Shown here: in pieces, positions 1 through 64,000 of the stretch
How the letters are laid out: each line of letters opens with the position of its first letter
Numbering within the stretch: the first letter of the stretch is position 1
Assembly (NCBI GenBank): GCA_977017575.1
Contig: CDRNVI010000069.1
Coordinates: forward strand, 248,001 to 312,000
Direction of reading: 5' to 3'
Source of the DNA: Paramoeba atlantica
Lineage: Eukaryota; Protista; Discosea
DNA length: 64,000 nt
Program-made: the position numbers and the translations under genes
Notes under the pieces: generated by a model
Seen by the model: only the letters and a program-made list of their open reading frames with translations
Databases searched by the model: none
Told to the model about the DNA's origin: nothing

Positions 1-1251
1 CCGAGATTGGGCTCGGGTCGGACGTCCGTGCTCGTCTTTGGTCCCATGTAAAACTGCGGACCAGCGTCGCTGGAAAGTCCAGCGAGAGAGGCGGTAGGAG
101 GGACGGGTGGCACTCTGTTCCTCCCGGTCCCGCTCCATTGTGCGTAGTGTGTCCTCGAAATTCGGACCCACAGTGGACTGCAGCGCACGGCTGCGGGAGA
201 CGAACGCGGAGAGGCGCTGATCTTTTTGTTTCGCCTCCAGAGCGCGCTCGGCGGCGACCGGGTCCAGCGGCCACCTGCCCTCGGTGGGGAGCCCACCAAG
301 GATGTGCTTCGCTGTGGTATTGAGGTCTTCCGTGAGATCACGGCAGAACTCGGGCCACTCCCCAGGTGGAGTACCATCGTGAAGCTCCACGACGCGAATC
401 TGACTCAGGCGCTCCATGCGCCGGATCAGATTCCACTTGTAGGGATGGCGGCAGCCAGCGATAAGGGATTTCTCCCGTTTCGAGAGCGGGAAGGTCTCGG
501 TGCCATCCCGCTCCCTTCTTTTATTCTTGTGAGCCTCCCACGCCACACGACGTCGGTCTGGGGGAAGCCGGAGAAGTGAGGTGCGCAGGAGCTCGTCGTA
601 CTCGGTGAGCCCGATGGCACCATAGAGCACACGGTCCCGCAGCCGCCGTGGGAGGTTGCGTGCCCACAGGGGGAACACCTGCTCGTCCCCCAGCATGTAC
701 GCATCCAGCCGGTCCTCCGGGACCATCCCGGTCTCGGACTCTATCTTCTCCCGGTACTGTGCAATCTCCCGCTCGTCGCGCTCCGCTACCCGGAGTGAGG
801 CTTTGGCTTGCCTATAGGCCGCCCGGGTAGGGGGAGAGAGGGACTTGATGCGACGCTTTAAAGTGCGAATACGCTCATTTAGCAGTCGAGTGTGATGTCC
901 GCGAGGCAGGGAGGGTATACCCGTATTGGACTCCGCCATCACCCCTCCAAGATCCATATCGGTGGCGATCTCCTCCTCGGCACGGGTGGTGGGGGAGGCG
1001 CCGTGACGCAGGGCCTCGTAGGCGTCAGAGGAGACCTGGGCGGAGCGCAATCGCTGGGACATACGCTCCTGGTGGCGTTCTTTGTTTTGCTCCTGCACAC
1101 CGCGAAGATAATTCCCCGGGTTCTTGGATTTGTAGCCCTCAAGGTAGTCATGACGGGGGAAGGTTCGCGGCCGACTGGTGTAGTCGTGGATTTCCGTTCG
1201 CTGCGGGTAATAAATATGATGGCGTCGGAAATGCGAGACGCTGCGTCTCAT
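1..1251 (-). CDS. Hypothetical protein, probably mitochondrion-targeted; 3' end runs off the window (absent from ORF track)
   Basis: Manual translation from ATG at 1251 gives 417 codons with no stop (MRRSVSHFRRHHIYYPQRTEIHDYTSRP...RWTFQRRWSAVLHGTKDEHGRPTRAQSR). Short Arg-rich N-terminus; pyrimidine tract plus AG upstream. Confidence 0.75.
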   Translation of the reverse strand, partial: MRRSVSHFRRHHIYYPQRTEIHDYTSRPRTFPRHDYLEGYKSKNPGNYLRGVQEQNKERHQERMSQRLRSAQVSSDAYEALRHGASPTTRAEEEIATDMDLGGVMAESNTGIPSLPRGHHTRLLNERIRTLKRRIKSLSPPTRAAYRQAKASLRVAERDEREIAQYREKIESETGMVPEDRLDAYMLGDEQVFPLWARNLPRRLRDRVLYGAIGLTEYDELLRTSLLRLPPDRRRVAWEAHKNKRRERDGTETFPLSKREKSLIAGCRHPYKWNLIRRMERLSQIRVVELHDGTPPGEWPEFCRDLTEDLNTTAKHILGGLPTEGRWPLDPVAAERALEAKQKDQRLSAFVSRSRALQSTVGPNFEDTLRTMERDREEQSATRPSYRLSRWTFQRRWSAVLHGTKDEHGRPTRAQSR

Positions 1252-1618
1252 AAGGGTGACATTTTAGATAGGAACAAAGAGTGAGTTGATTTTCTATACA
1301 GTTCTGAAAGAAAATGATTGGGCGAAGCAAATAAAAACTAATATCAAAGTCAGCTAATAAGAGCTTGAAAGTACATTACTGGGTGATCCAAAAGAGTGCT
1401 ACACGTGAACGTTTAATATCATCATGGTTATTTACTATAATAGTATCATCATTTTCTATTCTACTCTAGAAGAATTACACTCGTGTCCTACTTTTCGATT
1501 AAAGGTAGTACTATTTCATTTATAAAATGATTGCCCAAAAATAAATCGAATAGAGTAAGTTATGTTGTATAAAGTGCCTTATCAGCACGAACACCTCTGG
1601 ATATTTCGGTTCCTTCAT

Positions 1619-4204
1619 TCACTGAGTCTTACAGAAACAACAAATGATCCTAAAGAAAAAATACAGTATTCGGTGTAAAAAGGATACCCCGGGACCATTC
1701 TCATGTCCCGGATCCTCTACTTCATCCTCCGGCTCCCTGTGCGTCCTTCGCACGGGAGTGACAAACTTTTGGGGTGGGATCCTCACTTTCTCTTGTTCCT
1801 CTCTAAAGGAACTTCCAAGCAGCGTGGAGGCCGTAGCCTTCTCCCTTGGGTGTGCTCGATCCGTCCCGGGGGTATCCGGTACCGAAACGGGCATCCGCTC
1901 CGGGGAAGCGAGCAGCGAGGGTCTGGAACTCTCCGAGAATTCTCCCGCCATGTGCTCCATCGGGTTTAAATTTCCAGAGGAGGTAAGAGTGCCTGAGGCA
2001 CTCCCCGAGAGCGGGCGGCGAGCGCTGGGTGCGTGCGGGGTGGTGGGGATCAACGAGTCCATGGGAAGGAAGAAAGGGCTATCGGCGGGGGACTCGCGCG
2101 GAAGTGAAGAGCCCAGTCGCCACCGTTGTGGGGTACTCGGCGCTAGACGTTCCGGGTGGCCTGGGACCACACTTTGTGAGGAGGAGAAGAACGTCGCATC
2201 GGTGATCTGATTCTCGCGCAGGTCGAGCATTTGTATCGAACCATGGGTGATACGCTGACGCTGCTGGAAGAGCTTGCCGTCCCCCGTTAACAAGTTATCG
2301 CTGAGATCCAGGTAGTCGAGTTTCGCGGGAAGTGGTGCCATGGCCTCGACACGACCCACAAGTTCGTTGCCTCTGAGGTCAGCGTGTTGTAGACGTGAAG
2401 GCAGCACGAGCGTCTCCTGAGAACCTCTGGAAGATGCAGCCGCACCCCTACCATAATCTCTTGTTCTCTTTTCCTGGCCAGAGACTCGTAATGAGGTTTC
2501 GGGTGAACGAAGGACACTATGCGATTTGACGCTTCGTTCCGAGACTCGACTTAGTTCTCCTTCGATGGACCCACTCATAAGATTGTCGCTAAGATCCAGA
2601 TAGACCAGTGTTTGCGGAAAAGTTACTTGAGATAAGACTCCACTTAACGCATTTTCACCCAAGTCTAACTCCACCAGCCGTTGAGGAAGAGGTAAGCAGC
2701 TCAGATCACCCTCAATCTCATTCTCATGTGCCACAATTGACTGCAGGCTTTGGGGTAACAGATGCATCCGCTCTACACTACCCAGTATAGCGTTGTCACT
2801 AAGATTCACATGTTGCAGATTCGGGGGAAAGCGTAATTTCTCCACATTTCCTTGAATACGGTTATGTGCTACAACGAGTGTCGTCAAAGCACGAGGAAGC
2901 ACGAGATCGTGTAGACTGCCACTCAATCGGTTATCACGTACATCCAGTCGAGTGAGTCCCAGGGGCAGGCGCGTACGCTCGATATTTCCTGCCATCTGAT
3001 TATAACTTAAGTCCAGCTCCTCTAGGGTGTCTGGTAAAGTGAGCGAAGGGAAGACACCATGAAATTGGTTTTCACTGAGTGCCAAAGTGGAAAGTCTTGG
3101 CGGAAGCTGCACAGCTGAAAAATTGTTGCAGGAAATTGTATTCTGACTGAGATCAAGAAAGGTCAAGTGGGAAGGGAATTTTGCTTCCTCGAGTTGTCCG
3201 CTCACTTGATTATTGCTTAAATCAACTTCAGCCAGTGAGGACGGAAAGATCAAATCATGGATACGACCCCACAAAGCATTGCCTCTGAGGTCTAAAAAGC
3301 GCAACGCTGGTGTCCTGGTGATGTAAAGGAACTGTAGATCACCCTCCATACCCGTGTCACTCAGATCAAGATACGTTAAACCAGGTGGAAGACGCAAGTC
3401 TTTGACTTCGCCATGTAGTGAGTTTGCGCCCAAGTCCAGCTCTAGAAGTTCACGAGGCAGACTAAGGCTACGGACGTCAACCGAAATCATGTTATCGCTA
3501 AGGTCAAGGAGCTTCAATGACTCTGGTAGAACGATCTTCGCTAAGTCACCATACAGCTCGTTCTGGTTTAGATTTAGTACCCGAAGATGAGGGGGCAAAT
3601 TTTTGCCCGAAATGGAGGATGCCAGCGTCCCACGTAATTCGCGAGCGGACCACACAATACTAGTCACACGGCGGGAAGGGCTGCGGGATTCTCCAGAAAA
3701 GAGAGACATTAGCTTTTGTGCCCCCGAAGTGTCGGCGACTACGCTACACTCTACGCCGCTCCAATCACATGGAGGGGTTTCCGCGATCCAGCTCGGGTGT
3801 GGATTCTCTATTCCACAAATAAGACTCTGAAGTGCCTCCAAGTCCTCGCGTTCATCCGGATTCAGCGATCGAACGGGAGGTTTCGATAATTTCGTGGATA
3901 AGGCTTCTGGTATTTTACCACGTCGTCGGTGATGCGATCTCGGACTCGGGGCGTGAGAAGAAGCTCGACTCACAGCTCCCGTAGATTTCACTACAGGGTT
4001 ATCCAATCTCAGTCGCGGATTCCTTAATTGATCTTTTTGCAAATTCCGCGAACGAGTCTGTTGGGAGATGTCAGTTCCACGCATGTGTGTGGGTGCCCCG
4101 CCTAAGAAAAGACACAAGTATGGGATGATGACATGAAGAATCCTGTAGGGTACGGAATAATCGCGATAGCAGCGGGTGAATTGATTACGACAAAGGCTGC
4201 TCAT
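1619..4204 (-). CDS. Large leucine-rich repeat protein with LRRNT-like cap, Ser/Pro-rich tail and hydrophobic/Cys C-terminus
   Basis: About 20 LxxLxLxxNxLxG repeats; W..ETPPCDWSGVEC cap; ttttttacacAG acceptor upstream of the ATG. Confidence 0.9.
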   Translation of the reverse strand: MSSLCRNQFTRCYRDYSVPYRILHVIIPYLCLFLGGAPTHMRGTDISQQTRSRNLQKDQLRNPRLRLDNPVVKSTGAVSRASSHAPSPRSHHRRRGKIPEALSTKLSKPPVRSLNPDEREDLEALQSLICGIENPHPSWIAETPPCDWSGVECSVVADTSGAQKLMSLFSGESRSPSRRVTSIVWSARELRGTLASSISGKNLPPHLRVLNLNQNELYGDLAKIVLPESLKLLDLSDNMISVDVRSLSLPRELLELDLGANSLHGEVKDLRLPPGLTYLDLSDTGMEGDLQFLYITRTPALRFLDLRGNALWGRIHDLIFPSSLAEVDLSNNQVSGQLEEAKFPSHLTFLDLSQNTISCNNFSAVQLPPRLSTLALSENQFHGVFPSLTLPDTLEELDLSYNQMAGNIERTRLPLGLTRLDVRDNRLSGSLHDLVLPRALTTLVVAHNRIQGNVEKLRFPPNLQHVNLSDNAILGSVERMHLLPQSLQSIVAHENEIEGDLSCLPLPQRLVELDLGENALSGVLSQVTFPQTLVYLDLSDNLMSGSIEGELSRVSERSVKSHSVLRSPETSLRVSGQEKRTRDYGRGAAASSRGSQETLVLPSRLQHADLRGNELVGRVEAMAPLPAKLDYLDLSDNLLTGDGKLFQQRQRITHGSIQMLDLRENQITDATFFSSSQSVVPGHPERLAPSTPQRWRLGSSLPRESPADSPFFLPMDSLIPTTPHAPSARRPLSGSASGTLTSSGNLNPMEHMAGEFSESSRPSLLASPERMPVSVPDTPGTDRAHPREKATASTLLGSSFREEQEKVRIPPQKFVTPVRRTHREPEDEVEDPGHENGPGVSFLHRILYFFFRIICCFCKTQ

Positions 4205-4576
4205 CCGACCTCCATAGTTAGCTGTGTAAAAAATAATAAAATTATAGAAAGAAATGTTTTAAAATAAAATACTGTATAAAATCCTTAGTGTAAGTAATGT
4301 GATGGTAGTCTTAATGTGATGGTTTTCGAACTGTTTCGCCTACTTTTACGGTCTTCAACCAGTTCAGCGCGTGAGAGAAAAGCTAAAACGATCATTGATA
4401 AAAAATTGAACAAAAAAAAAAAATGGCGCCGCTTCGCGTCGCCGTATTCGTTGATGCCGAAACTACTCTCGAAAACTTTCGAAACGAACCAGCTGATGAC
4501 TCACCTACAGCTAAGCCTCATGTTTATTAAATTACTGAAACGTGTTTTATCCTGACACTACGCGCGAGCATTTCCA

Positions 4577-5014
4577 TTATCCTGCTTCAAAAATTTGTAC
4601 TTTGAGTTCTATTTCTGTTCTCCGCGTTTCGACCTCCATGAAATCCTCCACACTCTTAGTTCCACGCTTTTCAAGAGTTCTAACCTTTCGTTTAGTCTTG
4701 CAGAGTTTGTTATGCAGCCTCTTGATAATTGCATCTTTGGCATTGACTTTTTGCTCCAAGGACTTCAATTGTTCGTCACTTGGACCTGAAATTAATTGTG
4801 GAACGGGTGCTTCCTTTTCAGGAGACAAAGAGCCAAGGCTAGTATCGTCATCAGCTCCACGCGATACATCGGAGTTAATACCCTTTATTTCCCCTACCGC
4901 TTCTAAAAGCTTTGCGTCTAACCCAGGGGACAATGTTCCTTGCGCTTCGGCACTATTTTTCCGGTGTTCTCTGTGATAATCTGAGTATGCCTGAAAAAAA
5001 TTGACTAAAAACAA
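4577..5014 (-). CDS. Hypothetical coiled-coil protein or fragment
   Basis: 145-aa ORF with heptad-like LKSLEQKVNAKDAIIKRLHNKL; flanked by repeat DNA; start uncertain. Confidence 0.35.
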   Translation of the reverse strand: MFLVNFFQAYSDYHREHRKNSAEAQGTLSPGLDAKLLEAVGEIKGINSDVSRGADDDTSLGSLSPEKEAPVPQLISGPSDEQLKSLEQKVNAKDAIIKRLHNKLCKTKRKVRTLEKRGTKSVEDFMEVETRRTEIELKVQIFEAG

Positions 5015-5183
5015 GTCTCAAAGATCTTTGCATAATCTTAGATTATGCAAAAAGCAGGCGTATTACCCCCTGGTTAGCCTTATCAAATGTTTTTTTTCTG
5101 TTTCATTCTTTTCTTCCCAAAAAAATTATTTTGAGGAGAAAATCATGAACCTCGGAGGTACACACGAGGTGTCTAGAGGTCTA

Positions 5184-5518
5184 CTCCCCCTCTGATTAAT
5201 TTTGATAATGATAAATGATAAATGAGATTGGCTATTATTATCATTATCATTTATCAAAAAAAAAACGAGAACAGCTTTCGGGCGAAAATACCTCATTTCT
5301 AGGCGAAAAAGACAATTTTTTAGCCCAGATTTGGGGCATTTTGGGTGTTCAAATTGAAAAATTTGTGACTTCGCTGTTCTAGAGAACGCAATATATTGCA
5401 ACAAGGAAAAAATTTGATTATCATTTATCAAAAATAGAATCTTTTGATAAATCATTATCAAAATAATGGGAGATAAAATTTAAAAAGAAACTCATTCGTC
5501 AAAATTATCAGAGGGGGG
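5184..5518. mobile_element. MITE, TA-flanked
   Basis: TA|C(T/C)CCCCCTCTGAT(T)AATTTTGA inverted termini; internal GATAAAT repeats. Confidence 0.7.
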
Positions 5519-5638
5519 TATAAGTCCTTTAGTCCTTTCAGATCATTCATCTGTAACAAATGAAACAGATACGTGAAGTACGTTATTTTTTTCCAGTTGT
5601 ATCGAATGCCAAAGGAAGATTAAGCCGAAGAAAGGTTA

Positions 5639-6768
5639 CTGTGACCCCCCCTTTAATACGGACAGATTTTTAGACTTTACCCGTATTAAAGGGGGGGGGG
5701 CACTAAAGATGAGAAAATGACCCTGTTTTTACGCTAAAAAATGCGACAAAAAAAAGTTTGGCGCCGCTTCGCGGTGCCTGTTTCTTTTGATGAAATTGGT
5801 TAAAGGGGGTGATCTGTAGGGGAAGTAAATTTTACGAGCACACCCCAGACTAAAGTGGACGAGGGAGATACTAAACCGCAGTCGGGTTTAACATTCCGGG
5901 GGAATGCTAAGTAGCTACAGGAAGGATAACTTTTTTTTGAGTTTGTAAATCATCTTCTTCAAAAAAAGGATGACATAAAAGTTAACATACCTGTAACAAG
6001 ATAACGTACCGGGGGGGGGGTATGTTATCCTATAACACCGCTTACAGGATAAGGACTGCGTACGGGATAAAGAGACGTTTCCTTCAGGAAGTAAAACGTT
6101 CAATTATTTGCGCGCGTCGCCTTTTTCCGATATACCGTAGATCCACCAGTAATAGACCCCTCATTAACAAGGATTTCGCTCGGGAGGGTGGCTCAAGGGG
6201 GGAGGGGGATTTGGGAGGGGTAAGGGTGGTTGCGCGGGAGCGAGTGTTCTTCTTTTACCCTGAATGGGGTACCCGGGCGGCTCCGATTTTTCATGCACTG
6301 ATAAGTGGTCCTATACTTTGCTTTGTATGCCAACGGAAGGCAGTATCATATTCCGGATTAAAAATCATGCTCTTATGCATGAGGCCACTACTTGTTCGAA
6401 AGGTCATGAGCCACGGGTACGTACTCTTAAGGAAGGGCATTGGTTATGCTCCGATAGAAAGTGCCGCGGTAAAATTTATTTTTTGGAACCTCTTCTTACG
6501 GCCGCACGTGGGCGCACCGGAAACCAGGTTTTTAAAGTCTTATACGGTATCACTTCTGTAGCCGGCTACAGATCTCAATGGTAAACGGACTTGGGGCCGA
6601 TCGCTCCGCTGACAAACATCCCTTTGAGTCGTGCTCTCGAACAATGAAAATCGAAGAAACGAAAAAATGAAAATCGAAACTTTTTCCAATTTCCTTCCAA
6701 AAAAATTCAAAAAATTCCGCATTAAAGGGGGGGATCAGGGGGGTCCGTATTAAAGGGGGGGGTCACAG
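5639..6768. mobile_element. Non-autonomous TA-flanked TIR element carrying a Merlin-like N-terminal fragment
   Basis: ~25-bp TIR CTGTGACCCCCCCTTTAATACGGAC at both ends with TA outside. A second right end lies near 47850 and a solo left end at 41366. Confidence 0.8.
6264..6584 (+). pseudogene. Merlin/ISXO2-like transposase N-terminal zinc-finger fragment (second copy 47343-47663)
   Basis: TEGSIIFRIKNHALMHEATTCSKGH...HWLCSDRKCRG...PLLTAARGRTGNQVFK aligns by eye with TEKQCVEWLQDHKLVAQKVICCKRNH...KWKCTKSCKG...PLLPGRVQRSAKQTLK of the transposase at 44785. Confidence 0.55.
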
Positions 6769-7039
6769 TAAGTGGCTTGGTTAGATTATCGTGGCCTGTA
6801 CTATAGTACAGTATGTAAAAAAGTATAGAAGTAAAAAAATGGTAATCACCTACTGTATTCGTATTTAAAATAATTTTACAAGGTGTACAAAGTCCATTCA
6901 CTCAGATCTACAGTGTCACAAGAATTCGCTCAAACGGACTTACTATACTAATTTTAGAGGGGGTGTCTTATCTTGTCGAGGGGTTTACATGTATGGAGAG
7001 TAGCGATATAAACGATAAAAACAATCCTCAAAAAAAATC

Positions 7040-7128
7040 GCACCGCTTCGCGGCGCGGTGTTCGTCATGCCTCAATATTGCGCTTAAGTAGCCGTGTCAA
7101 ACGGTTGCGCATAAGTGGGGGGACAGTA
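7040..7128. mobile_element. Right end of TA-flanked TIR family CTGTCCCCCCACTTA(T/A)GCGCAACC
   Basis: Reverse complement matches the left end at 43852; adjacent GCCGCTTCGCGGC hairpin. Confidence 0.6.
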
Positions 7129-7453
7129 ACTATCCGGAGTAACGAGTCACACGATTTCAGTTTTAGTATCTTTCCAATGAAAGGGAACCCAAAGAAGAAA
7201 TATGAAAACAAAGGAATTATCAGAACGGTCTTGAAACAGTTTGACTTCAAGGAAACGTTTTTCAATTGGAATTCAGAGAGCTGGGTTTGGATATCATCAT
7301 ATCAAATGAAGCTAACATAATTTTTAAGAAATTATTTATTATTTAGCAATTTATCTTTCACGATTTCAGAACATGAAAATAATTGAGGGAAAGCTACTGG
7401 GGTGTGCCGTTAACGCAGCTAGAAAAGTATTCAAAAATAATATTCTACTGTAG

Positions 7454-8266
7454 TTAGAAAACGGGGGAAGAAAACGTTCTGTCATAAGAATAAAGGAATT
7501 TGAACACTTGCTCCACTTTATTATCAATATTATTGCCTAAAAGCGGAACGTGAACAAGTTCGGGATCACCAAAAGATCTTCCGAGGCAGAGCTTTTCGCT
7601 TGCTGTCAAGGGCTCGTACTCAGAAATAAAATTTCTAAGTACGCGACGTGATATTATAGGATCATACGGCAACGTTTCGTGATCGCTTCGATGACGAATG
7701 CGATGCAAACAAATCTCTTTTACTGACTTATTGATAGGTTCCAGATCCCATTGTAAGAAAACGTTATGCAGATGTGCGGAACGAAAGTGGTCTTTTCCCT
7801 TAAAATGTATTTTACAAGGAGTCAAAGTCGAAAATATGTTTCTGAAAGTAGAATTCAAAAAGGAGAGTATACGCCATCTTATACAAGAATTGTGAAAGTT
7901 TTTGTCCAGAATAATACAAAACCATGGATTTTTATCCGGAGTATTCCCCACGCTGACTTTGTTAAATCTAGAAAAAGAAACAAAGGCATTTCTCACTTCC
8001 TTTTCGAAAATCTCTTTGATGCCAAAGCAAGTGTCTTGAGACAACACACAAAACCCCATGAGAGATGATAAAGAATCTTCGTTCTGAAATAACACGTCGT
8101 TTCCGGACAAAAAAGCGTTTGATTGACGTGACTCTGATTCGGTTGAAGATTTCGTCGTAGTTTTCATTATTCTTTTCACAATTTCACTTATTAAAGTTGT
8201 TTTTCCGCATCCAGGAATCCCAATTGGGAGAACGCAGAGCACTCGCGTAATTTTATTCAGTGACAT
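7454..8266 (-). CDS. P-loop kinase resembling the kinase module of Trl1-type tRNA ligase
   Basis: VLPIGIPGCGKTTL Walker A, SQD, ILDKNFHN, RIRHRSDHETL. Confidence 0.65.
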   Translation of the reverse strand: MSLNKITRVLCVLPIGIPGCGKTTLISEIVKRIMKTTTKSSTESESRQSNAFLSGNDVLFQNEDSLSSLMGFCVLSQDTCFGIKEIFEKEVRNAFVSFSRFNKVSVGNTPDKNPWFCIILDKNFHNSCIRWRILSFLNSTFRNIFSTLTPCKIHFKGKDHFRSAHLHNVFLQWDLEPINKSVKEICLHRIRHRSDHETLPYDPIISRRVLRNFISEYEPLTASEKLCLGRSFGDPELVHVPLLGNNIDNKVEQVFKFLYSYDRTFSSPVF

Positions 8267-8479
8267 GTATACTAGGTTCGCGTGTTGAAGTAAAATCTAT
8301 AATCTAAGAGGATTGTTTTGTTAATCTAAACGTTCTCATTTTCTTTGAGGGATGGATTTAAAATTCTTTGAGGTCTACGCCACGGTATCTAAAACGAATA
8401 ACAGAGCTTTATGACTGGAGTTTCTCTGAGCTCGATTTCCAATACAGTCAATCTCAGTATTTCCACAATTCTTATATTA

Positions 8480-8668
8480 CTATACCCCCCCCCCTACTTA
8501 ATGGTCACTCTTCGCGTAACTCCATGGTTAAGAGGCGTCTGAAGCGGGACAGCAATGCTCTAAGCCGGAAAAGAGGGGGGGGGAATACAAGCATAGGCAG
8601 AGGTATGCACCGGAAGTTTGAAGTGCAATAGGGGTGATGCATTGCTGGAAGTTTTAATAAATTTGAAG
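8480..8668 (+). pseudogene. TIR-like end followed by a C-terminal remnant of the Merlin transposase
   Basis: NSMVKRRLKRDSNALSRKRG and (frameshifted) IQA*AEVCTGSLKCNRGDALLEVLINLK match NSIVKKRSKREGGVLGRKG and VQAYAEQGSGSLKCNGGDALLRVLENLK at the end of 44785-45747. The TA|CTATACCCCCC..TACTTAAT terminus resembles the reverse complement of an end near 48925-48940. Confidence 0.7.
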
Positions 8669-9703
8669 GATTTTTTTTAAACCGTTATGATTTTCCTACT
8701 TCTTTTCCTAATTTTCCCACACCTTACCCACTTTTTCCCCCTTAACGATTTTCCGCTTAACCGTTTTCCCTTGCCTTTTTTCACAACTTCCTTCTTTCTT
8801 TTTACTTCCTTTACTTCCCTTTCTTTACCTCCCTTTGCTTTTCCTTTCCTTTCCGTTCCTTTACTTCCCTTCCCTTTCCTCACTCGACTTTCAAACTCAT
8901 TGGGGAGGTTGAGGACTCCCGGCGCTTTTACTAGGAGTCGGCCCAGGGAAAACTTTCCTCATGTGTTCTGGACCGGGTCTTTCGACCTCTCCCAGCTTGC
9001 CTTGGTAACCCTGCTCTTGTTGTACGAGAGGGCGCAAGAAATGGGCCTCCGCCGGCAGCGGAACATTCACAGAACCAGGTTGTGGCCGACGGGGAGGGGC
9101 AGGGTCCCCAGCCCAGGCACTACCTCACTTGGGGGTACCTAGTCGACGGGGGCTAGGTGTGAGTATAGGTCCTGCCGACTCGACCAACACCCGACGGGTT
9201 CAGGCTGGTGAATGGGGGGGGGCGAGAATCACGTAGTTCTCAAAGCTTTTTTTTGTCATCCCCCGAGCCCATTAGCGCACGCCCCTACGGTACCAGTTTT
9301 GTACCGCGGCATGCGCTATCTGGGCGTTCCCCTTTAAGGAATACTGTGTATGCGTTCATTTGTAAGATGTAAGCATGTACAAGTGGAGAAAAATCTAAAG
9401 TAAACCCCGCCCAGCGAAAAGTCAGCCCCCTCTAGCTTTTCAGCCACCCCAACTGTCCAGCCAGTGTCCTTTTGAGCTCATTTTTGTTGCATTTTGCAGA
9501 TCCTAACACAAAGACTTTGCGCGTTAAAGCATGGAACCAAAACTCTCGAATGAGTGCATCCGATAGACGGATTATCACATTCACACTTTCTTCACACTTT
9601 TCAATCGAACAATTTCTCACTTTTCAAGTAAGTAATGGCTGTATATTGTAATGGCTGTATACAACATTGGAGTTTTTTGCTTCCTGTATACTAATCGAAT
9701 GTG

Positions 9704-10045
9704 TTACTCGGCCCATTTAAAAAATGTACAATTCCCTGTTCCGCAAGTCAAGAATCTACGATTTTTATTAGGTGACGCTTTTGTTACTTCACGAAGCGAG
9801 GCAGCCTTCCCGCAAAAGCATTCATCCGGCTCTGTATTCAATTCTCTTTTCCAATGATTTGTTTTCTTTTGATAATTCGATGTTGTTGATGCTGCAGCGG
9901 CATTCAGAGGTACTTCGTCACTTGACGCAATATTTTCAAAGTTTAATAATGAGAACCACTTCGTCGAACACTGCGTTGCTCTTGAGGGGAGCCTGCTTTC
10001 TTCAAGATTATTGATCACACAAAAAAGAACGAGGAGGCTTAGCAT
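9704..10045 (-). CDS. Small GRF zinc-finger protein (possibly a gene fragment)
   Basis: CFCGKAASLREVTKASPNKNRRFLTCGTGNCTFFKW = zf-GRF pattern. Confidence 0.6.
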   Translation of the reverse strand: MLSLLVLFCVINNLEESRLPSRATQCSTKWFSLLNFENIASSDEVPLNAAAASTTSNYQKKTNHWKRELNTEPDECFCGKAASLREVTKASPNKNRRFLTCGTGNCTFFKWAE

Positions 10046-10616
10046 GGAAAATTAATAGTAAATAATATGGATGAATATTTTTTAGAGTGACAAGATAAAA
10101 CAGAACGCAATGGGTCCGTATTGTAAGTTCCGGGGCCGAGATAAATGCTTTGTCATAAAAACGAAACTGCAGAATGTGTACTTTAATTAGTAAGCTGCAT
10201 GATACCAGTTTACCACCATTGAAACTTGGCGGCGAAAACGATTTGGGCGTCGCCACGTTTTATGGCGATGCCAATAACCATTATATAGCACGGTGTAGGA
10301 AGCCGTGGGTGTCCGAGGTGCACCCTCCACACTACCGTAGAAATGTCAGGGTCATAGTTCCGGGAACGACGAGTGTAGTAAAGGCTAATGGGAAGTGTTT
10401 CATCCTGCGTGCTGCTTCGAGAGTGTCATAGGCCTTGTGTTTAGTGGCCTCTGCCCAGGCAAGAGTAAGGAGTGACCAGGACAAGCAAACTGCATGATCC
10501 TTTGGAAATAATGCTTCATTGAAACAATAAGCGCAAATGCAACAAATGATGGTGGTTGTAAAACTGTTGTCCTTCCTTCAGAGAGTCGTCCACTTCAATA
10601 GATACAGACAGTGCTA

Positions 10617-11291
10617 TCAGAAGGCGCGTCGCATGTGCTTTTGTAACAACGATAAATTGTTTTGCATGAATGACGCAATCTCGTCTTGTGGTGTTCCTCT
10701 TAGTTGCAGCTCTCCACGCTTTGTAACCAAGTACTTAAGACATAACTCCTCAAGTTGCGCGTACACAGAGTCTACGACAATTCCCACCTTACCATACGCG
10801 TCTAAAACTTTTAAGCATGACTCGGCGGAAAGAGTTTGTTTGCAGGAGGACCGATTTATCAGTTCGGGTACAATACATCTCCAAAAAACTTCTTCAGCAT
10901 AGTTGTACTCGGCTAGTAAAGCAATGCATGCTAAAGTGGAGCTCTCAATCCCTGCAGCATTTCGAATATGAGCTGCCACCATATCTAATAAATGACGGGA
11001 ACGCAATTTGTGGGATAACATGTTTGTTAAAAGTGTGGCATTAAAAGACATATGCGTACCTTTCTCACAGTGTATGCAATTCTTACCAACTTTATCGTGA
11101 GCAATGTAACTCTGACAAAGTTGGGAAAGCAACCTTTGATTTTCAGGCAGCACTGGAGACGTTGACTCCCAGTACAAGTATTTTAGTTGCAGTAAACTTG
11201 CGTGTATGTCTTCTGCATCGGCAAATCCAAGTGATAACGAACTTTGAACTCTGCCCAACAAGTTCGACAAAACAGGTTTCTGCATGCTCAC
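10617..11291 (-). CDS. Hypothetical helical protein
   Basis: 224-aa ATG ORF on the cluster strand with ordinary protein composition. Confidence 0.6.
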   Translation of the reverse strand: MSMQKPVLSNLLGRVQSSLSLGFADAEDIHASLLQLKYLYWESTSPVLPENQRLLSQLCQSYIAHDKVGKNCIHCEKGTHMSFNATLLTNMLSHKLRSRHLLDMVAAHIRNAAGIESSTLACIALLAEYNYAEEVFWRCIVPELINRSSCKQTLSAESCLKVLDAYGKVGIVVDSVYAQLEELCLKYLVTKRGELQLRGTPQDEIASFMQNNLSLLQKHMRRAF

Positions 11292-11337
11292 CTCGTTAAG
11301 ACACTATGAAACAATATTTGGATCCTATTACAGTGTT

Positions 11338-11738
11338 ATAAAGGGGGGGTACGTCTATTGTTGGCAATCATCTATTGTTGGCAAACTAATAAAATCACCT
11401 ATTGTTGGCAATCGGTTATTGTTGACATTTAATTAGTTTTTTTTGACCCATTGCCATGTATGACGGATAAACTCCTGGAATCTGCTAAAGTAAAAATTTC
11501 CACTTTTTTCGAAACTTTTCGAAAATTTCCTCTTTTTCGAGGATACGTATACGTATGTATCCTCGTGTATGTGAGGGGGGGGTGATGGTAGTGTAAGTGA
11601 TAAAAGTAGCGTAAGTTACCTTGATAGCCAACAATAGATGATTTTATTGCCGTTCCATCTATTGTTGGTTAAGGTGGGTATTGTATCATCTATTGTTGGC
11701 AAAAAAAGTTGCCAACAATAGACGAGCCCCCCCTTTAT
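11338..11738. mobile_element. MITE with G-run termini and TCTATTGTTGGC subterminal repeats
   Basis: AAAGGGGGGG(TA/CT)CGTCTATTGTTGGCAA inverted at both ends; about 8 internal copies of the 12-mer. Confidence 0.75.
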
Positions 11739-12338
11739 TTAATTACGGTATTATTTAATTACGCTTTTAAGGTTATTTTTGGCTAAAATTAATCTTAATT
11801 AAATTAACCGTAATATAATACACTCGCAAATTAATAATTTTAGAACACACTTTTTGAATAACTTTTATGCGCCCAAGACATTGGATTCGTCTGTGATCAT
11901 TTTGTAAGGGCTTGTGTTTCGTATGAAAGCGAGGTCGATGGTGATAGACATGAAAAAAAGTATTTTTGTTCGGGGCTAAAAATAATCTTAATTAAAAATA
12001 ACCGTAATTAAAAATAACCGTAATATAATCCACCCGTATTTGAATACTTCACTGTATTTCTATATATTCGTTAATTTTATGACCAGTTGACCATTGACGA
12101 GTTGCAAATTAACCTTAGCACGTGGGACCTTAGATACTTAGAAGTCCCCCAATAGTCTTTTTTACTACTGTTTGTAACACAGGATTGTACACAGATTTGT
12201 ACTAACAGAATAGTATTGTTTCATTGGATGTGAACTTGTAAAAAAGGTAAGACCAATATTTTTACCAAAGCGACAACAAAGGTATCTTGTATTTGCATGC
12301 TTACTATAGTAAAGTGTCTCATTAGAATGCAAAGACCA

Positions 12339-13103
12339 TTAGTTTCGGCGAGCGCTCGGACACAAATCGAACAACGGACAGTTTTGGCACTTTGGTCTTT
12401 GACTAGTGCACAATGTTTGACCGAACCCCACGACCAATGGGTTTATTTGGGCCCAATGCTCTCTCGGCAACCATTGCTGAAGTTCTTCTGCTGTTTTCTG
12501 CGGTGTATTCGCTCGTGCAGAGACCCATCTCCACCGTTGAAATATGCGCTCCATATGTACATCCACGCTAATGCCCTCTACAATGTTGTGACAACATTGT
12601 AGAAAGAGATGTGCCATCTTTGAACCCACCCCGGGAAAGGAACATAGCTGTTGAAAGTTGGCTGGGATTCGACCTTGATGCTGCGTGAGGATTTGTTCAG
12701 TTGTCTTTTTAATGTAATCCGTCTTCTTATTGTGAAACCCTACTCCGGAAAGAAGCTCATTTAATGTGGAGCGGGGTAGCTGATGAATAGATTCCGGGGT
12801 AAGTCCGTTATGTTGCACTAACTTCTGAACAGTCAGAGAAGTTACTTCATCTTTGGTTTGACTACTTAGCATGAGAGAAATCAGTGTGCGGTATTCCCTT
12901 ACCTTTTTAAGGTCAGCAGTTTCAATAGAGTCCATGCAACGAGTACGCTTCCTTCCACTTCGAGATAGTCTCACCTGTTTTTCAGACGCCCATTGGTCAA
13001 AAAGTGCTCCAGCGCCCATAGAATCTACTGGGGCTCTATTCGTCTTTCGATACTGGATTAACCTTGTCAGGAGCTGACTCCAATCTTTTGGCGCTTTGGT
13101 CAT
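12339..13103 (-). CDS. NTH1: Endonuclease III homolog (HhH-GPD DNA glycosylase with 4Fe-4S cluster)
   Basis: LMLSSQTKDEVT, VGFHNKK, FPGVGSKMAHL HhH motif, VDVHMER, C..RPKC..CPL..LCP. Confidence 0.93.
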   Translation of the reverse strand: MTKAPKDWSQLLTRLIQYRKTNRAPVDSMGAGALFDQWASEKQVRLSRSGRKRTRCMDSIETADLKKVREYRTLISLMLSSQTKDEVTSLTVQKLVQHNGLTPESIHQLPRSTLNELLSGVGFHNKKTDYIKKTTEQILTQHQGRIPANFQQLCSFPGVGSKMAHLFLQCCHNIVEGISVDVHMERIFQRWRWVSARANTPQKTAEELQQWLPREHWAQINPLVVGFGQTLCTSQRPKCQNCPLFDLCPSARRN

Positions 13104-13377
13104 GTGAAACTTTAAGAAAAGCGAAAAAAGAGTAAGAAGAAATGTACGTCATGCACATGTATCCTATGAAATGCAGTTTTTTGATTTTTTGTACACCTAT
13201 TTATACCCTTCATTAAAATGTGCACTTCTGTAGGAGACTGAGTCTTGCTGACTTGCTCACTGACAAAACGCGTCCGCCGAACTGTACGGACGTTAACATG
13301 ACGTGCCCCCCTAGACCCCCTGGAAAAAGACCCCCCTAGAAGTATATTGCAAAATGGCTTGTAATTTTATTTCTTGC

Positions 13378-13908
13378 TCATTCGTCCGAGTCCTCGAACT
13401 TCGTACTCCGCACACTATCATTCAGCTCTACCGCATAGACTTTATTTTTGTTTTTTTGCTTTTCCTTGGTAAAGTTTTTGCCCCGGACTGTGACCAACTT
13501 ACGGTTTAGGGGATGCTGCATATCTCGCATAAACGCACTATTATCGCGCACCTCGTCGTGGTCGAATGTCACGCGTTCGGCATCAATACGACAAAAAGGG
13601 CGAGAAGGGTTGTGTCTCGCCTGTTTCTGTGGTGGATAGACTGTATTTATCTGAGCTTGCTCGTCCGGTGGGGTTTCCATTCGGTTAGTTGTTTTCTTTT
13701 CGGGATAGACTGGAGAGACACCCTTAGAAGAAACTGTGTTCTGTACGATAGCTTCTTTTTTTATGACTTTGTCCGTTAACTTTCGCTTAAATTGCTTGTA
13801 TAATTGCTTTCCTTCGACTTCGTCGTGAAGAATAAGTTTCAAGTACTTTAAGACTAAACTCTCTACGTTCGTCCCAAGCAATCCATTTTTCGGGAAATCA
13901 TTCATCAT
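13378..13908 (-). CDS. Nopp140/Srp40-like nucleolar protein (SRP40 C-terminal domain)
   Basis: RPFCRID...VRDNS...LVTVRGKNFTKEKQKNKNKVY...SVRSTKFEDSDE; first ATG at 13908. Confidence 0.8.
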   Translation of the reverse strand: MMNDFPKNGLLGTNVESLVLKYLKLILHDEVEGKQLYKQFKRKLTDKVIKKEAIVQNTVSSKGVSPVYPEKKTTNRMETPPDEQAQINTVYPPQKQARHNPSRPFCRIDAERVTFDHDEVRDNSAFMRDMQHPLNRKLVTVRGKNFTKEKQKNKNKVYAVELNDSVRSTKFEDSDE

Positions 13909-14108
13909 ATTTTTTTTCCTAGCCCAAATATTCGGAAAAAAATAGCTTTTCGTTGGCAAGAAACAAATGCATGACTTGCATCTTGTGCTACAAGATTAAT
14001 AACAGTACTACAAGACCATAACAGTAAACTTACAAGCTTATTTCAATATGCAGAGACGTGTGTGTTCTAAAAGTCTCAGAACAAAGGGCCAATTTCCAAC
14101 CCACCCCC

Positions 14109-14993
14109 TCACTCCCCACCCTCCTCTCTACTCCAATACCTCCTCTCCGACAGAAACGGCGCCAACGCAAAGATCACCCCATGGCGATACGTCTCCGCCC
14201 GCGGCAACTGCCCCCCCGTCAACACCCCCATCGCCCCCAACCCCTCCCGTACCCCCTCCACCCCCGACACCTCCTCCAGCACCTCCCCCAGCTCCCTCCC
14301 CTGCTCCAGGATCGGTCTCATCAACACCTCCCCTAGGGCGTACCGTCCACTACTCCCCACCCCCTCCACCCCGGTCTCACGGTGTACGATCACCACCCAC
14401 CCGGACTCATAGTAGTGACGCCCACTACTACTGCTACCCCCACTCCCACTCCCCCCGACACGCTCTATCCCCCCCTCTATCCCCACACCGTAGTCCACGG
14501 GGCCGTTGTGTGCGGCCGCCGCGGCGTGCAGGGCGCCCACGGCCCGGTTACGTGCGCCTTGGATCGTGGCGGCGACGTCCAGGGGCTGGGGCGGGACCCC
14601 GGTGGGTACGGCGTGGGGGGTGATGCGGTGGGTGTGGGAGGGGAAGCACTGGGTGAGGGCGGCGTGGACCGCGGAGAGCTTGGCCGGGTTGGTGGTGCCG
14701 ACAGCCCAGCGGAGGGTGGGGGAGGGAGAAGAAGGAGGTGATGATGACGGGGATGAGGAAACGGAAACAAAGGAAGGGGAAGCAGAAGAGGAAGAAGAAG
14801 AAGCAGAAGAGGGAGATGGTGAAGGGGAAGAAGCTGAAGCTGAAGATGATGAAGAGAGGGCGGAGGAAGGGGGGGAAGACATGGAGGGCTTGATGTCTTG
14901 GGGAGAGATGGAAGGGAAGGAATGGAGGAGGAGGAGGAGGAAGAGGGGAAGGAGGGGAGAAAGGGGAAGGGGTCGTTGGGGGTGGTGGGACAT
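14109..14993 (-). CDS. Inosine/xanthosine triphosphatase (YjjX / NTPase_I-T family) with hydrophobic and Ser-rich N-terminal extension
   Basis: VGTTNPAKLSAV, GVPPQP...TIQGARNRA, GVGIEGGI, ELGEVLE, GAMGVLTGG...RAETY...ALAPF. Confidence 0.85.
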   Translation of the reverse strand: MSHHPQRPLPLSPLLPLFLLLLLHSFPSISPQDIKPSMSSPPSSALSSSSSASASSPSPSPSSASSSSSSASPSFVSVSSSPSSSPPSSPSPTLRWAVGTTNPAKLSAVHAALTQCFPSHTHRITPHAVPTGVPPQPLDVAATIQGARNRAVGALHAAAAAHNGPVDYGVGIEGGIERVGGSGSGGSSSSGRHYYESGWVVIVHRETGVEGVGSSGRYALGEVLMRPILEQGRELGEVLEEVSGVEGVREGLGAMGVLTGGQLPRAETYRHGVIFALAPFLSERRYWSREEGGE

Positions 14994-15521
14994 GGGAGAT
15001 GGGGGAGAGAGGGTAGGGAGGGTTGTGGATAGGGATGAGAAAAAAATCCTAGGGAAAACATGTGGGATGGGGTGTGTATAGGGAACGCACTACAGTGCTT
15101 TTGAGGGGCGGGTGATGTGGGCCGAAACCTCACCGAAACTTCGACTCGCAACCCCTCATGTACATGCTGGAACTAACGGATGAATGAAAACGCCGAGGAA
15201 TCGAGTTCTCTTTCTAAATTAACGTATCAACACCAACTTCACTGGGTGATGACCAAGATTGGGCTTTAAAGTAATATTTCGGTGGATATTCAGTAGTTGG
15301 GGTGAAAGAGTCTGTATTGCAACATCCGATACGAACATTTTCAAGCTAATTATGATAAAAAAAAACTAGCAATTTTTTTTTATGATCTCTGACACCAGAG
15401 GTTCTTCAGATAGCCCATCGGATGAGAAATCGTCACCACATGCGAAATAATTAGTAAGCTACAAAGTGCTATGACGGGTTTCTGATCTGCATAATCATCC
15501 ACGGGTAATTCTTCGATATTT

Positions 15522-16205
15522 ATGATACACACTAAGCGATGCACACTCTTCGAGTCTTGTAGACAGGAATTCGTTAAGTTCTTTATGTGCATCCCTTTGT
15601 GTGTCAATCTGCCTTCACTGGATGAGCGTATTGAAGCCATCGGTTACTTTCCAGATGGACAATTTTTGGCTGGTGACATGCGTCGAAACAACGGCAACGT
15701 TTGGGTTCTTTTTCATCGTGTTAATACACTGTTGTTTGTCGTACTACAATCTGTTATGAGCTCCTCCGACACTCTCAGTATGCATCTCGACCTCCCGGGG
15801 ATGCGCAGCCCCCCTGATTGGCTTCTCGAGGCCGAAACCTTACAACGCCCTGATGCCGTAGTGTCTCTCCGCGACGGCTCTGAGTTTATCATTGAGCTCA
15901 CCAGCCCGTGGGAAGACAACATACAGGCTGCTTTTGAGCGAAAGCTACATAAATATGCCACACTTCTTCAACACCGTAAGTTGCGGCATCCGAACACACA
16001 CCTCCTTGTGTTCGAAATAGGAGCGCGCGGAAGTCTTCATCACTCGTCACGAGCCCTAAATCTTTTGTTCCCGAGCGACAAAACAAAAGCTAGCAAATGT
16101 CATGAGGAAATGGTCACCAGAGCGCAGAGAGGAAGCTTCATACTTTTTCAGAACCGTGACTCCCCGCTCTGGACCCCAATTGACGTTGCGGTCAATGATG
16201 GGTAA
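15522..16205 (+). mobile_element. 3' remnant of an RLE-class non-LTR retrotransposon (restriction-like endonuclease domain)
   Basis: RPDAVV...IIELTSPWEDNIQAAFERKLHKY...VFEIGARG is the PD-(D/E)xK RLE signature; no RT domain is recognisable. Confidence 0.75.
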
Positions 16206-16531
16206 TGACCGTTCGGAAGGCGCGTTGTGTGCGCGCTTACTGTGACATAATTTTTCCGAAATAGTCTTGTCCGAAATGGCAAAAAAAATATTTTTCCAAA
16301 ATCATTTCCCCTATTGTATTTTGATAGTTTGGGGCGTGTACTAGCTTTCTACGACGTTGTCTTCGCAGTACACCCTTTCTCGGAGCCGTGGTATGCCCTC
16401 GAAAATGACCCATTTTTGACTAAACGAGGGTGAAAAAGTATTTTTCGGACCCCAAGGGGCCTTTTTGTGTCGAAAGAATGGTATGGTTGGAGTCGCATTC
16501 TCTATCCAATACGTTCGGTAGGCCTTCATTC

Positions 16532-17285
16532 ATGCCTACGAGTGATCTCCCACGCGCACATGTCGGATTTAATGCTCTGAGAGCAAGAATACCCAAAAAT
16601 GATCCCTTTTTTACCCGAAAATCGGCACGCGAAGCAGGTTGTCACGAGAACACTGCGAAGCGTTGGATCCAGCGATACGAGGAGACAGGGGACGTGGATA
16701 GGTCTCCTTACAAGGAGCGTCAATCAATCGTCATGACTCCAGAGCTAATAACCCGGGCTATATCCCTCATTGATGAAGGTACACGAGATTTGCCATATGG
16801 AATTCCGTCATGGTCGTGTCAACCTCGTGTCAACCCTTCAGTCCGAAGGGTTTTATTGTTCCCGGCGCTCTATCACGCGCACTTTAAAGCGTGAAGGCAT
16901 CATTTTGCGCACTGTCCCCCGTCGTCCAGCTCTTACGGCTGCCCACAAGCAAAAACGAGTTGAGCTGTGCCGCGAGCTGTCGGAGTGGACCCCTCGTGAT
17001 CTCGAGTCCATTATTTGGACTCGATTATTGTTCCCCAATTTTCTGAAGAGACATTCAGTCGCTGTTGTGGTGATGGATAACTGTCCTATCCACAATACTG
17101 CACGTTGTCATTTTGATGAAAATAGTGTCACAATGCTAGCTTGGTCCCCCAAGTCTCCTGATCTCAACCCCATCGAAAATATTTGGGGGCAAATTGAATC
17201 ACACAAAAATACTAAATGTCCTAAAAATAGGGGGGAATTGCGTGATGCAATACATTCAGGGATTGAATTGTTGAAAAGAGAATAA
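16532..17285 (+). pseudogene. Tc1-like transposase, frameshifted and internally deleted
   Basis: HTH (SAREAGCHENTAKRWIQRYEETGDV), RRPALTAAHKQKRVELCRE, MDNCPIH...WSPKSPDLNPIENIWG. The first catalytic Asp region is missing. Confidence 0.85.
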
Positions 17286-18744
17286 CATGGCGTGTTTTTA
17301 AGTACTTTACAGAGCATGCCTAGACGAATTAAGATCGTACTTGAAAAAAATGGGGGTCATTGTGGATATTAGTCAGCTGTTTTACTATTTTTTGCAGCTG
17401 CAGTTGTCACTTTTACCCCCTTTGGCATATGGACCCACCCCCTGGATGCGGGAAACGCATTATCACATGACACGTAACTCTGCGAGAGCTCTCGAATGCG
17501 GTGCTATTTTCCAAAATTGGCCAAGTTACACAAATATTGACCCCCCCCCACATTTTCGTGCCCACCCCTGTATGTTGAAAACAACCACCGCGTTTAACGA
17601 AGAGCCTAATAAACCAAGCCATTCAGGGACATTTATAGAAAATCAAAGTTCTAGTGCTCTAATACTGGCACACCAGGGCGACAAAAGGTGTGACACACTT
17701 ATAGAGTTCGGTAGCGTATCGATACTATATGGTATGATACACATGAACGTTCCCGTTAGAGTCTTCCGTATTCAGTGGGAACTCGGCAGCATCCAAGGGC
17801 CCCTCAGCAAAGTTCCGCAGAGGACATAAACCCCCCACAGCGAATAAGTCACCCCCCTCTTTTTTTGTACAACGAGGCTTAGGGGGGTTGCGGCACCACT
17901 TTTTCGTTCAAAATTTTGAGTTCTGCACGTTCCCGATGTTTTTAGACCTTTTCACAAAAAAAAATGCGTTTTGATTTTTGTCATGCCAATATTACCTGAA
18001 AAATCTCATGTTCCTCGACATGACCCTCGGCGCCCCCTGGCCGCCCTCCTCGTCAGCCGTCTTCGCCTGTCCTCTGTGCCGCGCTCCTCGCCTGCCTTCT
18101 TCGCCCTCACTCTTGACTAGCGTCCTGGCCACTCAATTCGACCCTCTGCCCTGCCCTCTTCGCCCCCCTCCTTCATCCATGCGCCACCCGCCTGACCGCC
18201 CGTGAGGAAAGTCCGGTGCTTTCTTGTATGATCGAGCGTTTCGACGCTCTCATGTTAGAAGATCACGCTTTCGCGTGGAGCACCGGCAGGGCGACCCACG
18301 CGTGAAGTAGGAAGCCACAGCTCTTAGGAGCCAAATGGCTTGAATAACAACAATAACAATTATTTCTATAATGGACGAAAAGACTTCTGAAATGTGGAAG
18401 CTAAACAAATGTGATGTATTCTCGAACTCATATAACGCTTCGACTACCGCAAATATTGCATGTTCCTGGTCTGCTGCAGTGCCGAAAACTGCCGAGAGAC
18501 TCCATAAAAAACAATAAAAGTGGTCGTTCCAACTTGTGCCCCCCCGGTACAATAACTGGCTATAGGCACATTAACCCGGAACAGGGTTTAAAAAGAAAAG
18601 TACCTATTGAAAAGACCCATGCTACAAAGAACAGGGCCTTCAAAGTACGCATATTCATCAACTGTGTATGGCCACTCTCTTACACGACTCGCAAAGCTTC
18701 ATTAGGAAAGGATGACTGGAGAACAGGTCGGTCGCGCTGCCAAG

Positions 18745-20097
18745 CTAGTATATCTGGCCGTTTATTTTCTCTGGATCGTAGGGTGCTCCATGCACTTTCT
18801 CAAAGATTGTGAAAATATTATCTGCGTTGCTTTCGAAATGAGATGCGGAGCTGAGCGACTCGGTAATGTGAATCCCTGGTGTATTCGAGCGGTGGTGCGG
18901 GACAGCGAATTCACACACGCGGACGAAGTCTTGTATACTGCGCATCCCTAAAACAGACCGGACGGGTTCTATCTCACGCGCTGCATCCCCGCTCTCCAAT
19001 ACGCTAGATATAAGAACGAGGTAGTGCCCTGGGGGAACAACCCCTTGCTCCGAACTCAACTGCAAGACGTACACGTCGTGCTTTCGATTCAACTCAGCTG
19101 CAGGAAATATAATTTGGCACGAACCACCAGCCTTGTCGCGCAGGACAGGCTCCGCACACACACTCAGACTGCGAACTATGCGTGACTTTACTTCACAAAG
19201 CGAGGGGAAGTAGGAGGGGTCTGCGATGACATGCTTTGCTCGAGCTGTGAATGGTTTCGGGGTGGCCTCCGGGTTCTCTTCTACACAAAACGCCACGTGA
19301 TGCGAACACGTCCTGGGGTAGTGAGATTTAAACGCTATATCACGAGCCCGTAGCACCGTGGTCCCGCCATGGACTGCACACCAGCGACTAAACGCAGCGG
19401 GTAACTCCCCGATACCATGCATGGGGTAGAGATAGGGACTGCGGCCGAAGCAGTGGATCGAGCGGTGGTAGAGCTGTACCCGGTGGAGCAAGTGCACAGC
19501 GGGCTGATTAAGGTACGTGTCGTTTTCAGATAACCCCACCGCGTGTCCAATCACGTCAATGGTATGGTGGTCCAAGTGGTAGGACGCCATCCACTCACGT
19601 GCGGTGAGGGAGGCAAGCGCGGAGGCTTGCATGGGGTCACATGTCTCACAGAAGGCAAAAAACTTTGCCACACGCCGTTTCTCAAGAAACCCCATGAGAT
19701 TGGATGACAGCGCTTCCTTGGCACTGCTGGGGACTTTGTGGATATGTTTTCGAGAATAGACAAAACTGTTTTCTACGAGAGTGAATGCCATGTCGTATCG
19801 CTCGGCAACCGTGTGCTGTAGGATGGATGTCAGCTCTCCACTCGCGATTAAGAGTTTTGGCGCCAAATCAATATTATACATCGTGAAATCGCCGAGTCGA
19901 GGCGAAAACGGCAAGGAATAGGGAATATGACATACGCGATGGAGGTCGGTGAGGTTGAGCGATGCAGATTCTGCACCGAAGTACTCATTTCGATCTAATA
20001 GTAACACTCTGTGGCCGTGAGCGGCAAGCAAACCACTGAGTACGGACTCTGATAAGCCTGTTCCACACACTATGACATCAAATTCAGTGTTTTCCAT
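18745..20097 (-). CDS. GDI: Rab GDP dissociation inhibitor
   Basis: FDVIVCGTGLSESVLSGLLA, LDRNEYFGAESASL, YNIDLAPKLL, SPYLYPMHGIGELP. Confidence 0.95.
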   Translation of the reverse strand: MENTEFDVIVCGTGLSESVLSGLLAAHGHRVLLLDRNEYFGAESASLNLTDLHRVCHIPYSLPFSPRLGDFTMYNIDLAPKLLIASGELTSILQHTVAERYDMAFTLVENSFVYSRKHIHKVPSSAKEALSSNLMGFLEKRRVAKFFAFCETCDPMQASALASLTAREWMASYHLDHHTIDVIGHAVGLSENDTYLNQPAVHLLHRVQLYHRSIHCFGRSPYLYPMHGIGELPAAFSRWCAVHGGTTVLRARDIAFKSHYPRTCSHHVAFCVEENPEATPKPFTARAKHVIADPSYFPSLCEVKSRIVRSLSVCAEPVLRDKAGGSCQIIFPAAELNRKHDVYVLQLSSEQGVVPPGHYLVLISSVLESGDAAREIEPVRSVLGMRSIQDFVRVCEFAVPHHRSNTPGIHITESLSSASHFESNADNIFTIFEKVHGAPYDPEKINGQIY

Positions 20098-20599
20098 TAG
20101 TAAGACTATGCATAGATAAGATGATAGTACATGCTTTAGAAAAATTAATAATGATTTTTTATTTTAGAAACGACCAGAATCAATCTTCAGATTTGATGAG
20201 TACATACAATTCCAAAAGGTATAAAAGGAACCATAGAAATAAAATGCCCCTATTCTAAATGATAACATTTTCTAGTTCAAATTTCTTGTTTTTGTTAGTC
20301 ACAGGTTTTTTCTTATCAAGTCAACAATGTATGGAAGAGAAATACTATTCCACCACAAAACAAGCATTAATTGATTCGTTTTAATTAATTTTTCGATTCA
20401 AATTTTCATTTTCAGTACAAAAGGATTTATTGAAATTCAATCCTTTTTGAAGAAAACCCTTTTAAGTACAATATGTATGTACAATGCATTTGATTTGGTT
20501 GTGACAATGTACGACGCATAAGACATTCAAAGTTCAATGCTTCTTACGGGGCAATTCTGTGCTCAAAAAATTTATCTTTTCAAATCGATTCTTAACGTT

Positions 20600-21007
20600 T
20601 TATTCAAAATCCTTGTCTTCGTTATCACTAAGGAAATGCTTGTATAGGCCATTCGCAGCACTGGACAAACCCGCTGCTAACGCCTCGCTACTTGTTTTAC
20701 CTTGACTAAAGTGCTTCAGAGCATCTTGCACTCCCCCAGTAATCGCGTTCTGTGCCCCTTCCTTGATGTAGCTCATTTCAGATGACGAGAGGAAGCTTTT
20801 GCGGCGAGCCGATCGGCGCGAGTTCTTTGAGCGATGCGGGACGGCTACATCCATCTCACAATCCTCACCATCCAAGCAACGGTCCCGAGAATAAGTCAAT
20901 TTCGGGTTTGTGGTCCGGGGATTCGCAACTCCAGGACGCTCGACGTGACGGGCCTCCGTCACCCAGAGGGCGAAGAGAACAAGAAATATCAGGTGGGACA
21001 CACGCAT
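20600..21007 (-). CDS. Small putative secreted protein (signal peptide, basic cleavage cluster, amphipathic C-terminal part)
   Basis: Likely start at ATG 21007: MRVSHLIFLVLFALWVTEA-; RRSARRK follows a two-Cys pro-region. Confidence 0.6.
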   Translation of the reverse strand: MRVSHLIFLVLFALWVTEARHVERPGVANPRTTNPKLTYSRDRCLDGEDCEMDVAVPHRSKNSRRSARRKSFLSSSEMSYIKEGAQNAITGGVQDALKHFSQGKTSSEALAAGLSSAANGLYKHFLSDNEDKDFE

Positions 21008-21301
21008 CAAAAAGAAAGTAGAAAATAGCAGAAAATAGCAGAAAATATTCTGTTTAGAAGGGGACAAAAACAGGGCACCTGTAAATTGATAGGAAATTTT
21101 TCCGTTTTGACCGATGTTATGCATCTATAGTTTAAATACATGTATGATTACCATTTCACATCTGTGATTGACCCTAGAGAAATTTTGGTGCACACAAGTT
21201 TATTGTACCCGCTTTCAAAAATATTTTCTTTGTGTGCAGAAATAGAACATCCCCCAGTAAGCGATCTTTTCATATTGCAGTTCTATTTACATGTGCGTAA
21301 T

Positions 21302-22286
21302 TATAAACCCCCGCTCACGAAAAGTGACCCCCCTCTTCTTTTTCGTACAAATGACCGTTTGAGCTGATTTTTGTTGCATTTTGCAGATCTCAACACAAGG
21401 ACTTTGCGCGTGAAGAAATGAGACAAAAAGAAACGAATACGCACAATTTAGAGAAGAATTACCATTTTATCACTTTTTCGCCCTTCAGTCTTATACACTC
21501 CTTAAGTCGAGAATCAAAACTTAATACTGTTTTGTCGATCACTTTTTGAGGCAAAGAAGACCATGCTTTACGTACACATCGGATAAGTGAAGGTTTGTCC
21601 GATGACGTTTGTTCGTCTACCGCCTCTTGGACCATAGACCAGACGTTTTCTATGGGGGAAGGGTCGGGCGAGTTGGGGGGCCAGTTTCTTAGAACATCAC
21701 TCATTCGATTCTCAATATACTCTTTGGAGGCACGGGCAGTATGTGCCGGTGCCCCATCCTGTTGAAATACACTATTAGGGGGGAAATCTACCTGTTTTAA
21801 TGTTTCTATGTACGTCTCACTTGTAATAGATGTGTCATTGTAGATGTCTCACTTGTAATAGATGGTCACAGGACTCAAAGTGTATTCCCCGCTAGATTTT
21901 TTTTCGTTCAGATATTTTTTGATTATCCTTCTAGAGACGGGATAATTGTTTTATCGGAACACCTTCTGCCTGTTTCATATTCAAAAGAACCTTACCACTA
22001 TCCGTAGGCCCCCCTTTTGGGAGCCGATACGTGATTTGGTCATTTTTGGAAAAAAAAGTTGAAAAACCAATAATGTTTTTTTGACTAAATTTTAAAAAAT
22101 TAAAATGAGCTAAAAACAGCGGGAACGTACAGATCTCGAAATTTTGAACGAAAAAGTGGTACAAAAAGTGTACGATAATTGTTTGACAGCTTTCCTTGTA
22201 GCTCAGAATATGAATGAGATAACCCACCCACGCCCCCCTGCGCTAAAAATAAGGGGGGGTCAGTTATTCGTGAGCGGGGGTTTATA
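21302..22286. mobile_element. Tc1-family deletion derivative with a minus-strand DDE remnant (21459 to ~21800)
   Basis: TIR TATAAACCCCCGCTCACGAA..TGACCCCCC; VFQQDGAPAHTA...WPPNSPDPSPIENVWS with D-35-E spacing. Related left ends near 17826 and 44058. Confidence 0.85.
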
Positions 22287-22336
22287 AGGGAATGGGGCAT
22301 TACTAACACAAGCTTACATAACTATAAGTAAGTAGT

Positions 22337-23191
22337 CTACACGATTTCTATCATTGTATTAATCGTGTTAAAACAATATTTTTTAAAATCAGTTTGCATC
22401 ACGCGACCATGCAAATTAGGATTGTTATCTAAGCGGCAGGACGCCGTTTCTTTTACCCAGCACTCTGCGTTAACCAACAGATCGAAATTATTGTCTTGTG
22501 CATAAAACTCATCAAAAGAGTCTGGAAGATGGCGAAAATCAAGATTCCCACTAAACAGGTTGTTCGAAATATCCAAGACTCGCAGACTCAATGGCAAACG
22601 GCACAAATCTATTGCCCCTTCAAACTTATTACCTTCCAACCACATGACGGTTAAATTAGGAGGCAGGTTCGTGAGGTTGATGTGTCCGGTAAACTCGTTG
22701 TTGTTTAAGTAAAGGTGCTCAATGAGAGGAGGCAAAAATCGCGAATCGAACTTGCCGAAAAAGCAATTAGAACTAAGATCGCATATTTTCAAAGATTGCG
22801 GAAGACAACGAAATTCAACCTCGCCTGTCAAGTCACCATTGTCCAGATTCAGCTCGATGAGTGTCAGTGGAAGATACTTCCAAGCAACCGAGCCGCGCGC
22901 TCCATGTTCTCTTGGAACATGATCTGGATTGGTCCAGTCTAATGCTGTGACTTCACCCTTATCATTACATTTCACACCTGCCCACTCACATGCTGTCACG
23001 TTCGTACACCATGTGGGATGCAGACCTTCCATATTTTCAACGAAACGAGCTAAATCGTATTCTTGTGGTAATGCGGCACCACGAATTCTACCCGGCGCTC
23101 GTGATGTGGAGTGAGATGGTACGGACCCTGGTAATGGTACCGTTGCCTGAATTCGAGTGGGTGCGTCGTCAGCTGACGTTACTGAAGACAT
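22337..23191 (-). CDS. LRR family protein
   Basis: RAPGRIRGAALPQEYDLARF motif, W...ACEWAGVKC cap, LPxxL..L.L..N.F.G repeats. Confidence 0.88.
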   Translation of the reverse strand: MSSVTSADDAPTRIQATVPLPGSVPSHSTSRAPGRIRGAALPQEYDLARFVENMEGLHPTWCTNVTACEWAGVKCNDKGEVTALDWTNPDHVPREHGARGSVAWKYLPLTLIELNLDNGDLTGEVEFRCLPQSLKICDLSSNCFFGKFDSRFLPPLIEHLYLNNNEFTGHINLTNLPPNLTVMWLEGNKFEGAIDLCRLPLSLRVLDISNNLFSGNLDFRHLPDSFDEFYAQDNNFDLLVNAECWVKETASCRLDNNPNLHGRVMQTDFKKYCFNTINTMIEIV

Positions 23192-23504
23192 GAAGTAAAG
23201 ATTTACATGTGGCCTGTATTTTTTGTTTTATAAGTTATACATTGGGACTGTATACTGCCCCTCTTATTATCACTTTTTTTAAAGGACATGGAATCCATTA
23301 ACTGAAATCTCCCCAAAATGTTTTCAAGGCTATCTAAAGTACAGGGATCCATGGGGCAGCATGCCCGAACTATTCTACGAATGCTACCACGATTGACTCA
23401 AAAACTACTGCGCGCCTTCACCGAGCTCCTAATTGAAAGCCCTCTTTTATGACGCTTCATCCAATCAGGTCATAAATAAAGAACGTTTTACATGATTTCT
23501 TTGT

Positions 23505-25124
23505 TCAGGGGAGCGTACCATCACAGGTCAGTAGTTCGGCTTCGACAGCGCGAATTCTGGGTAGTAACTCCTCGGCAACCTCTTTCCTGCGACTTGTCAC
23601 ACACTTTGCGCTGTGAATACACACCTCCGAAAGGTTTTGGGCATTCCATGGGGATGTTAATCGTGTCTCCCTCTGTGTACCCTTTGAAGACATGTGGATT
23701 GTGGTACGCCCCTGTACCACATGCGAAAGGAGGTTCTCTACTTCCCCCACACCTGCACGCAGGTCCGTGTCTGAGATCGCCCACGGGACCTGTTCCGCGA
23801 TACGCCAAAACGCAACCACGGCCTCCACCGACACCCCCTTGCTTCGGAGGACACCGCGGAGGAGCTTTGAGACCGCGTGGTCCTCCGGGGGGAGCATCCC
23901 GGGCACCAGCGCCACGGCGGCTACCAAATCACCCATCGTGGCCTCATTCGTGTACGCCCCATCATTCTCACTGCGCACCGCCTGGGTGTACAGCCTACGG
24001 AGTAGGGGCTGGAGCAGGGGCACGATGGCATGGTGCACGGCGGCCTCGGAGAGGTACACGAGCACGGCTGCCGCGTTGTGGAGGTCCAGCCCGGCCTCGG
24101 TGTGCTCCGTGGCACGCACGAGGGCGAGCAGGGGGCCCGGGGCGTAGTGCCGCAGCCGACGCAGGGCGGTGCAATACACCGCGGTGGCCTCCGGACCACA
24201 CGGGACCCCGGGGGTGTAGTCCTCGGGGCGCTCCGAGGCGGTGCTGGTGATTACCCCGGTGAGCGGTCGGGCCCTTGGGGGGTTGTGCCGGGTGGCTTCG
24301 TGTGAGGTGCCGTGGCGCACCCACTTGTCAAGGGTGTGGCCGTGGGTGGCGGAGGTGAAGTAGCGAAGGGTGGCCATCGCACACAGCACGTGGGCCACCT
24401 CCAGGGAGCTCATGTGGGGGAGAAGGTCGTGGGTGCGTTGCTCCAGTACACGTAGGACAGGGTGGAGGTCCGGGGAGAGGGGAAGGCGGGAGAGACACTG
24501 ACAGAGGGCCGCGTGTTGGGGTGGGGGAAGGTGGACCGCAAGGGCACGGCGTGCGATAGGGAGCAGCAGCTCCTCACTATGACTCTTCATGTAAGCTAGG
24601 ACGTCGATAAAGCCGCAGAGTTCGTGCACTGTGGCCTGGTCCAGTTTCTTTAGTATTTCTCCCGAAATTGCCTCAACCAGAGGTAAATGGAGTTTATTGA
24701 GGGTTGCCAAAGCGCTGAGGGTGCGGTCCATGTCCGAGCTGGTGAGCAATGAAGTTCGATGGGACAACTCCTTAATCACCTCATCCAAAATTCTTGTCGG
24801 AAAAAACCCAAAGTACGCAAAGTTTTGAAGCAACGAGACCAGTTCCGGTATATCTGCCAAATCGTAATGAATCTTTTTGCCACTGAAGTATTTGTATTCT
24901 CCTTGAAGTAACTGTTGTTCCAGACGGTCTTCGCAGGACATGTGCCGAAGTCGTACTTTCGTCATACGACGTGCAATCTCGTCAGCAGAATAATATACGT
25001 GGGTGTTATCCGTCGGATCTTTCGGCAACATGGCCTCTACACTGCGAACTGCAATATACCCTCTTTCGTATGGCGTTTTCTTTCCTCCCTGCGGCAAATA
25101 ACACAGAATCTTACTGTTTCTCAT
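23505..25124 (-). CDS. Helical-repeat (FASTK/OPR-like) protein, possibly mitochondrial RNA-binding
   Basis: 539 aa; repeats such as DMDRTLSALATLN, ELCGFIDVLAYM, EVAHVLCAMATL. Confidence 0.65.
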   Translation of the reverse strand: MRNSKILCYLPQGGKKTPYERGYIAVRSVEAMLPKDPTDNTHVYYSADEIARRMTKVRLRHMSCEDRLEQQLLQGEYKYFSGKKIHYDLADIPELVSLLQNFAYFGFFPTRILDEVIKELSHRTSLLTSSDMDRTLSALATLNKLHLPLVEAISGEILKKLDQATVHELCGFIDVLAYMKSHSEELLLPIARRALAVHLPPPQHAALCQCLSRLPLSPDLHPVLRVLEQRTHDLLPHMSSLEVAHVLCAMATLRYFTSATHGHTLDKWVRHGTSHEATRHNPPRARPLTGVITSTASERPEDYTPGVPCGPEATAVYCTALRRLRHYAPGPLLALVRATEHTEAGLDLHNAAAVLVYLSEAAVHHAIVPLLQPLLRRLYTQAVRSENDGAYTNEATMGDLVAAVALVPGMLPPEDHAVSKLLRGVLRSKGVSVEAVVAFWRIAEQVPWAISDTDLRAGVGEVENLLSHVVQGRTTIHMSSKGTQRETRLTSPWNAQNLSEVCIHSAKCVTSRRKEVAEELLPRIRAVEAELLTCDGTLP

Positions 25125-25367
25125 AAGGGAAGCAATTCAGTCCAATATTTTCCGTGGACGTCGCAATTGGATACCATCTGTGTCATATACCTCACATATT
25201 CGAATTTTTATGTACAAATTTAAATTTCTCTACTACCATACGACCAAAAAAGGTATCACATAGCTAGTGTGAAGCATTGACACAAAAAAACGATTGTTTT
25301 GGTAGTCTAGCAAAAATGTCAAGTTCAATTCCAGCCGTTCATACTGCTATACCAGCTTGGAAATGCT

Positions 25368-25997
25368 TTACGGTACTTCAGATAATTTCGTGTAAGAGTT
25401 GTACTTGCGCCAGGAAAAAGACGAGTCGTTCAGTTTCAAAGACTTCGGCAATGTACTTCTCGAAACAGTGCCAGACAAGTGTGCATTAGACGACAAATCC
25501 AAATTTTCCAGTCCCTCAGGAAGCAGGGAGAGATCTATCTTTCCACCAAAATTGTTATCATTTAGGTAGAGCTTTTTTAACGTTGCTGGTAAAGTTCGAA
25601 GATTAATCTTTCCCGAAAACCCGTTTCGGGCAAGATTTAACTCCTGAAGTCTTCTAGGCAAGTCGCTCAAGTCAACCTTTCCCGATAAAGAATTCACATT
25701 CAACAGTACGTGAGTTACGAAGCGTGGGAGATGTGCCCATTCCAAAGTTCCAAATAGCTCTTTTGCTGTCCAGTTTATTTTAATAATGTTATCTGTATTG
25801 TCACAGATAACTCCGCGCCATTTACAGCATGGAATACGTAGGCTCCAAGAATGGTGAGGATTCGTGATCCCCGAAACGAACCTTGTGAGGTCGTACTCTG
25901 GGGGTATGAGAGACCGGTGAACTTTGCCGGGCAAACGGGGTGCATCGGCAGTCTTCCCGAGCATCATGAATGTCAACTGTACCATTTGCATGGCCAA
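25368..25997 (-). CDS. LRR family protein
   Basis: RLPGKVHRSLIPPEYDLTRF, CCKWRGVIC cap, five LRRs. Confidence 0.88.
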   Translation of the reverse strand: MAMQMVQLTFMMLGKTADAPRLPGKVHRSLIPPEYDLTRFVSGITNPHHSWSLRIPCCKWRGVICDNTDNIIKINWTAKELFGTLEWAHLPRFVTHVLLNVNSLSGKVDLSDLPRRLQELNLARNGFSGKINLRTLPATLKKLYLNDNNFGGKIDLSLLPEGLENLDLSSNAHLSGTVSRSTLPKSLKLNDSSFSWRKYNSYTKLSEVP

Positions 25998-26593
25998 TCA
26001 GTAGCAAAAAATCAACTTGCTATTCGACAAAGGGCTATTGACTATTGGACAGTGGTTTACTAAGTGCTCAAATAGAAGTAAACTTTACTTACATTTGATT
26101 GAAGGTACTTATTCAGAGCACTTATGAAAAATCATCTTTGGAATACTACCGAATTTTTGTACGTTCTTTTGTTATTAAATGAATGTTTAGTAGTACCTAG
26201 TAAAGTATATGAAGTCTCTTTATATCGTGTATTAGCGATAACGACTCAGACCCATTCGCTTATGTGCACCCCCACTTATAGTGCCGCGGTTTTCGACCAA
26301 ACGGCACTATAAGTGGGGGGTAGTATGTTTCAGATCGAGGGTGAAAATTTTTCCACTTTCAAAAAAAAAAAGCGCGCCGCGAAGCGGCGCGCTTTTTTTT
26401 ATCGTGCGGTTTTGAGTGCCTAAGCGTTGTAAAAGGACTTTCTACTCCACTGCTGTGTATGGGATACAGTGGTCGTAAAGAATTGTGAAATAAAGATGCC
26501 CTAAAAATAAACAATTGTGAAATATAAAATCGTAAACGAATTTCGAAATGACGAGTTGTATTCCGTATGTTTCCATAACGGAAAACACAAATA

Positions 26594-27009
26594 CTGTGCC
26601 CCCCTAGTTATCTGTCACACGTCACTCCCCCTAGTTATCTGTCACTTTTTGGCACTTCGATTTTTTTTTCGTCGACTACCCCCCCTAGTTATCTGTCACT
26701 TTTTAAAAATGGGTAAAATGGTTTTTTCCGAAAAAAATCATAAAATGAAACTTCCAGTTTTTATTTTTGTGTTTCAAGCGAATGGTCGTCCGTGGTGCTA
26801 TTACACCGTTTCAAGTTTCTAGTTAGTATTACATCGTGGTGCTATAAACCGTTTCTGTAATTCCATGTTCTGACTTTTTTTGGGACAGACACCCTCCCTA
26901 GTTATCTGTCGCACACTGATCCGCCTAGTAATCTGTCACACCCCTACCCCCCCTACTTATCTGTCACCTTTTCGCGAAAAGTAGTGACAGATAAGTAGGG
27001 GGGGTACAG
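26594..27009. mobile_element. Nested TA-flanked MITE
   Basis: TIR CTGT(G/A)CCCCCCTA(G/C)TTATCTGTCAC; at least six internal copies of the CCCTAGTTATCTGTCAC motif. Confidence 0.85.
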
Positions 27010-27183
27010 TACCTTCGTCACTGCATGCTTACCATTAATTTCTTGGAGGAATTTAAGGTGCACCTTCCATAAAATTGCCTTTGAAAAGCAATTTTCGTTC
27101 TTTGTTAAACCTTCTCTGGCGCTTTCTTCCTTTGAGACCGCGATTGATGCGTGATTGATAAATCGACTCCTAAAACGTATTTT

Positions 27184-27280
27184 AGTGGCTTCGTTAAACG
27201 CGGAGGTAGTTTTCAACGCTAAGCGCGCAGCATGAGTGACTTCTAAGTTGAAAACAACCACCAAGTTTAACGAAGTCACT
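27184..27280. repeat. ~95-bp mini inverted-repeat element (other copies 33535-33624, 42818-42893; half copies 17574-17606, 55729-55754)
   Basis: CTTCGTTAAACGCGG(T/A)GGTAGTTTTCAAC-spacer-GTTGAAAACAACCACCGCGTTTAACGAAG. Confidence 0.8.
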
Positions 27281-27629
27281 CAATATTAGAAATTTCCACC
27301 ATGTTTACTGTACTTTTTGGTCAAAAAAAGTAGTCATTTTTTTTCGGACATTTTTTTTTCAAAACGGCACTATAAGTAGGGGGGTACCCCGCGGCACTAT
27401 AAGTGGGGGGGAACAGTAATAAATCAAGCAACAGATAGAAACACTCTATTATGAGGTAAAAAAAGCTTCACTTTCGAAGAGAGGAAACTCAACTCAAACC
27501 ATGTTTAAAAAGATTGCGTGCTGAGAGGTAGCACTGCTCAGTGCGGAACTGAAAAAAGTCAAGAGGAATTCGTAAAAGACGTTAAGAGGATAGTTGGCCC
27601 CATATTCTGTTGTCTATTCCACACTTGGT

Positions 27630-28259
27630 CTAAAGGACTGTAATTGCGGTCCTAGTCAAATTAATGTAATTACTGTTCCACGGAATAAACTCACCGACGG
27701 ACTGAATGATATTCTGTAACTGCGCTGGTAGTTCGCCTTTTGTCACAGTGCCCGATAGCAGAGTGTTGTGAGCCAAGCTGAGACACTTCAATCCCACAGG
27801 AAGCATAGAAAAATCTGCAGGCCCGCTAAAAAAGTTCTTACCCAATAGAAGTTCTTTTAAATCTGTCGGTAGACGTTGGAGATCAATTGACCCCGATAAC
27901 CCGTTTTTTTCAAGATTGAGTATTTGGAGTCCGTACGGCAAGCGAGATAGGTCAATTTCCCCCGTAAGGTGGTTTGACTGCAACATTACGACTGTCAAGG
28001 AGTCAGGAAGGTGGAGCCAGTCTGGGGCCCCGGAGAGCTCCCGCCCTGCCCACCATAGTTCTTTGATCGTTGCTCCTTTACAAATCACCCCAGCCCACTT
28101 GCTGAACTTGAAATCGGAACCACAATGAGTTCCCCACGAGCAATCCTGGTTGGTAATCCCTGCAACAAACCTAATAAGGTCGCCTTGTGGGGGAAGTAAC
28201 GAGCGGTGCACTTTTCCTGGACGGCGACGTTCTTCAGCACAGTTTCCCAATGGACACAT
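27630..28259 (-). CDS. LRR family protein
   Basis: RRPGKVHRSLLPPQGDLIRF, KWAGVIC cap, LRRs. Confidence 0.88.
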   Translation of the reverse strand: MCPLGNCAEERRRPGKVHRSLLPPQGDLIRFVAGITNQDCSWGTHCGSDFKFSKWAGVICKGATIKELWWAGRELSGAPDWLHLPDSLTVVMLQSNHLTGEIDLSRLPYGLQILNLEKNGLSGSIDLQRLPTDLKELLLGKNFFSGPADFSMLPVGLKCLSLAHNTLLSGTVTKGELPAQLQNIIQSVGEFIPWNSNYINLTRTAITVL

Positions 28260-28513
28260 GATTAGCTGTCGTCAAAAAATACGAAAAAAATCAAGATAAT
28301 GACTAGAAGGGAAAGGGGTTATCAGAAAAGGAAATCAAGAAACGTGTTGATTTGTTTGTTGTGTTCTTGGGCATTATACCACATCTACCTAGCACTTCTA
28401 CACTACTTCTACGTACTTCTACACTACCACTTCTACTTGTGTCCGAAAAACAATTTAGTGTCCAATTTAGTAAAACAGTCTAGTATGGGGCACAATTGTG
28501 ATTCAACGGAGGT

Positions 28514-29794
28514 CTATTCAGAATCGCGCCTTCTCTTGGACACCTTGGTTGAGCTCGTACAAAATTCAGGTATCTCCCCAGAGGCAAAAAGTCGTCGCGG
28601 TGGAGTTGTGAGCGATAACTTTTGAGGGGGTGGGGTGAAGGGAATGACATTGGGATCTCGGTCCCCTAGAGGTGTTGAGCTGTTTGGGTTTCGTTTAGCA
28701 ACACCAAAGAAGTGCAGCACGTCCGTCGGGGGTAATGGCATTGGCAACCGTCGGGGTAGAAAAGGCTCCGAAAAAACAGAGTGCGAAAGACACTGTCCCG
28801 CCGTGGGACGTTGAAATGGATCTAGGGATAATAATTCTTGTATAAAACGAAAGGTGTCCGGTCGAATGAAAGAGGAAATTTTATTATTCGGCGTAGAAGA
28901 AGCTTCAATCTTTGAGTCTCTCACACATAGTAGTTTCTCAAGTCCGTACCCAATTCCTTCCGATTCTCTGAATCTTATATCCCGACGAGGATACTGTAGA
29001 CTTTTGGTAAATAGTGAAGGCCAAGTTTTGTTTGTAGGGTTTCCAAGAAGATTAAAAATCGACCTCAAACTGTGGAGTGACGAATCATGCGCAAAAAGAG
29101 GGTCTCCTTGGCGTAGAATTTCAACTAGCAAACATCCTATACCCCATATGTCAGCTGCATGGGGTACAACACACGCGTCAAAACCAAGAAATGATTCCGG
29201 AGGTTGATATCCACATGTTCCAATATCTCCATGCCTACACTTGCATTCCGATTGTGTTGATTCACTTTCAGGTTTGTAAACATTCTCCCATGAATGTGTC
29301 AGTTTTTGCGCTGTTCCAAAATCGCTAAGTTTTGCTATGCACCCTCGATTAGGGTCCGGTGAAAGTAACACATTTGAGGGTTTCACATCTCGATGAACAA
29401 TTGAATGTTTATGTAAGTGATGGACAGCTTCTAGTACGTCGTGGATATACGCCAATGCGTCCTTTTCCGTTAGCGCTGAAACCCCATAGGGGCTATCCAT
29501 CCGTCGCACACAGTGTAAGTACTGTTTCAAATGGGTTGGGATGTATTCCAACACTAAGTAGACAGCAGTTTCAGTAATAATGGCATCTTTAACGCCGACC
29601 ACATTGGGGTGCGATTTCAAGGACTGTAACAACTTTGCTTCGCTCTTTGCCCTTTCATACGCTGATTTTGGACAGCAGTACGTTTTTTTAATCGCAACGT
29701 ATTCATGGGGGCTTCGATACAATTGAACCACCCCGTGGCCTCCGCGACCAAGTATAATGTTACAATTTTCATATGCATCCATCGCTCGCAACAA
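28514..29794 (-). CDS. CMGC/CDK-related Ser/Thr protein kinase
   Basis: GRGGHG, VAIKK, HRDVKPSN, DFG, GTCGYQPPE, DIWGIGC; no PSTAIRE helix. Confidence 0.9.
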   Translation of the reverse strand: MLRAMDAYENCNIILGRGGHGVVQLYRSPHEYVAIKKTYCCPKSAYERAKSEAKLLQSLKSHPNVVGVKDAIITETAVYLVLEYIPTHLKQYLHCVRRMDSPYGVSALTEKDALAYIHDVLEAVHHLHKHSIVHRDVKPSNVLLSPDPNRGCIAKLSDFGTAQKLTHSWENVYKPESESTQSECKCRHGDIGTCGYQPPESFLGFDACVVPHAADIWGIGCLLVEILRQGDPLFAHDSSLHSLRSIFNLLGNPTNKTWPSLFTKSLQYPRRDIRFRESEGIGYGLEKLLCVRDSKIEASSTPNNKISSFIRPDTFRFIQELLSLDPFQRPTAGQCLSHSVFSEPFLPRRLPMPLPPTDVLHFFGVAKRNPNSSTPLGDRDPNVIPFTPPPQKLSLTTPPRRLFASGEIPEFCTSSTKVSKRRRDSE

Positions 29795-30307
29795 AATTGA
29801 GACTCTAGCAGGTCGAGTACAGGGATCAGTGACGTATCCTGCAGTCTTTATAAAGTTTCATAAGGTTCATCCCCAGTTAATACGTATAATATAGTGTAAA
29901 TAGTATTATGATGAGTAAACTTCTCTAACAATACACGAAGATACCATTACGGAAAAGGAAAACGTTAAAATTGTAAGCAAGACAAGAACATAAAGATAAA
30001 AAACTCTAGTGCTGCGAGAAGTCTTAATGAGATGAAACCTCCGTTTCGATCTTTTAAGTCATTGTTTCAAAAAGAACGAAGCAGGAGGGACAGCTACATG
30101 CTGTATTGGGCTTTACCTAAGTACTAGACCTGTCTAACGTTGGCTAATCCCTTTTTTGACCCAGTATTTCAGATACAACTTGTACATGTCACGTTCAGTA
30201 CTTTCTTTAGGTAAACGGACGAGATCTGTGAGCTCTTCTCTGGGAACTCGAAGGTAAATAATGCACTACCTCACAAGAGAATATCCCGTACAGAAAAGTC
30301 TGAAAAT

Positions 30308-30919
30308 TCAAACAAGTGATTTGAAAAGAAAACTTAAATGTGGTGCTGAAAAATAGCGCGTCTGCTCCTGTGACTTCTGCGCTTGAGGATTAATACATAC
30401 CAATTTCTTTACGTAGGGTTCTAGATAATCCAAAACAGAGAGATCCGAGTCAATGTAAAGCGAAGGAGTAAGGTGACGCATCATCGCCTGTTTTCCCACA
30501 TCGGTTTTATAACACAATATATTTTTTCTGGGTGTAGCTCCTTTAAGCGTGGTCATCCACTTGTCCTCAACATTTCCACGTTCTTCTTCCGAGGAGACAC
30601 GTACTAAAAGTATGCAATTGCAGTGTGAAGATAGATACTGTAGAGCTTTCTGAGAAGCTTCATCCGGGATATTGTTGTCAAAGATTAAGCAACTCACTGC
30701 GACAGTTTCTCCGAAATAATCTTTTGGATCCCACACGCTTTTTGATTTAGTGTTCAAACGTGTCCGAGAAATTTTCTTGGGGAAGCCTGGCACTCGGAAT
30801 CCATTTGCATTACACGCATATTTGCAGAGGTACGAACAAGTGACGGCGACACACAGGGCAAAAAACATCCCTGTGTGTGTGAATAAATTTGCGATCACAT
30901 TAAAAAAAGACGTGTACAT
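30308..30919 (-). CDS. PEX22: Peroxin 22 (plant/kinetoplastid type)
   Basis: N-terminal TM segment; KNILCYKTDVGKQAMMRHLTPSLYIDSD resembles the PEX22 FCSTxxGR.SFVRQLEPxxHID motif. Confidence 0.7.
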   Translation of the reverse strand: MYTSFFNVIANLFTHTGMFFALCVAVTCSYLCKYACNANGFRVPGFPKKISRTRLNTKSKSVWDPKDYFGETVAVSCLIFDNNIPDEASQKALQYLSSHCNCILLVRVSSEEERGNVEDKWMTTLKGATPRKNILCYKTDVGKQAMMRHLTPSLYIDSDLSVLDYLEPYVKKLVCINPQAQKSQEQTRYFSAPHLSFLFKSLV

Positions 30920-31231
30920 GGCAAATTTACAAATACAAAGTATAAAGGATTTAATAATGTCTGAACCAGAAAGCTAAAGTGTGAAAGCCAGAACGATAAT
31001 AGTAGGGGGTCTTCCAAGGAAAATAACATTTGTTAAAAAGCCCGTCACACGCACGTTCTCCCCTTTTATGATCTTTCAAAAACGAGACATAAGATTAGAT
31101 ACAAATTTCGAACAAAATAAAAGACAGATCCTGTTGTGCTGCAGTTCGTTACGAATCGTAGCACACGCTACCCCTACACGCTACCCCTTTCGAGGAGAAC
31201 AACGGGGTCGCTAAAAAACCGAAACCCCTCC

Positions 31232-32206
31232 TCACAACCCTTTATTAAAATACAACTTATCCACAGGCGTCCCATCCCGCATCCGTGCCCCATGAAACCG
31301 CGACTCCAACACCCCCGGCACCACGCTCGCCCGTTGCGGAAACAACCCCAACGCACACGGAACCCCGACCAAAATCCCCACCGTCATCAACCCCAGCTCC
31401 GTCACCGCACGGTTCCTTTTCACCACCCCCACCCTTGCCAACGGCACCATCGCCAGCAACGGCAGCGTCATAATCGGCACATTCCACGCCAGCCGCGTCA
31501 CACAGCACTGGGCGATCCCCTGTCGTCCCGCCACCCTACTCCTCCCGTGCTCCCCCCCCTCGCTGTCCACCACCCCCACGCCCTCATCCCACCACTCCAG
31601 CCGTCGCATCAGCGCGACGTTCGCCATCCCGGCCAGAGAGACGGCCAGCATGGGGAGCGTGGCACGGACGGCGGTGGCGCGTAGGGACCCGCGGGGGAGT
31701 TGGTTCATCGCAGCTGTCGTGGCATAGGCAATGGAGAGCGAGAGGGCGCAGGCCGCGACGTAGGTCTGGGCCACGGTGGCTAGGGGGACGGGGCTGGAGG
31801 CGTTACGGTGGGCCAGGTTCAGGGCGGCGTTGTAGGTTTGGTTGATCCAGTGGACAAGGAGGGAGCGGGGGGCGGAGGTGACGGTGGCGGGGTGGAGCAT
31901 GATGGCACAGCCCAGGATGTTGAGAGGGATGAAACCGCTGAAACGGAGGAGGGGGGGGATGAGGTCTCCGGTGTCGGGGTGGGTGCAGAGACGGAGGGTG
32001 CGTTGGGCGTCCCAGAGGGAGGGGGGGGAGGGGTGGGTGTGGGGGAGGTCGTGGACGACGTGGCGGGCGGTGTCGACGTCGGAGGGGGTGAGGAGCAGGG
32101 CTCGGGGGTCGAGCATGTCGGAGAAGTAGTGGACGCGACCGAGGTAGGTGTCCATGGGGTACGGGGGGTCGCCGGTACCGGAAGGGGAGGGGTAGGCGCT
32201 AGGCAT
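31232..32206 (-). CDS. SFXN: Sideroflexin (mitochondrial tricarboxylate/serine carrier family)
   Basis: TYLGRVHYF...DPR, HPDTGDLIPPLLRFSGF, HWINQTYNAALNLAHRNASS, NVALMR..E. Confidence 0.92.
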   Translation of the reverse strand: MPSAYPSPSGTGDPPYPMDTYLGRVHYFSDMLDPRALLLTPSDVDTARHVVHDLPHTHPSPPSLWDAQRTLRLCTHPDTGDLIPPLLRFSGFIPLNILGCAIMLHPATVTSAPRSLLVHWINQTYNAALNLAHRNASSPVPLATVAQTYVAACALSLSIAYATTAAMNQLPRGSLRATAVRATLPMLAVSLAGMANVALMRRLEWWDEGVGVVDSEGGEHGRSRVAGRQGIAQCCVTRLAWNVPIMTLPLLAMVPLARVGVVKRNRAVTELGLMTVGILVGVPCALGLFPQRASVVPGVLESRFHGARMRDGTPVDKLYFNKGL

Positions 32207-32499
32207 GGGGTGAACGAGGGGGAAACTACAGGAGTGTCTTTGTGGTACGATTACGAGTTATACCAAAAATAGAGCTAGACATTAAGAAAAAGATACACAA
32301 GGAGCTGAAAAGCTGAAGAGACAATAAAGATGGATGAAAGTTTTTTTCGAATGAGAATAGCGCAGTTCAAGTGCCCATTGAGCAAGCGGGTAAAACAGTA
32401 TCTTAAGTAGGACGTTCAAACCGACAACTCGGTTGTGCTACTAGGATACTTACGTTTTCGATTGTTTAACGTTTATCGTCGTAGAAACAGGATTGTGTG

Positions 32500-32877
32500 T
32501 TAGTCTTTGCCAAGAATACGATTTACTTTTTCTAAAATGGGATCTGTAGAAAGTTTATAGCCCATGTCTTTCGATGGTATTTCCAGTACAGAAGGAAGAA
32601 GTTGGTCTGCGTATCTGTTCATTACCTCTCGGATAGATTCTGCGATATGTTGGTTCAAAAAAAGGACACCAATATCCTTGCGGCGCATCAGTCGTTCGAA
32701 GGCGTCGATGATATTTTCCAAAGGCGTAGTCGGCTTGATTACCATGATATTACTATGCTCAGAGTTCGTCTCAACTCCATGTTCTGCAATACCAATAAGC
32801 AAGAAACTTGAAACAGTGTCTTCGTCTCCAATTAGCCCAATTAGATTCCTCTGCCCTTTGCCGCGAAAAGCAGACAT
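32500..32877 (-). CDS. ATP6V1F: V-type proton ATPase subunit F
   Basis: LIGLIGDEDTVSSFLLIGI, RKDIGVLFLNQHIAESIR, PSVLEIPSKD. Confidence 0.95.
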   Translation of the reverse strand: MSAFRGKGQRNLIGLIGDEDTVSSFLLIGIAEHGVETNSEHSNIMVIKPTTPLENIIDAFERLMRRKDIGVLFLNQHIAESIREVMNRYADQLLPSVLEIPSKDMGYKLSTDPILEKVNRILGKD

Positions 32878-33669
32878 AGAAAAGTATCAAATAGGTTAGC
32901 ACGATTCCATTCAAATACCAGATTTTGCTATACACAATTATTAGACTATAGGCGCGCTATAGGAGTACTTTGAGAATGGATTGACTTGAGAGAGATAATT
33001 GCGGTGGTTGTATAACTACCGCTCTACCCTCGATTATTGCAAAAAGTGAATAAAAACAGTGAAAATATAAATATAACAGTAATATAATAGAAGAAAAAAA
33101 TATAAAAAGGGGCTCCGGTGGTCCAAAATTGAAAAAAAAATTAAAAAAAATGGGAGGTCCATGGGGGGGAGGTGTCCAGAGGGGGTCCAGGGGGGGGCAC
33201 ACCCCACGATTTTTTTTTGAAAAAAATATTTTTCGAAACAAACCAGAAGGGGTAGCCGAGGTCTTGGTGCGCATTTTCCACCCCCCCCTACCCCGGGGTG
33301 ATCCCTCTGCGTATCCGCAGGACGGTTCCGACAAGTTCGGAGTTTTTTTAAATATTCAAATTGGCGAAAAAAATCGTAATATTTTTGTTCTCCAAAATCG
33401 TGTCCCCTATTGTATTTAGAGAGTTTGAGACTTATACTAGCTTTCTGCGCCGTCGCTTTCGCAAGATACACTTGCGACCACTTCTTTCGTACCACTTCTT
33501 GAAGCCGAATCTTGGCCGAATTTTCTTTTTTATACTCTTCGTTAAATGCGGTGGTAGTTTTCAACGCGAAGCGCGCACGAGTGACTTCTAAGTTGAAAAC
33601 AACCACCGTGTTTAACGAAGAGCCTAATATTTTTTTATAGAGAGAGAGATAACATTTGTTAGAGAGTAA

Positions 33670-34794
33670 TTAGGAATTATGCGTCGTTGTATGGTCTGTC
33701 TGTAAAGCATTAAAAAGCACCCCCATCGCTTCTATATGCTCATTTTTATGTGATGCCAACTTGATGGTCGCAGCGATGTTTTCTCTTGTAAGCCTATCTA
33801 ATAAGACAACTGCATGCTCCTGAAGAACTATTCCTAGTGATGTGCTCATCCGAAGCTGTTTTCGGTTGTTTTCTAGGCTTGTACACTGGGTAGTAACAAG
33901 CGGAATGTTCGTGCTATAGGGGAAACTCACGGAAGAAAGGAGGGTAGGGATCAAACTCAAGTCCCATCGATTGAGAGTTTCATACGGATTGTAGGCGAGA
34001 CTCATCAAGGTGCTTAATATCGCAGAAACACCGGTCATGCTTTGGACAAAAGCACATGCGCACATAGTCCCACGATGTTCTCTTTCAGTTAGATAACTAA
34101 AAGACGTTTGTGAATTGAAGTTCTCCATTGTTTCTTTGTCACGTGTTTGAGTTTCACTATTTCTTTGCGCGTAAATTATTTCCTTAATTACTTTGGCTAG
34201 ACTTTTACAACTTGGGTCGAAACTCATGCGCAACATCTTATGCGTAGGTTCCACCCAAAGAGCAAACGTCTTCCACGTAGGATGATTATGAAGCACTAAT
34301 GAGAAAGGAGCGACGGAGCACTTTGATGACTCACTTGTGGTATTCTTAAGAAAGTGACACACCGCGTTGCATAGTTTACAAAACTGATCCATCCACTGAT
34401 GCCGCTGAACCATTCTCGGCTGTATAACACCGGGTCGTGTCATTCCCTCTCCCTGAGTAAGACTGAATACCTTATCCGGTGAAACATGTTGCTGTGTAGG
34501 AGTGGAAAAATAATCGTCAAAAAGGGTAATCCCACCTACAGCGTACAATGGGTATTGATTTAGCAAAACTCGAACTGCTTTATCTGTGGTTACCGTGCTG
34601 TCGTAGGTCAACCAAAGAGAGGATAAAAGAGGCATTTTTGAAAAGAATTCTTTATGCTCAGAATTTTCCTCTGACTTGGAATCCACGATTGCCTTCTCAT
34701 GTGGCTGATACAGGGAACTTATGTTGTGTGTAACAATGTTGGGATCAAAAGGATCTGGCGAAGGCAGATACTCAGAAGACGAAGTGAGAACCAT
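33670..34794 (-). CDS. Hypothetical protein; weak resemblance to GDP-sugar/Ap4A phosphorylase (HIT-like) fold
   Basis: 374-aa ATG ORF. The RVLLNQYPL motif is suggestive but no intact HIT motif was seen. Confidence 0.55.
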   Translation of the reverse strand: MVLTSSSEYLPSPDPFDPNIVTHNISSLYQPHEKAIVDSKSEENSEHKEFFSKMPLLSSLWLTYDSTVTTDKAVRVLLNQYPLYAVGGITLFDDYFSTPTQQHVSPDKVFSLTQGEGMTRPGVIQPRMVQRHQWMDQFCKLCNAVCHFLKNTTSESSKCSVAPFSLVLHNHPTWKTFALWVEPTHKMLRMSFDPSCKSLAKVIKEIIYAQRNSETQTRDKETMENFNSQTSFSYLTEREHRGTMCACAFVQSMTGVSAILSTLMSLAYNPYETLNRWDLSLIPTLLSSVSFPYSTNIPLVTTQCTSLENNRKQLRMSTSLGIVLQEHAVVLLDRLTRENIAATIKLASHKNEHIEAMGVLFNALQTDHTTTHNS

Positions 34795-35180
34795 AGCAAA
34801 AACTTCGAAGAACTTTATTAAAATAAGAGCCTCGTAATGTGTGATGACTGAACAGTTGTAGTTCTTTTTCTCTAACTATTGTCAAAAACGATCTCGTTTC
34901 TCCCGTAAGAGTATGAAAAACAACCGTCTGATAAAAGACAAAGCGAGAATTGGGTATCTTGACAGACTTCTAGTGAGGTAATATTCAGAATACAGTTGAC
35001 AGGATTCCTCCAATTTTTTGTTTTGTAGGAATTGCGCGTTGTCTATGTACATGTGTATAAGGCATACTTGTAAAATAACATTCACATGATTTTATGATCA
35101 TGACCACGTTGCGCCTCTGTAATGTTCAATATGTTTCTGTATTTTTTAAATATGCTCAGTAGAGTTTAGGAGTCCTGGCT

Positions 35181-36235
35181 TCATTGCCACATATGTACAG
35201 AATCAATATGTACATTTGGTGGTATTTGCTGCGGAATGGTACTTCTAATAGGATTTCCGATAAGCCCAAGCTCAGTCTCGGGTGACATAAGGGAAAAATC
35301 AACGCCACTAAATTTATTATAATCCAGTGAGAGGGTAACAAGAGAGGGAAGGATTTTATTTAACTGAAGGTCTCCTTTGAAAGAATTGGAGCTCAGATTA
35401 AGCTCGCTCAATTGGCCAGACTGAGTGTCCCAGAGAATTTATTTCCATTGAGAAGCAACGCTTCTAGCCCGTGGGGAAGCTTTCCGAGGTTCAGTTCTCC
35501 GCTAAGCTGTGTACTGCTAATCACAAGAACACGAAGCCCTTGTGGCAATAAATCAATTTCCAAGTCCCCTGTAAACAAATTGGCACTGAGGTTGAGATAT
35601 CGTAAAGAGGAGGGTAGCTTGTGCAACACCAAATGACCCGACAACTTGTTGTGCTCAAGCGAGAGTCCTGAGAGTCCTGGAGGGAGATGGAGCAAATCTA
35701 CAGGCCCACTGAGTTTGTTGTGGTTAAGATGTATTTCGTCCAATCCTTGTGGCAACTCTCCTAATCCCACGGGGCCTTGAAATCCATCATATTGTAGGTT
35801 GACAGTGCGTAGACTGTGTGGTAATGAGTCCAGAATAAGCTCACCAGTACATTCCTCACTGCACAGATACAACATAATGAGCTCCCCCGGTAGTGCGTGA
35901 AGTGAGGCATTGCCATGAAAGCCGTTGGAGCCCACGTGGAGGATTTGCGTAGTGGGGGGAAAACAATCCCACGCGAGATAGCCTCCAAGGTTCTGATGCG
36001 ACCAGTGCACCCTTCGCACCACGCCTTGCTCATCACATCCCACTCCAAACCAACGGCAGGCAGGAGTCGAGTGCGTCCAACTTTCATGGGGAGTGTGTAC
36101 GTGTTGAATCACACGGAGAAGAGAGAGCTCGGCGGAGAGCATTGCCCCGCGCACTTTTTGTGGTTTTCGTGTAGGGCTGGGGGTATCCCTTGCAAAACAC
36201 AATCCCGAAGAAGGAAAACAAAAGCTTGCTGACAT
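35181..36235 (-). pseudogene. LRR family gene with a frameshift near 35410
   Basis: ORF 35408-36235 ends ...SLAN*; LRRs continue in another frame (35181-35411, LSELNLSSNSFKG). Confidence 0.75.
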
Positions 36236-37172
36236 GAACCGATACTAAAATTACCAAAACAAAACAAAATTACACAATAGAGTAACAGAATTCAGAAAAT
36301 GTATTAAAAATTTACCTTAATGTAGCGTAGAAAAAGACGAAAAAAAGATCCCGGCTTATTGTGCTGGGTCCTCAAAAAATAGTGCTAAAAATTGTCCAAT
36401 TTTCGCAATAAAGATGGTCTGAGAAAGGCTTAAAAAGTACCCCTTTCCATTTTCGAAGGGACAACTCTGACTTCTATGTCGGGTGGGGATCATGTATGTC
36501 TTGTATGAGCTTCGCAAACTCGGCCTCTACGGGCAGTGACATTCCGCGTATTTTTCCAAGACGCGTTTTGGGATGGGCTTCTTCGGATGCTATAACACAG
36601 AGCATCAGCAAAAGTTTTAGGAAAAGTATAGGTCGTCGTGGAACGCATAACATTTTTCAGATGATTTTTTACATTTTCCACTCATCTACTCGCTTCATGC
36701 ATAAATGTATTGTGCGTGTGTTTCCTTCTTGGTTATATTCCTTCTTGGTGTATTTTGATGAGTGTTTCACCATTTCCATGGTAGTAAATTCCCATTTAAA
36801 GTTTAGACATAAGATTCGTCAGAAATTTTAGGATAGCACCAAAAAAAGAACTTTAGGATAGTATCAAAGCGTTCGGCAACACGTCAACGAATGGATTTAA
36901 AGTCCATTCAAAGTCACTTTAGAGAAGAGGAGTACAAGCCGATCTTTCTCTTGGCAACATGTTTTTGCAATAAAGTAATCGGTGTGGTGAGTGTTCAGAA
37001 AGACATTGTTCGTTCTAAACTTCCTTTAAAAGCCCTAGCGTAGTTGCGAAGGACCTACACCTGTTTGTTGTCCAAACACTCACCAAATTTTAGTGAGTGT
37101 TTGTCAAACATTCTCTCAAGTTTGTCTGAAAAACGACGCATCGGAATATAATATGCACTTTATGCCGGCGGC

Positions 37173-39212
37173 TTAAATCAGAAACGGCTTCACAATGCTG
37201 CCATCATGGCTAAAAAACATTGTTGAAACTGTAGGCAAAGTTGAAACTGACCCTTTTAACAGCGAAGTGTCTGAATCTTCGTCAAGACTTCCGGGTGATA
37301 ATGAAGAAAACGGCTTCTTCGGGTCTTTGTTTATCGCCTCAGAAATGTGATGCGTCCAATTCGGAAGACACGTGGGCCAACTGTAACTGGGTAGTTGGTC
37401 ACGTATTATGTTATGTCGGTCCCATTTTTCTGTATTCCCTACTTCGCGATGAGGAAAAATATGCTGATATGCCGTCGAATCGGCAGGAGGACATTCTTTC
37501 CAAACGGAAAATTCCTTTTCAAATTTGAGCAAAAGGTATTCACCAGGACCATTTTTCCGCGCGTAGTTTATCGTTTGTTCAAGAACATACGCAAGTGATG
37601 CAAAAGATTTCTCTATTAAATCGCGCTTAACATCGTCTTCCATGTTGCCAGTGTTGTGGGGAAGTCGGACTATGTTATCTGAATTGGATTCACAATAAAA
37701 TGTCTCTACATGCAAAATACTAGACGTATATGCATTTACTCGAACGCAATGAGTTTGAGGATAAAAGGGAATGACTGTGTGCAATCGAATACGTTCTGCC
37801 AGCGACAATATTTCGAATTGAAAACCTGTTGGATCATCCGGAATTTGATTGTACATTTTGTTGTGGTATTCCATCTTCACCAAGAGGTATTCGAAATATA
37901 CAACTTGGCGCACCAATAATTTCACAGGACCGACTTGCACAACACGATACACGAATTCTCCGCTCGAATCATCCACCTGTCGAAGCCCTTCTGCTCGAAT
38001 AGCGTTTCGAAAAAATATACGATTTTTATTCCGCGCAGAGCATGCGACTCTTGAAAGCGGCTTGCCCAAATAAAGAACCCCATCACGAGACACATGCGTG
38101 GGTACCCGCGCTCGGCTCGTCTCCACATCCGCCACCAGGTCACACAGCAGCGTGAGAAGCGTACCGAGTGATAGCACGACGTGACAACCCAACGCTTTGG
38201 CTTGCTCCCAACACTTCGGGTCCTTACTCACGGGAGGTCGGGTGAGTGGCTTGCGAAAACATTTCTTGGTCTTCGGCTTTTGATTTTCTTTAATTTCTGT
38301 GTTATTCCCATCCGTGGCGACGCTCTCGTGGTTGTACCGAAGACAAGGAGTAATCCCACTGGGGGAGAGGTTCACGTGCTGTCGTGGAGGTCCATGCAGG
38401 AAGGGGTTGAGTGTAATATCCATTTGATGAGGCGGTACGGTCTGAGGGAGTTGCAGAGGCTTTACGTGGGGAAGTGAAGCGTAGATCTGATGGGTAGTGG
38501 GGCCAAGCAGCTCCCCGTGTAACGGTGGCAATTTCTTCCAAATCTCCGGGCTGACCTCAAGGTTCGCTTTGGTGGCGCGGTTGTAATGGGTAGGATATTG
38601 CGAAAGTCGTTGTTTTCGGACTTCCATAAGGTTATCGATGGCGCTAATTACATGCGGAAAGACACCCAAACAGGTTTGACAAACATGCTCTTTAATTTTA
38701 TGCTCACACATACGGCAACGCCGGAAAGAACGCTTTTGCTCTTCAAAGTATTTGGGGTGCGTTCCATGTATCGTTTTCTTATCGGATGGCTCATTTGCAG
38801 CTGTACTCAATGATCTCTTCCTGGCGTGTGTATCGGCAGGTGTCATTTTTCTGCTTTCTGTTTCAGTGTGTAGTGCATCATTCGGGAGCAATTTGCGAAG
38901 TATTTCAACCGTATGTTTGGGAATTTCGGAAGTAATCTCGCGTGGAGGAGGAAATGATGCATAATCTTGCCATGAAATAAGAACCTTTTTTGCCGCCCGG
39001 GAAGCTTCATGTCCCGGAAGTTGAGTTCCAAAATGAACATGATCGCTCCGATTTAATTGCGAAGGGCCTGGTGGGAGTGCACGAGGAACTTTTGTCGGCA
39101 ACGACCATTCCTTCCACAAACTTTCAACGGGGGGAGAACTTGAGTTCATGTTGTCGTCGGCATTCTCTTCCGTATCACTCATGGAGTACGTATGTGTGAG
39201 TCTAGAAATCAA
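37173..39212 (-). CDS. Protein with NARG2/ICE2-like C-terminal domain
   Basis: VVLSLGTL...LYLGKPL...KNRIF...YRVVQVGPVKLLVR...LLVKMEY...E..SLAE...VRVNAYTS..E follows the NARG2_C motif order as I recall it. Confidence 0.55.
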   Translation of the reverse strand: MISRLTHTYSMSDTEENADDNMNSSSPPVESLWKEWSLPTKVPRALPPGPSQLNRSDHVHFGTQLPGHEASRAAKKVLISWQDYASFPPPREITSEIPKHTVEILRKLLPNDALHTETESRKMTPADTHARKRSLSTAANEPSDKKTIHGTHPKYFEEQKRSFRRCRMCEHKIKEHVCQTCLGVFPHVISAIDNLMEVRKQRLSQYPTHYNRATKANLEVSPEIWKKLPPLHGELLGPTTHQIYASLPHVKPLQLPQTVPPHQMDITLNPFLHGPPRQHVNLSPSGITPCLRYNHESVATDGNNTEIKENQKPKTKKCFRKPLTRPPVSKDPKCWEQAKALGCHVVLSLGTLLTLLCDLVADVETSRARVPTHVSRDGVLYLGKPLSRVACSARNKNRIFFRNAIRAEGLRQVDDSSGEFVYRVVQVGPVKLLVRQVVYFEYLLVKMEYHNKMYNQIPDDPTGFQFEILSLAERIRLHTVIPFYPQTHCVRVNAYTSSILHVETFYCESNSDNIVRLPHNTGNMEDDVKRDLIEKSFASLAYVLEQTINYARKNGPGEYLLLKFEKEFSVWKECPPADSTAYQHIFPHREVGNTEKWDRHNIIRDQLPSYSWPTCLPNWTHHISEAINKDPKKPFSSLSPGSLDEDSDTSLLKGSVSTLPTVSTMFFSHDGSIVKPFLI

Positions 39213-39620
39213 ACCTTTAAATACAAAGAGATGGTCTCCTCAACTCAGAGTTCACTGTTTTAGTTTGGGATAAAACAATTTACTACATTTACAAAATAAA
39301 ATGTATTAATACGCACGGAGATGAAATCTGACAGTGCATCAAAGCACATACCCCGCACATTCATTTTCTATATGTATTTATACACTTTGTGCATCCATTT
39401 TAAATAATGGCCGGCTGGAAATATTGAGTCTTGATCACTGACTATCCGCTAAATGCGACACTTGTTTTTACAATGAAGGCAACCTCTCTGTGCCTTGCAG
39501 ATTGGAAGCCGTTGTGCTTCTATATTGAAGAGTCCTTCTACCATTTAAGAGTGGTTGCATAAAGGTCTCTGAGAACAGAAAAAATTATAGCTTAGCACTC
39601 TGCGAACCAGAATTCTTTCT

Positions 39621-40019
39621 CTATACGTTCCATTTCCAACCGGCAAAAAAGTTAAGCACACCCAGTACAGTTAGGTAGGCAGCAATAATAATACCCCACC
39701 CTTTCCACATTAACCCCGCAAGAAAAATATAGAAGAGCCCACGACCAGTGCGGGTTGTGAGAAATTTACAGTAAACCTCAAAGCGAGGTGTCCGAAGAAA
39801 TCCAAGTTCGGCTACCAGTGATATCATAGCGAACACTATGAGATAGAAATGTACCAACGTCCATCGTAGTGATGTAAAGTGGCATAACATATACGCGTTG
39901 TATGCAGCAAGGCCCAGCCCCCCAATAGCTCCGGCAATGAGCAGAACCCACCGAATGGACTGTAGACTGCGAGGCCTGGACTCTACAGTGGTGCGATACC
40001 CCGATGAGGAATCCTCCAT
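39621..40019 (-). CDS. COPI-associated / TVP15-like Golgi membrane protein
   Basis: Four TM segments; KFLTTRTGRGLFYIFLA motif. Confidence 0.85.
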   Translation of the reverse strand: MEDSSSGYRTTVESRPRSLQSIRWVLLIAGAIGGLGLAAYNAYMLCHFTSLRWTLVHFYLIVFAMISLVAELGFLRTPRFEVYCKFLTTRTGRGLFYIFLAGLMWKGWGIIIAAYLTVLGVLNFFAGWKWNV

Positions 40020-40296
40020 AAAGGTTCAGTAAAGTAAGTAGAAAGCAGCAATCTAAAAAGTACTTTGTGAATCCTCTACTTATACGATGAAAAATTTGAG
40101 TACGCGTTGCGTTCCTTCTCAGGCTCCAATAACACACCTTTCAGAAAGCAAACAACCCAACAGATGATCATGTTTCATTGTCTATACTTCAGGGGAATGA
40201 CTGTCACATTTTCGAAAGTTAGTAGAACACAGCGCATCAGTAAAAACATGTACAGTGATACCCATAGTCTCGAAGAGAAAATTCAGAAGATACATC

Positions 40297-41250
40297 TCAC
40301 CCCATCACCTCTGTTTTATACTTTTCAAACGGCAGAACGCTTAAAGCGTTTAGAGCTGTGTTTAAGCCTAAATCCATTGTTTCCGTAAGCATGTTCTCCG
40401 CTAAATTTTGCAAATGTAGTCGAGCATTCGGTTTGCCAACGTTGCTTACGTCATCCTCTTCTTTTCCACTGCGCAGTGCCTTTTCATATTGCAATGCAAG
40501 GGAAGCCATCTTCTTGAGATTTTCCACGCGGTTTTTGTTTTTCACCACTCTCGAACCCTCTCGCAGGGCGTTCTCCCACCCCTTTTTGTACACATTCTGC
40601 AACATATTCATCTCGTGCTCATTTTTACGATACTCCACGGGCATACTATAGTACTGTCGATTAAGATTATGCATCAGCGCCTGTATGGAGGGAGGGTTAA
40701 GAAACCCCACGTTGGAGGTAGTCTGTCGGGGCTCCTTTCCCGTCATCATCGCACTCTGCGGAATACACCGAAACGCGTCCATCACCACTCTCCCCCGGAC
40801 ACTCTGAATCGGATCCACCACCACCGACACCGACCGCGGGTTGAGCTGCTCAAAACTCTGCGCCGTACTCACATCCACCCCTGAGAGCCAGCACCCGAAC
40901 CCGGGGTGGGAGTGGTACCACCCCACCACCTTCTCCGGGCGCCCCACGAGCTCCAGCTTGGCCAGCATCCCGGCCTGGTACTCCGGGTCCACGGCCTCGA
41001 CGGAGATCCCGGTGCCGCTCTGGGGCATGGAGAACACGTCGACGACCCGCACGGTGTACTCGTCGAGGAACTCCCCGACCATCAGCCCCATCACCTCCAT
41101 CGGGACCCCCGCGCGCCCGTGCAGCAGCATCTTGAGGAGCGCGAGGGGGGAGAGGTGGACGGTCTCGGCGGTGTCCGCGACCGGGAGGTCCACCCCCTCG
41201 GGGGAGCCCCGCGACCCCTGGAGCTGGCGCAGGATCGCGTTCAGATCCAT
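40297..41250 (-). CDS. RPN11: 26S proteasome lid deubiquitinase RPN11 (JAMM)
   Basis: ETVHLSPLALLKMLLHGRAGVPMEVMGLM, GWYHSHPGFGCWLSGVD. Likely start MDLNA at 41250; the upstream in-frame part is the polypyrimidine tract. Confidence 0.97.
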   Translation of the reverse strand: MDLNAILRQLQGSRGSPEGVDLPVADTAETVHLSPLALLKMLLHGRAGVPMEVMGLMVGEFLDEYTVRVVDVFSMPQSGTGISVEAVDPEYQAGMLAKLELVGRPEKVVGWYHSHPGFGCWLSGVDVSTAQSFEQLNPRSVSVVVDPIQSVRGRVVMDAFRCIPQSAMMTGKEPRQTTSNVGFLNPPSIQALMHNLNRQYYSMPVEYRKNEHEMNMLQNVYKKGWENALREGSRVVKNKNRVENLKKMASLALQYEKALRSGKEEDDVSNVGKPNARLHLQNLAENMLTETMDLGLNTALNALSVLPFEKYKTEVMG

Positions 41251-42422
41251 GGGGAAAAGGAAAAGGAGGAAGAGAGGTAAAAAAATAAAGGCGGGTGAAA
41301 ATGGTGAAAAAAGTGAGAATCTCGTTTTTGATTGCACACAAAAATATTTACCGTCCCCCCATTTACTGTGACCCCCCCTTTAATATGCACAAAATTGAAG
41401 CTGAAGAAAGTTCGTGTAGTGAGACCGATTTGATTTTTTTCCTTTTTTATTCTGTTTGGAAAGTCACTTAGGATACCAACTTCCAACATTATGTTACTCA
41501 ATACTGTAGACTTTTTAGCTTTCTCTATCTGCTTCTCTATCCGCTTAAAATCTTCTCTATCTGCTTCTCTTCGTCAACACATGTCGCACACGGACGGTGT
41601 ACCGACAACCGTTCATAGAATAAAAGGTCCGCTGTCGAGTTGGGCTGGGTCAGCGCCACCTTCCCCACAGGTAGGGGAACGGGCACCTGTTCTACAAACT
41701 AATACACCTCCAACGCCGTTGGAGGTTGTACCGTTGAACTGTAAAAGAAAAAAAGCGGCAGCGAGTTGAACTCACAATTTACGACAAACGCGAGATTTGT
41801 CGATCCCAGGACTCAGTGAAGGCTATTCGAGAAAAGTACGGGATATCCATACCCCAACAGTTAATTTACCAATTAACCGTGTTAATTAACCATTAATTAA
41901 CCAGTAGTTAATTTGGTTAACCACAAAGCGGTTTCGCGGATGCGCGCACAGCGAGGTGTAAGAATGTGTACGTTTTGTGTACTCAGCGAGAGGTGGAGTG
42001 AAGAGGTGAATAGGCAGCGACTTTGAGGGGCGGAAAGGGGTGAGATCTCGCATTTTCATTGGAAAGTATGCAGCAGGTCTAAGTTCGTGTTGGTCCGTGA
42101 TGAGGTGTGTGGTAATCCGTGTGGATTCGTGTAGAATTTGTTTTGGCATTCTTTGAGAGAGGCTCAATGGCTCGGCCGCTAGGAGGAAGGTATTGTAGAC
42201 CAGGGATAGAATTAGTTAAACCACCCTTTATGTTCCTGATCTAAGACGTCTTGATCTAAGTAACTTTATGTTGCTGGTCTAAGATGTCGTAATGGAGCCT
42301 GTATCAGTCATCATTATTTGCTGGTTTGAATCTCTGCTTGAAGATACTGGTTTGTTTTGGTTTTTGTTTCGTTTTGCTGCGATCTCGGGATACACTTGAG
42401 GGGCTGCGGGTGAGGCCCAATA

Positions 42423-42483
42423 TGAGATCACGCGAGATCATGCGACATCACGTGAGATCATGCGAGATCACGCGAGATCTCAC
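42423..42483. repeat. 10-bp tandem repeat (GAGATCAYGC)n
   Basis: About six imperfect copies. Confidence 0.7.
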
Positions 42484-43229
42484 TAAAGTGGATTTGTCTC
42501 GGGACGGTGGTCGGACGATATCATATCTCGAAGAACAGTTTACGACATCCGTGCGACTGGGATTTACCCGGACAGTGGTTTAGTTAAAACACGTCACTTG
42601 AAAGAAAAGTTGAATAACAGCTGAAAGAATAACAACTGAAGGAATAAATCCGCTTAGGCACATACTAATAATCCTTATGATGGTAATGGTCGTTCCCACA
42701 CGAAAATATCGGATTTAGCGCTCTCAGAACAAAAATACTCAAAAACGCCCCCATTTTTACCTAAAAATCGGCGATTTTTGGTTCAAATCCTTCCGGTTTT
42801 TTCGGCTTCCTTTTTTTAGGCTTTTTTTCGCGAAGCTCGCAACATGAGTGACTTCTCACTTGAAAACAACCACCGCGTTTAACGAAGAGCCTAAAAAAGA
42901 AAAATATTAAGAATGAACTAGATAAAACTACTATAAATCGGGAAAAAAAGTGTTTCTGTGTAAGTCTGTGTGAATTCGTGTACATCCGTGTAGGTTCGTG
43001 TAGGTTTTTTTGAACCCCAACCTAGCCCATCTGCAGACTCTCCATTGTAATCGATCTAATACCCCAAAAAACAAAGTTGACTTCGGGTTCAGCATTGGAA
43101 GACACATATGCATGCTTTCGGAAGCTTTCGTTAGGAGAAGATGGGGAATGATACAGTGCCTGTCTCCGGCAGACGTGGAACATAGGATCTCAGTGTTTCT
43201 CACAGTTTACCTTCAGAATGCCGTTCGGA

Positions 43230-43550
43230 AACTCGTTCTGCTTTTTTCGGGGATGAAACGGCGATGTTGGTAAACGGTGAGGTACAAGGATATACGCTAG
43301 AGCAGATCGGATACCTGCAACCGAAGGTGGTCGACACAAATCCCAAGGAAACTGTTACCGTCTTCCTGGCTGGAATATATGACTTTGCCCTAGATAAAGT
43401 TTACCCTCTTTACCCAACTGATATATTCAACCACAGCGCCAAGAATCGTGAGAGTTCTAGCATTTATGCTGAAATGACGCGCCAGGCTTCCGCTCTTACT
43501 GGAATATACGCGGATGTTAGTCAATCTGGTTGGGTAAAGGGAGATAACCC
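43230..43550 (+). pseudogene. pogo-like (DDE_1) transposase remnant
   Basis: GDETAMLVNGEVQGYTLEQIG..PKVVDTNPKETVTVFLAG...PLYPTDIF matches the pogo DETxxx..T...G...V...K...TV.LA...P.IIF pattern. Confidence 0.55.
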
Positions 43551-44634
43551 CCCTCTCATTAATAATTATAAACCTCTAAAAATCATTAACATGTTGGTTT
43601 ATAGGAAATTAATTAGACTATAATTCTGAGTCTCACTTTTATAATTATAAACCCCAAATTCTTCATTTTTTATCTAGAAAGTCATCTGTACCACATGCTT
43701 TGCACTAAAAACTGCTTCCAAGTTGAGTAAAGTGTCTCGAAAATCAAGAATTTGAAGCCCATAATAAGAAAAATTCACTTAATAAGTGAATTTTTATTGA
43801 TGAATTTTTATTTCTATTGATGATTTCTATTGATGAATTTTCATTTTAATACGGTCCCCCCCACTTAAGCGCAACCAGGTTTTGGCCTAAAATTGCGCAT
43901 AAGTAGCCGGGTCAATAAAAGGGGTGAAAAAAAATTTTCGCGCCGCTTCGCGGCGCGTGTTTCAATCATGAGTTATGTACGCGGGGTGCCCCGGGGGGCT
44001 GCTTTTTATACACTCCCCCTCTAATTTCTATAAAATATATTTTATAAAAAAAATGAGTTATAAAACCCACACAGCGAATAAGTCACCCCCCTCTTTTTTT
44101 TGTACAACGAGGCTTAGGGGGGTTGCGGCACCACTTTTTCGTTCAAAATTTTGAGATCTGCACGTTCCCGCTGTTTTTAGACCTCTTCACAGATAACAAA
44201 TTAAAACTCATTTTTTTAATGACGTTTTTACATAGTCATGCCAATATTACCTGAAAAATCTCATGTTCCTCGACCAGGGGGGAGAAGGGGGTCAACATGA
44301 AAATAGTGTCACAGATCTTCGCTAGGGGAACGAGATCTCTCGATTGCAACAAAAATGATGAAAAACAGATAACAAACATTCAATTTGTCACGTGGTGGAA
44401 TATTTGTCTTTGATTGGTTATTTCTTGAAACGGTGATAAATCAACTTTTTTAAGCTGTCCCCTTTACTTTTTGCTTGAAGGGGCCTAAGGGGGTCAAGAT
44501 ATCATTTTCTCGTTCAAAATTCTGAGATCTACACGTTCCCACCATTTTTAGATCATTTTAGAAACTGAAAAAGAAAATTGTTTTTAGGTTCTATTTTTTT
44601 GCATCGTCATACCACACTAATTTAAGAAAACAAA

Positions 44635-45860
44635 GGTGAAACTGAAGCAAAATTCGGTTTTTTTTCAGCTTTTGTCTATCAAATTCTCTGATTGTAGAAA
44701 ATACTTCTCCAGAGATCGTATTCATATTTTCTTGAGTTTTTCGCTATTCTTTTCGCCATTTTCAGTTACTTGGTCTATCTTTCCATGCCTTGCACGGGGT
44801 GTGTTGGGTTTTTTTGTCGGCGAAAGCTGACAATAAGTAAGATTGCAACTTGGACTGAAAAGCAGTGTGTGGAGTGGCTACAAGATCATAAGTTGGTGGC
44901 ACAAAAGGTCATATGTTGCAAGCGAAATCACACGAGTGACCACACTATGGAAATGAATGGTGAAAAATGGAAGTGCACGAAGTCTTGCAAAGGGATATAT
45001 GAGAAGACGGGTCCACTGTTGCCGGGCAGGGTGCAGCGAAGCGCTAAACAAACACTGAAGTACATTGTACTTTACGTTCGGGGGAATAGACATGAGGTGT
45101 CTGTTGCAGAGACGGAGCTCAGTGAGAAAACAATTATATCACTACGTCAGTGGATTGATTCCATCATGACAACTTGTCATGTGCGTCGACGCGCCCGACA
45201 AAGAGGGAGCGTCCACTCGATGCAGTGTGATGAAACTTTTTTCTCGGTTCGGAAACGTCACCGAGGTAGTCACGGTTCGAGGAGCGTGCGCGCAGAAGGT
45301 ACGCAAGTAGCCCAAACAGTTGCGGCGACGACTCGAAACAACAAGTTATCCGAAATTTTAATGCAAGTAGTACCAGATCGCACTGCTGGTTCTCTTGTCC
45401 CCGGAATTACAGAACTAGCCACAGGAGAACGTACCAGAATTTGGACAGACGGCGCTCGTCACAATATTCGTCTCGGGCAGAACTACAAGTGGGAAAGCGT
45501 CAACCACCGTCGACAGTGGGTCACAAAGGAAGGTGTGCACACAAACACTGTGGAGTGTGCGAACTCAATCGTCAAGAAGCGTTCAAAGCGTGAAGGTGGT
45601 GTGTTGGGCCGGAAAGGCGCCCGGAGAGATGATCGGGTGCAGGCCTACGCAGAGCAGGGAAGCGGAAGTTTGAAGTGTAATGGGGGGGATGCTTTGTTGC
45701 GCGTGCTTGAAAATTTAAAAGAGCATTGCGCTTGCGTATACGTATAGTGTCCGCTTTTTAAGTCTAAAGTTGTGAGTTTAAGTTTTTCAACATTTTTTGA
45801 GCATTTTTTGAACAGATTTATGAAAAAAACGAAAAAAACGAATTTTACTTCAGTTTAGCC
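44635..45860 (+). mobile_element. Merlin (IS1595/ISXO2-like) DNA transposon with intact ORF
   Basis: Imperfect TIRs GG(TG/CT)AAACTGAAG(C/T)AAAATTCG; no TSD visible. Confidence 0.85.
44785..45747 (+). CDS. Merlin/ISXO2-like DDE transposase
   Basis: N-terminal Cys/His finger; QCDETFF, WTDG, VNH, HTNTVEC (D, D and E all present). Confidence 0.9.
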   Translation: MPCTGCVGFFCRRKLTISKIATWTEKQCVEWLQDHKLVAQKVICCKRNHTSDHTMEMNGEKWKCTKSCKGIYEKTGPLLPGRVQRSAKQTLKYIVLYVRGNRHEVSVAETELSEKTIISLRQWIDSIMTTCHVRRRARQRGSVHSMQCDETFFSVRKRHRGSHGSRSVRAEGTQVAQTVAATTRNNKLSEILMQVVPDRTAGSLVPGITELATGERTRIWTDGARHNIRLGQNYKWESVNHRRQWVTKEGVHTNTVECANSIVKKRSKREGGVLGRKGARRDDRVQAYAEQGSGSLKCNGGDALLRVLENLKEHCACVYV

Positions 45861-46063
45861 AGTTTTTTTCATTGAATATAGTTACTACATAGTACTATAT
45901 TTACTATATTTTACTATAAAACTATAAGAAAACTATAAAGTTTTTTTCACACTACAAGTGATATTTTTTGAGTCCTCTCCGCTTGTGAAGGACATACACA
46001 CGCCTCTACATGCGTTCTTACACGCTTACATACGTATGATATGATAAGAAATTCTGAAAAAAA

Positions 46064-46259
46064 TGTAACCCAAGCTAAAGTGGACGAGGGAGATACTAAA
46101 AGCACCTTTGGCAAACCACCATAAAAATGGAAGGGTATGTCCCTTAAAGATTCTTTGGGCACGTCGGAATCCTTTACAAACCGGGAGATATCATTCCATT
46201 TTTGTGGTGGTTTAAAGGTGCTTTTAGAACCTCCCTCGTCCACTTTATCCTGGGTTACA
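46064..46259. mobile_element. Fold-back MITE (almost entirely palindromic)
   Basis: TGTAACCCA(A/G)G(C/A)TAAAGTGGACGAGGGAG...AAAAGCACC inverted arms extend about 80 bp. Part of the arm also occurs near 5850 and 46930. Confidence 0.8.
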
Positions 46260-46903
46260 TAGCTATCGAAACATCCTCCCTCTTCCCCGCGATTCCATCA
46301 CCGCCGAAAAATATCATCAACTGGTGTGTCATCTCCTCGGAAATAGCAATGAAACGCATGCGAAAGGAGTGACGATAGGAAGTACAAACTCTCCACTCGA
46401 CAACACACCGCGTAATTTATTCAGACTCATATGATTGTATTTATTCAAACTCATAGAATTGTGAGCAGCAGTTATTCAGTCCCAAGACATAACGTCGGTG
46501 GCTCCAGCCAACGCGCGGCGACAGCGATGCAGTGAGAAGATGTTCGGGACGCAAGGTTCGCACAAGGCAATCTGTCAAGGCCACGCGATGGGACTGGGGT
46601 ACGTCCCCTCCTGACACAAGTTACATTCAACCGCTTGTTTACTTCCCTCCGTGTGCAGCAGTTCAATAAAATAATCTTTGCAGAAACTATCCCTCGTAAA
46701 TTTAATTTCGGGCATCAATTTTCGGGTTTAAAAATAAGAAAAATCGTACACAAATGAATTCGCCGTGTATTTATGGCGTGTTGGTGAGCTTCGGAGTGCT
46801 TAAAATGTGAAACAAAAAAATATAGTTTTTTATAGTTTTCGAAAAAAGTTTATAGTAACTATATAGTACTATATTGATAGTTTTATAGTTTCTGCGAACC
46901 CTG

Positions 46904-48616
46904 GTAAATTTTACGAGCACACCCCGGACTAAAGTGGACGAGGGAGATACTAAACCGCAGTCCGGTTTAACATTCCGGGGGGGTAGTTAAGTAGCTACAG
47001 GAAGGTTAACTTTTTTTTGAGTTTGTAAATCATCTTCTTGAAAAAAAGGATGACATAAAAGTTAACATACCTGTAACAAGATAACGTACCGGGGGGGGGT
47101 ATGTTATCCTGTAACACCGCTTACAGGATAAGGACCGTGTACGGGATAAAGAGACGTTTCCTTCAGGAAGTAAAGCGTTCAATTATTTGCGCGCGTCGCC
47201 TTTTTCCGATATACCGTAGACCCACCAGTAATAGACCCCTCATTAACAAGGATTTGGCTCGGGAGGGTGGCTCAAGGGGGGAGGGGGATTTGGGAGGGGG
47301 GAGGGTGGTTGCGCGGGAGCGAGTGTTCTTCTTTTACCCTGAATGGGTTACCCGGGCTGCTCCGATTTTTCATGCACTGATAAGTGGTCCTATACTTTGC
47401 TTTGTATGCCAACGGAAGGCAGTATCATATTCCGGATTAAAAGTCATGCTCTTATGCATGAGGCCACTACTTGTTCGAAAGGTCATGAGCCACGGGTATG
47501 TACTCTTAAGGAAGAGCATTGGTTATGCTCCGATAGAAAGTGCTGCGGTAAAACTTATTTTTTGGAACCTCTTCTTACGGCCGCACGTGGGCGCACCGGA
47601 AACCAGGTTTTTAAAGTCTTATACGGTATCACTTCTGCAGCCGGCTACAGATCTCAATGGTAAACGGACTTGGGGCAAAAGCGATCACTCCGCTGACAAA
47701 CATCCCTTTGAGTCGTGCTCTCGAACAATGAAAATCGAAGAAACGAAAAAATGAAAATCGAAACTTTTTCCAATTTCCTTCCAAAAAAATTCAAAAAAAT
47801 CCGCATTAAAGGGGGGGATCAGGGGGGTCCGTATTAAAGGGGGGGGTCACAGTAAGTGGCTTGGTTAGATTATCGTGGCCTGTACTATAGTACAGTATGT
47901 AAAAAAGTATAGAAGTAAAAAAATGGTAACCGCCTACTGTATTCGTATTTAAAATAATTTTACAAGGTGTACAAAGTCCATTCACTCAGATCTACAGTGT
48001 CACAAGAGTTCTCTCAAACGGACTTACTATACTAATTTTAGAGGGGGTGTCTTATCTTGTCGAGGGGTTTACATGTATGGAGAGTAGCGATATAAACGAT
48101 AAAAACAATCCTCTAAAAAAAATAGCACCACTTCGCGGCGCGGTATTCGTCATGCCTCAATATTGCGCTTAAGTAGCCATGTCAAACGGTTGCGCATAAG
48201 TGGGGGGACAGTAACTATCCGGAGTAACGAGTCACACGATTTCAGTTTTAGTATCTTTCCAATGAAAGGGAACCCAAAGAAGAAATATGAAAACAAAGGA
48301 ATTATCAGAACGGTCTTGAAACAGTTTGACTTCAAGGAAACGTTTTTCAATTGGAATTCAGAGAGCTGGGTTTGGATATCATCATATCAAATGAAGCTAA
48401 CATAACTTTTAAGAACTTATTTATTATTTAGCAATTTATCTTTCACGATTTCAGACCATGAAAATAATTGAGGGAAAGCTACTGGGGTGTGCCGTTAACG
48501 CAGCTAGAAAAGTATTCAAAAATAACATTCTACTGTAGTTAGAAAACGGGGGAAGAAAACGTTCTGTCATAAGAATAAAGGAATTTGAACACTTGCTCCA
48601 CTTTATTATCAATATA
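46904..48616 (+). repeat. ~1.7-kb direct duplication of 5825-7531
   Basis: Near-identical sequence including the element right end, intergenic DNA and the last ~26 codons of the 7454-8266 gene. Confidence 0.95.
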
Positions 48617-49057
48617 TTTATTTAATATCTATTTATTCAACATTTATTTATTCAATATTTATTTATTTATTTATTTAAGATATAATATCTTAATAGCGTT
48701 TCAAAGTCATACGTTCGTACTTTTTATCCAACTTCTTACTATACCCCACACTTTTCCCATGCTGTTAAACAGCGGGTGGTTGATGGACCAAGCCAATTAA
48801 GCTTTACCACAATGAGACAGGTCACGGATATTTCAAGCAATGCAAAGAAAGTTCAGGCTAAAGCAGTCCACTGGGACACAGACCCGGGTAATTACCCATT
48901 TACACGGCAGGGGCATGTTATTAAGTAGGGGGGATAGTAGATGATAAAAAACATACTTTCATCCAAGACTTTTGACACGTAAAATAGCAGTTTTTCAGTT
49001 TGTGTCGTAAGTGGTGCAAAGGTCTCCCATCCATCTTACTGCAGGAACACTATTAAG

Positions 49058-49798
49058 TCAGCTTAGTATAATTTTTGTATTTCGAACATCCATATAGAGT
49101 ATATGTAAAGTCTTAGGCATAAGACTTTTCTTCACCTCACCTTGAAGATCTACATTACCGTACAGGCGTAGAGCTGACAGGCCTGGAGGTAACGAGTCTA
49201 ATTGTACCCAACCGTCGAACTGGTTTCTGTGAATAGCCAGATTCCACAGACGTGGTGGGAGACAACGTAGTTCCGGAGTTCCTGTAAAGGCATTGCAGCC
49301 CATGGCTAACGTCTCGAGCTCTGGAGGAAGATGACTTAAATCAGCGATTCCTGATAGATCATTCGTCGTTAGACATAGGTGAAGTAAAGTTTTCGGTAAA
49401 CAAGTAAAATCGATTGACCCAGTGAAAATATTATGAGCGAAGTTAGCGTCCATGGTTTGTGGCGGTAATTCATTGAGAAGTAACTCCCCAGTAAGCTGAT
49501 TGTTAGAAACAATAATTTGGAGCACTGAGCATGGGAGATATTTTAAATGGATATGGCCGTACAGTTCCATGTCAATGCCCCAGTCAAGCTTAGATGTTTT
49601 ATTTCCCTCATCACATATCACATTCTTCCACTCACATGCTGCCGTGTTGGTATTCCAAGAGGGATCGGTATTTCCGACGTCTTTGATAAAATTTGCAAGT
49701 TCGTATTCTTGTGGGACGTTGGCGCTACGAATCCGACCGCGACGTGATGATGGAATGTCCTCAGCACACAGAATGTGTAAAAAAGTCCTGTGAAACAT
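49058..49798 (-). CDS. LRR family protein (intact paralog of the interrupted gene at 61208-63143)
   Basis: Start MFHRTF at ATG 49798; RRGRIRSANVPQEYELANF. The downstream flank at ~48960-49030 is homologous to ~61060-61140. Confidence 0.9.
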   Translation of the reverse strand: MFHRTFLHILCAEDIPSSRRGRIRSANVPQEYELANFIKDVGNTDPSWNTNTAACEWKNVICDEGNKTSKLDWGIDMELYGHIHLKYLPCSVLQIIVSNNQLTGELLLNELPPQTMDANFAHNIFTGSIDFTCLPKTLLHLCLTTNDLSGIADLSHLPPELETLAMGCNAFTGTPELRCLPPRLWNLAIHRNQFDGWVQLDSLPPGLSALRLYGNVDLQGEVKKSLMPKTLHILYMDVRNTKIILS

Positions 49799-50049
49799 GG
49801 AGTGTTGTATACTTTGCAAAGAATGACTTTGAAACCATAAGGATGAATACTTTTTAAGTATGTATGTTAAGTATGTACTGTATGTAATTACCGTATGTAG
49901 TAATGTTTGCTTCAGAAAATATATGAGCCTTAGACGGTGAATATGGCTTAATAATTGGGTAAATGAGGATTTGAATTTGTGTCCTGTAATACATCCATCC
50001 AAAGAATCCTCCGAAGCTTTCTGTATTAGGGAATGTACTGCGATGTCGA

Positions 50050-51132
50050 CTACACAATAATCCAGTTCTTCTCGAAGAGGGACCTCATTTCGTTTGGCTG
50101 CTTGCCCACAAACCAACGGGATGGAGCGATCACGCGTTTTCTAGGGGCTTCGGAGAGATAAGCACCCCACCAGCTAAAAGAGCTGTTTGCTATAATAAGG
50201 TCATGACAGTGAGCCATAGCTGCCATTTCGACGTAGTCTTCTTCATCGCTTAGGGCCACTTGTAGCCCACTAATTGTCTTCATGGCCCCGGATTCGTATT
50301 TCCACGTGTGAGTGGAAAACATAGAGCGAAGCATAGAGCAGAACAATTCCCCATATATTTTATCATCACTAAAAACAATGATACGTAGAGTGTTGGACAC
50401 AAAATCGGGTGTATGAAGGAGCTCGCCATAAAGCTGACGTAGCGCTAGGTCGTAATAATTCTGGAACGTTTGGATATGAAACTGCTCTGGAAGCTTCAGA
50501 TAGTCTCCACGACGGATATGAATGCCCAGAATGTGGTACGGTAGCTGCGCTTCCGAAGACTCTAATGGAGTCGTGGTCTCACACTTGGAGTTGCACAGAC
50601 GATGAAGAACTTGTAATCCCTGTCTCCGTATCGACACTGGAAACAACAAGCGCGAAATTTCACTATGAAAATCTGAAAAATATGCGGAAGATTGAAAGAA
50701 ACCACGAAGCACATGTGTGGAAGATTGCCCTTTTTGCTTCTCTGATAATTGAATTGGTTGCGGAGTCGATTGCTCGGCGATGACATCACATTTGGACAAG
50801 TCCATTTCATGTATCGTCGGAGACGTAGGAGAGGGGAGGAGCATCGAAGCTCCGTCGTGTTTGCGAAAGTAGTTCGTTTCTGAGAGAGACTCGAATTGTG
50901 TTCGCCAGTACACTGGACGCGGCTCAAAGCAGCTGTCACTGCAGGGATAGTGTGGAATGTAAAGATCAAGTTCGTTTCGTAGCGCTGTAGCAATCCCGGT
51001 GGCAAGTATGAACATTTGATTTCCCAAACCTCCAACAATAGGAGCAACAATTTGAGGACGTGTTGGCGTTTTTTGTGCGCAAAACCGTACAGTGGAGCGA
51101 GTATGAAGCGAACGGAAAGAACGGACCAACAT
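50050..51132 (-). CDS. FUT1: GT11 alpha-1,2-fucosyltransferase with mitochondrial presequence (kinetoplastid FUT1-like)
   Basis: GGLGNQMF, GFFQS, GIHIRRGDY, FSDD, IIANSSFSWWGAYL; Arg/Ser-rich MLVRSFRSLHTRS start (an alternative ATG lies at 51177). Confidence 0.85.
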   Translation of the reverse strand: MLVRSFRSLHTRSTVRFCAQKTPTRPQIVAPIVGGLGNQMFILATGIATALRNELDLYIPHYPCSDSCFEPRPVYWRTQFESLSETNYFRKHDGASMLLPSPTSPTIHEMDLSKCDVIAEQSTPQPIQLSEKQKGQSSTHVLRGFFQSSAYFSDFHSEISRLLFPVSIRRQGLQVLHRLCNSKCETTTPLESSEAQLPYHILGIHIRRGDYLKLPEQFHIQTFQNYYDLALRQLYGELLHTPDFVSNTLRIIVFSDDKIYGELFCSMLRSMFSTHTWKYESGAMKTISGLQVALSDEEDYVEMAAMAHCHDLIIANSSFSWWGAYLSEAPRKRVIAPSRWFVGKQPNEMRSLFEKNWIIV

Positions 51133-51410
51133 GTTTTCCCTCAATATTACTCTTGAAGAACACCTCCGAGAATTCATTCCGCTGAAATCTAGAAAATAGC
51201 ACAACACTATCCTACTCTCTTTTGATAACAAACACCAAATACACCCTTAAAAACGGTTATCTTCTACATTTCTAACCACTATGTTTCTCCTACAAGCTTT
51301 CATTCCTTTGACCAAAAGAGGTAAACAAAAGATGAGTACGGTACCCAGTAGTAAATGTTACTGAAAAAAAATCCCTCCCATTTTCACACCCTTCTCCCCC
51401 CCTTTCTCTT

Positions 51411-52580
51411 TCACAACCGCATCAACGCCACCGGAATCGCCTCCGGCGCGTACGCACTCCCCCGCGGGATCACCAAATAGTGAGCCCCGGGGGTTACCTC
51501 CTCCAGGGAGCCCACCCGACCTCCCGCCACGGTGTACAGCCCCGTGGGGTAGGGGTGCACCCCGGTCGCGCGACACGCCTTGGCCACCAGCTGCCCCATC
51601 GTGCGCACGTCCTGGAGCAGCACGCGGGTGCCGGTGGCACGACGCCGCAGCCCCGGCCACACGGTGACCCAGAACGTCCCGTCGGCCTGGGTGCCGAATT
51701 TCTGGACCGGGGCGGCGGTGAACCCGCGGGGGTGACTGAGCGCGTGGAACGTGTGGCGGGGAGGGCGGGGGGGTTGTTGTGGGGAAGGGGAAGATTGTTG
51801 TTGGGAAGGGGAAGTTTGTTGTTGGGAAGGGGAAGTTTGTTGTTGGGAAGTTTGTTGTTGGGATTGGGAAGGTTGTTGTTGTGAAGATTGTTGTTGGGAA
51901 TGGGAAGATTGTTTTTGGGAAGATTGTTGTTGGGAATGTTGTTGTTGCTGTTTTTGGTAATGGGAAGACTGTTGTTGGGAGTGGAATGGGGGTGGAGGTG
52001 GGAGGGAATCAGAAGGGGGTGGGAGGGGTTGCTTTGAATGTTGTTGTGGTTGCCATTCCTGTTGTTGTGAAGTTGGCTGTTGGGAAGGGGAAGGGGGAGG
52101 GAGGGAGTGAGAAGGGGATGGGAGGAGATGGGAAATGGGATGTGAAGGAATAAGAGGTTCTGGCTCCGATTCGTGGGGATGGGATATTGTGCTACTATTG
52201 CTGTTATGTGTGGGGAAGTAGGGTACACCTACGTCGGGGGTGGGATTTTCCGGATCCTGGGTGGAAAAGCAATGGGATAATGGCGCTGTGGTGTGGGAGA
52301 AGGGAGGGGGGTGGGGGGAGTGCTCTTGTGGGGTACATGGTTGGAGAGATTCCCACGCAGCGCTCATGTGGGATCTCCAATGTGCTTGTTGGGTGAGGAA
52401 TTCTTGCTTTTGGCGTTCGAGGGTGCGCCGCTCTTCGTCGATTCGCTGTAATCCATCTTGAAGCTTCGCTTCGCGCTCCACGAAATCTTTCTCTACGTCT
52501 CGCATGGCAGTGCGAAAATGAGAGACATACTCGTCTAAAATGGAATAAAGTTTGTTTTCCACGAATCTCGCTTCAGACAT
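51411..52580 (-). CDS. Coiled-coil, Q/P/S-rich protein with C-terminal doublecortin-like domain
   Basis: RVLLQDVRTMGQLVAKAC..TG....TGLYTVAGGRVGSLEEV..GAHYLV resembles a DCX fold. Confidence 0.75.
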   Translation of the reverse strand: MSEARFVENKLYSILDEYVSHFRTAMRDVEKDFVEREAKLQDGLQRIDEERRTLERQKQEFLTQQAHWRSHMSAAWESLQPCTPQEHSPHPPPFSHTTAPLSHCFSTQDPENPTPDVGVPYFPTHNSNSSTISHPHESEPEPLIPSHPISHLLPSPSHSLPPPSPSQQPTSQQQEWQPQQHSKQPLPPPSDSLPPPPPFHSQQQSSHYQKQQQQHSQQQSSQKQSSHSQQQSSQQQPSQSQQQTSQQQTSPSQQQTSPSQQQSSPSPQQPPRPPRHTFHALSHPRGFTAAPVQKFGTQADGTFWVTVWPGLRRRATGTRVLLQDVRTMGQLVAKACRATGVHPYPTGLYTVAGGRVGSLEEVTPGAHYLVIPRGSAYAPEAIPVALMRL

Positions 52581-53477
52581 ACCAGAACAAAAAGCAAAAA
52601 AGGTACGTTAAAGGTAGAATACTTTTGCCTGCGTTTTGAACGAATTTGCTTAAATAAATTATAGTATGGTGACTTTGCAGAACTTGACGTGTAGTAATAA
52701 CTCCATGCATTTCGGTCAATCCGATTGACATCCGTCATAGTACATACAGGGGTGCGGCTCTCTCAAGGGCTTCCCGTGGCGTACTGAGCGAGATCACATT
52801 CCTCCCCCGCCCATGTCTAAGAGAGTCACCGCATACTTTTTGTGGCGGAAGACGAGCGCACAGGATACTCCGCTGCATGTGGTCTGTGATGGAAACAGAC
52901 AAAATATTTGTTCGACTCCGAAATCGACAACAATTAGAAGCCGCTATTGAGGGGCTTTCCTTGAATTGAAACAGACCCACTCTGCAACGGTCCAGAAAAC
53001 GGTGAAGAGTTTCAGGAAACGTTATGAAATTGTTATTAGTCGGGACGGGGGGCACTGTGGTTACTAATTACATACCTTTTAGTTTGCTGGTGTGTTCGCT
53101 GGTTCGCTGTGTTCGCTGGTTCAGTGAACAAAATAGCGAACACAGCGAACCACTTAACTCGGCTCTTCAGAAGTTGAACTTCAAGATGGTCGAAAGCGTT
53201 ACAGAAACTGTATCTCTGGAAGGATTATTCCCTTGCATGCATTAGTTTTCATCACCCAAAAGAATTTTTTTTATTTTTTTTGGCCAGTTAAGTTCATCGA
53301 GTCTTGGCAAAGAAAGAAAGAAACAGCGAAAATTCATCTTAATAAAAAAATCATACAAGCTTTATCAACGATTGCATCGATTTGAGGATCCAAACGTTTA
53401 ATATTGCATTGTACGAAAATACATACTGCCATCTTTTCCGGAGACATGCTAGCCTGTCCACTGCAGTACTTACAGTA

Positions 53478-54178
53478 CCGTTAGTACCCCCTGACTTTGC
53501 ACCCCCCCTGACTTTGCACATTTTTCTGTTTTTTAAAATTTCCTGATGTGCAAAGTCACGGGGGTATCAAAATTTCCAAAAATGCTGAAAACTTAGATTT
53601 GCTAATTTTTTGTAAAAGACATGTAAAATATTTAACCAGCCGTACAAATGTAAATTGCATTGTTTACTTTCTGTCATTTTTAACATTTTGATTCCTCTTT
53701 CTCATTTGGCATTCAATGCCAACTATGTTCGCCAACGATTCTTACCACAGGAACACGTCGTCGTGATTCCGTCAGCTGAAGAAGTCAGTGCATCCTTGGT
53801 TCAGGTTGATACACTACAGCGAGAGAAAGAGGCTGTAAACGAGAAGTGTTGTATGTAATACTTCGCACACTGTAACCTTTAAGAGCTTCAACGATCATGT
53901 CAGCCACATGATCTGACTTTTTGCTGTCAAGTTTACGCAGTTCGGAATGCACTTTTCCGCTCGATGAGGCTTAGAAGGTATCCGCTGTGTTTGGCGCCTT
54001 CGATAAGATCAGCTTCCCGATCTCCATATCGCTCTCTGTTGTTTATTACCTCAGGGAGTTCGGAAATATCGACACGATTGGGAATACGAAATTCAAGCCA
54101 CTTTACACATCCCCTCACTTTGCACAAAAACCTGATTTTTCGCTGTTTTCGTCGTGCGAAGTCAGGGAGTACTAACGG
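53478..54178. mobile_element. TA-flanked TIR element carrying an IS30-like transposase fragment
   Basis: TIR CCGTTAGTAC(C/T)CCCTGACTT(T/C)GCAC with TA outside both ends; internal CTGACTTTGCAC-type repeats. Confidence 0.8.
53850..54090 (-). pseudogene. IS30-family integrase core remnant
   Basis: RIPNRVDISELPEVINNRERYGDREADLIEGAKHSGYLLSLIERKS / frameshift / ELRKLDSKKSDHVADMIVEALKGYSVRSITY. Confidence 0.8.
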
Positions 54179-55887
54179 TATGTCCCTTGTTGTACAAGTT
54201 TATTATTAGTACAAAGATTTTATGATGAGCAATTCTACATCGCTTCGACGAAGTATGGGCCTTGCTAACCGGACTTCCACAAGAATCATCGAAATCTAAT
54301 ACGTTGCAAGGGCTGATGTCCGTTTACAAACCGATCAAGGTATCGTATGCCACGTGGATAGCACGGATTTGGATAGTCGTCTAATGATTCAAGAGGTGAT
54401 TCCGTTCTCCGTCGTGGAACGGACGGACGATGGGACGACCGAGCGGCGTTGGTTTATAGCATGGACAACGGCTGATAATATTTCCTTGTACTTTGTTGAC
54501 TTGCTTTCGAAAAGCTTATACATCATTTTCAAAAGGGGGGATGCGTTGACCTGTTCATCGATATTACGCTTTGCAAAAAAGCCTTTAATCCTTTTCGCCA
54601 CCCATTCCCCCTCTGCTCCCCCCTTCTCACCTTCTCACCTTCCCTTCATCCCCTCCGCCACCCCCTTCATCGTCTCACCACCCTGTCTCCCCTACTTCGC
54701 TGCCGAATTCTTTGCCCCCCTTTCGCCCCCTCCTCGTTCGCTCATCTTCGCCGCACGTTTTGCCGCCCCCTTCACCCCCAGCGCCGCCCTCCTCGCCCCT
54801 CCCCCCTTGCGTGGCCCTCTTCTCCCCCTTCACCCCCTAGAGACGTCCCCTTCGCTCTACTGCGCCGCCCTCCTTGCCACCCTCTTCGTCGGACAGTCCG
54901 AAAAATCAGCACCCGGCGGCAACAAAGCAAGACGCAACATGCCTAGGGTGCATGAAATCCTTTGGAGAGGATATACCCAGCACCAAGAAAGCAAGGTGCC
55001 AAACAACTAGGGTTGCGCTCCTTCCCACCTTCTTTGAAGGCGCGCGCAGGACTGTTGGCCCCTCTCGTAGGGATCGCAGGTCAGTGTATTGCTTAGCCTC
55101 ACTGCGTCTCCGACTCTCGTCCTCGGTGAAGTGCCAGCCGTGGCTTGCTACGGGTGGCTTGCTCGCCGGTCCGCAAGGACCGGTCGTATGCATCGGAGCA
55201 ACATCCGAGCCGTCGGGCCCCTCAAGTGGACGGCAGAGGGCCCATTGCCTGTCAAGGCCAAAAGGGTGCAACAAACAACAACACTTTATGGCCCATTACG
55301 AAAAGTACTGAATCACACTCTGTGACTGTCAAACCCAAAGGTCTCACCAAAAGGCTGTAGTAGGATTAAACAGTTTTTGCGGCCTTATGGACGTCGTCAT
55401 CAAATTCTTCAAGACGCAAGTCCAGACCGATACCCCGAAATTCACCTTTCCGAACTGAAGTTTTCGCTCCACTGGAACCCATGCAGACCGCCACTGCCAG
55501 CCAGTGCCAAATGCTACCAGCCACTGCGAGCCAAAAACGTCCTCTCAGAGCCTTTCTCCCTGAAGCCAAACCATCTTGTTACCCGAACATGTAAGTCCTT
55601 CATGTCTTGAAGGTACGCTTCAAGGCAATAATAAACAAATGTAAACTTTTGCCAGTTTTTGTATCTCTTTCCACCGAAAATACAAACCGCGGTCTCGGTG
55701 CGGTCTCGGTCGGAGTACCCGCAGCCCCTCAACTACCGCGTTTAACGAAGACCCTAAAAAAGAAATTTAATTTCTATATGTCATGTTTCTCAAATTTGTA
55801 CCATACGCTGACATACTGCCGTACGCTGCCAAACGCTGCCAGCCACTGCGAGCCAAAACTGCATGGGTTCCACTATATAAAGTATTA

Positions 55888-56202
55888 CCGTATACCCCCC
55901 AGTAAGAAAATGGGTTTTGGGTCGAAATGGACAAATCTCTCTTACTGGGGGGGTATGCTTTTTTGGCCAGTTTCCTCCTTTCTCTCAACTTTGACTATTT
56001 TTTTGTATTTTTTCTTCGGAAAACGTGTTAAAACGCTTATTTGGGTTACCCGAGGCCCCCAACATGCAGACACCCACCCCCTACCCCCTATACCCCTCCT
56101 GTGGGGCCACCGAGCCAAATCTCTCTTACTGGGGGGGGGTTATCTTACTAGGGGGGGTATCTTACTGGGGGGGGGGGTTATCTTACTGGGGGGGGTATAC
56201 GG
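55888..56202. mobile_element. MITE, TA-flanked
   Basis: TIR CCGTATACCCCCCAGTAAGA; five internal CTTACT(G/A)GGGGG repeats. Confidence 0.85.
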
Positions 56203-56737
56203 TAGTATGAAAATATTAGTCAAATGCTTACGAAGTAGAAAAAGGTTCGTAGTGCTCCAACTCTCTAGTGCCGACTTCGCAACTTGGTTGAGAAAATGGT
56301 CGATGCATGACACCAGCGCCAAGTACAAGGTGCGTTGACGTCTCCCTGTAGTTGAGCAATTGATCCCTGAACAGCATTCCTCATTGATGAGAAATCGCTC
56401 TTACCCGAAGTGCCCAATCGTCGATGCAATTCGCCAAGTTCGTTCTCAGTCTCCTGCCGGACCACATGATTGATGGCAACCCCATCTACTATGAGGTAGG
56501 TCCATTTTCGCAGACGTTGCGCCCCTCAACGGCGGCGAAGATCATCAACAATTTTTGCAGCGATCTGGGCACATATTCTTCATGATACACAGGAAAAAAA
56601 TAGGAAAAAAAATATAGTTGAATATTGCTTTGTAACGTCGAGAAGAAATTTTTTACTGTGTAGTACTGTTTAGCACAAAAAGTGGTTCGCTTGGTTCGCT
56701 GGTGGTTCAGTGGGTTCGCTGAACCAATGGCTATGTA

Positions 56738-56896
56738 CTGTCCCCCCCGTTTAAGGGCACCTCGTTTTCCGTGAAAAGTGAGCTTAAACGCGGGGGTCTG
56801 AATCAGTACCTAAAAAAATCGCCGGAAACTCCACCTCAACTTTATGTGCGCTTAAACGGGGGTCTGACCGGGTGCGCTTAAGGGGAGGGGGGACAG
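56738..56896. mobile_element. 159-bp MITE, TA-flanked
   Basis: CTGTCCCCCC termini; internal CTTAAACG(C)GGGG repeats. Confidence 0.7.
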
Positions 56897-57172
56897 TAAT
56901 TATCTTTTTCAATCCAAATTACAGAAAGTATTAACTGCTCAAAAGTATTGCAATGTGTGTTTTTGTCCTTTCTATAAAAAGTGGGCACCGCCCCCCCCAT
57001 CCCCCGGAAACTACCTATCCTAAAACATACAACTCTGTGAGAGCTATTCAATGCGCTATTCTTTTCCAAACTTGGACAACTTTTACGATTTTTAGATCCC
57101 CCACCTTTAGCTTCGCATCCATGTGTAGTATGATGGAAGTGTAATGGTGCTTCAGTTCAAATGGAATTCTAA

Positions 57173-57775
57173 CTAATCGTCCCCCTTTTCCTTGACAGAA
57201 TTCTCAGAAACTTGCACTTCCTCGTCTAAGAGCAGCCATACAGCTTTTAGGGCCGGTGCTTTTTTGATAATTCCAATTTCATTTTTATATCTCATGCCAC
57301 TAAAATTTCGCACGAATATGTGTTTAATATCTGTGATTCCGTACAGATTCTTTAGATAGCTTCGTATTTCGGGTCGCGACGCCTCAGGGGTAAATAGGAA
57401 CATAGGCATTTTAGTTTCCTGGTTTAGTACGGAATCAAGAACCATGGTACATTCCACATCGGGAAAATGATGAAACATATATTCGTCATAATTCGCCCAC
57501 GACTTACGAATGCCTTGAGGTACAGGCTTGGGTCCTTGGGCCAGGCGCCGTGTTATGTATCCATGTACTCCGGGAATGGGATTCGTGATAATTTGGCGCT
57601 GAGTATAATCTTTGTTCTCGGGAGGTTCTGGAAAAGGGTTGGGATCCGGGGGCCTTGTTCGCTGGAATCGATAAATATGACTCTCATTTCGATACACATT
57701 CGATTTATTGTAGCGATTTTGCAGATACCCATTCACTGGTAAATAAAATCGGCACGCTACAGACGTAGGACGCAT
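57173..57775 (-). CDS. MRPL23: Mitochondrial ribosomal protein uL23m
   Basis: FLFTPEASRPEIRSYLKNLYGI...HIFVRNFSG...KAVWLLL. Confidence 0.8.
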   Translation of the reverse strand: MRPTSVACRFYLPVNGYLQNRYNKSNVYRNESHIYRFQRTRPPDPNPFPEPPENKDYTQRQIITNPIPGVHGYITRRLAQGPKPVPQGIRKSWANYDEYMFHHFPDVECTMVLDSVLNQETKMPMFLFTPEASRPEIRSYLKNLYGITDIKHIFVRNFSGMRYKNEIGIIKKAPALKAVWLLLDEEVQVSENSVKEKGDD

Positions 57776-58184
57776 TAAGTGTGTAAATTTTACATTAAAA
57801 AAACATAGGTTACTCTAGGCGCTCTATTTCAGCCCACTCTATTTCAGCCCTCTTAATGTGGCTAATATCCCAGAGAAAGAGGAGAACTGGTTTTCAATGT
57901 CATTGTCCAAAACATCAAATTGATATTCTATTTTCTTGTACAACCATTCTGTTTGAATTTGATCGTGAACGACGCTAGCAAACATTTAAAGCGCACCACG
58001 CTTTTATCAAAGACCATCTCAATCTTAGCTGTAGATGTGCTCAATCTTAGTTGTAGATGAAGTAACTGTTGCAATAGTAGACGTCAATAGTTGACGTCTG
58101 TAAATCGCCATAATCCATGAAGTTTATAAATTCCAATTGAACCAATGTATCGTAAATTGACTTTGACATTCAAAGCAATGTATT

Positions 58185-58385
58185 TTACGCAAAAGGCGAT
58201 CTTGTTCGCATGTTGTGAAAGATCTGAAGCACTGCCGACCCTAGAACAACAAATAGAAGCACGGCTAGCACCGCTGGGCCAACGGCGTTCTTCTTGGTTA
58301 TACCAGCTTCTTTTTTGGATTGAGTACGTCCGATGTGACCATGATGCTGCGCCGCTCGTCTTCTAAGCACTACAGGCTGGCCCAT
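58185..58385 (-). CDS. RAMP4: RAMP4/SERP1 stress-associated ER protein
   Basis: 66 aa; AVGPAVLAVLLFVVLGSAVLQIF matches the RAMP4 [21 protein letters not shown] anchor. Confidence 0.8.
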   Translation of the reverse strand: MGQPVVLRRRAAQHHGHIGRTQSKKEAGITKKNAVGPAVLAVLLFVVLGSAVLQIFHNMRTRSPFA

Positions 58386-58974
58386 AAACTTTAACTGTAA
58401 CTAAAGATTTTTAAAAATCTACTCGAGATAATTAGTAGTGATGTTTGCGCTCTTTCAATAAAGAAATATAGTTAAGAATAGGAAACATATTTTCTTGTAT
58501 CATGAGGTGCGTGACCCTTTTTTCTTTAAGACATACAATATTTAAAACGATTAATAGATTAAAAGAAGATAAATGGAAATACAATGTAATTTAAGCCCTA
58601 TTGCCGCCTGCCCTCCACTGCAAATACTTCTATCTTTTGTTAGCTAATATACATAATTCTATTATCCTTAATATTTTAAGTATTTTGATGTTTTCTAAAA
58701 TAATTAACATTTTTTCAACATCATAAAATAATAAAAATACGAATCTATCGATCAATTATCGCCCGTTGATTGCTTATTAGACATCTTCCTTCTTTGCACA
58801 GAATACGAAAAGGTAATTTAGATATACATGTGAAATTTTGGGAGTCTTTATTTAATATTTAAAAATATTTTACTGAATTACGTGTAATATTTACCCCCAA
58901 AGAAAATTTATCACCCAAAGAAACAAAAAACCTCAAAATAATAATTCTTAATCCAAATTACATACCGCAATTTA

Positions 58975-59586
58975 TTAATTATCCTTCACGCATTCTATCT
59001 GCGTATCAACGAGACACACCTCACACGGATTCCCATCCACAACAGGTAACAATGATGAGCGACTCACTCCTTGCAACTTCACATTTTTTCCGAGGTTCAA
59101 CTCGGACAGATTCGTTGGCAGCTTATCCATGTTGGTGAAGCCCTCCAGATCATTGTCATCGACCTCAAAGCACTCCATAGTATCGGGCAATCCCTCCAAG
59201 TCGAGCTCACCTGTAAATTTATTTGAGGACAAGGTAACCTCCGTCATTGCACGAGGTAAATCTTTGACTGCAATGCCTCCAGACAATTCATTTCCTGGGA
59301 AGCGCAAGTTTATTATCGTATCGGGCAAGTGTGCCCAGGATAGTTCACCGCGGAGGGGTTCGTTGAGTGCGTGCCACCCTACATATTCGAATTCTGTTGG
59401 ATTCTTTTCCTCGTCGCAAGTCACACCATACCATTCACAAAGAGGTGTAGTTGCATTCCACGTGGGATGTGGATTCTCAATGTCTTTTATAAACAAGGCT
59501 AATCCGTATTCTTGAGGTAGTGCCGCTTTCACTTTGCCGAGCCGCGTGGATTCCGATTCAGCGTCCGCTGTGTGGAGAGAAAGCAT
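58975..59586 (-). CDS. LRR family protein
   Basis: TRLGKVKAALPQEYGLALF, PLCEWYGVTC cap, LRRs. Confidence 0.88.
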   Translation of the reverse strand: MLSLHTADAESESTRLGKVKAALPQEYGLALFIKDIENPHPTWNATTPLCEWYGVTCDEEKNPTEFEYVGWHALNEPLRGELSWAHLPDTIINLRFPGNELSGGIAVKDLPRAMTEVTLSSNKFTGELDLEGLPDTMECFEVDDNDLEGFTNMDKLPTNLSELNLGKNVKLQGVSRSSLLPVVDGNPCEVCLVDTQIECVKDN

Positions 59587-59643
59587 TTTTTGAAAAGTAA
59601 TATTTTAAATATTATTTTTCAAAAAAATGCCTTCGTATACATA

Positions 59644-59790
59644 TACATGTCGTACGACGTTCGTCTGTCAACATCTCATGTTGACAGATGTTGTACATGT
59701 GACTGAATAGATGTATGACATACATCTATTCAGTCACATGTACATCTCCGTTCGTCAGAACGAAACGTATGACGTTTCGTATGACATGTA
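59644..59790. repeat. Nested palindrome cluster
   Basis: Outer 14-bp inverted repeat enclosing perfect 11-, 26- and 9-bp stems. Confidence 0.85.
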
Positions 59791-61458
59791 CATCTGTTCT
59801 ATACATGAGTCCAAATAATTTTGACTATTTTGTGGCTGCCTTTCGTAGATATACACGAGTGCAAACAGTACACAATACAGTAGAAACGTCGTAAACAATC
59901 CGATACGTACTCTATCCAGTATACAATTATCCAGTACGTGCAGTACAACAAAGAACTGCAACAAGAAATTAGGATGCAAATCTCACTTTCGCCATTTTTA
60001 TCATTCTTGGGAAGAACGGGCTGTTGAAAACATGAAAGGTTTGGTCCTGCAGTACCACAACAAGTCAGATACTACACGACGAAGTTAGTGAAATGGCCAT
60101 CAAACTGAACAAACGGCCACTAAGGTGTTTAAAATAAGTTTCACCAAAGAGCTTGGAAGACAAAATTTTACTATAAAGAGATGCAACATAAAAGCAACGA
60201 AGTTGTAAAGCAGTAAAGGCAAAACAATTGAGTTGTAAGATTGAGTCCCAAGTTTGAATGAACACAGGAAAGACTCGATTATTATTAGGTTTCCAGCACG
60301 AGCTGAATAGTGATATTTTTCCCAACTCATGGATTCTTGCGGTGCTCCTTTTTAATAATCATTTCTTTTTAGTGAAACTCTGAAACTATCTACAAGTATT
60401 TAAAATTTTTGGTAGGTACGAGGATCTCCAATTGCTCGTCACGATTTTCTGCACTGCCTTCTAAAACTATTCTGTCTTCTTATTGCCCAGCGAACAGAAG
60501 ATGTTCGATGCGCTTCAGTCATGCAGCAGGAATCTATGCTAAATGAATGTGGAATGCACGTAGTGAATAGCTTATATTCACTCTTGTTCTCCACTCTTGT
60601 TCCACATTTAGTCGGGTCGATAATTTTCTGACGCGAAAGAATCTTTCGAAGTCATGGTCGACGTGTGGACGAAGAATTTCTTCCTAAAAAACGAAGTGTT
60701 AACGCAGAAACCTAGGAGAGCTTCATGAAACTGATTCAGATTGTGATTATCCTCTAGATCTTTAGAGATATAGTAGAGGTACCGTACAACATAAAAAGTG
60801 TTCTGGTCCGTTCCTTATTGAGCCAACAGTGATCGCCTAGTGCTCCTCCCTATCATCCGAATTCTACCAAAAACACTCATAGAATGTTAAAATTAAAGGG
60901 CATCGTGTAAAAGGGTGTCCCTAGGGACAATACTGTAACCCGGACGGTCTGAATCACGACTAGATCTAATCATGAATAGACAGAGAAAGGAGATACAGAG
61001 GACAAAAAAAATAAGATGACAAAAAATGAAGATGATATAAAAAATACCTTCGTCCTGCACTTTCATCCAACACTTTTAACTCGTACATTCAATAAGCCAA
61101 TTTTTTCAGTTTGTGCGTAAGTGGCGCAAAGGTCCCACATTAAACATATCAAACGGAGAGTACGATTAACCACTCGCATTAGGCGATCATCTCAATCATG
61201 CATGTCGTCAACTGACTATAATTTTCGTATTTCGAGTATCCACAGAAAGTATATGTAAAGTCTGAGGCATAAGACTTTTCTTCAGCTCACCTCGGAGATT
61301 TTCATTATGATCCAACATCAGACTTCGCAAACCTGAAGGTAATGTGTCCAACTGTACCCAGCCTTCAAATTGATTTTTATGAAGCATCAGATTATAGAGA
61401 GTTGGTGGGAGACCACGTAGATCCGGAGTTCCCGCAAAGGCATTGCAGCCGATGGTTA

Positions 61459-62071
61459 TGATCATACGCTCGTGGCGCAGAGATACGTCTCTCTGTGTGA
61501 CGGCCGATACCATCGGCGCATGACCCGCATACGACGGGTGTCACACAGAGAGTGGAGTGCGAGGTAGGAGACGAGACGCCCATCGGTCATGCTACAGCAC
61601 GTATAGCCATGGTTCATGCTGCAACACGGTCAAGCCGTGGGTTCATGCTGTCAGATGGTCTATCGTGGATCATGATGCATCATGGGGAGGTCCGTTACCG
61701 CCGCACTCGCTACAGCATGTAGGGAGAGAGGCGTGCAAGTTCGCATCCCCTATACACGCATACAACGTGTCCTCCCGCTGTAGCACGCCCAGTGGTCCTC
61801 AAGGGAGGCCACCATGGCGCATAGCTCCCGGGAGAAGAAAGCACGAGAAGGAGAGAGCCGGGGAGGGAAGAAAGCTCACTCGAAGAGAGCGAGCCGGGGA
61901 GGGGTGAAGAGTGCGAAGTGCGTCCCCTACTTCCGCGACAAAGAGGGACAGTTTCAGCTAGCCGTCAGCCGGAAACGGGCATTTAAAAGTAAGAATACGC
62001 CCGTTTCCGGGAAAAGAAAGGAAGGGCTAGCAAAATGTACCAACAAGGTACAGAAACTGTATCTTTATGCG
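61459..62071 (-). mobile_element. SL-RNA-headed inserted unit B (~610 bp)
   Basis: Starts CGCATAAAGATACAGTTTCTGTACCTTGTTG|GTAC (SL-like exon 62041-62071, donor GT at 62040-62039); shares a structured 5' part and a structured 3' end with unit A. Confidence 0.85.
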
Positions 62072-62135
62072 AGCGTCACGAGCTCTGGAGGAAGATGACT
62101 TAAATCAGCGATTCCCGATAGTTTATTCGCCGTTA

Positions 62136-62714
62136 TTTTTTGTTTATCATGCGCTCTTTGGCGCAGAGATAATCCCCTTAATGCGACGGCCGATGTCATC
62201 GGCACATAATCCGCCCACAACGGATGTCGCCAAAGGGGATTCGACGCGGACTCTGTCGGTAGAGAGGTCCAGACAACTCGCCTCTCTTTACGCAGCCGGA
62301 GGGGCGTACTGCAACCGACTCGGTCCCAGTCGGTAGAGGTGGTCCAGGCAACTCACCATCTCTTTACGCAGCCGGAGGGGCGCACTGCAACCGACCGCTG
62401 CCTCGCGATAATGCAAGGCAGAGTCACGCCCGGTGGTCCTCAAGGGAGGCCACCATGGCGCATAGCTCCCGGGAAGAGACAGGCGCGAGAAGAAGAAAGC
62501 CGGGGAGGGAAGAAAACTCACTCAAGGAGTGAGCCGGGGAGGGGTGAAAAGTCGGAAGTACGTCCCCTACTTCCACGACAAAGAGGGACAGTTTCCGCTA
62601 GCCGTCAGCCGGAAACGGGCATTTAAAAGGAAAATGTATGCCCGTTTCCGGGAAAAGAAAGGAAGGGCTAGCAAAATGTACCAACAAGGTACAGAAACTG
62701 TATCTTTATCGTTA
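62136..62714 (-). mobile_element. SL-RNA-headed inserted unit A (~575 bp)
   Basis: Starts TAACGATAAAGATACAGTTTCTGTACCTTGTTG|GTAC (exon-like 62682-62714); ends GATAAAC-A6 followed by a second TAACG (62131-62135). Confidence 0.85.
62545..62714 (-). ncRNA. Spliced-leader RNA-like sequence (5'-truncated exon plus intron-like stems); equivalent in unit B at ~61900-62071
   Basis: GATACAGTTTCTGTAC is identical to the kinetoplastid SL core and is followed by TTG|GT. Then come a large stem (GCTAGCC..GGCTAGC enclosing a 14-bp hairpin), single-stranded GAAACU, a GTCCC..GGGAC stem and a T-run. Confidence 0.7.
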
Positions 62715-63620
62715 CAGGTGAAGCAAAGTTTTCGGTAAACAGGTGAAATCGATTGACCCAGTGAAAATATTATGAGCGAAGTTAGCGTCCATGGTTTGTG
62801 GCGGTAATTCATTGAGAGACAACTCCCCAGTAAGCTGATTATTGGAAACAAGAATTTGGAGCACTGAGCATGGGAGATATTTCAAAACAATAATGCCGTT
62901 TAGAGCACACTTTCCCCAACGCAACTGCGACACATTATCTCCCTTGTCACATATCACATGATTCCATTCACATGCTGGCGTGTTGGTATTCCAAGAGGGA
63001 TCGGTATTGCTGACGTCTTTAATAAAGTTTGCAAGTTCGTATTCTGGTGGGACGTTGGCACCACGAATCCGACCGGGACGTGACGACGGAACGTCCTCTG
63101 CCATACGTATAATATACATGTATGAAGGAAAACTGTGATACATAGCGCAATCGGAATAATACGTTTAGGGGAACAGAGAATCAAAGAAAAACGTAAATAG
63201 ACTCATGTATTTGGTGAAATAACGTGAATGAAATTTACCATCAAAAATATTTGCAAAACGAGCTCCTCAATTCGGAAAAGAATATAGGAATTTCCTGTAC
63301 TGAGTGATATAAAATTTTCAAAAAAGAAATGTGTCTTGCGGAGCGCAATGACTCCAATGATGGAGTTTTCAGATCCCTCAACCGATACCGTTCACATGCT
63401 ATCTTTCATTTACATGATGTTGCTTTGATAATCGAATGGAGATTGAGCATCTCCAATGTACCGCATTTATGTGAGACGTTTTTACAATGAATCCGACCAG
63501 CACGTGTTGTGTTCATTTAAGCAATGCCCTCAGCTGCCCAGAAAATGAAGTATCTTACTATAGGGAACATCTAATGCTAATTCGAATAATATTATAAATT
63601 ATTATGTGACAGGGCAATGG

Positions 63621-64000
63621 CTATTCCAAACATTGGTTCACCACTCGAATTAGGTTCGGGTTCTCCAAGGCAGCAGCCACGCGTTCCATATCATTCAGTT
63701 GCTTGTTGACGCTAGTCTCCTGGTAGTGCGATCCAGGCGTCACCTCCACTCTCACATGAAACGACTTTGGCAGCGTACGCATTAATTTCACACGAATACA
63801 CAACCCGATGAGTGTACTCATACCACAGTGGGGTACAGTTGGGGTGAAGCGCACACGAAGACTTGTGTAGCGAGGCGGGATGGTTCTGTTCTGTAACTTT
63901 GCTAACTCCTCCGGGGAGGTAAGTGTAACACTGCCAAGCTCCAATACGCGCAACTCTTCTAGAGAATTTGGATGCTCAGGGTCCTTGATATCTTTTATTA
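63621..64000 (-). CDS. CIA2: CIA2/MIP18 (FAM96B) Fe-S assembly protein, 5' end outside the window
   Basis: [53 protein letters not shown]; frame is open to the window end. Confidence 0.93.

Follow-up and report, generated by a model that had tools for sequence, protein, structure and literature searches.

Recent insertions of a spliced-leader-headed, SINE-like retroposon family in a leucine-rich repeat gene, and its probable mobilisation by R2/CRE-type LINEs

Two insertions in a leucine-rich repeat gene

The window, that is, the whole 64,000-nt stretch of Paramoeba atlantica contig CDRNVI010000069.1 that was analysed, carries on its minus strand a leucine-rich repeat (LRR) gene that is split twice by units of 577 bp and 614 bp, both in sense orientation. 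The flanks of the units are LRR-coding, with an LRRNT_2-like cap, 23-residue repeats and similarity to an intact LRR gene at 1619-4204. The limits of the units were set from empty-site contigs of other sequencing runs (X1 and X2) of the same organism:

62713..63143, minus strand: 5' part of the LRR gene, with the start codon, LRRNT_2-like cap and first repeats
62136..62712, minus strand: upstream retroposon copy, subfamily B, 577 bp; family copies are seen elsewhere and the unit is skipped in X1 and X2 contigs
62255..62395, minus strand: tandem repeat of 76 bp in 1.9 copies, within the variable middle part of the 577-bp unit
62068..62135, minus strand: LRR segment separating the two insertions, 68 bp, with the in-frame reading (L)TANKLSGIADLSHLPPELVTLA
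61454..62067, minus strand: downstream retroposon copy, subfamily A, 614 bp; an X2 contig skips exactly 614 bp
61208..61453, minus strand: 3' part of the LRR gene, including the stop codon

A preliminary description of this DNA had recognised two spliced leader (SL)-headed units of about 575 and 610 bp lying in sense within the LRR gene, an arrangement which the empty-site contigs bear out while fixing the sizes and limits as above; the spacing of 64 bp given there has to be corrected to 68 bp. Alignment of the two units gives 92% identity over the initial ~290 nt and 76% over the final ~100 nt, and the middles are unalignable, in keeping with the common 5' part of ~300 nt, common 3' part of ~100 nt and unrelated middles described earlier. 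The tandem repeat reported as ~70 bp in the 577-bp unit (the unit A of that description) was likewise recovered, as was its terminal A6, which follows AAAC. The 614-bp unit has a weak repeat of 27 bp. Open reading frames across both units reach at most 116 aa and are scattered over frames and strands, marking the units as non-coding by sequence, and an in-frame TAA stands directly at the 5' junction of each.

For the 577-bp unit, X1 and X2 contigs join 62135 to 62713 with two letters between them and the LRR frame restored; for the 614-bp unit, an X2 contig joins 61453 directly to 62068. The flanks of these empty-site contigs are matched at ~99.5% and the in-frame readings run ...LVTLA/IGCNAFAG and ...LHLY LTANKLSG. 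Neither site has a target duplication (0 bp), one insertion being clean and the other replacing 2 bp, and the target-site duplications that the preliminary description proposed to look for are not consistently present across the family flanks either, the single 8-bp case being at locus L030. Given the high identity among the copies and the restoration of the frame in the empty-site contigs, the two insertions are recent and polymorphic. In principle, very close paralogues instead of alleles could be the source of these contigs.

A search of the genome gave 416 candidate matches, the best 30 of which are 95-100% identical over ~600 bp and have different flanks. At least 40 copies of the 614-bp (A) type exist elsewhere at 95-100% identity, the identity from copy to copy within this type being 96-100%, and the median terminal branch length of the copies is 0.0018. 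The family as a whole comprises several hundred dispersed copies of 0.56-0.62 kb with unique flanks, and at least five head/tail types (subfamilies) were seen. Together with the empty sites, these copies uphold the earlier proposal of a mobile, non-autonomous retroposon family with divergent subfamilies, and they dispose of the possibility, raised with it, that no other dispersed copies exist. Among 42 unique copies the 5' ends are ragged, falling between SL nt 6 and 27 with a mode at 10-11 (29 of them at nt 10-13), while the 3' ends are fixed. Tails of the B type end in a short A-run of variable length, at most A3-A6, and in one C-type tail (L038, L046) the terminal 14-mer is duplicated. Heads that lack a recognised tail are E- or F-type copies, or copies interrupted by other elements. 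Scans of metagenomes with the head and with the tail returned no match.

The LRR setting of the two units recurs in the family: a strict LRR motif lies no more than 8 residues from the tail in 14 of 45 insertions, all of them in sense, as compared with 1 of 300 random places. About half of the A-type copies and most of the B-, C- and E-type copies lie outside LRR sites; LRR targeting is a preference and no rule.

The spliced-leader head

The heads of both units are made up of the following elements:

62682..62712, minus strand: SL exon piece (nt 8-38) that opens the 577-bp unit, identical to the exon of the SL gene
62041..62067, minus strand: SL exon piece (nt 12-38) that opens the 614-bp unit, from comparison with the SL gene and the empty site
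62668..62681 (577-bp unit) and 62027-62040 (614-bp unit), minus strand: 14-nt GTAC-pyrimidines-TAG segment after the SL exon, with a 5' splice-site dinucleotide, a pyrimidine tract and AG
62609..62651 (577-bp unit) and 61969-62010 (614-bp unit), minus strand: long head hairpin with a 14-16 bp stem, from folds and compensatory changes in two pairs
62569..62595 (577-bp unit) and 61929-61955 (614-bp unit), minus strand: anti-SL, complementary to SL nt 2-26, from duplex energy and folds

The true SL gene lies in tandem arrays with a monomer of 1,454 bp and contains the same core that the preliminary description had taken for the SL; this core occurs three times in the window against 0.02 expected. 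The homology of the units to the 1,454-bp repeat covers exon nt ~8-38 plus GT(A), some 31 nt, and a C-type head shares with the true SL gene only exon nt 11-38 plus GT. The promoter region, exon nt 1-7 and any homology to the intron beyond GTA are all absent from the units. In the 577-bp unit the ACG corresponding to SL nt 8-10 belongs to the insert, as seen from the empty site. Of the head as first described, the 5'-truncated SL exon with its GT stands, with starts at nt 8 and 12, but the layout of an SL RNA does not, since the exon end ...TTG is followed by GTAC... rather than by the SL intron. The GTA after the exon, which matches the SL intron, would be weak evidence for an origin from the SL gene. 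Rfam searches of the whole window (gathering threshold) and of 61300-62900 (E<=10) found no SL RNA, no ribozyme of the HDV, twister or hammerhead type and no further credible family, the sole matches being chance-level miRNA/sRNA entries, and ARAGORN found no tRNA-like gene.

The SL exon is not peculiar to this family. More than 1,300 dispersed SL exons are present in the genome (812 sites with the SL core plus GGT and 528 with the SL core plus non-G), next to ~35 SL genes, and many retroelement families are headed by an SL exon, others among them retaining the SL from nt 3; one other family (L003) has a tandem relict SL. The 528 exact 3' ends of the SL exon joined to other sequence make a 5' SL exon a general mark of retroelements here. 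In the units themselves, as in relict-SL retrocopies, the SL exon stands at the 5' end of a retroposed copy and runs on its 3' side into sequence that is not intron, and in three contigs of a possible RNA run the SL exon is joined to other mRNAs at ...TTG. The SL-exon heads of the retroelements are, judged from these sequences, best explained by trans-spliced RNA templates. Canonical trans-splicing could not regenerate the main form of the head, in which GTAC is preceded by TTG instead of AG; inheritance of the SL piece, or some additional step, would have to account for it.

The 14-nt segment after the exon is conserved in type in all subfamilies. It is precisely missing from 5 of 28 A-type copies, in which the SL exon continues directly into CCCTTCC, and a sixth has lost 12 nt of the segment. 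The copies without the segment are polyphyletic (AU test p = 4.8e-7), and such repeated, exact loss of a GT..AG segment looks like splicing.

Further along the head lies a sequence that can pair back to the SL. In four subfamilies the SL/anti-SL duplex has predicted energies of -19.5 to -25.8 kcal/mol, compared with -11 +/- 1.9 for shuffles, none of 1000 of which is as low, and the pairing is present in minimum-energy and consensus folds; the longest ungapped complementarity between SL and unit, with G.U allowed, is not significant (244/2000 and 1279/2000 shuffles). The complement of the anti-SL includes SL nt 2-7, which are missing from the DNA copies of the family. Between the 14-nt segment and the anti-SL stands the long hairpin, where an A of the 577-bp unit corresponds to a G of the 614-bp unit facing T; the A-T to G-T change noticed earlier is thus real, and the pair is kept as G.U only in an RNA of the minus strand. 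SL nt 12-38 are invariant across subfamilies whose heads otherwise diverge by 8-22%. The anti-SL pairing and the precise, repeated loss of the 14-nt GT..AG segment are new results of this analysis.

The 3' tail and the partner LINEs

At the other end, the units carry a structured tail:

62141..62241, minus strand: tail structure of the 577-bp unit, with a three-way junction and a terminal hairpin, 104.9 bits with covariance model R1
61456..61555, minus strand: structured 3' tail of the 614-bp unit, from covariation and fold, 113.9 bits with R1

Pairing in P1, P2 and the terminal hairpin is kept by compensatory changes, with G.U pairs that fit the SL-sense strand only, and a search with the covariance model gave more than 150 tail hits. 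The terminal hairpin, of the form TCTCT-stem-loop-stem-ATGA, is common to the units and to the 3' ends of four LINEs with a restriction-like endonuclease (RLE) in the same genome (L068, L020, L051 and L056). In these LINEs the hairpin follows, at a distance of 60-150 nt, an ORF that encodes CCHC and PD..ELT..PWEEN..EVGARG, and the hairpin stems differ in a compensatory manner (GTAG/CTAC, GCCTT/AAGGT, AGTGA/TCACT and ACAG/CTGT). Among solved structures, R2 proteins are the best match to the reverse transcriptase of the LINE (8gh6, 1.7e-30), which also matches RVT_1 (1.6e-34) with zf-RVT, and an alignment with the endonuclease region of R2 (9nl3) was obtained for the C-terminus. The partner LINE accordingly has the combination found in the CRE clade, a reverse transcriptase with a C-terminal CCHC and a restriction-like endonuclease. 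Comparison by blastn of the units with 3.7 kb of the L068 LINE found nothing beyond the adjoining SINE head, and the minimum-energy fold of the L068 3' UTR lacks the terminal hairpin. Covariance model R1 gives the LINE tails no score, so that it is the terminal hairpin motif by itself that links the LINEs to the units. Through this hairpin the units have the 3' end in common with a partner LINE that is characteristic of classical SINEs. The L020 LINE adjoins ...KLSRNQFSG, the same LRR position, also in sense, and the flanks of the remaining LINEs are a SINE, a (TG)n run and unassigned sequence. From these shared features it is likely that the R2/CRE-type LINEs of the genome mobilise the units.

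Origin and mobility of the family

We consider that the units are probably recent insertions of a family that is SINE-like, or "SIDE-like", and depends for its copying in trans on R2/CRE-type LINEs, with the SL derived from trans-spliced templates. On this reading a gene-less family would be served by LINEs of the same genome that encode a reverse transcriptase, CCHC and a restriction-like endonuclease. The RNAs of LINE and unit would end alike, in UCUCU, a 4-5 bp stem, loop, stem and AUGA, and we infer that the LINE protein recognises this terminal hairpin to start target-primed reverse transcription. Insertion would prefer LRR-coding DNA in sense, at the boundary of repeat residues 5/6 directly before L-x-x-N-x-L/F-x-G, and, to judge from the empty sites of these two copies, would make no target duplication. 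A copy in sense within a polycistronic unit would presumably be co-transcribed with the host gene, making a promoter dispensable. The SL exon most likely entered, and perhaps re-enters, through trans-spliced template RNAs; in the element RNA the SL would be zipped to the internal anti-SL, forming a conserved 5' domain, and new DNA copies would begin raggedly at SL nt 8-15.

A more tentative suggestion concerns the anti-SL itself, which might capture the SL and so make the host SL a working part of the element that fixes the 5' start of a new copy. Capture could take place in cis, once the RNA is trans-spliced, or in trans, the anti-SL then recruiting SL RNA to a pyrimidine-AG site that lies 75 nt upstream of it. 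Either way the outcome would be a 5' terminal helix by which the element RNA is released from its host polycistron, and a CRE-type endonuclease still able to read the SL near nt 11/12 might contribute to the 5' end. If capture holds, the 5' end of a retroposon would be defined by the trans-splicing system, and neither by a promoter nor by a ribozyme.

The most serious competitor would see in the head a relic or working copy of an ancestral CRE-type target, that is, a captured downstream SL half-site or a 5' boundary set by the endonuclease. SLACS, CZAR and CRE cut SL genes between exon nt 11/12 (PMC5814959, PMC12278014), and the sequence 3' of such an element would therefore be SL nt 12 onward plus GT. 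This agrees with the 29 of 42 copies whose 5' ends fall at SL nt 10-13, with partner enzymes that combine a reverse transcriptase and an RLE as in the CRE clade, with the invariance of SL nt 12-38 between diverged heads and with the GTA that follows the exon as in the SL gene; further, the 3' end of the L068 LINE abuts ATAAAG... and that of the L018 SINE AAAG..., the arrangement that a CRE element would show within an SL gene. We nevertheless regard this origin as unlikely. None of the ~35 SL genes is interrupted, and all those with promoter-proximal sequence run through ATAAAG; homology to the SL intron and spacer stops at GTA; two copies start as early as nt 8, with nt 8-10 proved by the empty site to come from the insert; the anti-SL pairs also with nt 2-6, which are foreign to any half-site; and SL heads are also found on unrelated LINE families of this genome. 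The SL numbering is, moreover, one base shorter upstream of the core here than in trypanosomes, so that "11/12" fits within 1-2 bases.

The two origins offered in the preliminary description, a SINE using SL RNA as its head or an orphon of the SL gene, with the head supplying transcription, are very improbable, even though the head has an SL core, a GT donor and a donor-containing hairpin. Exon nt 1-7, the promoter-proximal sequence and the entire intron are missing, none of the 42 copies extends past nt 6, Rfam and tRNA-like matches are lacking, and the units are unlike the 1,454-bp array monomer, of which they share only the exon piece with its GT(A). Kinetoplastid SL RNA genes use an upstream promoter, and a copied exon could hence not drive transcription. 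Slightly less credible still is the idea that the units are introners spliced from the LRR mRNA, leaving the gene functional: the sense orientation, the fixed codon position and the GT and AG signals inside would suit it, but the boundaries at the empty sites are not GT..AG, TAA stands in frame right at both 5' junctions, and use of the SL donor would leave 27-31 nt with an in-frame stop; the possible RNA run, with almost nil coverage, showed no skipped joint. As for an assembly chimera of SL array and LRR gene, nothing was found in its favour, and its probability is close to negligible in view of hundreds of copies with unique flanks, an independent X1 contig (record 1, 60900-61480) running across the 3' end of the 614-bp unit into the flank, and the absence of SL-array sequence from the units.

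As a family probably copied by R2/CRE-type LINEs, the units are close to the R2 SIDEs, non-autonomous R2 parasites of insects that are short and carry internal deletions. Both are non-coding and carry the 3' RNA signal of an RLE LINE, on which the SIDEs depend and the units probably do; the SIDEs also use the target and orientation of the LINE and are co-transcribed with the host gene, as may hold for the present family, in which L020, one of the LINEs, occupies the same LRR position in sense. The R2 SIDEs, however, target 28S rDNA and not a protein-coding LRR motif; no 5' ribozyme was found in the units, in whose predicted fold the SL exon of the head pairs with an anti-SL; and the body of the units is no obvious deletion derivative of a readable LINE (L068, 3.7 kb). 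Pairs of the eel UnaL2/UnaSINE1 type show "stringent" recognition of a 3' stem-loop. They too have a conserved terminal hairpin common to LINE and SINE while the remainder differs, but here the partner LINE is of the RLE and not the APE class, and a terminal simple repeat is lacking. A classical SINE head, from a small RNA gene and with an internal promoter, was not found in the units.

The CRE clade (SLACS, CZAR, CRE1 and CRE2; PMC5814959, PMC12278014) shares the kinetoplastid host group, LINEs with reverse transcriptase and restriction-like endonuclease, and a tie to the SL around exon nt 11/12. CRE elements insert into SL genes and have poly(A) tails and target duplications (PMC5814959, PMC12278014); here, by contrast, the SL genes are intact and insertions lie in LRR genes and elsewhere, the tail is a hairpin, duplications are lacking, and the SL piece is inside the element at its 5' end. 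Neither of these papers describes a non-autonomous CRE derivative. RIME, NARTc and SIDER, the partners of ingi/L1Tc (PMC12278014, PMC2323293), are likewise short, non-coding, LINE-mobilised kinetoplastid retroposons, but they have a Pr77 5' hallmark, an APE-type LINE and poly(A) in place of the SL/anti-SL head, hairpin tail and RLE-type partner of the present family. In dinoflagellate retrogenes with relict SLs (PMC5585692, PMC6050394), an SL exon preserved in DNA at the 5' end shows that a trans-spliced RNA was copied, and re-splicing yields tandem relict SLs, as seen in this genome at L003. Those relicts tag cellular genes, whereas here mobile elements are tagged; the truncation at SL nt 8-15 is not at an internal AG, and an SL-complementary sequence has evolved.

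If this reading is right, the family is part of an active R2/CRE-type LINE/SINE system that works outside the usual safe havens of rDNA, SL genes and microsatellites. By landing at one codon boundary of a protein-coding repeat it would knock out members of a large LRR gene family, and, as the insertions differ between samples of one species, it would be a live source of variation. Kinetoplastid-type mobile elements would be added to a short list of examples in which an SL preserved in DNA is proof that a trans-spliced RNA was copied. A testable handle on how promoter-less elements embedded in polycistrons define their 5' ends may come from the SL/anti-SL helix together with the repeated, exact loss of the GT..AG segment.

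The two inserts in an LRR gene and their empty sites

The LRR gene, encoded on the minus strand from 63143, is interrupted twice, by an upstream unit of 577 bp and a downstream unit of 614 bp:

63143..62713, minus strand: N-terminal cap and repeats of the LRR gene
62712..62136, minus strand: 577-bp unit (subfamily B)
62135..62068, minus strand: LRR repeat segment of 68 bp between the inserts
62067..61454, minus strand: 614-bp unit (subfamily A)
61453..61208, minus strand: C-terminal repeats and stop of the LRR gene

The N-terminal piece shows a weak LRRNT_2 match and is similar to an intact LRR gene elsewhere in the window (1619-4204, 861 aa). The minus strand carries every large ORF of the window, among them ordinary genes such as those for GDI, kinases and RPN11; hence, both units are in sense within a transcription unit. 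The units align over their first ~290 nt with 92% identity and over their last ~100 nt with 76%, their middles being unrelated; a 76-bp tandem repeat is present in the 577-bp unit. The preliminary description of two inserts in an LRR gene, each headed by the spliced leader (SL), holds with minor corrections to the coordinates.

The strongest evidence for recent mobility of both units comes from contigs that cover the locus in two other sequencing runs of the same organism, X1 and X2. A contig of X2 joins 61453 directly to 62068, with the 614-bp unit exactly absent, and in contigs of both runs only two letters separate 62135 from 62713, the 577-bp unit being absent. On the gene strand each empty site is a perfect in-frame LRR repeat, reading ...ACG CTC GCA ATC GGC TGC AAT... 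for the 614-bp unit and ...CAC CTG TAC CTA ACG GCG AAT... for the 577-bp unit; CTAAC is found in the latter (…TACCTAACG…) and absent from the former (…GCAATCGG…). The 614-bp insertion is clean and the 577-bp insertion replaced CC; target-site duplications, a feature raised in the preliminary description, number zero at both sites when compared with the empty-site contigs. An X1 contig also spans the 3' junction of the 614-bp unit, so that, together with the empty-site joins, the insertions are real and polymorphic. They are also disruptive, with an in-frame TAA at the 5' junction of each unit. A caveat is that the empty-site contigs might derive from a near-identical paralogue rather than an allele, but their flanks match the locus with 2-3 differences in ~550-590 bp.

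Over window positions 62788-62886, in the 5' part of the LRR gene, run X1 has two contigs of equal depth (~50 each), one identical to the window and the other with 7 differences in 99 bp. A third junction form at the 577-bp site has GACAT between 62135 and 62716. These variants represent either divergent haplotypes or a close paralogue.

SL genes and a dispersed family with SL heads

The SL core followed by GGT occurs at 812 sites in the assembly (45.7 Mb, 248 contigs). The tandem SL genes among the examined loci form a 1,454-bp repeat reading ...CCCTTGTT|AACTTTAACGATAAAGATACAGTTTCTGTACCTTGTTG|GTATGAGAAG..., in which the exon, numbered from AAC with a start placed by analogy rather than by mapping, is 38 nt long. 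In contigs of one possible RNA run this exon is joined at ...TTG to other sequences, as expected for trans-splicing. A C-type head shares with the SL repeat a stretch confined to exon nt 11-38 and the GT (other family copies reach nt 8), and the sequence that follows (GTACATTTTGCTAGCCC...) is unrelated to the SL intron. This comparison with the 1,454-bp repeat excludes array monomers or orphons, one of the two options originally put forward for the units.

The SL arrays have an insertion of their own: in L047-L049 (G000:C11:1-7926), the spacer of every repeat holds a 5'-truncated relic of a related element, the D type, implying that the insertion was homogenised through the array. The relic recurs in the SL arrays on contigs C97 and C107 (periods ~2,557-2,558 bp); it lies in reverse orientation, beside an extended (CT)n run and a minisatellite of 22-24 bp.

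For the 614-bp unit, 416 candidates in the assembly include at least 40 scored matches, of which the 30 best are 95-100% identical and lie on different contigs with different flanks. Of 30 SL-core matches examined, 21 are family members, six SL genes and three other elements, a proportion implying that copies whose SL core is intact number several hundred. There are at least five head/tail types (A, B, C, E and F) plus the relic D type, with 3' ends fixed per subfamily and ragged 5' ends. The proposal of a dispersed mobile family with divergent subfamilies is thereby borne out. A first-look search of the whole assembly gives 1,851 candidates for a reverse-transcriptase domain, many with open frames above 1,000 aa; the genome is unusually rich in retroelements that appear intact.

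In 14 of 45 distinct insertions a strict [LIVMF]xxNx[LFIVM]xG motif lies within 8 residues past the tail, always in sense, as against 1 of 300 random places. The preference is strongest in A-type copies; since B, C and E copies are often found elsewhere, it is a bias and not a strict site specificity. The LINE at locus L020 sits directly before ...KLSRNQFSG, the same LRR position as the units.

The folded head and the origin of its SL

Both units contain an internal stretch complementary to the SL (anti-SL), GAAACTGT-CCC-TCTTTGTCG-YG-GAAGT, at 62595..62569 in the 577-bp unit and 61955..61929 in the 614-bp unit, which pairs with SL nt 19-26, 9-17 and 2-6. The duplex energy is -19.5 to -25.8 kcal/mol in four subfamilies (shuffles -11 +/- 1.9, 0/1000 as low). 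In predicted folds this helix closes a domain that encloses an SL hairpin (GUACC/GGUAC, using the post-exon GTAC), a helix spanning the TAG, and a long hairpin in which two pairs show compensatory changes. Domain cells are paired in 97.7%, and in 34-42% with partners slid; single-sequence folds of the head give z-scores of -6 to -9.5. As the anti-SL extends its pairing to nt 2-6, absent from every DNA copy, its RNA partner may be the full SL; this is only suggestive, the estimated chance probability of the nt 2-6 extension alone being ~0.02.

First SL nucleotide in 42 unique copies
nt 6: 1 copy
nt 8: 1 copy
nt 10: 8 copies
nt 11: 13 copies
nt 12: 3 copies
nt 13: 5 copies
nt 14: 3 copies
nt 15: 2 copies
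later than nt 15: 6 copies

The nt-6 entry is the 577-bp unit; its empty site assigns the first two bases to the target, and hence it begins at SL nt 8. The classical CRE, SLACS and CZAR elements cut at SL nt 11/12 (PMC5814959, PMC12278014), and the cluster of family 5' ends at nt 10-13 falls within a base or two of that cut. We retain as a rival that the LINE endonuclease still reads the SL near nt 11/12 and bears on the 5' ends; against it, none of the ~35 assembled SL genes, all continuous through ATAAAG, is interrupted in the assembly.

In all subfamilies the exon is immediately followed by GTAC, a brief tract of pyrimidines and TAG. Of 28 A-type copies, five are missing precisely this 14-nt stretch (GT...AG) and a sixth is missing 12 nt of it. 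The six are scattered over the tree of element bodies; constraining them to one clade lowers the log-likelihood by 51.5 units (AU p = 4.8e-7). The simplest explanation for this recurrent, precise loss is that an SL was trans-spliced onto that AG and the product then retroposed. Another 528 exact SL 3' ends, followed by A, C or T, are dispersed assembly-wide, and in other element families the SL is present from nt 3 onward. The dispersed ends, the GT...AG loss and the anti-SL favour an RNA origin of the SL via trans-splicing. The common head form (SL + GTAC...) has TTG, not AG, before GTAC, and canonical trans-splicing of a genomic copy therefore cannot remake it. SL nt 12-38 do not vary among heads whose remaining sequence differs by 8-22%, 5'-junction microhomology is 0-3 nt, and an Rfam search over 61300-62900 (E<=10) detected no ribozyme.

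Several other loci carry partial leaders. At L003:540-620 (plus strand), a copy of another family begins, past a poly(A) run, with SL nt 7-38 and then a second partial SL (nt 23-38), the kind of tandem relict expected from re-splicing at an AG inside a relict SL. On the minus strand of L011, ~45 bp upstream of a family head, three stuttered partial SL 5' copies (CATAAAGATACAGTTTCT, CATAAGATACAGTACT, full head) suggest template slippage at the 5' junction. The window itself has a third SL-like stretch at 53199-53214 (minus strand), AGATACAGTTTCTGTAA, matching SL nt 15-30 with one mismatch; preceded by ...CCTTCCAG, diverging afterwards and ~300 bp from an IS30-like fragment, it may be a short SL relic.

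The 3' tail and the RLE LINEs

Nineteen tails representing five types, when aligned, give a fold with a three-way junction and a terminal hairpin, in which seven pairs are retained via changes on both sides and G.U pairs are possible on the SL-sense strand only; the covariance model built from this alignment matches more than 150 copies. The tail ends in TCTCT, a 4-5 bp stem, loop and complementary stem, ATGA and a few A-rich bases. This hairpin motif recurs at four further places among the examined loci, with different but again complementary stems; in each case it lies 60-150 nt downstream of an ORF for a CCHC knuckle and a nuclease of the PD..E.T..K type (...LRPDGW..IIELTCPWEEN..FEVGARG...). 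The ORF at L068 has an RVT_1 domain, its best solved relatives are R2 proteins, and its C-terminal region aligns with the R2 endonuclease domain; here the LINE end is directly followed by a family head. From this recurrence downstream of reverse transcriptase and nuclease ORFs, we conclude that R2/CRE-type LINEs of this genome end in the hairpin and that the units borrow it. By analogy with LINE/SINE pairs elsewhere, it would be the recognition signal for reverse transcription.

At L056 (plus strand 300-1360) and L050 (minus strand), LINEs with a restriction-like endonuclease (RLE) lie in opposite orientation adjoining or inside family heads, the L056 head stopping within the loop of the long hairpin, ~120 bp past the 3' end of the opposed LINE. 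At L038 and L046, which have identical flanks, a C-type copy has its terminal 14-mer (CATGAACATCAAAAC) tandemly duplicated at the 3' end, a pattern resembling a second priming event as reverse transcription begins.

In the trypanosomatid mobilome papers covered, the non-autonomous elements listed are INGI-derived only and CRE-clade elements are all placed in SL genes (PMC5814959, PMC12278014). The nearest known systems to the family are R2 SIDEs and other LINE-dependent short elements, and the nearest to its SL tag are the relict leaders of dinoflagellate retrogenes (PMC5585692, PMC6050394). We file the family among the hitchhikers of RLE LINEs; its coding-repeat target is unusual, and its head combines SL and anti-SL.

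Follow-up and report, generated by a model that had tools for sequence, protein, structure and literature searches.

Leader-headed short retroposons and their insertion hot spot in LRR genes of Paramoeba atlantica

An interrupted LRR gene and its empty copy

The window, a stretch of 64,000 nucleotides of Paramoeba atlantica DNA (contig CDRNVI010000069.1, positions 248,001 to 312,000), holds on its minus strand an LRR gene that is interrupted by two inserted repeats, here called units A and B (Table 1). The 5' part of the gene has a weak Pfam match to LRRNT_2. The remnant between the two units runs from TA ACG GCG AAT to ACG CTC GCA and its translation reads ...TANKLSGIADLSHLPPELVTLA. Unit A starts with nt 8-38 of the spliced leader (SL), i. 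e. ACG ATAAAG...TTG, and terminates with GATAAAC and a run of A; more than 20 dispersed copies are 97-98% identical to it. Unit B has a head that begins at leader nt 11/12, its 3' end is GATCATAACC, and one copy on contig C74 is 99.3% identical. No open reading frame of the units matches a Pfam family, and those of A are not conserved in B.

Table 1. Features of the interrupted locus and the in-window paralog (positions in the window)
Feature	Position	Strand	Remarks
Interrupted LRR gene, whole	63143 to 61208	-	contains two inserted repeats
LRR gene 5' part, ends ...CAC CTG TA	62713..63143	-	from the ORF list; start codon 63143, LRRNT_2-like N-terminus and first repeats
Unit A, 577-nt A-type leader-headed retroposon	62136..62712	-	missing from the empty copy
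Unit A leader-derived head	62682..62714	-	by comparison with the true leader gene
Unit A 3'-terminal hairpin TGCGC ... GCGCA, then TGA and short tail	62150..62165	-	
LRR gene remnant between the units, 68 nt, about one 69-nt repeat	62068..62135	-	98.5% match to L083 4011-4078
Unit B, 614-nt B-type retroposon	61454..62067	-	missing from the empty copy
Unit B 3'-terminal hairpin TGCGC ... GCGTA, one G-U pair	61465..61479	-	
LRR gene 3' part, ATC GGC TGC AAT ... to stop codon	61208..61453	-	from the ORF list; collinear with L083 up to position 4010
Uninterrupted paralog used in the preliminary description	49057..49800	-	83% identity to the empty-copy gene, with translation

Contig C25 carries a second copy of the locus (L083), whose flanks are 98.9-99% identical and which has neither unit. 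It thus gives the pre-insertion sequence directly. The 5' part of the gene is collinear with L083 4081-5371 at 99% identity. On the minus strand, the empty site A reads ...CAC CTG TAC CTA ACG GCG AAT..., where unit A replaces the CC; the empty site B, 68 nt further on, reads ...GTG ACG CTC GCA ATC GGC TGC AAT, and unit B separates GCA from ATC, one A being ambiguous. Comparison of the filled with the empty locus gives a target loss of 2 nt at site A and of 0-1 nt at site B, and no target duplication at either. Both sites correspond to codon x4 or the first base of L5 in two consecutive 69-nt repeats of the form L-x-x-L-x-L-x-x-N-x-L/F-x-G. Being present in one copy of the locus and missing from one that is 99% identical, units A and B are recent insertions.

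A preliminary description of this DNA, which concerned window positions 62060-62140, had proposed that both units were inserted at CTAAC, an imitation of the SL 5' end provided by Leu-Thr codons of the LRR gene. The junction letters it quoted are all present on the minus strand: CACCTG-TAACG before (62714-62710) and TAACG-GCG after unit A (62135-62131), and GTGACGCTCGC before (62080-62069) and CATAAC-CATC at the end of unit B (61460-61451). The paralog, too, had been read accurately: site A is CTA ACG in it, and site B is ACG TTA GCC. As for the insertion sites themselves, the empty allele has CTAACG at site A, which is simply the Leu-Thr codon pair of that repeat, but not at site B, which is CTC GCA ATC; the sequence ACG CTA ACC that had been reconstructed there was wrong, the empty allele being ACG CTC GCA ATC. 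The TAAC after unit B had been assigned to the target and is in fact the element's own, for every B-type copy ends in CATAACC or CATGACC whatever its flank. Similarly, the TAACG upstream of unit A is leader nt 6-10, at which the unrelated copies L040, L041 and L042 begin as well; only its first letters TA are common to leader and target (microhomology). We also considered a 5-nt target duplication, TAACG...TAACG, around unit A. It was rejected, since it would require an additional deletion of 4 nt and since leader nt 6-10 head other copies, and site B and the other LRR sites have no duplication. Nor does the empty allele show at either site the duplication of downstream SL sequence that the preliminary description ascribed to CRE/SLACS/CZAR retrotransposons.

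The unit family and its insertion sites

Units A and B belong to a family of more than 55 dispersed copies with 86-99% identity, a size of about 570-615 nt and five subfamilies, A-E. The loci of our census were picked by similarity to unit A or to the head sequence and not by their flanks; with a remnant in the SL array left out, the number of unique junctions is 56 at the 5' end and 55 at the 3' end. The 56 copies with a unique 5' end start at leader nt 10/11 in 32 cases, at nt 3-8 in 7, at nt 12-15 in 10, and are shorter in 7. Four copies, among them unit A, start at TAACG, and the 5' end of one B-type copy is CTTTAACG. This variation over leader positions suggests that the template RNA carries the full leader and that copying usually ends near nt 11. 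At the 5' joint, ATAAAG is duplicated in L073 and L056. One copy, L013, has an 11-bp duplication. The 3' ends are characteristic of the subfamilies: GATAAACAA plus a short A/C tail in A, GATCATRACC in B, GATATCAT in C, GAACATCAA(AA) in D and GATAAAACA in E.

When the window, the units and the SL array were searched against Rfam, only the 5S rRNA of the array was recognised, and the unit had no family match. The head of the unit is leader nt 3/6/11-38 and not a Pol III small RNA with an internal promoter. In none of the collected loci did we find a master gene, either with an AG acceptor ahead of GTACATTTTGC or without the leader in its DNA. Short, non-coding and present in many near-identical dispersed copies, units A and B are SINE-like retroposons that probably depend on LINEs.

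The preliminary description had suggested that the LRR family acts as a sink for these elements, and this was borne out: LRR genes are a strong and register-exact sink. Between 22 and 23 of about 55 independent copies (ca. 40%) lie in LRR genes. At the 55 unique 3' junctions, 19 LRR insertions were recognised by a strict motif (L5-x-x-N8-x-L/F10-x-G12 within 0-3 nt after the junction, in the sense frame) and three more by eye (L053, L068, L081); in the B-type copy L039 the same LRR position was seen from the 5' side. All LRR copies are in sense orientation and interrupt LxxLxLxxNxLxG either within codon x4 or at the first base of L5, so that 22 of 22 LRR 3' junctions fall 0-3 nt from the L5 codon, and the census contains no antisense LRR copy and none in another phase. 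For a single copy, a generous chance expectation is 0.053 x 0.5 x 5/69 (ca. 0.2%), which yields P of about 1e-37 if LRR genes make up about 5% of the genome, a share that is itself an estimate from 3230 first-look candidates of about 0.75 kb each. The 150 of these candidates that were scored all had E < 1e-25. The hot spot is used by all five subfamilies, also by the E type, which is 77% divergent (3 of 3 copies), and tandem pairs occur at one site in L058 and L079. The youngest subfamily, A, is the least specific, with 5 of 23 copies in LRR genes and about 80% outside.

What these sites have in common is not CTAAC. No CTAAC is found at the junctions of site B or of the other 20-odd LRR sites. 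In LRR genes the first target bases after the inserts are, among others, TAACGG (site A only), ATCGGC, TTGCAT, CTTCAA, TTGGGC, TTGGAC, CTCGAA, TTAAAC and ATGAAC. The flanks upstream of the family's copies are mutually unrelated. About 60% of the unique copies are found outside LRR genes at unrelated sequences without a common motif, an outcome that the preliminary description had itself set against its reading. Neither could the 3' end of the unit be recognised as a guide: the longest word common to tail and downstream flank measured 4.4 nt in hit and 4.0 nt in unhit repeats. Comparison of hit with unhit repeats brought out no nucleotide determinant beyond the LRR consensus, and the differences that exist reflect a loose background motif. 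The hot spot is set by the canonical LRR repeat in sense orientation and not by CTAAC; imitation of the SL 5' end as a targeting signal, with CTAACG at site A only, is refuted.

The spliced leader and the partner LINEs

The SL genes lie in tandem arrays of 2.56-kb repeats on contigs C107, C97, C11 and C74, and each repeat combines an SL RNA gene with a 5S rRNA gene that Rfam recognises at 99 bits. The SL exon is AACTTTAACGATAAAGATACAGTTTCTGTACCTTGTTG and its intron starts with GTATGAGAAGC. In the preliminary description the SL had been assumed to begin with AACTAACGCT; the leader gene of this genome begins with AACTTTAACG and reads AACTTTAACGATAAAG.... The true leader of the genome and its SL/5S array are now on record, and the reading of the LRR codons as SL mimicry is removed. 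Following leader nt 11-38 the units continue GTACATTTTGCTAGCCC..., which beyond GTA is not SL intron, and the sense match to the SL repeat is 31-39 nt long only. The one other similarity between unit and array is an inverted, internally deleted unit remnant in the spacer. Since what they share with the SL repeat is leader nt 11-38 plus GTA, apart from this old inverted remnant, the units are neither copies of SL genes nor captured SL circles, a source that had also been proposed.

Two LINEs, LINE-X (L075/L076) and LINE-Y (L078), immediately precede, on the 5' side, D-type units which have themselves been inserted into LRR repeats. In both LINEs the open reading frame has a C-terminus with, in this order, CCHC, RH, RPD, an acidic E, K..KY and RG, which are the motifs mapped in the same order in the R2 restriction-like endonuclease, RLE (PMC4838377). 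The assignment of both LINEs to the RLE class is made by these motifs. HMMER gave 1741 relatives, one of them a Perkinsela 'polyprotein', which together with the leader points to a kinetoplastid-like euglenozoan; the long homologues have N-terminal zinc fingers and RVT_1 ahead of this C-terminus and no APE domain. A PDB sequence search with the C-terminus of LINE-X returned no match.

The last ca. 80 nt of both LINEs can be aligned with the 3' ends of the units, with ATCTCTG and ATGA invariant. Between these two motifs a 5-bp terminal stem is paired in 10 of 10 sequences (the two LINEs, unit types A-E and the array remnant) and shows compensatory changes at 3 pairs. This is the classical relation of a LINE and its short parasite. 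The unit is not the natural 3' UTR of LINE-X, most copies of which end in GAATATCA(A)n without a unit, and the tandems of LINE and unit may be products of a template switch where the unit RNA ends. The 3' anchor of LINE-Y occurs once in the genome. LINE-X has 7 unique solo copies, whose 3' flanks are not recognisably LRR. Hence the hot spot may be due to another LINE than the one found beside the units, or else the unit RNA may decide the specificity. On present data LINE-X was rejected as an LRR-specific or SL-specific element, the 3' flanks of its solo copies being heterogeneous.

The preliminary description had further invoked machinery of the CRE/SLACS/CZAR class. It was right in so far as LINEs that share the 3' end of the units carry an RLE, but no SL gene is interrupted. 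All 35 SL genes are intact across nt 10/11 and continue with ATAAAG(A/G)TACAG after AACTTTAACG, where 35 is a count of pattern matches, from which an interrupted copy with G at the last position of the pattern would escape. An element that targets the SL gene itself is thus not borne out.

Proposed mechanism, alternatives and known systems

The empty sites, the boundaries of the units, the census, the hot spot, the common 3' end with its hairpin and the RLE motifs are directly established. They are best explained, with a probability of roughly 0.7, by LINE-mobilised, leader-headed, non-coding retroposons that have an LRR-defined hot spot. The source RNA of the units would bear the spliced leader at its 5' end, most likely gained by trans-splicing. 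An RLE-type LINE protein would nick the antisense (bottom) strand of an LRR repeat where codons x4 and L5 meet, and reverse transcription of the unit RNA would be primed at this nick on its 3' end, via the 3' hairpin. Copying would mostly halt near leader nt 10/11, at times only at nt 3-8. The sense (top) strand would be cut 0-2 nt upstream, as in R2; a cut at this distance would leave no target duplication and would account for the loss of CC at site A. The 5' end would finally be joined by microhomology of 0-2 nt or with a few added bases. In this scheme we infer which LINE supplies the enzyme, how LRR DNA is recognised and what causes the stop near nt 11.

The misdirection of an SL-specific integrase of the CRE/SLACS/CZAR type, or of SL-circle capture, to LRR codons that read CTAAC(G) would have in its favour the CTA ACG of the empty site A, the start of most units at leader nt 10/11, i. 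e. near the classical CRE/SLACS cut, the RLE type of the partner LINEs, and four junctions at which the 3' end of another element lies exactly at nt 11-14 of a leader head (L013, L058, L075/76, L078). It is nevertheless extremely improbable. Site B is CTC GCA ATC and the remaining LRR junctions have no CTAAC, the SL of this genome begins with AACTTTAACG, the TAAC of B-type copies is internal to the element, the 35 SL genes are intact, and the units are not SL repeats. Moreover, site A has the target's TAACG on the 3' side of the insert, but the leader's own TAACG precedes nt 11 on the 5' side. It is quite unlikely, too, that integration is random and that the LRR excess reflects retention in dispensable genes. 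It is true that the LRR genes form a very large family, any one member of which could probably be lost, yet retention cannot yield one codon position and one orientation in 22 of 22 cases. Nor has there been time for much purging, as the insertions are still polymorphic and up to 99% identical.

The same strict phase and orientation could be read as splicing constraints if the units were intron-like (introner) elements that are tolerated because they are removed from the mRNA: all LRR copies are sense and at one codon position, their excision restores the frame, and the head retains TTG|GTA, which resembles a 5' splice site. Read against the empty allele, however, the borders are ATAAAG or ACG... 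on one side and ...AACC or ...AAAA on the other, not GT...AG, and splicing from the internal GTA would leave 28 nt with stop codons. Since in addition most copies lie outside genes, and since polymorphic insertions that are 97-99% identical to other copies have left little time for selection, we regard such an origin as very unlikely. A single ancestral insertion that was spread by gene conversion or unequal crossing-over, without new integration, would also give one phase, one orientation and no target duplication, and would fit the hits in adjacent repeats of one gene. Against this, the flanks differ completely right up to the units with no co-converted tracts, LRR copies differ in their 5' ends (nt 3, 6, 11, 13, 15) and in their tails, and five subfamilies use the site and are found at non-LRR sites as well. 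Spreading of this kind is therefore very improbable.

Of the systems already known, the RHS family of Trypanosoma brucei comes closest. According to PMC6393297, which cites Bringaud et al. 2002, RHS is a large multigene family of this euglenozoan with a fixed ingi/RIME insertion site in the coding region, and many of its members are disrupted. The likeness, an analogy only, consists in a multigene family that is hit at one relative coding position; in Paramoeba that position is a single codon within a repeat of which each gene has several. The ingi/RIME elements are of the APE type, make target duplications of about 12 bp and are not known to have a leader head. The units described here, in contrast, are leader-headed and make no duplication, and their partner LINEs are of the RLE type. 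With CRE1/CRE2, SLACS, CZAR and the nematode element NeSL-1 the system shares RT, CCHC and RLE, a link to the spliced leader and the prominence of leader nt ~11. However, those elements sit inside SL genes, whereas the units bring a leader piece of their own and have a protein-coding repeat as their preferred target.

R2 and its SIDEs, whose motifs and architecture are described in PMC4838377, resemble the present system in orientation-specific, nucleotide-precise integration with a target loss of 0-2 nt and variable 5' junctions, in the lack of poly(A), in a structured 3' end that is common to the autonomous and the short element, and in tandem insertions. R2 differs in that its target is the 28S rDNA, where nearly all copies are found, as compared with an LRR codon position and about 40% of the copies here; and unlike the R2 SIDEs, the unit carries a leader head and is no internally deleted LINE. 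SINEs are composites of a head from a cellular RNA (tRNA, 7SL, 5S, snRNA), a family-specific body and a tail from the partner LINE (PMC7245038). The units share this layout, but their head is a partial spliced-leader exon and not a Pol III gene with an internal promoter. We found no SL-headed SINE in the papers searched, and none is known to have been described; text searches for fragments of the leader gave no relevant paper either.

Site-specific non-LTR elements are known to target rRNA, SL, snRNA and tRNA genes, microsatellites and other transposons, and a hot spot at one codon position of a protein repeat would add coding repeats to this list. RLE elements in particular are mostly target-specific, for repetitive RNA genes or microsatellites (PMC4640811). 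The new features of the system are the coding-repeat target and the leader-derived head. Tentatively, and with rather less than even confidence, we suggest that an RLE lineage, made up of LINEs and their SL-headed short parasite, gained codon-precise and orientation-specific integration into the x4/L5 position of a target family of about 3000 LRR genes. Such a lineage would be the first among site-specific non-LTR systems to use a protein repeat as its 'safe' target instead of an RNA gene or microsatellite. If so, the LRR repertoire may be continually truncated and reshuffled, and the system would lend itself to asking how an RLE-type enzyme reads a degenerate target. For the organism this means that some members of its very large set of LRR genes are being truncated or split at one fixed point of their structure, in parallel to the RHS genes of T. 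brucei. The hot spot would still be active, because the insertions differ between two copies of a locus that are 99% identical.

Beyond the unit family, a 26-nt stretch of the 3' part of the leader has 634 exact matches in the genome and the last 14 nt of the leader have about 1000, most of which are joined to sequences other than the SL intron. Many of the dispersed matches follow A runs and some carry stacked truncated relics. Clearly, retroposition of trans-spliced RNA is rife in this genome. Dinoflagellate genes contain relict spliced leaders that derive from retroposed trans-spliced mRNAs, and the likeness extends to genomic leader fused to many transcripts and to stacked truncated relics; leader and lineage are different, however, and in Paramoeba there is a mobile non-coding family with a target hot spot. 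In one spacer of the SL array lies an APE-type LINE that bears a truncated relic of the leader and has a target duplication of 22 bp.

Dispersed leader ends and probable retroposition of trans-spliced RNAs

Leader 3' ends (634-1000) are scattered throughout the genome and joined to many different sequences. The dispersed pieces frequently start at CTTTAACG immediately 3' of an A run, that is, at a poly(A)-to-leader junction, and at some of the ends relics are stacked, e.g. ...CCTTGTTG TACCTTGTTG. The dispersed leader fusions point to massive retroposition of trans-spliced RNAs. In this they are reminiscent of the relict leaders of dinoflagellates.

Junctions at leader heads were found for several kinds of element. 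The A-type unit in L013 is bordered by an 11-bp duplication (GAGAACTTTGA) and sits exactly 5' of nt 11 of a second leader-headed element (...TTG AATTATTTT). Likewise, the 3' limits of LINE-X and LINE-Y, two LINEs with restriction-like endonuclease motifs, and of one D-type unit lie exactly at nt 11-14 of the head of a downstream unit. Elements abutting leader nt 11-14 in this way may reflect template switching; alternatively, the leader head could itself be a second hot spot. The three unit copies L024-L026, in which GTACATTTTGCTAG is missing after the leader piece, recur at a spacing of 3392 bp, so a unit lies within a 3.4-kb segment that is repeated in tandem.

Spliced leader arrays and their insertions

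The true SL RNA gene arrays have a repeat length of 2.56 kb. Within each repeat, the SL gene is accompanied by a (GA)n stretch, by a series of ATGACAGATAAGGGTGCAGT-like repeats of ~20 nt and, on the opposite strand, by a 5S rRNA gene; an inverted and internally deleted unit remnant also lies inside the repeat. The LINE within an SL-array spacer of L045 is flanked by a 22-bp target duplication, and its 5' end carries a leader relic in truncated form (CTTGTTG). A B-type unit, antisense and 5'-truncated, splits the RT of this LINE; the identity of that unit to unit B of the window is 99.3%.

Locations of SL RNA gene arrays, the spacer LINE and leader-headed units (genome G000)
Feature	Locus	Contig	Positions
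SL RNA gene array	L043	C107	1-9000
SL RNA gene array	L044	C97	
SL RNA gene array	L045	C74	
SL RNA gene array	L046	C11	
LINE in SL-array spacer (APE + RT, 871-aa ORF)	L045	C74	4256-8944 of locus
A-type unit	L013	C23	199176-202744; unit at about 1508-2130
Three unit copies	L024-L026	C88	2379-9725

Genomic setting

Near-identical match pairs on separate contigs are frequent (C69/C25, C15/C53, C3/C30, C51/C60 and others); both haplotypes, or else duplicates of very recent origin, seem to be present in the assembly. Such pairs are a source of empty-site controls for young insertions. Genome-wide, 1851 first-look reverse-transcriptase candidates were found, among them many whose open frames span 1000-2800 aa; the retroelement load is very active and diverse for a 45.7-Mb genome.

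On its minus strand the window (1-64000) carries a cluster of LRR genes, in which the motif was hit 53 times and the repeat period is 69 nt (23 aa). The proteins comprise ~200-350 aa with an LRRNT_2-like N-terminus, and at least 3230 first-look LRR candidates occur across the genome.
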